64,000 nucleotides of DNA, from positions 124,001 to 188,000 of the forward strand of contig NW_020846105.1 in assembly GCF_003704095.1 (NCBI RefSeq), read 5' to 3'. This stretch comes from Pocillopora damicornis (Eukaryota). The notes beneath the pieces are model-generated. The model was not told the DNA's origin, ran no database searches, and saw only the letters and a list, made by a program, of their open reading frames with translations. A program made the position numbers and the translations under genes. The first letter of the stretch is position 1, and each line of letters begins with the position of its first letter. Shown piece after piece: positions 1 through 64,000 of the stretch.

Positions 1-377
1 GTTGGCCTCTATTCTTTGTTACAACAACATTGNNNNNNNNNNNNNNNNNNNNNNNNNNNNNNNNNNNNNNNNNNNNNNNNNNNNNNNNNNNNNNNNNNNN
101 NNNNNNNNNNNNNNNNNNNNNNNNNNNNNNNNTGCGGTTAAGTCATTGGTTCTCAAAATGATTAAAGCTAGACATATTAGACTTTTGTTTTACCAAATAT
201 CTTTTGTTAATAATTGACGTGTTGCGCGTAATGTATAGCACCATGAAATCGGTCGTCGATTGTTCGAGATTTATCAGGTTTAAAATAAATATTAGATTAA
301 TTAGACTATTGTTAATTTTTCCCAAAAATGGTTTCTTTGAATGAACTTCGTTTTAACCACAGTATCAGCTCTCTTAC

Positions 378-3300
378 CATGAACCTGTACCAATGTAATG
401 CTCTTCTCTGCTGCAACAAGCTCTCCCTTTGCACAGACGTCCACTTTCTGAGGGCTGGTTTTTGGAGTTGTGGAGTGTATGCCTATCTTGTCTCCACCTG
501 TTTATTAAGAAAAGCATCAATATCAGTATCTGAGAAACTGCACATCTACCCCCCCCCCAACCCAACTGCAGTCAAGCGATAAGAAGTTAGGCTTTATCTT
601 GAGTTTGGGGAGGAGTAGGTGCGCAGTTGCTCAGACACTGACATTGATCCAAAAACCGTTCACACTGTCAAACAATGAATACATATTTACTATTAAAAAA
701 AAAATCACTTACTCATAGGGCCGCTTGCATACACAAGATGCCATGTCTTCGTAAGATCCACCATCTTGTCATCTTTCTTCTTCCTTTTAAAGCTATTTTA
801 AATAACGACAACCGTGTTTTATTATCTCTCATTTCTAGAAAGGGAAGAATTTCTACCTAATTTCTTGTAGTATTTCTTCCTCTGGTGTTTTCATATCATT
901 AAAAAGTTAGAGGAAAACGGAACTAAGCACAAACGACAAAATAACCCTACCCCACCCCTGACACTCTGGATCCGAGGCTTCCTGGCCTCGGTTTAGGGAG
1001 GAGACTCCAATGGCTTAGGATCAAGATGTCCAGATTCGAACCTTGACTGGTTCATCATGTTGTGATTTTGAGCCATAATTTACATTCTCAGTGCCTCTTT
1101 AAGCTCAAGGACAAAAATAGGAGTCCATGAAAGTTAAGGAAAACTTGTAGGTTTGATCCACTTGTGATACTCTCGCAGATGGAATGGGACTTACCGACAG
1201 GCAACAACTCCATCTTTTGATTCAGCAAGAGTTACAATAATAGAGGCGGGTGTCTGGAATACAAAAATACGTCAATTATCACACACTTAATCGAAACTCG
1301 CAAAAACTCAGTTTATCTGCGCGTTTTCATCTCTATACTCATTATTTCATGTTGTGATCCATACAAGCTATATCTAAACTGGTAACCTGGTAAAAATACC
1401 GCTGGACAGTTGAGGATGCCAGGTACTTACAGGTGTGGTCTTCGTAGGTCTACCGTACCCTTGGTCGGCCATATAATGTTCTACAGTGACATTATTCTTG
1501 ACTTCAGCGCATATTAAGGCATCGGTGCCATCCTAAAAAAAAGCAAATAACAAGCAGTGCTGTCAACGATTTGATCATTACCACCAGAACAGAAATGGCT
1601 CTTTTTNNNNNNNNNNNNNNNNNNNNNNNNNNNNNNNNNNNNNNNNNNNNNNNNNNNNNNNNNNNNNNNNNNNNNNNNNNNNNNNNNNNNNNNNNNNNNN
1701 NNNNNNTGAGGCGCAGCTGAGTATGTCACTGATGTTCAACTTGGAATCTATTTGTTAAACTGGTAACCTGGTAAAAATACCACTGGACAGTCGAGGATGC
1801 CAGGTACTTACAGGGGTGGTCTTTGTAGGTCTACCATACCCTTGGTCGGCCATATAATGTTCTACAGTGACTTTATCATTGACTTCAGCGCAGATTAAGG
1901 CATCGGTGCCATCCTGAAAACAAGTAAATAACAAACAGTGCTGTCAACAATCTAATTATTATCACCAGAACAGAAATGGCTCTTTTTTCGTTGCATGACA
2001 GAATGATATTCTGCAGTGATTGTCGTGGGGGTTAGGACCAGTTAGCCCTTTAACTCCCAAGATCTCATTTAGTAATTCTCTGACATACAATTCTTATGAT
2101 GTTAGTTCTGAAAATTTGTTATTGGATTAACTAATAATTGAAATTTTTCTTGATCCTCAACACTTTTCTGTTTCATATTGTATTGATATGGTAGGGAGGA
2201 GTTCTGTCTTGGTCACTCATGGGAGTTAGAGGGTTACAGAGATTACTGAAGTAAGTAAGAGGAAAGATAGAAATTAAACAGGAACCTTCACTGGGTAGTA
2301 TGCAGCCTGAACTGCAGATCACCTGTTTAATCAAGTTATGACTGGGGTCATACTTCCTTCTGATTAGTTGAGTTTTTTTGCCAATCACAATCACTGTGTA
2401 TTCCCAGAAGTCAATCAATGGCTGCCTTGGATACTTAGCATATGAAATTTTGCCAACATATTGTGACGTCATAACATGACGTATAAATCTGACAAAGCAC
2501 TGTGGCTTGAAAAAGAAACAATAATGTTACCTTAAATCACAAGCTTAACATTTCAATAACTACAATAATTTTTTTCTCACCATCTTGTCCTTTTCATTGT
2601 TAAAACCAATGGCCACCCATTGTTTCTTAGCGCTAAGCTCAAATTCCACTTCGCCTGACTCTCCCTGGTCCCCCGTGGGTTTCATGGTCACAAGATAATC
2701 ACAGTCTTTGCTAGACTTGCAGTTTGCAGGCTCAGAATAGCAGCTCTTTGTCTTCCTGCACCCATCTTTGGTTATCTTTAGTAACAAGAACATGAGAGCA
2801 AAACATTTATGAATGACACTCATGGTTTACTTGTGAGTTAGGTCATTTACATACGGTTCTTCAATTTTCCTCTTTATTCCAACAAAGATAAAAAGTATTA
2901 NNNNNNNNNNNNNNNNNNNNNNNNNNNNNNNNNNNNNNNNNNNNNNNNNNNNNNNNNNNNNNNNNNNNNNNNNNNNNNNNNNNNNNNNNNNNNNNNNNNN
3001 TTATTCTTTCAAACACAGTTTTATCAAAACACTTGTCGATAATTTCATTTATGGGAGGAGCACTGTATTTCACTTTTTATTCCAAGTATCGTGTTGATTT
3101 GTTAGTTGGGGATATAACAGCTCGGAGTTAGTTTCTCATTTGCTTATGATAATGAAAGATAAACCTACAGAAAGTTTTTACAGGTTCACTGGAAGAGTAA
3201 AATATTTTGGATAAATGTCAGTATCTAAGCAACTACGCACCTACCCCTCCCCAAACTCAACATGAGCCATAACTTGTTATAAATTGACTGTCGTTGGGTC

Positions 3301-6300
3301 AGTGGAAGGTGTAGGTGCGTATAGCCGCTCAGATACTGGCATTCATCCACATTTTGATTGTCATTTCTCAGCTTCACCGATTGTTAATGGTCTTGACAGT
3401 TGTACTAACTATCCTTGGAGTTATCATCATCTTTGTTCATGCTGGTCGCTGGACCAAGGTAGGACTAAATCTTCATATCCTGTATCTTCTCTATAATGGT
3501 TAGCTGGGGACATTAGGGAACCCACGCACTTCTCGCAAAGTGAAATTTCCTTTAAAAAATATTGTTAACTGCCTTAAGCAGTCTGGCCACAGTCCTCTAG
3601 AAACTGATGTAAATGATATATGCGCATTAGGGCATATTCATATGCACTATTATTATTATCTCTTTGACCTGCGTGACACCTCAGCCAATCACAACCAGTT
3701 AACCAGTGACAACATCAATTTACATCATATCCCGGCGCAAAGCACAGGTCAAGAGTTTTCTAGAGGTGGATTGTTGACAGAACAAGAGGCTAGGCTTGTA
3801 TTAGGCCTATCGATTGGCTACATGGATAGATAGTTCCCAGCCTTCTTTTTTCTTTTTACTCACAGGAAGCTGGTGCTCATCCAATCACTGGTATATTTGT
3901 ACTGGTGCTTGCTGTTATTCAACCAATTATGGCAGTATTCAGACCCCACCCTGGAGAAGAAAAGTATGTTTGGAGAATATTTTTTCTCTCTTTTCTCTTT
4001 TGTATCCTCAGTGTTCATGTTCCTTATTGTTGGTGTTGCTTTTCTTTAGACGCTACATCTTCAACTGGGCTCATCGTGGTGTGGGGCTGTCCGCACTAAT
4101 CCTGGCTGGTAAGGAGTCTTTTGAATCAATATCGCTTTAGAATGATCACTGGCTCAGCTCTTTCGCTCCTTGAGCTGAAAAACTGGTTACTCCTTGTTAC
4201 ACTAACAATACACTGTGACACCAGATTCCCTTGATTAGTTTATATAGAAAATGGAAACTAGCCCAGTAGATGGGAGAATTGCAAAGCAGATCTCAGAAGT
4301 TAAAGGAAGATGATACTGTGTGGAAAATGTTTGCAACTTTCTCTGAAACATCACACAAAGTCATACACTTTAGAGATCACTGAACTGTCAAACAAATTAG
4401 AGGCTGATATTATCTGCAATTCCCACTGATGGTTTTGGAAAATTTCTTTAGATACTAACCACTAATTTTTATAATACATCTTAAACTTCTCTTTGTTAAA
4501 CTTCACAGTGGTGACTGTGTTCTTTGGTCTTCGCCTTCCTGATTCAAGGCTAGGTGACTCCGCCCTGTACCCCATGGTCGCCTACTGTGTGGCTTTGACT
4601 CTTGTGGTTGCTTACGACATCTATGATACTTTGTCAACGCCACAGGGCGAAGTATTTTTCAGTGTTGTTCCATCGGGAGGGAATGAAGGTGATTACTTGT
4701 GGAGTTAGGAAACTGAGTTTTAATCAGAACTGATCATCCAGCTGACTTGTTAATTTATTGGGAGAACTCTGTTATTAATCAGAACTGTCTGGCAAGATCA
4801 GTCAGTGTCTAGATTTTATACACTATTTTAAGGAAATGTTTCAAAGTTAGATGAAAGCATACAAAAAAGGTCATATTCTTCTGTAAACTTACCATTCTTT
4901 TGGCCATTTTTGATTGATTCTAATCTCCCTCACGTGACTGAATGACTATCGACTGTTATCATCACACTAAAGATACAAAACAATGCCCATGTAACACAAA
5001 TGTAAACTCTCGAAATGCACACTAACGGTTAATGGATTTCAGTCATATTCAATACTTTTGGTCTGTGAATTCCATATATGCTAGTCACATGACTCTTGTT
5101 GTATCTTTTTGTTTATTTTAATGACAGATGAAGATGTTGAATTGCAGCCCCCTGACATTCCGGTATAAAAAATTCATTTCAGTATATCTTGTTCAGTTGT
5201 GTCTTTTGTTGTGCTTAATTCTGGTCCCAAGGAAGAAACAAGTAAAGTTTGTTGAAGGCGATTTAACAAATTTAAACGCTTTCATACCCTAACTTGTTAA
5301 CTCCATGTATGACCAAGACAGAATGTCTTGTTACAATTACTAGTGATGAGAACATAGAAAAATATTTATATGGGGATTATTAATTGATCTAATACCAAAT
5401 TCTCCAAACAAACACCATAAGAATTGTATGACAGACAGTGAGGAGAAATACTAATGAGATTTTGGGAGTAAAAGGTTAAATGACGTCAGTGCATTATGAT
5501 CAGCGATATAGGTGACGTAAAATGCATTCTTTAGGAACTCCTGCTGAAGTAGAAATTCTTAATTTCCTTCTCTTCCAGTTGTCCAAGCTTTGTGTGCAAA
5601 TAGGGTATTACTCTCTGTGGATGTTTTCTTTCGGTTCTCACCTGCTGTTACTTTTTTTTCCTTTTGCAGACTGTAAATGAACACAAATTTCTGTTTGCCT
5701 TTACGGTTCTTGTTTCAGTTGGTGTTGTGATTGCACTTTTGGTGCTGATTGCAATCGCTGACAGGGAATCTCACAAACATGATCACGACAGCTAAATTAA
5801 AAGTCAAGGAGTGAGTTTATAAGGGTGTGCTATTATTTTAATATGCGGACCAATCAATCCCTAAGTTGAAAGTGCAGAGACTTGTAGAAAGAATCTATCT
5901 GAATTTTCTTCCTGAAATCATTAAACTGAAATTTTTCATTTTCTTGTACAGTCCTTTAAATCTCATCCATTGTTTATCATCTGTATTTCTTTTATTTATN
6001 NNNNNNNNNNNNNNNNNNNNNNNNNNNNNNNNNNNNNNNNNNNNNNNNNNNNNNNNNNNNNNNNNNNNNNNNNNNNNNNNNNNNNNNNNNNNNNNNNNNC
6101 CCCCCCCCCTCCTTCATCTGTTTTTCCCTCAATTGCCTTTCTTTTCAAATCATTCCCACAAAATTAGTTCCTTGAAGAGGTTGCTGAGACGTCAAATAGA
6201 GAACTCTATTGTAAGAGTGATTGTACGTACTTGTTTTACCCCAGGAGAAGAGCAGATACCATTTCTTGGTTAGATCTCTAAAGTAGACTGCATTTGAGGT

Positions 6301-9300
6301 AAGTTTACGAGTGACCCTGAGGTAGAGAGACAGAAGAGAAATTGTTAACTTGAAAAGAGAAATAAAAAGTAAAACTCATTTGAAAAATCTTTGAGAATCC
6401 ATCCCTTTATTACAATTTTTTCTTTTTTCAGCATCAACACTAAGGTTGTTTCCAACATATTTCCATGACAGTAGCCAAAGACGTTCATCAGTCAAAGGGT
6501 AAGGAACAGTGGGATCTCATGAGCATTTGATGGGTTAAGAGGATGGCACAAGTTTTCTAAACCAATTAGAGAGCAAAGTAAAGAAAGACAAAGCAATGAA
6601 AATTGCTCTGTTTGTTACTAAGACTTGTCAGCAACCTTTTTTACCAACCTGCACTTTATCCCACCATCCTCATAAACTATCTTGTCAAAGGTGACGTCAG
6701 AGTTACCAGTCTGAGAGAGAAATTATCTTATGAAGGATCTTATCACCCAATATGTTCTACTAATTATGAGGATGACACTGTCATGCTATAAAGAAATAGC
6801 CAGATATTCCTCACCAGGTCCTGTCGGACAACACTGTGACCAATAGAATAGAAATGACGAAATTCTGCCAAATTAGTTGCCATGGTAGTGCACATTATGG
6901 AGTCCATCTTATCCTTAAGAAGGAGAACAACAAAAACAGACAAAATTTGTTGCCTGAGAAAATGTATGAACATAAAAGATCATGAAAACATGCAAATAAG
7001 CTGAATTTTCTATGGTGTTTCCTCTTACCATTAGCTTATTTTCATTAAAAGCAACTGCCACCCAGCGCTCTTTAGCACTCATGTCTATGATAACATTTCT
7101 TCCAGAAACATTGTAAGTGAAAAGATAGGTACAGTCTCCACTTCCAGCGCAGTTTGATGGTAAGGAGTAACACCCTTTGGTCTCTCCACATCCCTTTTTG
7201 TCAATCTACAATGTAAAATGGTTCCAGAACAAAGGGTCATGGAAATAAGGCTTCATGATAGAAAACCATACATTTGCTGGGCCCATTTTTTGATAGCCTC
7301 ACCTGAAAGCTCTCCATTGAAGTCCCTCTAGTGACATTCTCCACTGGCGGACCGTGAACAACAGGTGAAGTAACTTTTTCCCAGAAAGTGGAATAGTTCT
7401 GAACGATGGTTGCGCTATATATAGAAAATAAATAACATGTGAAAGTCTGCAAAAGGCAGGGACCTCATATTTAAACATATTTCCTGAAGGAACTCTGTCT
7501 ACACAGTTAAACTGTGGAGTGCCTTGCACAAGGGGCTTAGTGTAACAAAACACTTACAATAATGCAACAATCAATTCTAAGCTTCAACATTTCCATTTGG
7601 GCAACCCACATACATTTGATTGTCCTTCATGCCTGGACAGTGGGGTAGAAAATTTGAACCTTGCCTGGGTGGGGTGGGGAATTTGAACCAAAAGTATCAA
7701 GTCTTTCCAGGGGAACACACATTTTATCTTTTAATATGGAGGTGCTTAAAGAAAAAGAGTTCACTTTCACAAGCAGATGGAGGAGGAAAGGAGGAGGAGG
7801 TCTACAGGGTCTAAGTTTTAGGTTTCACCAAATAATTGACCATCAAATCTGGCACTTGGGAAAGGACATTTGAACTCAATTTTGGCCTTAGGGTGGGTTT
7901 TTGATAAACTCCCAGGTGGAGGGAGGTGGAAACGTCAAATTGACCAACATATTACATTTCACAACCACCCCCAATTCCCCACCCCCGACCCCCCCATTTC
8001 AACATGTTAAGCTTAATATTATGACCTTTAAAACAAACACATTTGTTACTAACATGAAGCTGATGTTCCCTGCGCTCTTTTCAGGAGCCATCCAAGTGAA
8101 CTGAAGTGAATTCAAATTCTTAGCTGGCTTAGGATTGTTTTGACCAACTGTGTTCTAAATATAAGCAGAAAAGAGAAACCAACAACAAGACATCTATAAC
8201 GTTTATTGACTTTAAAAGAATTTGAAATAAATATGCAGTACCTTACCTTTGGATTACCTCCAGAACAGTAAAAATAAGCTGTATCTACAAGAGGAAAAAA
8301 AATATGTCTGCTTGTCCACTAACGCTTCCAAAAAAAAAGAAAAGGTATGACCACCATTCTTTCACCAAAGATCAGCCAGAAATGTTGTATCCTTTGTCAG
8401 CCAGGGACTCCTGTTTCCTTTCTTTGTTTGTTTGCAAGAATAGTTAAGGAGAAATTACTTGGATCTAATTTGATGCCCTAGGGGTGTCAGCAGAATTCTC
8501 CAATGGGGGGGGAAGTCCTATACAAGGGTTGTACTGGGAATTTTGGGGCATTCAAGTTTCAGTGTTATAAACAATTAACAATCTTCCATGGTAGAAGAAA
8601 ACTTAGAAACCCCTTATTTTCATCTTAAGTTCATGGTAAAAAAGAAAAAGTTACTTTCTTGGATGTCTTGTTCCCATGAACTGTCTTGAATTATACGCAA
8701 GAAGTAAAAGAAGCAGTTTAGAGAATACATACAATTTGGAATTTGAGTAAATGTTCCTACTGGCCAAGGAATTGAGCTTTCAGTCCCCTGTGCATTCAAA
8801 ATGAATCCTGTAAAAGGCTGTGATCCTGAGATGGTCACTGTCAGGTTGTCTCCAGGGCTGTACAAGAGTGCAGACACATTGATGTTATAGGGAGGCAGTC
8901 CTTGTTGTGCCGGGGCATGTTTGTGGTGAGGGAACTTACTCTCACAGGTACTCAATGGAGGACCTTTAGAAAATCCCAACACAGTTGAGACACTGAGGAG
9001 CAGCAGCTGAGCTGTGACCTGAAATAGATTAAAAGAAAGAGTTTTTGCAAACATCACAGTTTCTTTAAATACTGCTTTTTTTACCTTTACTTTTTTCAGG
9101 TACACTAAGAAGGTGATTTAGACCTACCCAAGGACATAAGGTAATAATGAAATTGATTAGATGCTGGAGACAAGAGGTTGTTAAATCTTGTTGCTTAGAT
9201 TTGGAACATAAATGAAGAAAACACATTATCTTAGCTACAATGTTGAGTGTGTGCCTTTGTAAAATTGTGTTTTCCAATCCAATGCATTTTGATCAGCGCA

Positions 9301-9544
9301 AAAAAAGAATCAAAATTATTGACTTGCCTGTTAATATAATTGAAATTCATTCACGGTGATTAAATTCATAACTTGACTCTGGTGGGAATACATTATAATT
9401 GTATTTGACATGCAATGTTTATTTGCAAATGTTACAATAAATAGGTTGAGCTAATGGTTCGCAAAGTTCAAATAATAGAGATTCCAAACTGGAATTCTTC
9501 CAGTTTTACCGTCTTAATAATGACCATCTTAACTTACACCTCAT
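378..9544 (-). CDS. Ferric-chelate reductase 1 (FRRS1/SDR2)-like protein, 5' and central part: signal peptide, Reeler, at least two DOMON domains, start of cytochrome b561
   Basis: Phase-consistent exons on the minus strand. Reeler: 8733-9018 (GFSKGPPLSTC...PYNINVS...GFIL), 8247-8284, 8054-8154 (FTWMAP), ~7304-7415 (ATIVQNYSTFW). DOMON-1: ~7029-7205 (IDKKGCGETKGCY...WVAVAFNENKLM), ~6814-6912, ~6649-6710, ~6231-6316 (DLTKKWYLLFSWG). DOMON-2: 2581-2775 (ITKDGCRKTKSCY...WVAIGFNNEKDKM), 1812-1913 and/or 1431-1532, 1195-1253, 713-792 (DLTKTWHLVYASG). Exon 378-497 ends SITLVQVHG, the first heme-ligand His of b561. The first exons (ATG 9544, ~9128-9234) are tentative. Confidence 0.85.
517..648. mobile_element. 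Palindromic ~130-bp MITE-like element, family A (copy 1)
   Basis: tcaatatcagtatctgagaaactgcacatctacccc ... ggagtaggtgcgcagttgctcagacactgacattga form ~45-bp imperfect inverted arms. Homologous to 3209-3350 and 60923-61047. Confidence 0.7.
1375..1988. repeat. Direct duplication of ~230 bp (1375-1606 and 1756-1988) containing a 102-nt DOMON exon, on either side of the gap 1607-1706
   Basis: Both copies start taaactggtaacctggtaaaaatacc and end cagaacagaaatggctctttt, with scattered substitutions. Confidence 0.9.
2042..2237. mobile_element. ~200-bp non-autonomous element, family B (TTAA-CCC...GGG-TTAA ends, piggyBac-like MITE)
   Basis: Left end ttagccctttaactcccaagatctc, right end catgggagttagagggttac. 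Internal sequence is shared with the copies at 5290-5479, 11453-11670 and 18218-18420. Confidence 0.65.
3209..3350. mobile_element. Palindromic MITE-like element, family A (copy 2)
   Basis: ggataaatgtcagtatctaagcaactacgcacctac ... gtaggtgcgtatagccgctcagatactggcattcatcc inverted arms. Confidence 0.7.
3372..5795 (+). CDS. C-terminal cytochrome b561 transmembrane exons of an FRRS1-like reductase, on a contig opposite in orientation to the rest of the gene
   Basis: Exons 3372-3458 (LHRLLMVL...), 3866-3963 (AHPITG...QPIMAVFRPHP), 4050-4108 (RYIFNWAHRGVG), 4509-4689, 5129-5162, 5670-5795 (final TM, ...ESHKHDHDS, stop TAA 5793-5795). These carry the other three b561 heme His motifs (LHR, AHP, WAHR). 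Confidence 0.85.
5290..5479. mobile_element. Family B MITE copy (reverse orientation)
   Basis: gaccaagacagaat...taccaaattctccaaac...taagaattgtatg...gagattttgggagtaaaaggttaa is the reverse complement of the 2042-2237 type. Confidence 0.6.
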
Positions 9545-11059
9545 TTCTTTCAAGTCGGTCCCACTTTCCTTTGCAATTTCAAGGGTGACAGCATTTTCTG
9601 GAGAAATCCACTATTTTAATGCCAAGCAATACAAATTTAAATCCAGAACATTTAGTAGATGGCGTCCAGAGAGTGGGATGTATGAGTTAAGCATAATAAG
9701 CGAAAAAAAGCCATTTCTCGAAATACATACCTACAAAACACATACTACCACAGTGAAAATTCGAATCAGGTTTTCACCCAACGATGAAAATTGAAAACCA
9801 AAATGCATCTGAAGTGCCGATTTTTTTTAAATTCAGTATTAATAGCAAAAAACAAAAAACAAAACAAAAAACACAGGAAACAAAAATGAAATGTTGACTT
9901 CATTTTCCAACGTCTTTTAAAATCGTTTGGTTAAGTAGACGTAAGTCCTTAAGTCATCAATATAACGAATATAAATATGTTGGCCGAGGGGGTCGCCCTT
10001 AATTTTTGTTCTTAATGTTAACATTTGGAACGGATGATTGTTTACCTGTACCAAAGAATCTTAATTAAAACATATTTTCCACCGTTTTTCCATTCTTCCA
10101 TTTCTCTTAAGGTGAAATATCAGGAATAAAATCCCGAAACACTAACATATTTCACCTATGAAAATGCCCGCGTCCTATCGTCAAACTAACCTTATCTCAT
10201 ATTACAAAGGTTGTCGCACAGCTTGATGTTTTATTGACTCAGTGTTCTATCACGGATGAATCGATAAAGATTTTCAGAATAGTTTAAAGTAGAGAGAGAA
10301 CTTAACAGTAGACTGAGGATCCACCCTTTAAAAAATTTTGAGTCCTCTACGCACATAGGAAACTTATTACTTAAAAAGGCGCCTTTGCTAAGGTACTTAC
10401 GTCAACATCGGCTTATTATCAGTTACTGGGGCAAGCGAATAATTATTCTTGATTCAGAATACGTTAACTTGGTTTCGGCTTCAAGTTCAATGCAGGGATT
10501 ACTGAAATTAATTGAGTTACGTAAGTGAATAGAACGCAACAACCGCAGCGAGGCCGAAGGTAGACAATATTTGTTGTCATTCGAATGTAATCGAGATGAT
10601 ATTACTCCTCTTAGTATAATTATCAAAATCTACGGTAACATGCGACAGAGATATGACACTGAAGCTCATAAGAACGAAGACAAACCTATTAAAAAAGTTT
10701 GATTTCAATTTAGACAACAGTAACATACAGCAAATATTCCAGTTAACGTACACATGACATCGAGGTATTTTGCATTTGATCATCAGCGAGCATGTCGCAT
10801 CAGAAAAATTCGCTTGGAAAAAATTATTTTCAATTGTTATCAACAATAATTAGAATTAAAATCACCTGTAACACGAAAATCATAGTGGTTTTCCGCCACA
10901 GATATTTCCTTAGCGAAATTTTACAAGTGGCTGCCGACTATCGAGGTCTCACACAAGTGAGCAGTCACGCAGCAACCTGGAAAGCGTGACGCTTGATCTC
11001 TTAGGCTTCCCACTCCTCCTCAAACCTTACATTTTCCCCATACTTTAGTGGATTTCAAA

Positions 11060-12503
11060 ATGGCTGCACAGGCTGTGAAAACCCGTCAGGTAAAAGTACC
11101 TTTTTCGTGAATCACAAGTTCTGCAGCGTGGTTTTTTGATAATTATCTTACTTTCTAGACTGCGGCAATTATCGAAGGAACCCACACAGAAGTGTTTTGT
11201 TCTGCTTATCAGGACAGAATCTTTTTGATCGTTTCACAGTTTGAGAAGATTGGAACGTTGGTGAGTGTTGGTGTCCTAAGTTTTTGTTACATTTTTTCTT
11301 TGATACCTGTTTCGGTGATTGGATGATTGGATGATTGAGTGATGATTTACACCAAGATCTCTGAGCGTAAATTAGAATAATTTCAACCATTGTATCAAAA
11401 ACAATTTTGAGCTTCATGTGATCTTTGGCTGATATGTATTGTTACATTATCCATAACACGTTTTCACTCCTAAGATCTCATTTGTAATCTTCCTTATTGT
11501 CTTGCTTAAATTTTTATCATGTATGGTTGGAGAATTTTGTTTTGGATCAACTAATAAACCCCCTAGTTGATGTTTTCCTGTATTTTCATCACTTGTCTGC
11601 TAGGTTTTGTATTGATGTTTTCAGGTGAAATTTTGTTTTGGTTGCCCATGGGAGTTATTAAAAGGGTTGACAGGAGATTGTTCGAACATATTTGCTGGTG
11701 TTGTTAATCATTTCAAACGGTCTGATGGGCTTCTTTGGATGTGAAGTTGCATCAGGTTACCAATAGGCTCCTCGTAATCCTTTTGACATTGAGAACTTAA
11801 AGCTTTGAGTATGTTAATTTGCATAAACTAAGTTCCTTCAATAATCATCTGTGCATTGAACACCCTTGCAGGTTAGTGTAAATAGGATGTCTCCAACAGA
11901 GAGCTCATCCAAAAGAGAGGCACAGACATTCAACACAAGAATACTCATGGGCAGTGATGAGGTTTGTTCAAGTTCTATACATAAAAAGGAACAAGGAAAG
12001 ACTGCAAAAAAGTCACATTTTCATGCTCACTAAATTAATTAATAGGCTAATAAATATAATGGGTAACTTAGTGTTAACAACTGAGTTGAAAACATAAATT
12101 AGCCACCGTAAAGGGTAAAAAAGCTGAACTTTCTAGCGTTAGCCCTTACCCCTTTAGTAAATACAGTGGTCTACCATGTGTAGTCTTTTAAGGTGTATGA
12201 AGAAATTCACTCTAAATACTGTCAATGAGTGGAAAATTATTCATGATTACAACAGGTTTTTGAGAGGATGGACTGTTACTGACAGAAGGTTAATATCACT
12301 TCATTCATTGACTTATGCTTGTATTTATTTTTTAACATGTTATTACATTGCAGGAAATCTGGCATGTTTATGCTAAACAGATTGGAGCCCTTATAACTGA
12401 GCATGCCAGCAAACCAGTTCTTTTGGGTATTGCACTCAAGAAACATTCACCACAGATACTACAGCAGATTTTAAAACTACTTGAAACAAATAGAGTCTGG
12501 TGA
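11060..12503 (+). CDS. PSMG3: Proteasome assembly chaperone 3 (PAC3)
   Basis: Four exons not in the ORF track: 11060-11089, 11159-11260, ~11872-11961, ~12354-12503. Translation MAAQAVKTRQTAAIIEGTHTEVFCSAYQDRIFLIVSQFEKIGTLVSV...FNTRILMGSDEEIWHVYAKQIG...KPVLLGIALK...NRVW* matches the PAC3 pattern (VTQFGKMGTL, LLGQDE, HVFAK, C-terminal VW). Confidence 0.9.
11453..11670. mobile_element. Family B MITE copy in PSMG3 intron 2
   Basis: cactcctaagatctcatttgtaat...ggagaattttgttttggatcaactaataa...catgggagttattaaaagggttga. Confidence 0.6.
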
Positions 12504-13164
12504 TAAAGTTTACCTGTCTTAGACAGGAAATGTACAGATTCCTACACAACAATAATTATTGCAATTATTTACAAATGAGTCTGATAAATTTTTGGACAGT
12601 GAAAAGTTTAAATCTCAAGCTTGTTACTCCATGACATAGCTGTGAGTATCAAAACAAGAGCATACAATGCAGAAAAGCCCATAATAATTGATTTTGGAGC
12701 CTTTCAATCCAACCATTAACCGTCACTCACTTTTATATATATATTTTTAAAGTTTCATCTTATGTGAAGTACTTTTTCTTCATGTAAATACATAATACAA
12801 CTAATAACTCAAAGGAAAATGTTTTGTTAAATTAGGTAATAATTTGATGTTTATTTACAGATCTTTTGCTTTCTTCTGCCATCTGTATAACTTTCAAANN
12901 NNNNNNNNNNNNNNNNNNNNNNNNNNNNNNNNNNNNNNNNNNNNNNNNNNNNNNNNNNNNNNNNNNNNNNNNNNNNNNNNNNNNNNNNNNNNNNNNNNAT
13001 ATGTTTGAGAAAGGGTTTCCTATAGAGGTCTTGGCTCAGTTCAAAGCCCTATTTGCAATTGTTTTACACCATGTCTTTACAATCTCTCCAAAGAAGTCTC
13101 TGGCTGACACACTCTTGCTCATTGAGAGCTTGACTGTTTCAAGTTAACTATGTGATTTATAATG

Positions 13165-13295
13165 GTAATAGGACCGAGTGGAGTCCAATTCGGTCTGTAA
13201 TCATACAAGTGATTAACAAAATCAGACGACTTGTCAATCATGAGAATTATAACAGACAGAATTGGAAGACAAAAATCATGTTACCAATTAATCAT
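13165..13295. repeat. Imperfect palindromic interspersed repeat
   Basis: ccaattcggtctgtaatcat...tgattaacaa pairs with ttgtcaatcat...aacagacagaattgg. Intergenic, between the convergent PSMG3 and RAD17 ends. Confidence 0.45.
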
Positions 13296-14361
13296 AACCT
13301 TCACAATTTCCAAAAACAACAAATACATATAGGACAAATATCTGTGGTAGAGACAAATTCTAAGTAAAAAAATGGTTATTGTGATCAATTCTATGATTGG
13401 TAGATTTGGCTGAAAGGACTGAGCATGATTCAAAATTTCAACTGCCTGATTATAGCCAACTGTCTTATTACATTGTCCACTTACAACTGTGAAGAATGAT
13501 TCGTGAAAAATAAAGCAGCTAAAGCACCAATCACATTTGAGTAAATTGTAATGGTTATGATTAAGGGGAGAACTGAAGGGTGTGATACCTGGAAACAACT
13601 TGATATTCACTCTTGCAGTGTAGCTTGGTGAAATTTCATGTTATTATAGCAACAGTGACGAGACCATTGCAGTCTGCACCACATAACTAATGATTGAGAA
13701 ACCCCTCCTTGGTTAAAACAACTTATAAAAATTTAGACAACTTCCTGTACAATCAAAGGAGCATTACCACATGATGCACAGTAAGTATTTACAATTAAAG
13801 AAAAACTGTGAAAATATCAGTAAATCCCAACACTCAAGGGATAAACTTGCAAGAAAGTGGGTAAAAAAAACATTGGGTAATGAGAAAAAACCTGTATACA
13901 AATACATCCCAGACTATTTATGGGCTTGGTATAACAAAGAAAGAAAGCAATCACCAAAAAAAAAAAAGAGGAAGAAAAGCTTTAAAATGAAATTTAAAAA
14001 AACAAAACAAAAAAACAGCAAGCTCCCCGGGACAGGATCTGCACCTAGTCTGGGACCGCGGTTTCATGATACAATGCTCAACCCACAAAGCTGCAGGAAA
14101 ATTGCCATGAAATTGAGAGCAAATTTAAGTCAATTTGTATCGAGTCAACAACGTAATGTTAGGATCAAGTGTGCAAACATTCTGAGGGAAGAAGTGTTTT
14201 GACTCCAAGATGACATCAGAACCAAAACTCTGCTATTTGCCAGTTACATAAGTTTCAAATTCAGGGGCACTCTCCTCCTAAATTTAAAGGTGTGGGAAAA
14301 GGGTGAAATTGATACTAAGTGGATAAAAAAAACATTGGCTAATGTACCTTAATGAAAAAAA

Positions 14362-14847
14362 TAATTTAAAATTGTGACAATACACAGTCACTTAAAAAAG
14401 TATGTTGTACAAAATCCATTGAAAACTATGTAATGTTGCATACTTTTAACACACCCACCTCTAATATGGGTTTAAATGACCCTCTCACAGAACTAAGATT
14501 GAGATGGTTATTTTTAACTGGTACTGATGATGATAGTAGTGTGATATTTAATTAATTTCAGATGCGAGATGGTATTAACACTACGCAAGATCTGTTCAGA
14601 GGTGAGACTCATGCTGTCATCACTAAATCATTTTGCTGTGGCTAAAGGGAACTTGTCAACCAACAAGTAGGTGATATTTTTAATGAAGAGGAGGGAAAAT
14701 ACTTAGTAAGGTTGAGATCTAGAATCTTGCTTACCCCAAATTAAGAAGTGTTATTTTGGTTGACAGTGACAATTTTGTTGACTTCCTAAGATTACCACTG
14801 TCCATCATTAGTTCTGTAAAGAGAGGTCCTTCCGTACTTGGCCCTCA
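14362..14847 (+). pseudogene. Inverted partial duplicate of two RAD17 exons and their introns, with a nonsense mutation
   Basis: Reverse complement of ~15452-15933 with scattered substitutions. Copy exon 14562-14601 reads MRDGINTTQDLFR versus MRDGVNTAQDLFR. In the second exon CAA has become TAA at 14817-14819. Truncated by the gap. Confidence 0.8.
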
Positions 14848-14947
14848 NNNNNNNNNNNNNNNNNNNNNNNNNNNNNNNNNNNNNNNNNNNNNNNNNNNNN
14901 NNNNNNNNNNNNNNNNNNNNNNNNNNNNNNNNNNNNNNNNNNNNNNN

Positions 14948-17900
14948 AGGCACTTATTAGCTCCCTGGGTGCCATTCCCATTTGGTTGGGAACTAACATG
15001 GACTTCGTCATCATTATCACTATTCATACCACAGTCTTTTTCATCAAGCATATCTGTGCCACCCCTACAAATAAAAAAACCGAAAAAATATATTGTTTTT
15101 GAAAGTGAAAAGTTGGCATCTGAACCACAATCAGTATGAAAACTGTAAAATTTATCTGCTTGCTTCTACGTCGTTCATTATTGGACATTACCTGAATGGA
15201 TGCTTAGATTTTCTGAAATTGCTGATAGCTTGCAAGAAGGCAATTTGTCCTAAACACAAGAAAGATTAACAATTCAGTTAACTGAGAGTGAATGGAACCT
15301 TAACCATCCCAGAATTCTGATGAGGTTTTAGGTTTGTCACAAGGAGGAGGAAGAAGAATAATAAATAGAGACATAGTCAAATTCATAAAAATGATAAATA
15401 AACAAAATGGTTCATATTGTAACAAACCAGGTGTCCGCAGGGGAACATCAGTGATGGCCAAGTATGGAAGGACCTCTGTTTGCAGAACTAATGATGGACA
15501 GTGGTAATCTTAGGAAGTCAACAAAATTATCGCTGTCAACCAAAATAACACTTCTTTATTTGGGGTAAGCAAGATTCTAGATCTTAACCCTACTACTCCC
15601 CTCCCCTTCATTAACAATATTGCCTACTTGTTGGTTGACAAGTCCCCTTTGGCCACAGCAAAATGATTTAGTGATGACAGCACAAGTCTCACCTCTGAAG
15701 AGATCTTGTGCAGTGTTAACACCATCCCGCATCTGAAAGTAATTCAGTATCACACTACCATCATCATCATCAGTACCAATTAAAAATAAACATCTCAATC
15801 TTAGTTCTGTGAGAGGGTCATTTAAACCCATATTAGAGGAGGGTGTGTTTAAAGTATGCAACATTTTATCGTTTTCAATGGATTTTGTACAACATACTTT
15901 TTTAAGTGACTGTTTTGTCACAAGTTTAAATTAAATGTACAATGGAAGGGGGAAGGGGCATAACTATGCTATTGCTAGTATGTTTTCATCAATATTTTTA
16001 TTTCCCTGTCAACTCACATAAAGAAGCAATTTGAACCTCCACTTTTATCCTGAAATAATTTACCTTCTTATTGACCTCAAACAACTGTGGTTTATGAAGT
16101 GGTCTCCATCCTCTCCCTGACCCACTAGAACTTGATGATTTCCCTGCTGATCTGCTGTTAAATATCAACCCTCTTGCTGCCAGACATGAGCTGTACTCCT
16201 TCATGGAGGACTGAAACTGTGATATTATTACGAGGACTTTTTAGCATTTGTTTGACACAACAGCCCCTTTGTGAACAAAGTTTATTATCCAGATAAACAA
16301 TTGCAATGGCCCTCTGCAACTTGAAGGAAGCTACTCCTATGGTCCATGAATGATGTAATCAAGTAATTTTTTTCCAATCACGTTGGGTATCAACAGATGA
16401 AAAATAAAATGAGAGATCTTTACCATCCATTCTTTAGTCATGTAGTCTGCTTCACTGAAATGTTCACTAATATTCACCTAAGAATCATAGACAGAAAAAG
16501 GATCAAAATTATATGAAAGTATGTTGCAATGGTAGGTGGACAATACAAATCAAAATGACTTCTTTTACAAATAATTTGGATCAATTTTAAGCCCAAATTT
16601 TTATATAAACATTGTGTTGTTACATTAAATGGGTTGAATGGAGTTCTGAGGTATTAAGCAACAACTGTATATAATGCTATACCTGTACATGTTACTTAAA
16701 CTGTTATTGAAGAAGAGAGCTGTAAATGATTTAAGTACTAGAAATATTCAGTGGGACATTCTTTACCTACCACATCATCAATATCAGCAGAGAATTCCAA
16801 ATAATTCTGATGAAGGTAGAGATTAAAAAATTCACTTGAGAGATGTGTTTTCTCCAACACTTCCTGCATAAAAAAGGAAACAGGCCACTTATTACCCTGG
16901 ATAAGAATATCGAAAATAATTGTTGACATTTGTCTTTTGGGGTTATTCATATTAGGTGATACACATTTTGAAAAAAAAAGCTTACACATCAATCTATTCT
17001 GAGGGTATTTATATATTCCTCCTTACTAAAAAAAGATATTACCCTTCTCATGAGGACTTTATGATTTACTGTTATTATAATTAGTTTTTAAGTTCTGAGT
17101 TTTTTAAGGGATAGAGTGCTTATTAACAATATAAGCTCTGAAAATCCAACACAACAACAACATAAAATAAATAATTGAAAATAATTTTCATACTACCTCT
17201 GGACAGAACAACAGCTGGTTTCTGGCATGATGTGACAGGTGAGATGGAAGCAAGTCTGAGTCAGAAAGTGTTGGATCTCCTTTACAAAGAAAAAAATCAA
17301 TGTTTAGAGTATTTTTACACACTACCTTCAGGAACCAAAATTACTATCATTTCTAAAACATAACATGAAACATGTCTATTATGAATATCACAGTTTCTTA
17401 TGCACTGCCTTTCAGGTACTCCCCTTTGCATCTACCAACAGGCAGAAAATTTTAATGCAACATAAATAACTCACTTTTACAATACAGTATTTTCCCTAGA
17501 GCTCTGAAGAGGAATAAACCTGAGTCTCTTCCACCAATAGCAGTGACTGCTTCTGATTCAAGGTTATTTCTTGTCTCTTTTCCATAGAGAAGACATTTAG
17601 AGGATAGCTGAACTGATTCTGAAGTGTTCATCTTGTTTGGCAGTGAACTACTTGTTTTCTTTAATTTTGACTTGTTTGGTTTTCTGTCATCTTTCTTTGA
17701 CACATTAGACCCCTTTTGGGTGGTGCGTGATTTATCTGTGATGGTTGAATTTCAGATCAAAGGTTATAACTTGGAAAAAATTTAAAGACTATCATGTTTT
17801 ATGTTAACTTTCCGTACAAAAGGAAATGTGATCTGTAATTAGAAAATTAAAAAACTTCAAAATGATCTACTGCAATTACTAAAATTCTTAATGTGACACA

Positions 17901-20900
17901 GGGAAAATCTCTGGAAACCCCATCATTGATCCCAGCAATCTCACCTTTTGAAGAGGAGAACTGGAGACCATTGATGGCTGTGCGAATGTCTCCTCCACTG
18001 TTCTGAGCCAAGAGCTGAACAGTATCTTTAACTGGAATCTCAAATGTTGTTTTATTCTGCTAAAAAGGGAATATAAATAACGTAGAAATTTAGAAACTGA
18101 AATCTTACCAAGTGAATGATCTTTTCAATAATTAGCAACTCTTAACCTTTTTGTGGTTTTCTTTATCTTTAGACTTTTTGAAGCAACTGAGGATTATAGC
18201 GGGGGAAGAGGGAAAATGAACCCTTAACCTCCCATAAGTGACCAACACAGCATTTCTCCCTACAATAGCACTATAATATCAAGCGGAAAAGTGTTGAGAA
18301 TGAAGGGAAAAATCATTAAGGGAATTATCAACTGATCAAATGCCAAATTCTCTACACTAACATCAAAAGAACTGTATGGCAGATAGTAAGAAGAATTACT
18401 AAAAAGATCTTGAGATGAACTGACAAATAGGAGGTGTCTTATTTACCAGTTGAGCTTCAGTTGATATTATTCTGTTCAAGGCTTTCACCAAGCTGGTCTG
18501 TGCAATTGGGTTGAAGCTGTAAGTGACAAATTTAATGTAGTGTTTAGTAGAATATAATCTAAGTATGAAACAAGGCAAGTCTACATATATGAATGTTGAA
18601 CACCTTACATTAGTTACAATACTTTTACCTGATGTTATGAATCTTCAGTTTTTCCTGAACATCTTTGGGAAGTAATTTGTGAACATTTGAATCACCATGG
18701 TGGCTGTCAGAGATGACAAATACTATAGGAACTTGCCCTCTCTGTTTATATGTGCTGTTGAGCAGTTAGAAACATGATCATGATAAAATATTACATCCCA
18801 CATGTATCTGTCAGTTTACCATTCCCCACTAAAATTTGAAAAACAACACTGACTTCTTTCATATATTTGTGATGCATAAAGGGAAGCCTTTTCAGATTGA
18901 TTCAGAGTAGTCTAAAAACCAATTATTTCTGTCACTATAACTTCATCCTAGTCAAAATTTGATATTTTTGGGATTCAAACTAAATCAACATCACTTACCT
19001 CAAAACCTCTTGAAGCTTTGAAGCCTCTCTAAAAAATATATTTGGAAGGTCCTACAAAAAAAGTGCAGACAGCAATAAAGAAATTTAAAACATGCTACAT
19101 AATTCTAAAATAAATCACTAGATCCAATGATAGCCACCAATCCTTCAACTAATATCCCTTATGCAACAAAAGGTACACTTTAAAGTGATTGTAAAATTGT
19201 CATTGAATATTTTTAAACCTGGTAATAATCATAATTACTGTAATACTACAATGAGAGAGCCCACTACTGAAATCATTAGCAGATGGTATCCAGTGGGGCC
19301 TATAGTGTGAGAATATCAAGGGTAATGCAAGCCTCAATTTACCTTTTCTTGCAATTACAAAAAACAGGCCTCTGAGAGTATGATGAAAGTAAGTTTTAAG
19401 ACCTTTACAATATACTTACCTCTACCAGGACAATTTTCTTGACAGAATTATCTCCCTTCCCACTGAATATTGACAAGGTGGGGTACTTGCTAGCACGAAC
19501 TATGAAGTCTTGAAAAATTTTCACCTGGGATTGACTATGGCTTTTCCAGTTAAAATACCCTTCATCTGATGAGATATTATATACAGGGTGGGTATGAATG
19601 GTACTGGTTAAAAAACTTTTGTCTTAATTTATATCTTAAAAAATATCTTAACCCAAAATACACATTAATATACTATACATGACATCATTGCTGAATCAAG
19701 ATAAAACTACTGGTAAACTGAAATTAAGAAGAGTCCAAAAAAAATTTTACTTACACAGTTACTTCAGCAGTCCTTTTAGGTTATTTTCATTTATCAACCA
19801 GGATTTTCAGGTAGTTACATGTAAAAGTACTTCACTGCTGTAACTCTACCATTTCTAGTTACCTTCTGTATCACTAACAGGATTGAGCCATTCTTGAACC
19901 TCAAATCCCAACTCACTAGCAAGTACATTGACTGTTGCTGTTTTGCCTGCTCCAGTTGGACCAGTCAGGAGTAATATAGAACCATGTCCCACCTGACAGG
20001 AAATTAAACAGTTTTAATGACAAGGTCATAATATGCTTTCACATTTTAAATAATTTTCAGCAACAAAAAACCTCAAGTCAAGGAAAGGAAACATTTTATG
20101 CCTTTATAAATTATCTGTGTCCCTATATGTCTAAAATATTAATAATGATAAAAAAGATGCCTCTCACTCAAATTTATTCAATTGTTTACTGACATGTTTA
20201 TTCAGTTTTTTTTCTATGTATTTATTTATTCCTCTACTTATTCATAACATCCAACCATAAAAGAACAAAGGTTGGATGGATTAGTTGAGGACTGTTTTTT
20301 AAAGATCTTAGCTACAAGATTAAAAGATCATTCATGACTTCAAATAAATTGACTAACAAACCTATCACAAAATTATATCCCAATAATCACTTAACATATA
20401 GAGAAGCCTTGACTGTGCTCTGTTCTGTTGTAAAGCACGCAGGAANNNNNNNNNNNNNNNNNNNNNNNNNNNNNNNNNNNNNNNNNNNNNNNNNNNNNNN
20501 NNNNNNNNNNNNNNNNNNNNNNNNNNNNNNNNNNNNNNNNNNNNNCCCTCTCTTAACTAACCTGTGTACATAATTGATCCAAAAACCAGTTACGTACTTC
20601 AGCCACCTTTTTCTTGTGAACAGCCAGTTCAAGCTAAATAAAAAATAAATTAATATCGAACACTTTCATAGTAAATTTCACCATATTGTTAAAAAAAGAT
20701 ACTTTATGCAACTCAGATTGAATAAAACAATTTCAGACAATACCTCTGATTTTGGTTTATATTTTTCAAGCCATAGATCTTCATCTTTCCTAAATTTGTG
20801 ATGGGCAGCTTGGCTGCTTTCACCTTAAGATGGGTTAAGACTTGGGTTAGAATTTCCACAGAAAGTTATAAATGGTGCATTAAAAAAATTAATATTGCAC

Positions 20901-22327
20901 AACTGATTTTTTGCAGTCTGTGAGTGAGGTGTAATCTATATCATCATAGTAATAAATTTAGACCATATATAGCTGCTATGATAGTTCTTTTCATTTCCTG
21001 TTTTCTCTACCCCTTTATTCATCTCACCACTGCACATTACTTATTCTGCTTAAAAGATTAATAAGTGAATCAGAGCTGCATGATGGTCTATCTGAGAAAG
21101 TGCCTGGAGCTTTACTTGTTACAAGTGAATGGTTGATGTTAGCTTGTTTTGTTTTCTTAGTATTTCCTTCATCAAAGTCACTGAATGAACTTGCAATCCA
21201 TGCACTACGCTTCTGAAAACAAATGTACACAACAAGGTTATTAAGTCAGTTTTTTTTTTGGAAGAAAATCTAATATGTTTAAATCTGCTGAGTACCAGCT
21301 AAAAAATCAGGGAATCAAAATCAGAGTGCTGACTTAATTTTTAATAGTTCTTAATCTGTGCAAGACTTTTGGTCATACCAAACAATAAACAGTGAAAAGT
21401 GGAGAATTGCAGAGTTCATGTAATAGAACAACTGCATGGAATGTCCCAAAATCTCATTGAAATAATGGAGAAGAAAAAACCTGCTTCAACACAGATTTTG
21501 CAAGATTTTGAGAATAACTTAAAAGCTTTTTGTAATAATGCAAAAGAAAATGGCTGAGGCATACTTAAAACAAAAAAGGGCTTTGTGTGCCATTGACAGG
21601 ATCTGAAACTGAAACCCTCTTACTTGTACATGACTGACACCCAGTCTACATGGCATGGCAGAACTCAATGAGATCCTATATGTGCAAAGGCAATTCTGTT
21701 GTGCACATGTTTTGGTAAGGATGGAAAAAATTGGGCATGCATTTGCCATAATCTGCAGAAAAGACTGACACTACTTCTTCACAACTGCTTGCCTTTGAAT
21801 TTCTTGCAGTGGAGATTGTCTCCTTGTCCTTTTTTTGTGGCTTTGTCCAAGACGATTTTTGAAAAGTTCTTGGGCTGCAGAAGAAGTAATGAAAATAATA
21901 AACAGAAGCACAGTCAATAGGCTTCTTATAAGTCTTAAGATATTGATTCAGCAAAAAAAAGGGAAAAGTTAAAATTAATCGAAAAATACTTTATTTGTGC
22001 ACAAAGTTTTTTTTACTAACTGTGCATGTAAGTGAGAAATGAAGGCATTTTCCATAAATTCTCACCCAAAAGAACTGCATGGTTCTGCTAACAATAACGA
22101 ACCAACACGTTCTTCTCCATTCACTAAGATAATCCTTTTTGGATGCTTGCTCTGTGAAAAAAAAAATAGAAAACTGAATACATGAATCACACAAATCCCG
22201 AGTCAAGCGCATGCTGTACGATAGTTTGAACAAAGTTTACACGTTGTACTTGTTTAAAAGTACTCTGTCCGAGGCTCCGAGCTGTTAAGAAGGTATACAC
22301 GACAAACAGACTTTCATACCATTGCAT
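14948..22327 (-). CDS. RAD17: Cell-cycle checkpoint clamp loader RAD17 (3' end lost in gap 14848-14947; start codon tentative)
   Basis: Many phase-consistent exons: WIASSFSDF, LWLEKYKP..ELAVHKKKV, Walker A LLTGPTGAGKT (~19863-19992), VLVEDLPN, FNPIA, GDIRTAINGLQF, GGRDSGLFLFRALGKILYCKR, LYLHQNY, WRPLHKPQ, LQTEVLPYL, and an acidic tail running into the gap. Confidence 0.92.
18218..18420. mobile_element. Family B MITE copy in a RAD17 intron
   Basis: gaacccttaacctcccataagtgacc...ccaaattctc...gtatggcagatagtaagaagaattactaaaaagatcttg. Confidence 0.55.
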
Positions 22328-22819
22328 GTAAACACTGACTCTTTTTTCAAGTCGAACTCTGCAATCCTTAACCTCCGCAATCAACCATCATTTTGAAAGT
22401 TGCGGTTGTTTGAGTACTGAGAAAGGGATAGTCATTATGTGACTTTTACACCACACATGTAGGATCCATATTCGATTGTGTTCCGCCGGTTCAGTCTAAA
22501 GGTCGATAATTCTTCGCTGAAACGAACTTGGATACGAAGTTTGACAGCTTACAGGAAATACGTAACGAACCGCACACCGCTGTGGCGCAAAAGGCATTTC
22601 CGTTTCTTAAGGGAGTAGACAGCTAGCTTATCTGTGATAAATGAGTCATTTGCGTTTGATTTTGAGGTCGGCAGTTTCCCTTACGTTCAACGATTACAGA
22701 AGACTCTCTTTTCTGCACACTTTTGAAGTTTCTTTGTAAACTTGGGTCCATAGGTAGGCGCTAAAAACTGAGAACTCTGGAAATTTGTTCACTGGACCTC
22801 AACGCATACTAATAGTAAG
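22328..22819. promoter_or_regulatory. Probable bidirectional promoter RAD17 / CUB-Ig receptor
   Basis: Divergent predicted first coding exons about 490 bp apart, in a locally CpG-rich stretch. Confidence 0.5.
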
Positions 22820-25800
22820 ATGATCCTGCAAATGGCTCCTCACCGAGTTCGTCTTGGCTGTACCAGTGTGTTTTATCATAGCGTCTTTCTTTTCCTCATT
22901 GGTCACTTAGTTTCTCTAACAGGTTAGTCAACTATGTTTAATTTTAGTACAGTTTCAGAATAAAGTAGCAGTAAAGACAATCTGTGATATATTCAAACCC
23001 TTCATTGTGGAGAGCCGCGGGGTTTCGGCAGCATCTCTTTAGAAATCTTTATTTCTGAAGCGTGCCGAAAGACAAGACTTTGAATGAGTTTCCTGCGGCG
23101 ATAAAGCGAATATTTTATCCACACAAAATCTTTGCGCATTATTTGCTCTGAAACATTGTTTGATATTGATAATCTCTCTTTGGTAACAATGTTTGGTTAA
23201 GGGTTAATTTTTACTTAAATAAGTTGTAAATCTCTGGATAAGTTTATTACCTAGTTACGTTACTCTTCGGCATTGCCAGCTTGACCGGTATTTATTCTAG
23301 AGTAAGGGCAAATTTCTTCCCTGATAATTTGTTCTCTCTCAGACATATTGGTTCCTTATGTGTGCGTATGAATTATAATTAAAAAAGATAAGTTGAATAA
23401 AAATAAGCTTGTGAAATCCGGCCGGCTGTGAAGTAATGACACGCACGAATTGCGTTGAACAGATCGTTAGCTGTCTTGAAAATTAAAATTTCTCTTCTAG
23501 AAAAGAGCCAACAAAAAATTCCATAGAATCGTCCCTTTAGTTTTCTAAACAGTTTTTGAATCACTAAGTCAAAAGGATATGCTACTAAGTGACAAAGAAC
23601 GATACATCTCTGCTTGCTATATATAACCTCGAATCGCGTGAGACGAGTAATATTAGACAGAACGGGTGTAATATAATTACTTGAACTCGAGAACATTTCC
23701 AAAAGTGTTTTCCTTCAATTGCTCTCTTTAAGCAACAATCTGTTGTGCATAATGTTTTCAAGGACTGGCAATAGAAACAGGAGCCTCAAGCCCCTATTGT
23801 CAGGAACCTTCATTAACACCCGGTAGTAAATTCATGCTAGAGTATATATTTATTCATGACTATCAAAGTTGCAAATTTTATTCAAAGTGTCATGAAAAAG
23901 ATTTGTGAAACTATGCTTTGGTAACAGTCAATCTCAGTGACACCTGTATGGTGCTGAAAGAATATTTTTGAAAACCCATCATTTAAGTTGAAGAGTGGAA
24001 TCTATTTTCTCTGAAAATATTACATTTGGACGTTAAAGGTTCCATGGATTACTCAAATTTATTAGTTTCAAAGAGGTTTGAAGGTATCCCATCTGATTTC
24101 TCAATTTTTAATGGGAGAAGACTTGAAAGGTCCCACCTTGTTTATCTTGGTAGTGAAGCAAAATTTTCCATCTGAGCAGCAACAGGGCTTAAGTCTTGAC
24201 GATTACTGGGATGAAACCTGCCATGCCTTGAACCTCTGACAAAAGTTGTCTTATAAACCGTTCCAGCCTTAATTATCATCTCATATAAAAGTGCTGGTAA
24301 TGTACTTCATCTCAAGACAATATCTTATATGTTGCCAGCCTGTTTGAGGTTTTACTCTCCTTCCTTCTAAGCTTGGATAATCCTCTCCCACACCTACCAA
24401 AGGTAGAACACTGATATGAAGACAATTATTCCTTATAGGTCCCTTAAGAAGACTTTAAAAGAAACATGTATCCTTCACATTATATGAATATTTATTTTTT
24501 TCTTATTGGGATTCGAGAGTTATGGAAATCAACTGAAATCATGATGTGTGAATTGCCCTCTGATGTGGTGCTGTTTCTTTCTTGACAAAGAACAGTGCTC
24601 AGCATAATATATTAAAGGAGTTCTCTTACAGAATCTGATTAATTTATTCTCAGAATTTTACCATAGTATCATTGCGCGACAACCTCAAACCGCCCATTTG
24701 ACTGTTAAGCCTAAGGGCAAAAAAATGTGTTGAAAAATAGCCAAAAATTATGAGGGCAGATTTTTATTTGAAGATCTTGTAATTTTAAGCAAGAAAATGT
24801 GGTCAGAGGATTTAGATAATCAAACTTTTAAGAAAGGGATGTTATATTCTCTGGAAAAATGTAAATATAAATAGGGAGTTTTCAGTGCTTAAACCATTCC
24901 ATGTATAGTCAAGTTTTCTTGCTTTAATCTTTGGGCAGGACTAAGGATGAGTAAATTGTGTGGCTTCAGATATGGTGCTTAAACGCAACCTTTCCTTCCT
25001 GTGTTCTACTTACAGCAGAATGATGTAACATACTTTTCTCAGAGCTTAAAAATCAGTAGCTACCTTCTGTTAAACCTTTTATTCCCAAGATATAGCAAAA
25101 AGTGATATTAATTCATTTTAAAGGGGAAAGGTTATGAGAAGATAGCAAAGCATCAGCTGGGGAATATTTTGTGATTGAACACCAAATTTTCAGATCTAAC
25201 ATTATGAGACATGTTTGGCAGACATTGCAGAGAATTGATAGTTAGATCAATCTATTGAAATTATGATTGGAGTTAACCTCAGACATGACATTATAGTCTA
25301 GTACTTGCAGTGTACCGTTACTCATTTTAACAAAAGAAATACCAGCATAATTATTCATTGATCTAATGGTACAATAATTATATATCTTTAGCCATGTTAA
25401 AAATTATGTCTGGTTGTCAAGTTTTTAGAAATTGTTTGATATTATGTGATGAAACATATTCATTTAATATTAATAGTCTTTCAAAAAGTGTAATGGTCAT
25501 ATAAGATAAAATTTTGTGGAAGCAAAGCCAATGTCATGCTAGATGTGACCTTTTTCAGTGGTCCTTCACCTGTCTAAATAGTGTTAGGGGGAAGTGGAGA
25601 GAGAGGTACATGGCTTCCAGGGTCTCTCTACTTTCCCCCAAGAGAATTACTAGAATTTGTCATTTTCCTTTAAAATGCCAACATCTTGTCAAGCAGAAAG
25701 ATGATGTACTAAAAGATAAAGTTTGATTTATTACCACATTCTTAGAATGGAAATTATGAGAAATGTAAAGCAGACAGTAAGGAGAGTTAATATTGAGATT

Positions 25801-28800
25801 CTGGGAGAGAAAAGGTTTGAAAGGGTACTAAATTATAATTTCTTCTCTGTTGCAGATGGAAACTGTGGTCACATCATCTTTACAGAAAGAACTGGAGAAT
25901 TTAAAACTCCAGATTACCCAAAGACATATCCAAGTCATTCAAAATGCTCCTGGTTGATAAAGGCACCTTCAGGATACAAAATCAAATTACAGTATTTTGA
26001 TTTTGTGCTGGAAAGCAGTTTTAATTGCAATAGTGATAATGTTAAAATTTATGAAGGGAAGAACAGTTCTGCCACACTTATAGGAAAGTATTGTGGAGAA
26101 AAAAATCCATTTAATGTGGAAACACCAAGAAGTTATATGTATATCACATTCAAGTCTGACAGATCTTTGAATTATCGTGGATTCAAGGCCTCATTTGTCA
26201 TGGAAGCAATGAGGCCCATAAAATCTATGATTTTTAAAAGAACATTGATGGATACCACTGTAAGAGTTGTTGGGCAACAGGTTAAATTTACTTGCCAGGT
26301 CAAAGATGGAAGTCTAAATATTGTTATTTCATGGACGAAAGATGGAAAAAGCTTGAGTCGGAGTAAATCAAACTTTACCATGATCAAAAACAGTTCTTAC
26401 AACAAGAAATCAACTCTGTTGTTGACCAGAGTGTCAAAACATGATGCTGGAGAGTACAACTGCACAGTGGAGGACATTGATATGGGGAGAAAAATCTCTT
26501 CCTCTGGAAGCCTTCTTGTGAAAGGTACATGTTCTAAAGAGCTCATTCATTTTTGAGCTTTGAAATCAGAAGACTTTGACCAAGCTTTTTGTGTTCTCTC
26601 TGACCATAGAATAAAAATTTAGGTCCAAAATTTTTTTAAGCAATCATTCTGTTATACTATTGGTTGTCCTGTTGTTCTCAGAAAAGTAATTTTTTTTTCT
26701 TAACTCACCAAGGTGTACCATCTTAATTGTGATAAATAAATGTGAAATAATACTTTCTCAACTTTGAGGAAAAGATATCAATCCTCATTTCTTTATGACC
26801 AAAATTGAAAATAAGTGCACATTAATTAAAGTTCTTTTTTTTTCTTCTGAATTTTTAGAAGCAGCCAGCATAAAACAGGGCCCCTCTACCATGAATGTCT
26901 CAACTGGTGACACTGTTGTTATGAATTGCCAAGCCTATGGAGATCCCATTCCTAGGATACGGTATGGCTTTGAATCATTCACAGATCATAATGTACTGTA
27001 GTCTGCATTTGCAATGTTACAAAGATGTAAGGAAGAAACCTTTTTTTTAATTAGAAGAGATGCTATGATAAGCTCCATCAGTGAGGGCCACTTATATATT
27101 AGCCCAATGTATTTAGTAACATGTTGTTTCATTTTCATTTTGCTTTTGGTTTTTTTTTTTAATTGCATTAACAGTTGGAAAGTCAACGGAGAAGAAAAGA
27201 CAGCAATGGCCATCCAAAAGAACTTCACCTCTCAGCTGAAATTCACAGCAGACATAAATGCAGTTGTGAACTGTACAGCAGCCAATCAGTTTGGAATGGA
27301 CTGGAAAGCTACAAATATTGTTGTAACAGGTTAGAATTAACTTAAGGTTTGGCTGATTCTTTCTGATGATGTGCTCCATTTCTAGCTGAGCTGATTCCAG
27401 TTTTCATATTGTGAAGTCACCGGGAGTGTCGTCTCCCCCACCCCCCCCCCTCCCAGACAGGATACGAGTGCGATGCCATTAACAAATTAATGTAGATGCT
27501 GTAATTTAATTAGACTTTAAACACCTGTAAATTGTCACTGACAATTAATGATTTATTATATCTTAATTTATTTCATTAAGCTCCTGTGATACTTACCACT
27601 GTGACAGATGATGACTCAACAACTTTTGCACCCAGCTGGTCTTCACCTGTGATAACTATAGTGCCAGCCAATTTGACTGCAGAGCTGGGAGCTAATGTGA
27701 CATTAAAATGTGCTGCAGAAGGAGATCCTAAACCCAAGATCAGGTACAGTTTGTGCAATGGAAGTGCACTAAGAATGCATAGTAGATACAAATATTAGTA
27801 AATTGTTTTCAGTGAGCTTGTTGTGAATGGCAAGCAATTTTACCAAAATTACCTCAAGCATCTTTTCTTTGACTTCCATGTACATTTGTGTATCCTCACT
27901 ACATGTACATTTATTTATTAAGATTCAAGAATTATTGTTCAAAGCATTCTCATACTTAGCCAGGCTACAGTCTGGCAAAGTGGTCTTAATAAACAATTTG
28001 TTGCCATTCAGTGATGTATCATGATTTGCTTCTTTGTTTAGATGGCTGACAGAGGGTAAATATTACGAGGACTTACCAGAAGATGAAAATGGAGTATCTC
28101 TCTTCACTCTAACAGTTATTAAAGACAGGACAGCTATACAATGTGAGGCAAAAAATAACCACAATATCGACTCAAAGACAGCCTACATTACAGCTGCTAA
28201 AGGTAACAAATTTTCTCATTTTCCAAATCTTTGGTTCTAAGGGGTAACATGGTACTAGTCAATATCAAGGTCTAATAAACATGTGTTTCATTTCCTTGTC
28301 AAACATAGTCCAAATCTCAGTCATCCCAAACTTGTTGAGCAACATTGTTCCACTTAATAAATGAATGTCCTATGCTTTCATTTCTCTGCCAATTATTGAA
28401 AGCCCAAGTTTTTTTAAGAACAAGACTCACTCTGAATTTGAAATTTAATGTCAAAAGTATATGAAAAATGACCTTGTTCTATCTAGAATTACACAATATG
28501 TCATTTATTTTAATTTTATTTTTTAGTTGATGCAGCTGTGGAGTCTAATCCATCATCAGGAGTTTCAACTCAGTTGACCATTATTTTGGTCATGGCATTT
28601 GTTGTGTTAGCTGTCTTGTTCATCCTTTGTGGGGTCCTTGTCATGAATCGCCGTAGCAATTTCAAATTGAAAAACTTACCAACACCTGTTGATTTGGAGA
28701 ACTTACAAAATAATCCAATATATGAGCAGCACACAAACTATTATGTCAACCCACAGCTACTGAATTGGCAGGTATCAAGAAACGGGATGGAATTCATCAA

Positions 28801-29830
28801 AGAACTGGGACATGGAAATGGTAAGTTGATTAAAATTTTGCTAAGTCTTTCGTTGCTTTGAAAACAAGTAGAGATAATTTGCTGTCATATCAGCATAACA
28901 CTCCCTAGCAATGCAGTTGTTTATTTTGATTGCCTTCTTCAGGACAGCATGCATATTAATTACCCTTTTTCATTTACAGGAAACTTCTCAAGCCTCTTTC
29001 TTGCCAGTGTGAATGAAACCAAAGTGGAAAATGACAAGGAAAGAAAAGGTCCACTCTTTATGGTGAAATTGCTCAAAGAAAAATACTCTTTGGAAGAGGA
29101 TAGAAGGAACTTTGAGAAAGATGCTATTGCCCTGACCACATTTAGCCACCCATATGTGCAAAATTTGTATGGTGTCTGTGTGGACAGCCCGCCTCTGTGC
29201 CTTGTGTTTGAGTTTTCAGAGCATGATGAATGCTTGCAGCAATTTCTCATTGAATCAGGCCGTGGTCATTGTTCAATCCATCGACGCACTGATATACAAA
29301 ATGCCAAACCAAAGCTGTCAAACATAGATCAGATATCCATTGCCAAGCAGATAGCAAGTGGTATGGAATACTTAGCAGATAAGGGTTATGTCCACAGAGA
29401 ATTGTGCACCAAGAACTGCATCATGGGCAAAGGAATGGTAGTCAAGATCTCAAACCTGGGTTTCTCTTGGAAAGGTCCAAATAGTGATTACTTCTCCTTG
29501 GGATCCACAGAGCGAGCTGGCTACCCTGTGAGATGGCTCCCCCCTGAAACCCTCCAGTATGGTGTATTTGAAGAGGATACTGACATCTGGTCATTTGGTG
29601 TTGTATTATGGGAGATTTACTCTAGTGGTTTAACGCCATACTATGGAATGAATGATGATGAAGTTATTTCTTTGGTGAATGGTGGAGACATTCTTCCTTG
29701 TCCAAAAGAGTGTCCCAAAGAAATGTATGAAATTATGCAAGGCTGCTGGAAGTTGATGCCAACTGAGAGGCCAAGGTTTAACTGCATTCATCACCAGATC
29801 TCATCACTTTTCAATGGAGTGCCTGTGTAA
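22820..29830 (+). CDS. Receptor tyrosine kinase-like protein: signal peptide, CUB, 3 Ig domains, TM, MuSK/Trk/ROR-class kinase domain with degenerate catalytic motifs (predicted pseudokinase)
   Basis: Exons 22820-22922 (hydrophobic leader, phase 1), 25856-26524 (CUB: CG...TPDYPKTYP..KCSWLI...YCG...FKSD...GFKASF, plus Ig1), 26859-26960 and 27175-27329 (Ig2), 27581-27743 and 28042-28202 (Ig3), 28527-28820 (TM, NPIY), 28980-29830 (kinase: HRELCTKN, KISNLG, PVRWLPPE, DIWSFGVVLWEI; ends GVPV*). Confidence 0.88.
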
Positions 29831-32151
29831 CTGTGTTGCTTTCCAGTAACAATGATTTATTTAAGATAAGGGCTGCAGAAATGTTTATGAGCACCACAAT
29901 CAGAACTTCTGATTGAAATAACACTTCTGACAATTTGCTGTTAATAAGTTCATACTGAGGAACAATTGAAGAATGTTTGTTAAAGGTTCTTTAATTAGAT
30001 TGCATATGAATACTTTGCATAGTGTCTTAATTAATAATGTCTCAGACTTGATTTCATTAAGTCACAGCTTTGGGACCTGCATGATGAGTAAACCCACAAA
30101 TATAATTTTTTTCTAGTTTAGAAAGTAAATTTACCTTTCCATTAAAATACATATTTATATATTTTTGTATATTTTATTTCAAAAAAATTAAGATTGCCTG
30201 TTATCTGTAAATTGACTAGTTATTGTTTGTTGACCGATGTTGGCAGAGTTTTTGTACCTTGTTTCTAGCATAGCTTTGTAGTAATTAATCACTTTGTATG
30301 TTTTGTCAAGGGTTGATGGACAGGTGGTAAAAGGGACCTGTTCTTTACTTAAACTGAGGTATGAAAATTGGAATTTTACAAGACAGTTTAAAGTGGATGA
30401 GTATTGAAAAGAAACTTAAACAATGTTGCGTGTTGTAGAGTAAACAGTGGCAAAATAGAGACTTGCATTATCTAAGTATGACATACCTATATCTGTTTTT
30501 TTTTAAAAAAAGAACTGCAAACAATGTTAATATTTAATATAAGTTTAAAGTAGGTCAAATCATGTAGTGCTGTTGGGAAATGCTCAAGGTTGCCTTGCTT
30601 TTCCAGTTAGTGGGATTTTTTTGGATTACCTGGTTTTTACTTGGGTTGTCCAATGTAAGAACATATGAAAATAAAATTATGGTGGAGCATTTTCTGAAGC
30701 AAATTATGTTGAGGAAGATTTCATTCAAGGGACAGAAATTGAGTACAGTTGGGTTGAACCAGTACAGTTTATTGTTGAGTGTTGTGAATAAATACTCAAA
30801 TAAAGAGATTTAACAATGGAAAATTTGTCGGTCTATTTCCTCTATATTGTTTAATTCATTTAACTAAATTATAAGGAAGTGTGGAGCAGCTAGAAGAGAA
30901 AATAACAAATGAAATCTTATGAAGAGGAGGGTTAATCATAAGGTCAATTGTTGGAGAAGCCATTACTGACAGAAATAGACAAACTTCCTACTTATTCCAC
31001 TGGCATAAACCATGTCTAGTTGCTGGAGGAGACAGTGCTACTTTCAGATTAGAACTTTGGAAAGAAATGGTTTGTGGGTTTTGGATAAAAACACTACTGC
31101 TTGCCTACACTGTGGTTTATATTTTTCTCTAATTTGTTTCAAATTGTTCCACTAACTTAAACTTTTCTATCTGAACTAATATAGTATGGCTAACTTACAT
31201 TTAATGAAGTTGTACTATGACTAATTAATAGAAAAATGATGTTTAAATTTAAGACACTAATGTGTGATAGAAACTCTTGTTTAACTTAGATTTTCCTCAA
31301 AGTTTTTATTTTTGTGAAAAATTCTTAAAGATTTGTCTGGAAATACTATTATGTTAATTCACCTTTTGGATGACTGCTCCTTATTCTACACCAGGAATTG
31401 TTCTTCATCTAATTTACATAAAGGAAGTTATTAGTCAGTTCTAAACTCAGGCAAAATTACAGGCAAATCAACAACTTATCAACAAAAAAAAAAAAGAAGG
31501 ATTTGCCTGACCTGCATGCTCCATATATGATGAAAATTTGGCCATGCATTCTGCAGAGTTTTTTTCATCATCTAAAGGTCATTATTTTCCATTTATAAAG
31601 AAATAAGACAGATAAAGTACGTAAAAACCTGCCAGTACTTCTGTTTATAGTTGAAGCATACTATAAAGGGATTAATTACCCTCACTACTTTGTTTAAATT
31701 TATCTTATTTGTTATTTTAAAACAATTGTTCAAAATACTATCTACAACTTGCAAAGTCAATAACATAATTTTAAAAATGTTACACTCTGTAACACTATGA
31801 TTGGTGCTCACCATCAAGGAAATGGTGATATTGGTATTAAACATAACCTGTTTCTTCATCCATCTAAACTTGTGACCTCAAATGTTTCTAATAGACCACT
31901 GAAAGTGTGTAGCTCAGAAATATGGAATTCCTCTTTAAGGATGCTTGTATCAAGTGGAAATTCTATTGACTCAAACATGATAGATATTTTAATCTTGTGT
32001 CACTCTTTAGGAGGAACACCCAGTCAAGAAAAATGTTTGTTGATTTGAAAAATGTATTCTAAAAATTTTTAAAACCTAATTTCCAATACCAAATAGCATT
32101 AAATACTGTAAACACCATAAATTTAATTTATTATACTTCTTTGATGATGCT

Positions 32152-34098
32152 TCACATGGGTTGTTCTGCTCTATTGGCAATCACTCTTCTGTACATTTCA
32201 GTAACATACACCAGCACCAGTAAAATGATAAGTACATCATCCAAAAGACCAAGAAATCCAAACACAGACTCTGGAATGATGTCCAAAGGAGAAACAAAAT
32301 ATAAAGCTGCTGCGCAAAAACACAAGATGATTCTGAGTCTTAGAACCCAGACAAGTCCTCCAACAGAAAACAGCTCAGTAAACAGTTGATGAAGAAGAGT
32401 GGGCAGGTCATAAATGTAATCCATCCACTGCAAGAAAGAAAGGAATTGTTATAAGTGGAATTGTTGTTGTGAAAAATTATTTGATTGTTGTTTTTTTCAC
32501 TACACTCAAAATCACAGGAATTGTTCATTAAATGATTGGACAAAAATCTTTTTCTTTTGTTATTTCAACAATTTTTTTTTTCTCAAATTTAAATGTTAGC
32601 TTGATATATTATTCTGTGTGTAACCATCAGAAAGCCGGAATAAAGTTTCTGAGTTGTACAACATTGTAAAAAATCAACAGAGAGTGAGCTTTAGACAAAA
32701 CCAAAAAATTGAACTCATGCACAGTTATCTTTGTGAGGCTGCATTATGAGAGGCAAGTCAGAACTTAAATATTAAAATGCTTGTCCTAATTTTGGAAGAT
32801 GAAAATAATAAACGATAAATAATATTGAGAGTATACATTATGCTTGATCATGTAATTTACAAAAAAAATTTGTACATACTGTTGAAACACAAGAGGGGTT
32901 ACTTACAGGTCTTGGTATTCCTGAATATCTACGATTGTACTCATTCATATCATGTCTATGTTGTACTGCTTCTGGTAATGCTCTGTCCTCCTCAGAAAAA
33001 TTTGAAAATAGAATAGTGACCTGTGAAAAGACAAGAATTTAACTTAAACTCAGGTGTAACAGATTTTGCATTTGTGTTTTCCTCCTTGGTAAGATAATTT
33101 TGAAAACCAGCCGTTGTTTAGGAAATGAGCCTAAGCTCCACTCCTTAGACATAAGGACTGGGTTTAAGGGAGCAGTAATAATCAAGTGTAATGGTGCCAT
33201 GACTGAGCTGTGTTCTTTGTAACTCAAAACTTTATTTCCAACAAACTGACCTATAGATCAACCAATCAACTGACTTATAGATCAACCAATCAACTGACCT
33301 ATCTGACTAAAAGATTAGTTCACCAAGGAAGTAAATGACTTTCTGACTGTCTCACAGACTGAATGACTGACTGAATCAATGAGCGCTGACTGACTGTCTG
33401 ACTATGATGAAGCCCTCACCTGTTGTCTGCACACAGGACAGTTGATAGCACCAAGCCACCTTCCATACCTCCAGTATGTTATTATACATGGGGCTAAGAA
33501 AACAAATATATCGAGACTGTCAAGATATTAGCCAGAAAAGAAGGATGAGTACATGGAAACTTGATAACTACACATAAGAAGTCCTGGCATTTTTGTGTTT
33601 TTCCTTCGAGCGTTATAGTAAAGCGCAGGAAGAGAAAAACAAACCGAACAAAATCCTCAATTATATCTGTCAAACGATGATGTTACCGTGATAATATAAT
33701 CGGACATATATGTAAGGGAATTCAAAGAGAGACATACCACAAAAGACATGTCCACAATTGGTAGTGGTACAGAATTTCGTGTCTGTAAGACAAACAGGGC
33801 ACCGTCTATCAGTAGAATAAGTAACAGGTGGCGAATCGGGCAGAACTGGATCATCATTCGCTCCTGTATCACTTCCTTCTCGTCGGACTCCCAGTCTGTC
33901 ACGCACTACACGCACATGCTCTTCTTGTAAGGGATGAATGTTTCTTTGTCCTTGGGTGTTGTACAGAATACTAACTAGCGCTATGAGCCCAAGAGTCGAC
34001 GCCAAACCAATTAACACTTCATCTCCAACACCTTCCACTATTGTTCCTCGAGCGTGAAAGCGAAAATTTATGAGATCAAACAATAACATTAGCGCCAT
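32152..34098 (-). CDS. RNF170: ER-membrane RING E3 ubiquitin ligase RNF170
   Basis: Exons ~33738-34098 ([17 protein letters not shown]...TNCGHVFC), ~33420-33493 ([22 protein letters not shown]), ~32907-33020 (YNRRYSG.PR), 32152-32427 (DLPTLL...FSVGGL...[15 protein letters not shown]). Confidence 0.93.
33245..33405. repeat. 24-bp tandem repeat (~2.4 copies) followed by a degenerate (GACT)n tract in an RNF170 intron
   Basis: actgacctatagatcaaccaatca / actgacttatagatcaaccaatca / actgacctat, then gactgaatgactgactga...ctgactgactg. Confidence 0.7.
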
Positions 34099-34323
34099 TA
34101 CCTCTTTCTATTATCTGATCTCATCATACATGACAGTCCTATCCTCTGAAATGAAACTGCTAGCTAGGAAATTGCGGGCCCTTACAAGTCATTGATAACT
34201 TATCCAGCGGCGCGATATTTCTATGATTTTGTACTTCGTATAACGCAGTCAGTATTTTCTGATGAAATTTTCTGAAAAAGAGTGGGCTTTATTGTTGCTT
34301 TGAAAACTCTTCTCTTCGGAATA
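34099..34323. promoter_or_regulatory. Bidirectional promoter RNF170 / FARSA
   Basis: Divergent ATGs 225 bp apart. CpG-rich (gcggcgcg, gcgggccc) relative to the introns. Confidence 0.6.
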
Positions 34324-37300
34324 ATGGGTACTCAGTCCTTGGAGAGACTGGTATTAGAAGGTGTAGAAGAGAGAGGGAGTATCGAGACTTTCGAATTTGC
34401 TAAAGAACTCGGGAAAGATCATCAATCTATTGTTGGAAGTGTGAAGAGCATCCATGCTCTCGGGGATGTAAGTGTGTTCCTTGTGCAATGGGGATATTTT
34501 ATCGGTAATTTAATGAGAAAGATATTAGTAAATGGTGTTTTTTCGGGTGATTTTAAAGGTGATAAATGTTGAACAACGACAAGCCGAAGGCTGGGTACTG
34601 ACGGACGAAGGAAGTGAAGTGGTAGAGAAAGGTAGCCATGAGTTTCTGGTGTTTAAAGCTGTTCCGCCAGAGGGATTACCTCAAGCGGAAGTAAAGGTAT
34701 TCTATGAAATAGATTTTTGTGTGGCAGTTATTTGATCTCTTTTTATTTTGTGTGCACCGAATGAAGGAAACTCTCTTTACTTCCTTTGTTTTGATGAAAC
34801 TCCACATGGATTCTAAAGAGCAGGATGGATGGGAGGCTCCAAATTCCTTTTGACAGGGTGGGGGTGGTCTCCATGATTAATTATACCAAAACTGAAGTTA
34901 GCTGTGGTAGAAGGCTGCCTCTATTTTCATGTGTCATTTCTGAATATGCCTGTAAGGTACTTACAGGAAGTTAGGCATATGAGGGCAGATAAATGTCCTA
35001 AATACTATCATTTCATCATTATGCAAGGCTGAATCCTCTTCCCAAGAAACTCACAATATCGCTTCCATAATGTCATTGTTGTTTATCATTTTGTGTTGAC
35101 AGAAACTCGGTCCACATGCTAATGTTGGTTTTAGTAAAGCTATGTCAGCTGGATGGCTTCTGTTAAACAAGAATGCAGAGGGAGGACCTAGGGTAATGAG
35201 GAAGGTGAGAATAAAATGCTTGAAACACTTTAGACTTATCCTGTTCTTCACTTTTATAAAGTACACCTTGAATCAGCACTGTACAAGGATCATTCCATCT
35301 GTATTTCATCTGAATTTCATCTGTATATAGATGTTAAATCTAAACATAGTAGAGGTTACGCTTGTGTCCTCAAACTGTGAGCAGAAAGGATAAGTAAAAT
35401 AGCTTTTGCAGATACAGGAAAAATAATTTAATTATTTTTGGGCTTTATTTCTCCATTTAATCTTTCAAAATATGTTATTGAAGGCTGAGGATGTAAAAGA
35501 TGATGTCCAACTTGCACTTATAAAAATCAGAGATCAGCAGCTTTCAGACATCCCTGATGCAAAGATGAAAGAATGCAAGAAAAGGAAGCTCATTAAGACA
35601 CAGTAAGTGCAAATAGTGAAAGATTCTACCCAGCTTAGGTAAAGGACAGTACCTTCTCAGGACTGTTGACTTTCCTAATACTTTGCCCTGTAGATTACCT
35701 ACGAGTCATGTACAGTTTGTTTGCATTTGGTTAGGATCAATGAAACACAAAAGACACTTATACCAGGTGAAAGTACACTTCACCGAGAGTGTCAGCTTTA
35801 ATTCATACATAAAAACAGGGGTATTCAATTGAATAAGTTTCCAATTACATTTTAAGAAATTTTCATTGTTTTTTCAGGGTCATCAAGAGCTTTTATGTGA
35901 CCAAAGGCACTGAATTTACCACATCACCAACAAAACTAGAAGCTGATTTAACAGCAGACATGCTTGCAAGGTTGATTTCTTGAATATTATATAAAGTATC
36001 ATTGTTTTACTATTAATGTAGACAAGAAAAATTTTACTAAAGATTGAAATAAAATTCAATGAAATTTATTCTCTATTGTGACGGAAGTTATTTATCAATA
36101 GGTCACAGCAATGCATTTTTATTTTTTATCAGACGAATTGTGAATATTTTATCCATGTTTACATTTAGTGGTTCTTGGAAAGAGAAGCAATTCAAGCCAT
36201 ACAATTTTGATGCACAAGGAATCATACCAACATCAGGACATCTTCATCCTCTGATGAAAGTTAGAGCACAGTTCAGACAAATCTTCTTAGAAATGGGGTC
36301 AGTAGAGAAGTTTCAAAACTGATTCCTTTATGGTGTTATTCCCTTTATACTCTGAGGTCAGTTCAGTTGTAATGAAGAAGATGAAGACTACAAATTACTG
36401 AGGAGTGGTTGATCTTTTTTAAGGTTTACTGAGATGCCTACAAACAACTTTGTAGAGAGCTCCTTCTGGAATTTTGATTCATTATTCCAGCCTCAACAAC
36501 ATCCAGCCCGTGATGCGCATGACACCTTTTTCATGGCAGGTTAGTGACTACTGAATGTTGCATTGGTTAATAAATTGTCAATTCAGTTCTTCTAATATTT
36601 TCTTCTGCTTTTAGAACCAAAGTATGCTAAGCTCAAGGAAATGCCTGAGTCCTATATTGAAAAAGTGAAAATCATGCATGAATCTGGAGGACATGGATCA
36701 CAGGGGTAAGAACTAATTTCGCAACTTATTTTTTACACAATTCAATTTATACTTTGCAATTTAACAAACATTCCCTTGGCTTTGAAGTCAACCAGAGATA
36801 AATGCGCTACTCAGAAATGCAGTAGTAAGGATACTGGAAAAGCTACAGCTTTGATTGGAAGAATGACAACTGTATTTACTTGAATGGCTTTCAGTTTCTG
36901 GGGGTGATTAACACTAGATAAATGTGATTGATTTTTCAGATATAAATATGAATGGAAACTTGAAGAAGCCAAAAAGAACATTCTCAGAACTCATACAACT
37001 GCTGTTAGTGCAAGGATGCTGTACAAACTGGCTCAACAGGTTCTCAGCAATAGTTTTAGCTAATTTAAAAATTGTTTTATTGTATTTAGCCTGGTTGATG
37101 GAGCACAAAGATCTTTGATTTTACTTGTTTGAATATTATTAACTCTAACTTGTTTTTTCACTTTTCAATGTTGATGAATTAAATGTAGAAGTCAACTGAA
37201 CTATGTTTTACTTGCAGGAAAAATTCACACCAGCCAAGTATTTTTCAATAGATCGAGTGTTCCGGAATGAGACCCTAGATGCTACTCATTTAGCAGAGTT

Positions 37301-38308
37301 TCATCAGATTGAAGGTGTCGTTGCAGATTATAACTTGACTCTTGGGGATTTGATTGGAGTGCTCTATGAGTTTTTCAAGAAGCTAGGTTAGTTTTAAGTG
37401 TAACTTTTGGTATTTTTGTCACATTGGTAAAAGGGGATTTACTGTATGAAGCAGAAGAACTACAGTCCATATATCAATAATTTTTTTCCAATTCCACAGG
37501 AATTACAAAGTTAAGATTCAAGCCAGCATACAATCCTTACACAGAACCAAGCATGGAAGTTTTCAGTTATCATGAAGGTACTCATTAAATAAAATTTCTG
37601 CTTCATCAGATTTCATTTATAGACAACTAGAGCTAAATCAGCTGACTAGAACCAATCTTCTGGAGCACTCTAGGTAGTTGACTTCATTCATTTACACTCA
37701 TTTTTCTTGCCTGAAAAACACTTTCCATAGTCAGTATTGTTTGTGTGGTTATGAAGGTTTACATGATTTATTTACTGTATGTTACAATCAAAGATTTTAA
37801 CATTTTCAGGCCTCAAGAAGTGGGTTGAAGTTGGCAATTCAGGGGTTTTCAGACCTGAAATGTTACTCCCAATGGGCTTACCAAAAGATGTGTCTGTTAT
37901 TGCTTGGGGACTTTCCTTGGAAAGGTAAGTGTTCAGTGAGTGTTATCTGTTATTATTAAACTTATTGTCATGTTGTTTCCCATCTGTATTGCGTTTAAGT
38001 GTTAATTACCTTTCACCCCTTTGACTGTTTGTACATCTCAATAGTTGTATTGTGTACTTGTGGTGGATGTTTGTATCATCATGTAGTGTTACATAATTTA
38101 TATCAATTTGTTAGGTTTTTTTGTATAAATTTTGAGTGAAAAGGTTTATCCAATGTTGGCTGATTGCTCTTTATTTTTGATTTACATTCACTCCAGGCCA
38201 ACCATGATCAAATACAAGATTTCAAACATTCGGGATTTAATAGGACACAAAGTGGACCTTGAATTGGTTCACAAGAATCCCATTTGTCTTCTGGAAAAAT
38301 CTAATTGA
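34324..38308 (+). CDS. FARSA: Cytoplasmic phenylalanyl-tRNA synthetase alpha subunit
   Basis: Multi-exon gene with the motifs [103 protein letters not shown]. Stop TGA 38306-38308. Confidence 0.97.
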
Positions 38309-40250
38309 ACAAAATAATGTATTCCACTTTAATCTTTGTTAGAGTGATGTTGAATATTTGTACAGAATTCTTGTCTTCACAATGTTACCAACAACTTGTC
38401 AAGTTTCAATGTATGTACTTGAAAAAAGAAAAGTAACCTTTTTTTTAAAGAGGCAGTAGTATTTGAAACTGGTCTGTGCAACCAGTAAGTGTAACACCTG
38501 TTCTTTTCTTAGCTGTCATTCAGTTGGAATGGGTTTGTGCATTGCATTTGCTTTATAATAAAATTTAAGCTAAAGGATTAACATTAATTTTGAAACTTCA
38601 GCTTTAGGGCCTCTCTACAGCAGCCAATTTACATTATCAACTCAGTTGACTAAATCAAAGTAAATGAATGGAATGTTAAGAAACTCACATGCAAATTTGA
38701 AACTACCAGTAACCCAGAAAATCATCAGACTGATGCTTGTTGCTTTCTTTAATTGTTTAGTGGTTAATGAAACTTTTGGGCCAGTCTTTGTCACCCCCTT
38801 GTACTCCTCTCCCCACCATTCTCTCCTCTATCTTTACTCCACTGTTACAAAAGTGTGGAGACTGGGGCTTGTGGCTGGGTGATAAAGACTCCCATAAGTC
38901 CATCCAAGGAGAGCTGTAAACGTAATTTGGGGTTTTATAACTTACTGGGGCTCCATATTTACAACAGAGCAAAGTTATTGTGCTATTGTTTTCTAAGCAG
39001 AACTTTAGTCTTTTGTCTCTTGCTCAAAGCTGTTGCGTCCTTTTTTAAAGGCAATTTTTGACATCACAAAAAGAAAACAATGCAGTAGATACAGTATAAA
39101 CATCTTGAAGATGCTACACTTGGTAACACAATTTCAATGTCCACTGCTAAATAACATTGTTAAATGAATAGTTGGATCTTTTGCCACTGGTAACTTATAA
39201 CTTAGCAGAGTTGTGTATAGTGGCAAGAAAAGTCTGCAAATAAAATCTGCATTATAAGATGTCTGATGTGTGATAACTTATTTCTGTATACCTTGTAAGT
39301 CTTACTCAATGTTACTCTGTTCAACCAATGAACAGAACAGAGCCAAGCAAGTTTATTGATGGATCAGAACTCTTCATTCACTACTGGCAAACACCACTTT
39401 AGAGAGCGGAAATATTAAAGGATGTGGCACCACATGACACCAAAACAATGGAAGTTTCTTTATTGCTGTAACCCTTATGTAGTGTTGTACCAAATTGAAA
39501 AACAATCGACACATTGCAAGGTGGGAAGACTTTTGCAAAAAGGTACCTATCATGATTCAGACTAGTGATGATCACATCAACCAGGTTGATTATAAAAATT
39601 GCAGGTGTCAGCTTGAAAAACCTTCTATAGTGGCCAGTTACTTTATCATCTCAGCTGATAAAACCAAATTATCTTGAATGCCCCCAGTGATGCAACACCT
39701 CAGTTTGTTTAGAATGTACCCCCTTTATTCATTTGGTGATGACTAACATTTCAGTCCAGCTCTCTGAACAACTTAAACCAATGTTGCCTCTACTGAGCTA
39801 GTGGTAAGTGAATACACACAAATGAGTGGGTAAGTACCAGGGTTTCTGCAACTAAGCCCCCTCTTTCAGTCATCCCCCCAAACAAATTGCCTTGAACAAG
39901 CAAATGTCATTACCATGTAGGGAAGACAGAATACCTTCCATGGGTGGAAAACAAAGATTTGGCCACACAGTTTGTTAACTCCTACAAATAAATATGCCTC
40001 CTTAAATAACATGTTCATTATGTCATATGTTTCTCTTTAAAGGTTAGAATTTTCAACTCTAACTGACATGTACAATTAGCTGTAGACCATAACACTCTAT
40101 TCTAACAAATTTATGTTCCTCAATGGTTTATAAAGCTTAATAAGCCTTGAACTCCTAGGAAAATACTTATCTTATTTTATTGATTTTATTTAGATTATAA
40201 AAGTAACAGTTCATACTGACACTCTCAAATGGCACTATAAATTTCTACAA

Positions 40251-43200
40251 TCAGACATTTATCTGTTTCTGCCTGATCAAAATTGCATTACGGTGAGCAT
40301 CAAGTTTCTCCACAGCGGCAAGTGTTGCCACTGCTGGTCCAATGTTAGCCAAACCCTCCTCTGTTACATGCTGGGCTGTGATGTGTTTCTGGAATGATGC
40401 TGTTGATACACCACTGTACATGCGTGCATAGCCATATGTTGGAAGGGTGTGGTTTGTACCACTTGCATAGTCTCCACAACTCTCTGAAGAATATGGCCCA
40501 AGAAATACAGACCCTGCATTCTGTATATCTTTTAAAGAATCTTCAGCATTCTAGAAAGCAAACAAATTATATGATATTAAAACAATTTAAAGGGAAAAAA
40601 ATTATTTCAGCAAGGTTGTGATTGTTAATTTAATTTTTTCCCCTCCTCTATATGATATAAGCTTCTTCAAACTTCTCTTATTGCCTGTTGACCCTTTACC
40701 CCACAAGAGTGATAAGGATCTAATTTCTCCCAACAGTGTCAGGAAATGAAACAGAGAATGAAGGAAATGATTGCAAACTCAAGAAGCTCCCAATTGTCAG
40801 GCAAACTCTCCCTACTATATTACAGGAAATGTATAGAGAAGAGTTTGGAGAATATGCACACTAATTTTAGGGTGTAGAGGGTTAAGTTAGATTTAAACAT
40901 ACAAAGCACATGAGTCACACAGGACAGGAAGAAGCCCTTACGCCTCTTATTATGCCTTTTAATATGTTTGCAACTCTAAGCTTCAAAGCAGTTCTCCATG
41001 ATTAAATCTTATACCACGGTATGTTTGTACAACTGGTGGGCTCATACACTTGGAACAACATTCAAAGTATCTTGCCCATTAGCAAACCTTTGTGTTAATG
41101 ATGAGATGTTCTGGAGCATATTTGTTACTGAAGCACAGAGCCTGACTCATATTTGACACTTTTATTACAAAACTCTTTGAGAGAGACTCTCTGACAATTT
41201 TTTCCCGAGGCAGTTTCTTTGCTTGAGCATCCACTTGACTCTAAAAAATTATGAAAAAATAAACTATATATTAATGAGGCACCAATTAAATATCTTGTGA
41301 AGACTACATTTTTTTTGCCAAAACAAATCCATGTTTTGCTCTTTCACTTAATAACCACCTAAAGGCAAATTAACCCTTGAACTAGAAAAAGTGATTTACA
41401 TGTAACGTCTCCCTAAAATATCCATACATTATCCAGCAAACAAATAATCTGAATACTCAAACTTATCAGGTAAAAATAAAAATATAATCTGTCACCTGAA
41501 TCATGGCAAGCTGGTTGTCACTCAAATTAACAGCTACCAACACCACTTGACTGTCTGTTCCATGCTCTGCCTGGGACAACAGATCAGCTGCCACAAATGA
41601 GGGATCTGCAATTGCATCAGCAATGACCTGTTGATTACAGAAGAACAAGAAAGATATATAAAAAACTGAAGCAAAGATGCATGGAGTACCCAGGATACAA
41701 AACAAAGTGATATAATGATTGTACCATTACTAATGGCACCAGAGAAAGACAAGATACTGAGTGTTTTGCACCCAAGGATGGGGGTAGAGATCTACTGTGG
41801 GTGTGACATGCACACCAACCCCCATCACTGCTACCCAAATGAGAAACTAGTTAATATTTAGAATAATTATAAGTGTAGTTGAACAAAAAAATATTACAGT
41901 GTGCTTCTACATTCATGATGACAGTGTATGACACCATTGAAAAGCCCTGCTTGGGTCCCTAAGAAACAGTGACCAACCCTTTGGGCCTTAGGGTTAGGCT
42001 TTAGTTTATAGATATATTTAATATATCTGACATATCCTTTTTTGGATTCAAGATAACAGAACTCCAATGGATTCTTTTTCACTTAGAGTTACTAAGTAAC
42101 TAATATTGATTTTACACACCATAACTTCTGATGGTCCTGCAGGCATATCAATACTGACACAAGCTGAGCTATCATTTTGCACCAACATTTTGGCCATAGT
42201 TACAAATGAGTTCCCTGGACCACACAGTTTGTCCACTTTAGGAACACTTTCTGTTCCATAAGCCATTGCTGCCACCGCTTGAGCCCCACCTGACTCAAAA
42301 ATAAAAATCCTTTGGTACTGAGCTCAATTACTTAAAAAAAAGAGTAAAATTCAAAGGTTCAATTTTTTCCTCAAAAAAATTTAGAATCTCAATGAACCTG
42401 AAGCATTCAGGTTTATTGCATTCAACAATAGGATAACACAAACACCTGATCAAATGCAACCTCTGATACTGTTTTCTTTCCATGACCAATAATTTCAGTA
42501 CCTGCTAGTAATATTTTGGAGATGCCAACTTTCTTTGCAATGTAAAGGATTTCAAGAGAAACTGAACCATCTTGCTTGGGTGGGGTGGCCAGAATAACCT
42601 CTTTGCACCCTGCTACCTGGGCTGGAATACCCAGCATAAGAGCAGTTGATGGCAAAACAGCACTACCACCAGGAACATACAAGCCAACCTGCAACAAACA
42701 AATTTCAAACAAGAGCTATTAACCAGCAAACTATGAAGGGATTGGCAGTGCATGACCCTTAACAGACCTCCAAATAAATCAAAAACAAATTGAAGAAGAC
42801 TTCTGTTTGAGTTGAAATAAGAGGAAAGAACTTCCAGAAAAACAAGATCCCCTTGACTGATATCAGATGGAATACAATTGATTTATTGTTCATTCAGCAA
42901 TGCTGAACTGCTATAAATACCATGAGCACACCATACTAGCTTATTTAACCACAAGATGGAATTTTGAAGTGTTTACTCACTCTTTCAATGGGTCGAACAT
43001 GTCGAGAGCACACCACACCCTTGCATGTTTCTACCACAAGAGGCTCCAGGTCAAGTTGTGCCTTATGGAATTTGTAGATGTTGTTGTAAGCCAAATCAAT
43101 TGCATCTTTGACCTCCTTATCAAGAACTGGTTCATCTGTGGCAGACATGTTGATCACAGGGCTGCTCAGCTTAGCTTTATCAAACCTTTCTGTTAATTCT

Positions 43201-45559
43201 AGCAAAGCCTTGTCTCCATAAGTTCGCACATTGGTCAAAATCGGTCCCACAATAGCTTCTAGTTTCTCTTTGTCAACCACTGCAGGACGTTTACAAAGAT
43301 CTTGTAATTCCTTATAATTAAGAAGCTCAAAATCAAAGCTTCTTAAAACAGAGTTTTGTGCACTGACTGTAGATGAGTTAGCTTGGGCAGGAGCATGTAC
43401 TTTTGTCTTGGTTATAGAATGGCCATTACGGGGAGACAATTTGCCAGGTTTTGCATTACCAGGACGTCGTCTAACCTTGAGTGACCTTTGATCCAGAACT
43501 TTTTCAATATCACTCAGAGAAACTCCTAAGAAAAAGGAATGTAACAACAAAATCTGATTTTCTATTTCAAACAAATACAAAGCTCTAAAATAAGTCATTG
43601 CTTTGCTCAACACTTTTATCATCATCATTACTATCATCATAATAGTTTCTTTACTTCATGGGTAGACTTCCCTCTCTTAAACCAGCAATTCCCCCAATGT
43701 CTTAAAACTGTCTCCCTGCCCCCCCTCCAGATATCTGTTTCTCTCTGACATTGACAATCCATAAAAATGTACCCAGCAGACAATCATTGTCACTCATCTT
43801 CCCCTTCCCTAAACACAGCTTTTACTCACCTGCCTTGGCACATTTCACTAGTGTGAAATACAAAACATCAGCTGCTTCCCAAGTAATCTCCTCTTTTGTT
43901 TCAGATTCACACAATTCCTCTGCCTCTTCACGGATCTTGGCATGCAGCAGTTTACTGTCATTGTACAAGCGACTTGTGTAGGATCCTGGAGGAGCTGACT
44001 CTTTGCGGGACTTTAATGTATTCATCAGTAATGGTAAACCATTGTTATCTCCAAAGCAAGTCCATGTGTTAAGGTGGCAGAATCCTTGTCCAAGCTGACG
44101 TACAACAAACTTCAGGGTATCACAATCACAGTCTAAATGAATTTGCAATAAATCCTGCAAACAAAATTTTATTTGAAAATTCAATCCTTAAGCTCAGACA
44201 AGACAAAGATTCTTTGTGTTAGAAAAAGAGAGTTAGCTCCAAAGTTTGCTTTTTCCAAAATCCAAAAAGTAGACTTTAAGGGCAAGAGCTTGCTTTCTTC
44301 ACCAACTCAGACTTAGACATCATTTTTTTTCATACTCAAGAATTTACCTGTTGGTTTCCAGATGTTTCCCCTTTCCTCCATAATCCTCTTTTTCTTGAAA
44401 AATACACCCCTTTCTTGGTTTTCACTGCTTCTTGAATACTCTCAGAACTTGAATAACACAATCCTAATGCAATATTATGCTCATCTGTCTGAGAATGACA
44501 ACAAAAAAGTGTGCAGTTTAATAAAAATTAAAGAAAAAAAACTGAGTTATGTTTCACATTGAGTCCCACACCTCTGCCTCATCAGATTCAGACTCTATCA
44601 TGCATCTGACATCTTATCTTACTTTCTGTACCTTATCAGCTCCTTCAAAACATACCACCCCCTCCCTTCTCTCTCCAAGCCACCTCCTCCCTCAACAAGC
44701 ACTGGTTGAAATCAATGAGGGGTGTGCACAGGGTTTTACTATGAGAAGTGGTGGGGAAAGGATCCTTAACTAGCATCTTACCTGCATTTGGTGGCATTTC
44801 AAGTTGTTCTACCATAGTAAATCATTACCTTTTCTGGACATGCACCTTAAAACCTCCCACAACTGACCCATGTCATATACATAAGAGACTTACCACAAGA
44901 GTTGGGTAGAGTCCATCAGATCGGTCACTTTTAAGACAGGATGCGATAATCTCTCCAAGACTGAGATCATTTAGCAACCAAGTTGTACTTAGTTGAACCT
45001 GAACTCCGAGGAAGTGAAGCTGTGAGATGGTTGAGGACAAAATCACCCCATCGATTGATAGTATGAGTTTCACATCGTCACACAGGTGGGTCTTTAGTTC
45101 CTTTATAGACTCGACAAGGCATGATTCATCAGCAAGGGAAGCTTTTTTAGGACACAAAAGAAAAGTGCTAGATCTGTGTTTTAGGTCATTGATTTCTTCG
45201 GCCAACTCAGCTACAGAGTACTCTTGATCAGGTAATTTGCAGACAATCCTTTCTCTGGGTAAAAATTCTCCCAGGCTATGCAGTTGGTGATCTTTGTTAA
45301 GGATGACACTGTTAGCACCAGAATCCAGTATATCTAAGACCTCGTCTTCAGAATTCAGTTCAATTTCTACGCAACAAGAGGTCCTATGCATAACTTTCTT
45401 TCCAAATTCTTTTGTCTCCTGGACTTTATCAAGATAAACGATGGTAAACTCTGGGCACAAAGAAATTGTATCGAGGCAGCCTGTTACATCTTCAATTTTT
45501 TCCCCATCCTTTGGATCCACTAGAGTCCCTCCTTTCAGATATACACTTGGGATTATCAT
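40251..45559 (-). CDS. HIS4: Histidine biosynthesis trifunctional protein (PR-AMP cyclohydrolase / PR-ATP pyrophosphohydrolase / histidinol dehydrogenase; fungal HIS4-type HisI-HisE-HisD fusion)
   Basis: Nine in-phase exons: 44894-45559, 44348-44488 (ALGLCYSS...[18 protein letters not shown]), 43830-44154 ([15 protein letters not shown]; [24 protein letters not shown]), 42981-43525, ~42502-42688 (VGLYVPGG), ~42120-42289 ([18 protein letters not shown]), ~41496-41627 (DLLSQAEHG), ~41088-41240 (YAPEHL), 40251-40550 ([17 protein letters not shown]; stop TGA). Confidence 0.95.
40688..40885. mobile_element. Family B-related MITE in the last intron of the HIS4-like gene
   Basis: ttgaccctttaccccacaagagtga ... 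ggtgtagagggttaa terminal inverted repeats. More degenerate relatives at ~25069-25250, ~25630-25818 and ~41370-41470. Confidence 0.55.
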
Positions 45560-45699
45560 TTTGAACGTGCTGAATTTTTGAAAATAAAAATATTAAAGTG
45601 GAAATCATCACGTGGAGGGCCGAAAATGGGACCACATTTAATACATCAGCGGTTTCATCGCAAAGCTCATGCCCCTTCCACGCATGCACGAAAATCAAA
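45560..45699. promoter_or_regulatory. Compact bidirectional promoter between the HIS4-like and YIPF1 start codons
   Basis: Divergent ATGs at 45559 (-) and 45700 (+), 140 bp apart. CpG-containing; E-box TCACGTGG at 45608-45615. Confidence 0.65.
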
Positions 45700-48600
45700 A
45701 TGGCGGAGAGTGATGATGAAGTCGGCCTTGTTGACGTGAAGGTAAAACAGCTTATTTCCCAACCTTTCATTAATTAGACTTCACAAATAAAATAAATTAA
45801 TTATTTTCTTACGAAACTCTTCGTTAGCGGTATTAAATAAAAAGTATATTTAAATTCAGCAAAACCTGATCTAATGTATTTTCCATGCTGCCCAATGCAA
45901 GCTATACGCTATGGAGCTTTACATTTTCTTGAATTACTCCTGGAATATCCCTTGCCTTAAGTTCATTTTCATTGAATTAAAGCGACGGTGGTAGTCAAAA
46001 AGTTTGTATGTGTTTAGCTTTGAATGGATTCAGCCTCGGTCACAAAACCTGAATCAAATCAGTGATCTGTGGCTTTTAGGGCACGATTTAAATACTAATT
46101 ACTGAGTTTTGAACAGAGGAAGCTTTCGTTCTTATTTATTTTTTTTTTAATAAAAAAGAATCACAATTCGATATTTATTCGGAAACAATGCTTGAGCCAA
46201 AAGTTTTGGATGTAAACTGTGCAATTAGCATATTAATGAATTAATTTTTAGATGGAGGATGGAGGAGGAGCTGGTGAAGACTTCACATTCCAAGGTTTGA
46301 AATTAAATTTGATAAGGTGAAAAAATATCAAAACACAATAATCAAAATAATTTGAAAATTATTGGCCTGTGCAGTATCATTTTCATTACCTTTATTAATG
46401 AGTCATTTGCATTTGTGATGCTGAGCAAATTAATCATGCCCTTACAAACACATTATTATTTTTTGTGCAATTTGTGGCTGGAGTTAACCAGAGGCCTTTT
46501 TCTTTCAGATTTTACTAGAGGAGATGACATAAATAATCTTAACACTGTTGGTAATATTGGTGAAGAACCTGGAAGAACGATCCCTGCTAATTTGAAAACA
46601 CAATCACTGGAAGACTTCTCTGATGGTAGTCCTTTAATACATATTCTGTTCAAATTAAGAATAGTAACAGATCAATGCATAGCAACTCTCTCTTGTGCAT
46701 CTGTGGATCAGATTGTGTATAGTTCAAGATAGGAATCTTTATTTGATTTGTGATTGGTTAACTTCATCACCAGAAGAAAACCAGCTGTGTAAAGCTGAAT
46801 TTTAAAAATAAAAATTGGGAGTGACTACATATAGTAATGATAAGAATGAAGGTTCTTTTATGACTGCATTATCCTTCTCTGCTATAAAATTAAGAGGTTG
46901 CAGAATCATTCTTTTAATTTGCTGTTTTCTTCACTTGCAGATGATGAAGAAGATAAAACAGAGGTTTGCATAGCTTAGTTTAATTTCATGCTGCTTGTTA
47001 ACGTCATAACTTGACTCTAGTTTTGCAGTTATACTGGTTTTAATTATATTAATTAGTGTTTTTAGCTTTTAGCTGGGCAGCGAAAACAACCACCTTTCTG
47101 GACATTTGAATATTACCAAACCTTTTTTGATGTGGACACATACCAAGTAAGATTATTACATATTGAAGCCATGAAATTTTAAATGATACTAACAGTGTTT
47201 TGCCTTTAATTTTGTTTTTGAAGAAGTTTGCATAAAATGAACTGTTTTCAATGAAATTGAGAGATTGATTTTCACCTCTGAAACATTCAAGTTCTTCCTG
47301 GATTGTTCTGTGGTTCTCTAGGCCTCCTAAACCAACATAACTTTTTTTGTTTTTAAGGTCCTTAGGAGGATTATAGGATCAATGGTACCAGTCTACAAGA
47401 AAAACTACCTTGTGTCTTTTATTCGTCCAAATCCTGATCTTTATGGTAGAGTATAAATGTCATTGTATCTATCATTTTTTTTAACAGTACAGGATATATT
47501 TAAAAGGTATGTTTTGAAAATTACTTCAATTATTGACATTGCTTAAATTTTAGGTCCCTTCTGGGTGTGTGCAACACTTGTATTTACAACAGCAATATCT
47601 GGTAACCTGGCAAGCTATCTGATCAACAGTGGAGACCATGAATGGGTGTATGATTTCCACAAAGGTAAAATTCCATGTGAAATATTTCTCTATTCGTATC
47701 ACCTGTTCCATGGATGTAGAGAATCTTCTAGCCTTTCTTAACACGTAAGCCTTTTTATAAAACTATTGTCAGTAATTACTACTATCACATTTTCATCCAT
47801 GACAGTCACTCTGGCTGCAGCAGCCATATACACATATGCCTTCCTGGTACCAACAGCTCTTTGGGGAGTTCTTCTTTGGAGAAGAAGCAATGCAGGATAT
47901 TCCTTTCTAGAAATACTCTGTGTTTATGGTTATTCCTTGTCCATCTATGTCCCAATATCAGTAAGTTGTGAGAGATGAATGAAATATATTAGATAAAGAA
48001 ATAAATGGATAAGAAGACCTCTCCAAAAATTCTCAACTCTTTCACTCCCAAGATCTTGAGTCACTTATCTTTCTGCAATAATCACTTATACTGCCATTCT
48101 GAGAATTTTTTTTGTTTCAGTGAACAATCTTCAGATTTCCGTGGATAGATTCTCTTTGTGTATGTTAAGGAGAGATGTATTTCATGTTGGACAACTGACA
48201 GACTGACTGGCTGTTCAAAATATTTCTACAGTGAATAATATTAATATTGTTTCCCCTCAGGTGTTATGGGTTGTCCCATTGGAATGGTTAAGATGGCTTC
48301 TTGTTATGATAGCAATGATTCTCTCAGGTAAGGAAAAAACTAAGACATAGTGTTTTAAATGAAACAATTTTTTTCCTTTAAGGCAACTTTGTAATAGCCA
48401 CTGTGACAATTTTACAGGTGCTGTGCTATTGTTAACATTTTGGCCGGCGGTTGAAGATGATGACAAAAAGGTATGAAGCTGTGAGGAAACTTGCAACTCA
48501 GTTTCTGTCATTAGCCTTTTATTTATTTCTGTTTTGTCTGCATTTTCTGGTTCAAGAGCTGGATCGTTAACTAAGATTTTTTTCAAATCTGCTTCATTCA

Positions 48601-48881
48601 GGTAGCTGGGATTCTTCTTGCAGTCATATTTCTCCTTCATGGCCTTTTGGCTGTTGGATTTAAGGTATGATATTTTTATTCATTGCATTGGGGTTCTGAG
48701 TTGATTTTTTTTGTTAAAGAGAATCATTTTTGAGTAGGTCAATTAGGTATCTGTTTCCTTTTCATTTGAATGTAGACCATCATACTAAACTTTCTTTTGT
48801 TTGTAGTTGTATTTCTTCCATGCTCCACCTGAACCAGCCCCACAGGTGACACCAACACAAGCAAACAGAACAACGACATGA
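45700..48881 (+). CDS. YIPF1: Yip1 domain family protein (YIPF1/YIPF2 type)
   Basis: Twelve small exons giving MAESDDEV...LLAGQRKQPPFWTFEYYQTFFDVDTYQV...RPNPDLYGPFWVCATLVF...CVYGYSL.IYVP...LHGLLAVGFKLYFF. Stop TGA 48879-48881. Confidence 0.92.
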
Positions 48882-50799
48882 GGTTATCATCATCTTTAAT
48901 ATTCATTGATTAGTATTTGAAGACAGAGACAATAATTGTAATAATTGTATTGATGACATTAGTAGTAGCAGTAGTCATAGCAGTTGTTTTAGTAAAAACC
49001 AATTTATAAATGCACTCATAACCTAGCAAAACATATGATCCTCAGCTCTGGTAATAATTGTCTTATACACATGTTTTAACAAATATCCCACCTTTCTTGT
49101 TTTACTTTTCCTATAATCTCTAAGGATTGTTTGGTAGTATTCTCATATCTTTTATAAGGTTATGTTTGAAGACTATTTAGCAGTTAACCCCTCTAATTAT
49201 CTGATCTCTGCATGCATTGCCTTTTCTAAATTTATATCTTTCTTTCCCATTTAGAGGAGAAGGAAAGGTAAAGAGTATTTGAATGCAGAGATGTTGAATA
49301 GAAGAAATTTACTAGCTAGAAACTCATCACCCAGATTGTTACTGAATTCTTGGTTGCCTAGCAGCAGTGAATGTATTCTTCATTCATGGATTTTAGAGCT
49401 TTAAAAGTTCATAAGTCATGGTTGTAAAAATGTGATATTATTTATGAGGTTTGTTAAAAATTATACTAAAACAAGCAATGGCTGCTTATTGCAGTTCACA
49501 GCTTGCTTATAGCAGAATTGTTGGGTGTCTAAAGGCTGTTGTTCAAGAGGGTAAGATACCCAGCCATTTAAGTCTTTATGAGACAAATTTTTATAACCTG
49601 GCCAAAAAAAAAAAAGGCTTAGCTATTGTTTCTAACTGTTTATGTAAAAAAATCTTCTGTTGCTCTTTCAGTCCCGTTAGTCTAAGGGCCACCCTAAACT
49701 TTAAGGGTGATTTAGTCTGTGCTCCCTAGAAAACTTGTTCTTCATTTAGTAATATCCTTTTTTTATGGAATAATTCTATTGAGCTGTGAATGTATTAAAA
49801 TTTTATATATACTGTTGAACTACTCAAGGTTAATGTACCCTTTACAATGTTCTTTTAGGTGGGAGTTGTTTAAAAATTGGTGGTACAATGAGGAGAAATA
49901 AATATGAAAACCCAAAAGCTGGAGTCATTATTGCTCTTGGAGGGATTAGTTCCTCAGCCATTGCTGGCTAAAAAGCTTTCTTGTAAGTAAGACCAGAACA
50001 AGGGAAAGATGAGAGAAAGAAGAAGCAAAGGAATAGAAGACTTTGTGTAGCTTTCTTTTTCTCCATTTTAATCTTGATACTACAGTGAATTCTTCAACCT
50101 ATGCTGGTTGAGACAACTGTTCAACAGGCAAATGAGCAAACTTCCTTCATATGATAATAAATGCACATGATTCATCAAATCAGAGGTAAATATTGAGTCT
50201 TGTTTGCTGACCCATGGCTACCAATTACTTGACTAACTGAGAATATGCATGGTTCTTAAAACGTTGCTGAAATAAACAAACTTTCCTACACCTTCACTTA
50301 ACTCTAAGATTTTGATGTTGCTAGTTTAATGTTTACACTTAAAGTTTTTGTGTGTAGCCTCCAGGAGATAAATGGGATCATTGTTTGACTTCTTCTGTAA
50401 GTGCCACTTTAAATTGAAATTAACCTCTACCCTAAAGGTGTTAACTAAGAAAAAGAAGGCTTTGAATTTAATTATAGCCTTATTTACATTAATACACAAA
50501 GATATTTTAACCAGCATTTCCCTAACAACACGCTGCTGGGAAAGAATAAATCTTTTTATCATAAACACAATATCTCGGAGACAGATGTTGGTGTTTCTTT
50601 TGAGCTTGAATTAATTAAAGCACTAACAAGGATCATGGTGATTTATTTACCTGTATCCAACATCTTTCAGAAACTTAATTATCTTATTTTGAAATCAAAA
50701 TTAAAATTTCACAAGTTATGCTGTTGCGAAAAACAAAAGGATTTTTTTGTGACCTATTACCGCTTTTCAATGGTATCCAACAGTCTATTATTTTGCGTA

Positions 50800-50840
50800 C
50801 AGCCAATGACAACTTATTGGCTCAGAAATGGACCAATCAG
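50800..50840 (+). promoter_or_regulatory. Triple CCAAT (NF-Y) box cluster, likely promoter of the coiled-coil gene
   Basis: AGCCAATGA at 50801-50809, reverse ATTGGCT at 50816-50822, GACCAATCAG at 50831-50840. The cluster sits at the start of a CpG-rich region and ahead of a GTGAGT donor near 51064. Confidence 0.55.
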
Positions 50841-53800
50841 GTGATAGGTCAGTGTTTGGATTTCAGAGCCAGTTTCCGGATGGTTAATAGTATCGAGAGC
50901 GAGTTGTTTAGTTCGTCAAGGATTTCGTGTGAGTGTTCTGGAATTTGGCCTATGGGGTTTATATCGTAAATAACTAAGATACGAAAACTTCCAGAGTTGG
51001 TTTACCATTTTAAGGATTCATTCAGTTACAATATCTGGTACCAAACACAAATTTCCAGCCGCGGTGAGTACCCTTCGCAGTAAGCGGTCGATCGCATTTT
51101 TGCAAAACTTTTTAGTCTTGGGCAAATTTTTCTTATCAAGTAGAATACTGAAGCAATACGGACTAACTTTCGTCTTATTGGCTATGATGTATTTCGAACA
51201 TCGTCTGGAATAATTCGTAGTTTAGACTAACTGGAATCTCTGTCCGTCGTACAACCTCTCGATGGTTCGTCGATACGATCAAATTTCTTTTCGACTGAAA
51301 AACGTTTTCGGAAAAGAATTATGGTTTTTTCTTGTAAATGAAGAAATGAATACTTTAATCGTGACATATTTAAGTGACTGCATGATCCGTTGTTTGAACT
51401 GTGAAAAGGGATGGATTTTGTCCAATTTTAGTATGTGATTGTATGGAACACAGCGAACATATTCGTTCGTGACATTTTTGACAAGTTGGGGTCACTCGTG
51501 CGTCTACGGATATTTCGTATGAAGTATTGTTCCAGAAGTGCGAGTGTGGCTTCCGCTTTCTTCGTATGACGTGAACTAAACCAAAAGTATTCTTCTCCAA
51601 GGATCGTGAAGCTATGTTGTGCCGCTATTTCAATTATGATAAGCTAGTCTGAGCATTTATTTCCATTAAATTTGGTCTCGATTTCAACAGCGCTCGCGTC
51701 GAACGTGGCAAGTTTAATAACGTACCCAGTGGAGTCTTCAGTATGTTCGCTTTTGGTTTAATTTTTGAGCCGATTTCAGTATCATTATGATAGACCTGCT
51801 CCGAATGGATCTGGTTAGGTTACAGAATGCCTCGCTTGTTTACGTAAGATACCTCACGCGCAGTTAAACAAAGTTAGGGCAATCAGTTAGGCTTAGGGCA
51901 CTCTGAAGTGTATATCACCTGAAATTGGAATTTTTAACCACAAACCAGTTGCGGCAATGTGTCCTTGTTTCGGCATTTTTGCATACAACGTCATCTTATT
52001 TTTCCTCTTGCCATCTTCTTTTGTCAATTAGTAACATCCTTCAATGAGAAAGGTCGATAGAATGCAAGGCTATTATTCTGCAGTGTCTCTTGAGGTTAAA
52101 TTGAACTCTCCTAAATATTACTTATTTGCACAGTGTATTTTCATTCATCCCGTCTTTAATTAATCACAATGTGCTCTTATGGTTGAGGATGGTAAAATTG
52201 GAATACTTCAAACTACCATCTTTGATTTAATTCAGCTATATTTACTGAGGTCTTGTTTTGTTCCAAACCAGCTGCTATGATTTTATAACAAATTACTATG
52301 TTTAATTTATCAAGGTCTTAAAAGTTTGTAAACATCATTTGGGAATGGTTAATTTAAATTATATGACAAATTCCATAGTTGATCAGGATTATCCATGTTT
52401 TAACATGTCCCATGTATGAGTAAATTCTTATTTTTGGAAAAATTACTCACTGATCTAGCTCAAATGGTAAAACAATTATTATCCACATGACAAATAGTTG
52501 ACCTGAGTTTGATTAGATACTGTGTATCACAAGCTCTACCTTGTGATCACTGAAGTCTTATGTATTAGCTTGTATCTCACAGCTCGATACCGCCTCACCA
52601 GGTGCAAAATGCCACCATTAGCACCCTTAAACCTTTATGAATAGATTCTTTGTCATGTGAACAATTAAGGAAAAGGCAGCCTTAAAGGGGTGAAGGTGGA
52701 AAATATTACATCATTTATCTATACCTAAGGTGTAAGGGGGAATTTGTGCCTCCCTCCATCAAGGAAAATATTATCTCTCACAGGATTGTAAAGTCTGCTA
52801 AGGTTAGTTATCAAGTGGGCAATGTTTTATTACTGACAGTGAAAAAGTTTGACCATGTTTGAATAATAGGCTTAAGTCTTTCCTTAAAGACGGCAAAGAT
52901 ATTGACAAACTTAGGTTCTTAGTTTTTTACAATGAAATTATCTTTTGTACACAGTATTCCTTACATGTAATCCACACAATTACAAACAGAAGGTTGGCAG
53001 AACATTTTTCTGGCTATGAATAATTTCTAGGGACCTTACAGAGGGTCATTGTGATATAATTCTATTTTAATTTGATTGACATTTCCATGGAATAAATTAT
53101 TGTTTATGCTGTTTGAGAATTTTTTATTGGCCTTGTTGAGGAATGTGTTTGGCTTATTTTTAATCGGATTGTAAACATGAAGTATCATAGGTTGTTAATT
53201 TTCATACAGCAACTTGTTCTATTCTAGAAATTATACTTGACCAATGTTTTGATAATGTCAATAGTCATGGAGGTCCAAAAGCTTTTTATTTTTATCTAAG
53301 TGTATTCAATAATTATGTTTTTTCAATATATGATAATTTCAGTCAAAATTATATACTTCATTAAAATTTTGAATTTTTTTCTGATGTCTTAAAGGAAGTG
53401 ATTTTGTAGTGCTTTAGATTTGGTCTTTGTAGGAAAATTGGTTTGAATTTGAATGTACAAACTGATTTAGGTGCAGTGTTATTCAATGCAGAACTCTTTG
53501 TTGAAACAATTTTAGTCTGGTGTTCAATGAAAAAATGATGTTTCTATGAAAAATTTTGCATAAAAATTTTGTAGTTATCTTAAATGAGACAGAATGAGCC
53601 CTCAAGCGGTTTAATCCATGAATTATTTAATTAGCTGATCATTAATCCTTGTCTTAAAGTGCATCTTTTTCACAGACTACTAAAAATGGCATTAAAAAGA
53701 GATCTTCATGTTCAATACTATTTATCCATCTTTTGTTAATGTTGAATTTTCCATAGCTATATTATTGCTCAGTCCATAAGTGCAGAATCTCTATCAATGA

Positions 53801-54426
53801 TTTTGTATAACTGTTACAGAATTATGCTGCTTTGAATTTTGTCACTGTGCACACACCTGCACCTACTAATGACTATTCTATGGTTAATCTTCACAATCTT
53901 GTACACTTATATCAGTAGCTTTCATATTTGATGCATGGACCATGTCTTAGAGACCAGATGTCTGTCTGCATCTGATCATCAATGACTCGCCAATTACACA
54001 TAATAACTGAAAATGAAAACAAAGCTAACTTGTTCTAAAAATGATCATGGTTGACCTGTAATAGCTTCCCTCTTGCGACGTTTCTTTGTTAACACTGATG
54101 ATAACCATGATTTTTTTTTCAATCCTTTTTGGCCATTATGTCCTAATAAACCAATATGAAACTGAAGAATGTTATTTTACACTGATCAATTTTAAAACAG
54201 GTATGACAATGATAACTTACGCATGAATTACATTACACAAACAAAGTATTCATGGATATGGACTATGCTGTGAAAATTTAATTAGTGCACAAAATTTTGA
54301 CAGTTCTCTTTGTCTTCTTTCAGGTCATTTATAGTGCATCAATTATACAGTTCAAGTCTTTTGTGTCTTGCTGAGCCCTTGACTGGTTAAAAAAGCTGCA
54401 TATTAAAATCTATTGTTTAGAATAGC

Positions 54427-57400
54427 ATGCCGAAAGAGATGATAAATGGCTTACCTAGGGAATCGCTAGTTCTCAACAAAGTTGCAAAGCCCAAGAGAGT
54501 TGTTTCTGCTTTCCATCAAACCAGTTTACCCAGTGGTATAGTTAAGCAGAATAATACAGATTTGTTTGTCAGAGGTGATGACACTCATGAGAATGGTAAT
54601 GGAGTGGAATCATCTGGAACCCCACTTGTTATGCGGAAAGATCGTCTTGTTCAAGAGATAGAAAACAGCCTTGCAGAAATAGAGGACCATTATTCTAACA
54701 CCAGCAAATTAGAAGAAGAGAGGTCTGTTGTTGAAATGGAAAGGAACTCTCTCCTGAAAGATATTGAAGAGACAATAACAGAAATTCAGAATCATGTGCT
54801 GAATTCATCTGATGTGGCTTTTGAGAAAGAGGCTCTGCAGGATGAGTGTGATGGTTTGCGTGATCAAGTGGATCATTTGAAAACACTTTTAGATAATTCA
54901 GCTGGCTTGGAAAATGGTGATGAGAATGATGATTTGTCCCATGAATTAAAGCAACAAAACCTTGCTTTGAAAGCGGATATTGAGAATTTAACTTTAGAAA
55001 ATGAACAATTAAAAGGCAAAGGTCAGAATACTAATATGGGTGATCATACATCAAATTTATTGGCCAGAGAACTGGAATTGTTACATGATGAAAATGAAAA
55101 CCTGCAAAAACTTCTTCAAATGGCAGAGGAATCAGAAGGCAGTATTACTAAAGAACTGACAAATGCTCAATCAAAACAAGCAGAAATGCAAAAGCTGAAT
55201 GAAAGCTTAAAGAAAGAAAATAAAAAGCTGAAATCCTTGAAAGAACAACTAGAATTAGACAGGGAAGAGCTTGAGGAAGAGGTGGATAGTTTGCAGAAGA
55301 GGTTGAGTAACAGTGGAGATCAAAATGGAAATGTTGTAATGCTGAAGGTAAAATTTTTGAATTTTCAATTTCATTTCTTGGAACTGATTTTTATTCTGAG
55401 GGAATAGCGTTCACCTTCTTTAAGTATGCAACTTAATTCTATAGCATATGAAGTTGAATGTGGACTGATGTTATTGAACTCTCATTGGCAGTTGACTTAA
55501 GAGTTCCAGTTTTGTTATCACAACTAGAGGTAGAGAAAGTTATTGCCATTTCTTTTCATAAAGATCTCATCTCAATTTTGTCGATAGTGGTTGTATGTGT
55601 GTGTGGAGTCTATTTTCATTTGTTCTAATTAAGAACCAAAGTTGGTCTGAGAAGGAGAATTGGCTGCCATCATCAACTATTGGTTGAGCTAACAATTCAC
55701 CACTCTTTTAATTTTTTCTTAGGAATCAAAAGAAGATCTAGCTAAATCGGAAAGAAAGTGCACCCTACTTGAGAAAGAGAAGAGTGCATTGACTAAGAAA
55801 GTTGATCAACTTGAAAAAGAAATACAGCAACTGAAGGAACAAAAAGAAAAGGTATCAGAAAATGCATCGCCTAAACCCACTCAGAATGTTCTACAGTTGA
55901 AGTCAGCTCTTGAAAAACTGAACAAGGAAACATCCACACTTCATGAATCACTGGAAAAGGCAGAGAAGGAGATAACATCTCTGAAAGAAGATCTGGAAAA
56001 GGAGAGGGAAGAGAAACAAAAGTGGAGAGCAAGTGCAAGTGAAAAAGGGAAAAAGCAGAAAAGTCAAAAAGACAAAGAGAGTGAAGTTAGTAGAACTAAT
56101 GATGATCACAGCAGTGAAGTGGAACCTTTCAAGAAAGAAATTTATAATTTGAAAAGTGAATGTGAGTGTCTGTCAGAGACTGTTGCTAAGACTGCAAATG
56201 AAAAACGTCAAATGGCTAAAGAAATGGAAGCACTTAATCAAGAAAAGACAAAACATGAATCAAAACTTGTTGAACTTGAAGGGATCATTGAGGAGTTAAC
56301 AAAAATCAAGACAGAGAAAGAAGAATTAGAGGGAACATATTCAAATCTAAGAAATCTTCATCAAGAACTTGCTCAGAGGCTACAAATCGCCAATAAAAGC
56401 AACACTGAAAAAGATGAAATACTGCAAAGAACTTCAAGTGAGAAACAGTCAGTTGAAAAACTCTGCAAAGAATATGAGGACACCATTGAAAAGCTAAAGA
56501 ATGACTTAGCCCTATCCAATAAAAATTTAGTAACCAAAGAGGAGGAAGTAAAACTGATCAAGAGAAATTTGGATGATCAGAAGAGAGAGTTGTCTGCAGC
56601 TTGTGAAGAAGAGAAACAAGAGAAGCATAAACTTCATGAGGAAATACAAGAAATGTCTGCCAGATTGAAATCTTCTGAGGGAGAGTTAAACTCTGTACGT
56701 CAGTCTCAGGCAAGTAAAGGATCTGAACTTCAAAACTTAAGAATTATGGTTGATGAGATCCGAAAAGAGTTAAAATTAACACAACAGAATTTACGAGAGA
56801 CAGAGGAAGCAAGACTTGTTGCAGAAGAAAAGGCTGATTTGGCTGAGAAGGCCAAAGAGGATTTGGAGAAGTCTAATGCAGTTTTCAATGATATGGCTAT
56901 GGAGAAATCTCTAGAGCTCTCTCGAATGAAGAGGAATTTGGAAAAAAAGGTGGAGAAGCTTACAAAAGAAAACAGTGAACTGCGGAAGAAACTTGGACTT
57001 GACATACCAAGCTCAACCAGGTCTCAGTCACCTCCAAGGCTGTCTCCTGTAGCTGTTCAAATGCAGAAAATCCCAAGCCTCGATGTGAACTTGGAACACC
57101 TTTCTAAACCATCCCAGAGACAACGCAACAATGGTCTGCAAAGGCAGTCTCTGGATCAAAGTGCATCATCTCTACAGAGGGCTGTAAATGGTCCAGTGTC
57201 TGATAAGAGATTAAGACGCTCAAGTGTGGATAGTGACTCTGCTGTTGATTACCAGAATCAAAGGAAATATGTGGATGATTTTGTAAAACCTCTTCGAAAG
57301 GCAGAAGTTGTTAATTCTGTTCCCTCAGAATACAAGGTTGTTGCTTCTGAAGCTCCTTCAGTTCCCCCAAAGCAGCAGTTCACAAGCTCTGTTGTGCATG

Positions 57401-58163
57401 TTATGTCATCACCAGGAGGTAGTCAAAGTTCCACAGCAGCAAGAGAGGATTCTGGGTTCCAAAGAGCAACTTACGGTAATCATTGGAGAGATAGTGAAAG
57501 AAGCAGGGAAGAAAGAAGAGTTGAGGAACAGAAATGGGAGGAGAAAGAAAGGTATATGTGTAGAACAGTGCCTAGTAATTCATTTTTTTTTTTTAGTTGC
57601 TAGCTGAATAAGAAATACATGTGTGTATATGATGCACCAACTCTTCTCCATCTTTTCCTTGCTACAGTAATTTATTACAACAAGAAAGATGATAAATTTT
57701 AAGCTTGATTACCAGTTACAGATGGATGTTTTTCAGTTTGTTCATGAGAATGGGATAAAAGAAAGATCTGAGTGCCCCATATGAAACTGAGCCCCAGAAT
57801 TTCAGACTCAATATCTTTCCTTTTCCCATGCTCATGACCTAATGAAGAAAACTTGTCACATGAACAAGATAATGGCCCAGATTACCACTGAGTTCTCTCT
57901 ATGGTGGAACTTAATGCTAGAGTGTCAAATGTTAAAATCAGATCATCTTGGTTTTTAATTCCTTGCAACAAGTAATCATTAATCATCATTGTAAGTGTAA
58001 TTTATACACTTGTGATGTCCAGAGATGACCATGCTTTATATACAAGCTCTCTTTACTTTACAGGCCACCAGAAAACACAGTTAAACAAGACAATAGTGAA
58101 TCTGCATTTCAAGTTGTAGGATATCGGAAAGGTGGAAAAGTCATTCATGAACACTGGGTGTGA
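54427..58163 (+). CDS. Uncharacterised long coiled-coil protein (~949 aa) with a Ser/Pro/Gln-rich tail ending GKVIHEHWV
   Basis: Exons 54427-55347, 55723-57551 and 58064-58163 join in phase (2850 nt). E/K/L-rich heptad pattern over most of the length. A likely non-coding 5' exon ends at the GTGAGT donor near 51064, with acceptor near 54323. Confidence 0.8.
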
Positions 58164-59261
58164 CATGAAACACATTACTCTGAAGGAGACAGTTTTGTTA
58201 TAGGTCTTGTGAGAACAGAAAAAGAGATTGATAACAAGTTATGAATTCTTCTCAACAACACTTTCGTTCTTTGTATGTTTTTGTGTTTAGATCAGGGAGA
58301 TACTTAAAATGACATACTCTGACTACTAAATATCATCGCTTACATATCAAAGAAACAGATGTTATCATACACGGTTCTCCTCTCTCTCCCCTCCCCCCAC
58401 CTTCATTAGGGTTGCAAAGGGGTTACACAAGGTTGCTGCATATGTCATACATACATTACATTGTTCAAGAACAATAGGCCATAGAGACTGTTTTGACTTT
58501 TTCTGGCATCCAGTTATAATTTAGCATCTAGTCTGATTATGTCTAAATTGCTATTTTGCATATAATGTAAATCAAGGGACTTTGAATCTCTTTCTTTCAA
58601 AGATAATACATGACAGAATCCAATGGATTGAATGAAAAGCAATTGACTTATCAATATTAACCAAGCAGCTCTGTTGTTTCAAGAGCATTTCAAGCCAGAT
58701 CCCTGAAACTGCTGTGAATCAGCAATTGTGTCTTTTCAGAGTAGCATCTAGATGTGTAGGACATGGGTGGAAGCAAATTTTCAGTTAATAGAGGATATGA
58801 ACAGTTAAAAATAATGTGTGATTAAGCTTTGTCAACATTTAATGCTGTTTTCATTTTGTTGTACATTGTAATCAAATAAGGAAATCGAGTGATTAAGGCT
58901 CTCTTAAGGAACCCTCCAGGAAGACGCTCATTTGTAACAAACCTTTTCCATGGGACATTCATTACATTTTGATAAAAAACACTAGATCTCGTTTTATTAC
59001 AATGCTTTTCTTGCTTGGGAACTTGATGTCTCTTTGCTAGAGGATTTTATATACCAGTTCATTGCCATATGTTAGTTTGTATATCACTTATAAGAAGTAA
59101 GTGCTCCATCAGTCAATTTCTCATAAATTATTGTTAGTTATTTTTCACCTCTGGAATTAAAGGGATCAGGCAATTAATTTGTTGGCTAATGATTTTGTTA
59201 CTGCAGGACTTCAAGGCATTTTCTCTTATAATGCATAATTTGCATTATTGATGCTTATTTC

Positions 59262-59292
<31 letters not shown>

Positions 59293-60306
59293 GTTTTTTT
59301 AATCTCTTTTTGCTTAATTGCTTTTCATTTACTGAAAATCATTTTTCCAGGTGCTTTATATTTGCTTCAACTAAAGTTTAGGATCTAATTTTCCTTACAC
59401 GTTACCACCATGTTAATATAGATCTTACAATTAATAATAATTTTGCATACAGTGTAGGGCGTCATATTGAAAAAAGTTTTGTTTATTGAAATAAGTTAAA
59501 ATTTGTTAGATTCATATTTTGTAAAATATTGTATATTGCATAATTGAATGAATATCAACAGCTAATAAAGGGAATAATTTGAGATATTGTCTATAACTGT
59601 GTTCAGATGAGAGAAGTTTTGATTACATCAGAGCAGTAAAGTTTAATATTAGCTTTTTCCAAGGGACGGCAATTTGGGGTGGCTATGATGAAGCTTTGAG
59701 GGTGTTACTCATGTTAAAAGAGCATTCCAGAATGTCCATTATAACAAAACTTGCGTTCGCCAGAAGCGAAATTAAGTTGGAATTGAGTGATGAATACTTT
59801 GAAGTGTGGCAGGAAGAACGGTTTTCCATTGCAGTGACTTAAGTATTCACTCCGGAGAGAACAAACCCGTCAGAAAGACCTGTAAGTGGCAGTAGTTAGG
59901 TGTGGTAGGGTATGTGCTTGTGAGTCCGAAAGGGATGCACTCCCTGCTTCTCTCTTTGAACATTTTTAACGAAGTTTTATGCAACCTTCAAGTGAAGAAC
60001 TTGAGTCTTGAGCGATGAACTTGAGTTTTGAGCCATGAACATCTCTGTTAAACGCACCTATCAGTTTTCTCAGAGTAACTCTGTTTTCCCCGGCGCATTC
60101 CCATGAACTCGTAAAGGATGGGAGGGCTACTCACCGGAAGTTATTACCGAAAGTAATCATGCATGAAGCTCGACCGAGTCCTCCGCATTACATTATTGTC
60201 CAAAAAAAAAACCTATGGCGACGTGAGCTCGCGTAGGTAAATGGGTTGATGGGTCAGTCTTGTAGATAAAATGGACGATAAATGACAGATTAAGATAAAG
60301 TTAGCT

Positions 60307-63300
60307 ATGGAGGGGGAGCGCTCAGAATATACGAGAGATAAAGTCGTCGACGAAAAATCTCCCCTCCTTTCTGAGCAAGGCGATTCAAGCAATGCGGTCA
60401 AAGACAGGTCCCGTGCTTCAAATAGTTCAAGGTATGCACAGCCGCAGGAAATGAAAGAGATATCAATAGCTTATTCTTCCTTTTTAAAATAATTAATTCG
60501 TAGAAAGCAGCTCTCTCACCTGAAAACTTGCAAATTCAACGATTATTTTGTAATGTGGTGTTTTATAGATGATATTGCAACAATTACGTGAACTATTTTA
60601 ATTTTTTTTTCTTTATGTAAGATGCTTCCTTGAGATAGATTTTAAGGTTTTTGGACATCAATAAAAAGACTATCGGTATTTCTAGTAGATAAAGGGGGGT
60701 TTGCTGAACTGGGTGGTGGAGAAGACGGAATAGGAGAGTAGAGACATATGTTCAAACTCTTTCAAAATATTTACATACCTACTTCACAATTTTTAATACT
60801 TAGAAGCTGACTCTCGTTATTTCTTCCTTAGCTTGTTGACTTTCAGGATATTTTAGGCTCATTATGAGGTAATTTTTGGGAATACGTCATATTTTTATTT
60901 AAGGGTTTGAATGTGTATGTCTGGAATCTATGTCAGTATCTGAGCAACTGCACACCTACCCCTGCCCTTACCCAACAACAAGTTAGGGTTAACATTGAGT
61001 CAGGTGAGGGATAAGTGCACAATTGCTCAGGTACCCACGCTGATCAAATATTTTTATTTATTTATTTATATATTTTATTGTTTGTGTAGGGGCCTATATG
61101 ATAGCAATTCCACTCATGATGGTTCATTGAATAGCGAGTCATCGAACAACTTTGCAAAGAGGAAGCCCTTTCATTACAACACACTTAGAAATCCCGTTGT
61201 TACACCTCATGATATGGACATAGCTGCTAAGTTCAATCGCTACAGATACATATCCAGACTGTCTAGACACAATGTGGTAAGGACAATACGATGCTAATTT
61301 ACATAGTTTTAAATATGGAACTGTACAATTGTAAAAATGAGTTTTTAGTTTTTTCCCAATTGGTATAGGTACAAAAGTTTTTTTTCAGCTTTTATAAATC
61401 CTTATGGACTTTTAACAATTTTTTATAGAAATTCTTAACTTATTCTTAACTTATTCTTCCTAACCTGTTTTTTTTTTGTTTTTTTTTTGGATAAGCAGGA
61501 TCAGAAGGATGGAATCCAAAGTCACTCTGATCTGATAAATCCCCTCTGTCCTAATATAAATATTACTGAGAAATAGTATGCAAGAACGCAAGAATCCATG
61601 TATAAAAGTTGACCTTAATTCCCTAATTAAAAGCTTAATGTCACATCTACCTGGGCAATGCTTATTAGAAATTTTTTTTTCTCTTATTTAGATTATTCCA
61701 AGACATATACTTCCACCTCACTTATTTCTTGTCATCCCGAAAGAATCAGATGAAAAACAAAGCAGTCTGGTCACAATGTTAGTTAAGTTGTTATTAATAA
61801 ATATTTGATTACAAATGTTAACTGTACCATATAGTAAACCTAGATCTGATATATCATTCTGGCTAAGCATAGGGATGTACTTATCAAATGGTAAACCATT
61901 ATGATAATGGACTCTCATCAGGTAATTGTTGGCTATGAAATAGGCATGCCTTTGTTTGTGAGTTAGTTAGTGAGGTATTGAATCAACAGGCCCAGGTATG
62001 AGCTAGAACAATGCTTAGTGTTGATATCTTGAGCGTGACACTTCCCNNNNNNNNNNNNNNNNNNNNNNNNNNNNNNNNNNNNNNNNNNNNNNNNNNNNNN
62101 NNNNNNNNNNNNNNNNNNNNNNNNNNNNNNNNNNNNNNNNNNNNNNNNNNNNNNNNNNNNNNNNNNNNNNNNNNNNNNNNNNNNNNNNNNNNNNNNNNNN
62201 NNNNNNNNNNNNNNNNNNNNNNNNNNNNNNNNNNNNNNNNNNNNNNNNNNNNNNNNNNNNNNNNNNNNNNNNNNNNNNNNNNNNNNNNNNNNNNNNNNNN
62301 NNNNNNNNNNNNAGCTTTAACCAATATAAGCTAAGTGTTGACAATCCTTTGATGTTATCTTAATCTACTAATAACAGCAATGATTTCAGTATTAACACTT
62401 GCCAGGAAGGAATTTATCTGATTATATGTATATTTTTCATTTTATGATATTTTTCCAGTTTTTCAATTTGGAACACAATGATGGGTACCTCACTATTAAG
62501 TATACCTTGGGCAATTGATCAGGTTTGTGAATAAATAAAAATAAAGAGTTAGACTAAAATGATATTTATAGAAGATACATTACAAGATAAAGAACTCTCA
62601 CTGGTGAAAGACTGAGGTACTGATTTGATTCACTCGGAGTGTTCCCATACTAATCCTGATTAAACAAAAAAAAGGACCAGTTTTATTATGTCTGTGTGTG
62701 TCTCAGCACTAATACGATATGAACTACAATAAAGAACAGTAGCCAGTAAAAACACTAACTGTAAGTTAACAATGAATGTATCATATCATGTTTTCCAGGC
62801 TGGTTTTGCTCTTGCCATTATTCTCTTGGTTGTCATGGCAGGTCTTTGCCTCTATAGCTGTTACTTGATAATAAGATGTGCAGAAGAAACGGGTTAGTGA
62901 GGTTTTTGAATTCACATGATTATAATGTTATTCATTATTAATGATATACGAAATTAATATAACATGTTTATGCAAGTAACTTTATTAGTGACTGATTATA
63001 AATTTTCATGATGTAATTAATTAGGCCGTAATTCTGCCCTTCATGAAACATAGATCCTTGCCTGCCCTAGATAGGACCTGACTCCTAATTAGTTGGTTTG
63101 ATTTTCAATTTACCGTTCCTTTAGCAAAACAAGGTGACGTCCTAGAATTTTCTGATATCTGTAAGAAGTACCTTGGTAAGCCAGGAGAGTTCATTGCAAT
63201 CCTGTTTTCTGTGGCTGCTAATGCTGGAGGGGCCATAGTCTTTTGGGTTTTAATGAGCAGCTTCTTGTTCTATTCTGGAAAGTACATTCATGGTAACTAT

Positions 63301-63746
63301 CTTCTTTTGTATTAGCTTGATGCAAGGTTTTGGTCAGTACAGGTCTTCAGGAAATGGCAGAAAATTTAAAAATGGGTCACTGTAATTTGTTTTTACCACT
63401 AATTAAATGATTCATTCATTGGAAGGGAGTTGTATTCCCCATATGTTATACAGATTAAAAGTGAGTAGTGCTTAAATTTTTAACATTTCATCTTTATTTA
63501 ATTATTTATTATTTTTCAAGTTTTGTAGAATCTCTTTGCTAAAACAATGTACTAATTTGTATTCTTATCCTGTTTTAAAAATTATTTTATTTTTCCTTCC
63601 TGTGTTATTTCTATTATTATTACTGTTAGTATCATAATTATTAAACAGACTATTAATTTGTGTTATAGAGACTGTCCATCATGCTTATTCAGTTCCCACT
63701 TCCAGAAATATTACAAATGGAAGCTTCTCCCCAGGCCACTTAGAAG
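60307..63746 (+). CDS. SLC38A9: Lysosomal amino-acid transceptor SLC38A9, 5' part (continues beyond the window)
   Basis: Exons 60307-60431 (EKSPLL dileucine), 61090-61276 (KRKPFHY...RYRYISRL), ~61692-61777 (SSLVT), 62458-62522 (IWNTMMGTSLLSIPW), 62799-62892 (AGF...LYSCY), ~63125-63292 (EFSDICKKYLG...FWVLMS.FL), 63669-63746. WNTMMGTS is the diagnostic TM1 motif. Confidence 0.93.
60923..61047. mobile_element. Palindromic MITE-like element, family A (copy 3, degenerate right arm)
   Basis: atgtcagtatctgagcaactgcacacctacccctgccc ... gtgcacaattgctcaggtac. Confidence 0.6.
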
Positions 63747-64000
63747 GTATTTTGGTGTGAATTAATCCAAGAGAACTATTTACTTTTCAATCTTATAAAT
63801 CTTAAATGTGTGGCTTGAATACAACTTTTTCTGCTCAATTACTCCTAATCAGATACCCATATTTTCTATTCCTTTCTCCTTCCATACTCCATCTTTTGAT
63901 TTACCATCTTAACGTTTTGATTTTCTATCTTTTGATGTTCCATCTTTTCAGGTTCAGTTCATCCTTTTCCCATTAATTTTTACCATCCTTTCCTTTTTGC

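Follow-up and report, generated by a model that had tools for sequence, protein, structure and literature searches.

A predicted HIS4-type trifunctional histidine biosynthesis gene in the genome of the robust coral Pocillopora damicornis, with an N-terminal region modelled as a HisA-like barrel

We analysed a 64,000-nt stretch of the Pocillopora damicornis assembly GCF_003704095.1 (contig NW_020846105.1, positions 124,001 to 188,000; hereafter, the window, to which all positions refer) and identified on its minus strand a predicted HIS4-type gene that runs from 45559 to 40251 and comprises nine exons totalling 2619 nt (872 codons plus stop). The ATG lies at 45559-45557 and the stop codon at 40253-40251, and the eight introns, GT..AG throughout, have phases 0,0,1,0,1,0,0,0. 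The gene is single-copy, the 234-Mb assembly containing no second HisD locus. A preliminary description, made from the letters of the window, had given the same coordinates and nine in-phase GT-AG exons, and these proved exact, with the ATG, stop, phases and RNA joints all in agreement.

The nine exons align to fungal HIS4 in collinear order, and their consistent phases place an N-terminal region, HisI, HisE and HisD, in that order, in one polypeptide. Exon 1 (44894..45559) is an open frame of 222 codons beginning with the ATG, in which residues 1 to ~208 correspond to the predicted N-terminal HisA-like barrel and the final ~12 residues open the PRA-CH (HisI) domain; its donor at 44893 is backed by the RNA joint 44488|44894. 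Exon 2 (44348..44488; 47 codons) encodes the first half of PRA-CH (PF01502 positions 2-40 of 74, E 2.8e-11), and exon 3 (43830..44154), which ends in phase 1, encodes the second half (PF01502 positions 39-73) together with PRA-PH (HisE; PF01503 positions 4-72), so that exons 2 and 3 cover PF01502 positions 2-73 of 74. PRA-PH scored 63 bits against PF01503 and 63.7 bits against TIGR03188 (cut-off 42.7); homology searches of this gene were run per exon, and its scores are single-exon values or sums over exons. In exon 4 (42981..43525), HisE ends and, after a low-complexity linker, HisD begins (PF00815 positions 6-111 of 411). The HisD domain continues through exon 5 (42502..42688; positions 107-172), exon 6 (42120..42289; positions 167-225), exon 7 (41496..41627; positions 224-257) and exon 8 (41088..41240; positions 267-317) to exon 9 (40251..40550; positions 319-410, 126.6 bits), which encodes the C-terminus and the stop. 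HisD is thereby complete, with exons 4 to 9 collinear over positions 6-410 of 411 of the Histidinol_dh profile (~459 bits summed).

The catalytic motifs are intact. Exon 3 carries the metal-binding motifs DCDCD and CHxxxxxC of HisI, which align with DCDND and CHxxxxxC of the HisIE structure 6j2l, as well as KIREEAEE and WEAAD of HisE, whose acidic motifs EExxE and E..D align to the same structure. In HisD, SQAEH of exon 7 aligns to Gln259 and His262 of the E. coli enzyme (1k75), APEHL of exon 8 to Glu326 and His327, and GDY...NH and DAH of exon 9 to Asp360, His367 and His419. We take these seven E. coli residues (Q259, H262, E326, H327, D360, H367 and H419) to be the zinc ligands and the catalytic Glu/His. 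Every HisI, HisE and HisD motif named in the preliminary description was thus recovered in the alignments to 1k75 and 6j2l. Judged by its domains and their order, the predicted protein belongs to the HIS4-type trifunctional histidine biosynthesis proteins (K14152).

The gene is expressed and spliced. All eight junctions were found as joints with CT..AC ends in RNA contigs from four studies, including the joint 40550|41088 between exons 9 and 8, and for 8/8 introns the RNA junctions fall exactly on the predicted exon borders; this evidence consists of assembled contigs rather than raw reads, mostly from polyA libraries. The splicing that the preliminary description had proposed to confirm with RNA is therefore borne out for every intron. 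Contig X6 (2416 nt) spans exons 1 to 8 and contig X12 exons 1 to 7, in both cases with no frame change. Six more runs (type unrecorded, two studies) contain 91-94% of the locus words, so the introns are present in them too. Furthermore, an ortholog on an independent 1-Mb contig of a coral-type assembly (L028) has the same nine exons with identical borders and phases, and in a second ortholog (L029) the borders of exons 2 to 6 are identical. Compared with L028, dN/dS is 0.11 overall and ranges from 0.008 (exon 6) to 0.19 in individual exons, and every exon is under strong purifying selection.

The gene lies in a gap-free stretch of 41.5 kb (20546-62046) that it shares with FARSA, a Yip1-family gene, an RNF170-like gene and a tyrosine-kinase gene. 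The contig had previously been described as ungapped, which holds for this stretch but not for the whole window, where eight N runs occur elsewhere. GC content at the locus is 0.37-0.39, the upper end of the window range of 0.28-0.39. FARSA (phenylalanyl-tRNA synthetase alpha; 34276..38305, plus strand) lies beyond the 3' end of the HIS4-type gene in a convergent, tail-to-tail arrangement; its exon frames match PheRS_DBD1 (E 6e-15) and tRNA-synt_2d (E 4e-21), and its remaining exons were read by eye. At the 5' end, the 5' part of a Yip1-family (YIPF1-like) gene (45700..47975, plus strand) is positioned head-to-head with the HIS4-type gene, with an ATG at 45700 and an RNA-supported exon-1 donor at 45741; its Yip1 Pfam matches are below the cut-off at the exon level, including a weak one on 47742-47975 (E 0.029). 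Both flanking genes had been named in the preliminary description. The two start codons are separated by a divergent intergenic region of 140 bp (45560..45699), into which RNA contigs of the HIS4-type gene extend as far as 45624-45641, and this region is probably a shared bidirectional promoter. In L028, the HIS4-type gene and YIPF1 are also head-to-head, ~100 bp apart; a search of the 4 kb downstream of that ortholog did not reveal FARSA, the locus there being too short to judge.

Intron 7 contains a dispersed host repeat of ~105 bp (41368..41475), for which a first look yielded 2907 candidates genome-wide. None of the 40 further copies listed shares a scaffold with the gene; their identity is 73-92%, and RNA-contig depth is very high in the bin holding the repeat. 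The element had been called a host MITE; it is indeed a host repeat, but its assignment to that class is not supported because no terminal inverted repeats were found in an inverted-repeat search of five introns.

The other six fungal-type histidine pathway genes, the search for which had been suggested as a check on function, are all present in the same assembly on other scaffolds, HisG through weak exon-level matches. The seven genes are unlinked and distributed over seven scaffolds (C2740, C1472, C538, C130, C3883, C2801 and C2969). IGPD is the sole pathway gene without introns, a single open frame of 210 aa (216 bits). A HisH-HisF fusion likewise occupies a single open frame and is the only locus found in a genome search with PF00977 (His_biosynth). 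HisA is encoded by a separate hisA_euk gene (~226 bits over 5 exons with the eukaryote-specific model TIGR02129), hisC scored ~288 bits over 4 exons, and the histidinol phosphatase is PHP-type, with a hisJ-type match of 141 bits. HisG with HisG_C was located, for part of its profile, in a collinear series of at least 9 short exons with weak matches (26.6 bits for the best exon). Whole-genome Pfam/TIGRFAM searches had given a single weak match to HisG, and an incomplete pathway was considered; this was rejected since an inspection of the frames around that match recovered HisG in numerous short exons.

From these features, we infer the enzyme activities and the flux through the pathway. PR-ATP would be hydrolysed to PR-AMP by the HisE domain (step 2), ProFAR would arise through opening of the purine ring by the HisI domain (step 3), and the Zn/NAD-dependent HisD domain would oxidize histidinol to histidinal and then to histidine (steps 9-10). 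Together with the six other host genes, the HIS4-type gene would allow the animal to synthesize histidine from PRPP and ATP independently of its algal symbiont. Histidine counts as an essential amino acid in animals, and a host-encoded pathway would free robust corals from depending on algae or feeding for it. Such independence bears on symbiont choice and post-bleaching survival, a significance already laid out in 2018 (PMC6214176).

The gene itself is already known. Ying et al. (Genome Biol 19:175, 2018, PMC6214176) reported the trifunctional gene, its YIPF1 and SYFA flanks and a complete pathway in the robust corals Fungia sp., Goniastrea aspera and Stylophora pistillata, while stating that function could not be directly demonstrated. 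The preliminary description, which had noted the pathway in robust corals and had termed the gene rare but not wholly new, was right on both counts and understated the second; its placement of the pathway in sea anemones is contradicted by the same study, which found it absent there. The P. damicornis gene resembles the reported robust-coral K14152 in combining PRA-CH, PRA-PH and Histidinol_dh in one polypeptide, in its introns and in its YIPF1 and SYFA (FARSA) flanks, and its pathway likewise consists of seven unlinked fungal-like genes among which only IGPD lacks introns; the difference is one of species only, P. damicornis being unmentioned in that report (PMC6214176). What we add is an RNA-verified, exon-exact model in one more robust coral, dN/dS estimates, confirmation of the seven genes and a predicted fold for the N-terminal region.

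With fungal HIS4 of the S. cerevisiae His4 type (PMC1963479), the coral gene shares the domain order, an N-terminal region of 160-220 aa and a variable linker. The conserved exons are 42-87% identical between the two, compared with 22-32% for the N-terminal region; unlike fungal HIS4, the coral gene has eight spliceosomal introns, animal synteny and a separate clade. The catalytic domains and residues are also those of plant HISN2 (HisIE) and HISN8 (HisD) and of bacterial HisIE and HisD. Among solved structures, Medicago HisD (5vlb), E. coli HisD (1k75) and HisIE (6j2l) match best. In plants and bacteria, however, HisIE and HisD are separate polypeptides without an N-terminal barrel, and the plant proteins carry transit peptides.

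We consider it very probable that this nuclear gene of a robust-clade stony coral was inherited vertically and encodes a HIS4-type enzyme of 872 residues within a pathway able to make histidine. The case for vertical descent is built chiefly on introns, synteny and published analyses. The preliminary description had proposed a phylogeny, and the tree that we obtained from one exon (188 columns, without full-length coral sequences) delivered part of what was sought: it groups the coral-type sequences in a clade (support 88/84) that lies outside every supported fungal subclade, but the deep branching is poorly supported (backbone 35/73).

An ancient horizontal transfer from a fungus to a coral ancestor followed by intron gain, instead of retention from the animal-fungal ancestor, would fit this weak backbone. 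It would also fit the presence of a fungal-type N-terminal region in the coral gene and the exon 4 search of representative proteins, in which the coral matches are all exon-sized fragments (73% identical), the full-length matches are all fungal (HIS4, 40-47% identical; the closest being Actinomortierella, Blastocladiella, Ascoidea, Melampsora and Zancudomyces) and other animal sequences are lacking. Nevertheless, we regard such a transfer as unlikely. The seven pathway genes are unlinked and several transfers would therefore be needed, eight introns keep their borders across divergent coral-type genomes, and the coral clade falls outside the supported fungal subclades. In addition, Ying et al. 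found conserved synteny together with a clean absence in complex corals, detected pathway genes in corallimorpharians, and argued for loss (PMC6214176).

It is also conceivable that the gene is expressed and conserved without net histidine output, in another role (for example, in purine/AICAR-linked metabolism) or a partial pathway. Ying et al. suggested roles outside histidine synthesis for those pathway genes still present in complex corals and Nematostella (PMC6214176), and both the reading of activity and flux from sequence and the weak documentation of HisG, the committed step, leave some room for this view. Against it stand the presence of all seven pathway genes, the intact catalytic residues of HisD, HisI and HisE and strong purifying selection on every exon, and we consider it very unlikely. 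To our knowledge, HisD has no established role beyond histidine synthesis.

Finally, a contaminant (an endolithic fungus or symbiont) or a misassembly can be dismissed with near certainty: although the best matches are fungal and fungi and algae occur in coral samples, the locus lies within the GC range of the window, carries a host-wide repeat in an intron, is joined without a gap to animal neighbours, starts 140 bp from YIPF1 in an arrangement repeated on the independent L028 contig, and appears with its introns in the six further runs. The reading of the locus as a functional host gene rather than contamination, already favoured in the preliminary description, is thus supported by introns, neighbours, spliced RNA, conserved borders, dN/dS, intact residues and the pathway.

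The possibly new item is structural. The N-terminal region (~205 aa) is predicted to form a (beta/alpha)8 barrel (AF2 model, pLDDT 84.8, pTM 0.83). The predicted model gave VIA Z values of 19.8 with HisA 4gj1, 18.0 with HisA 1qo2 and 17.4 with yeast His6 (2agk), and at most 13.9 with other TIM barrels. Foldseek matched it to yeast His6 (E 1.2e-7), its top 50 matches being HisA, HisF, HisF-derived designs and one de novo design, and in a protein-language-model search 24 of the 30 nearest clusters carry His_biosynth. At the sequence level, exon 1 and the N-terminal region had no Pfam or NCBIfam match at E<=0.01, and a profile of the N-terminal alignment retrieved no HisA or HisF chain from the PDB sequences at E<=10. 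No Gly-rich phosphate loops were seen on inspection. At the position of the strand beta-1 Asp, which we take to be a catalytic residue of HisA, all coral orthologs that cover it (9 of 14 rows) have Tyr or His, and the fungal rows have Ser or are gapped. The region thus resembles the ProFAR isomerase HisA/His6 in its predicted barrel fold and differs from it in sequence match and in the beta-1 Asp; as modelled, the link to HisA is one of fold only.

The N-terminal region may represent a catalytically degenerate, HisA-derived barrel, which would make HIS4 a pseudo-HisA/HisI/HisE/HisD fusion predating the animal-fungal split; we give this reading an even chance. If true, a dead HisA barrel would change the textbook view of HIS4 as a protein of three regions. 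Because the product of HisI is the substrate of HisA, the remnant barrel could, speculatively, bind ProFAR, serve as a docking site for the genuine His6 enzyme or act as the scaffold of a complex. A 2007 survey listed the N-terminal region of fungal HIS4 without known domain or function (Fani et al. 2007, PMC1963479), and we found no statement of the degenerate-HisA reading in the literature searched, although structure databases may already show it. The genuine hisA_euk gene of P. damicornis exists separately from this barrel.

The trifunctional HIS4-type histidine biosynthesis gene (hereafter His gene) lies on the minus strand, from a start codon at 45559 to a stop codon at 40253-40251, exactly as the preliminary description had placed it. 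By six-frame reading and border inspection, its nine exons were called at 45559-44894 (E1), 44488-44348 (E2), 44154-43830 (E3), 43525-42981 (E4), 42688-42502 (E5), 42289-42120 (E6), 41627-41496 (E7), 41240-41088 (E8), and 40550-40251 (E9), all on the minus strand, with a summed length of 2619 nt, that is, 872 codons plus stop. All eight introns start with GT and end with AG, in phases 0,0,1,0,1,0,0,0, consistent with the nine in-phase GT-AG exons described previously. Each exon was queried singly and the scores are therefore exon-level: Pfam PRA-CH matched E2 (positions 2-40) and E3 (39-73), PRA-PH matched E3, and Histidinol_dh matched E4 to E9 collinearly (6-111, 107-172, 167-225, 224-257, 267-317, and 319-410 of 411; ~459 bits summed), with concordant NCBIfam domain calls. 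The catalytic motifs listed earlier are all real. In alignments to solved structures, SQAEH corresponds to E. coli HisD positions 259 and 262, APEHL to 326 and 327, and GDY..NH and DAH to 360, 367, and 419, which are the Zn ligands and catalytic acid/base residues of the E. coli enzyme, and the DCDCD, CHxxxxxC, and HisE acidic motifs can be aligned to the HisIE structure 6j2l.

The window corresponds to C2740:124001-188000 in an assembly of 234,350,878 bp in 4393 pieces. The description of the contig as ungapped holds for 20546-62046, including the His gene, but not for the whole window, which contains eight N runs. A tyrosine-kinase exon (28862-29827, plus strand, 230 bits) is followed by an RNF170-like gene with a RING finger exon and a DUF1232 exon (32155-34107, minus strand) and by FARSA (34276-38305, plus strand), with PheRS_DBD1 and tRNA-synt_2d domains. 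The His gene is located between FARSA and a Yip1-family gene (YIPF1; ATG at 45700, plus strand), both of which adjoin it as previously stated, such that FARSA is arranged tail-to-tail and YIPF1 head-to-head with the His gene, with an ATG-to-ATG distance of 140 bp (45560-45699). Beyond YIPF1, a Glu/Lys-rich coiled-coil gene (54421-57600, plus strand) shows two very long open exons of 328 and 626 aa, with weak Pfam similarities only (APG6_N, GAS). The GC content of the His gene is in line with its surroundings, at the upper end of the range in the window. Intron 7 does carry a dispersed repeat of ~105 bp, with 2907 first-look candidates genome-wide; its assignment as a MITE is unproven because a search for inverted termini found none. 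The bin containing it (41358-41551) has an RNA-contig depth of 190-1400, compared with 20-130 in exons, which indicates that the repeat is abundant in transcripts genome-wide.

Of the words sampled from the 5.45-kb His locus, RNA runs in the run index contained a fraction of 0.47-0.61; the CDS makes up 0.48 of this locus. Assembled, strand-blind RNA contigs from four runs, each from a different study and three of which were polyA libraries, were placed on 40000-45800, and all eight introns were recovered as joints with CT..AC ends exactly at the predicted borders, bearing out the splicing expected earlier. Individual contigs of 2.2-2.4 kb span E1-E7 or E1-E8 with no indels. At the 5' end, contigs extend to 45624-45641, which implies a 5' UTR of at least 65-82 nt and, given the 140-bp spacing, means that transcription of the His gene and YIPF1 may start from a common bidirectional promoter, or that their transcripts may even overlap. 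Low-depth contigs show an alternative, frame-shifting acceptor at 42330, 41 nt upstream of E6, and retention of intron 8 (40523-41117), both of which look like splicing noise. In addition, a 2357-nt contig from run X1 (38195-40552) continues from E9 1.8 kb further left towards the FARSA 3' end, which suggests long or overlapping 3' UTRs of the two genes, a two-gene contig being no proof of one transcript.

The remaining pathway genes were sought in the same assembly, and all seven are present and unlinked. HisD has a single locus, the His gene on C2740. The other scaffolds carry IGPD (C3883; 216 bits, a single 210-aa frame without introns), a HisH-HisF fusion (C130; a single frame with both GATase and His_biosynth), a eukaryote-type HisA (C538; five exon pieces, ~226 bits), HisC (C2801; four pieces, ~288 bits with a cut-off of 276.6), a PHP-type histidinol phosphatase (C2969; 141 bits), and HisG (C1472:144.6-149.5 kb), the latter split into at least nine short exons and represented by collinear HisG and HisG_C pieces and an N-terminal exon read by eye. 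HisG appeared to be absent in the first genome searches, a result overturned by exon-level reading at C1472. Two open frames of 452 and 439 aa (G000:C3290:93610-94473 and C517:109797-110417) match the hisC model more weakly and probably encode other aminotransferases of class I/II; both are intronless, an unusual feature in this genome.

The His gene finding itself was already published in 2018. Ying et al. (PMC6214176) reported a fungal-like seven-gene histidine pathway in robust corals, including Stylophora pistillata, with PRA-PH, PRA-CH, and Histidinol_dh in one polypeptide (K14152), YIPF1 and SYFA (FARSA) flanking the trifunctional gene, the pathway genes unlinked, and introns in all but IGPD. 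The occurrence of the pathway in sea anemones, as asserted in the preliminary description, is wrong because the same study found it missing there and in complex corals. The P. damicornis genome paper (234 Mb, HiRise) does not mention histidine. Overall, the earlier observation is confirmed and its reading as a functional host gene is supported, with enzyme activity being what we infer. The residual novelty is the model-based fold assignment of the N-terminal domain.

A search with E4 against 1.84 billion representative proteins returned seven exon-sized coral-type fragments (55-73% identity), followed by full-length fungal HIS4 proteins. At the locus of the closest fragment (L028, on a 1.04-Mb contig), all nine exons match end to end with identical splice phases, spread over 12.5 kb, and YIPF1 exon 1 lies ~100 bp upstream on the opposite strand, giving the same head-to-head layout (at L028:3977-4172); a more distant ortholog (L029) keeps the E2-E6 borders with much longer introns. 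Summed Nei-Gojobori counts for the His gene and L028 gave dN 0.15 and dS 1.35 (ratio 0.11), with per-exon ratios of 0.008-0.19 (0.18 for E1). In an IQ-TREE phylogeny of the E4 region (56 rows, 188 columns), all coral-type rows formed one clade (support 88/84) outside every supported fungal subclade, with no resolution of the backbone. The tree, the introns, the synteny, and the seven separate events that ancient transfer from a fungus would require together favour retention of the gene from the animal-fungal common ancestor, as Ying et al. argue (PMC6214176), and make such a transfer unlikely.

E1 had no match in a Pfam search, and it is collinear with the fungal HIS4 N-terminal region at 22-32% identity (BLASTP E 1e-5 and 8e-8), a region that Fani et al. 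(2007, PMC1963479) termed "of unknown function" and for which no homology could be detected. From an alignment of E1 with 13 coral orthologs and seven fungal-type proteins, AlphaFold2 predicted an eight-fold beta/alpha barrel (pLDDT 84.8, pTM 0.83). The top Foldseek match of this model was yeast His6 (E 1.2e-7), the best 50 otherwise comprising HisA and HisF, designs derived from HisF, and a single de novo design. An independent aligner run over 48,161 chains ranked HisA first (Z 19.8, 18.0, and 17.4), followed by HisF (16.0) and unrelated barrels (at most 13.9), and language-model features placed His_biosynth in 24 of the 30 nearest clusters. At the level of the predicted fold, the HisA-like nature of the E1 region is thus confirmed. 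Signs of degeneration of the modelled barrel are that a profile search against PDB sequences detected no match to HisA or HisF, that corals have Tyr or His in place of the Asp expected on strand beta-1, which is also missing from the fungal rows, and that a genuine HisA is encoded separately on C538. The E1 domain is best read as a conserved, probably non-catalytic HisA remnant, and our literature search found no paper stating this for the HIS4 N-terminal region. One yeast HIS4 homolog, from Ascoidea rubescens (1414 aa), carries an extra 620-residue N-terminal extension before the region aligning with E1, which could represent either an additional domain or a fusion in the gene model.
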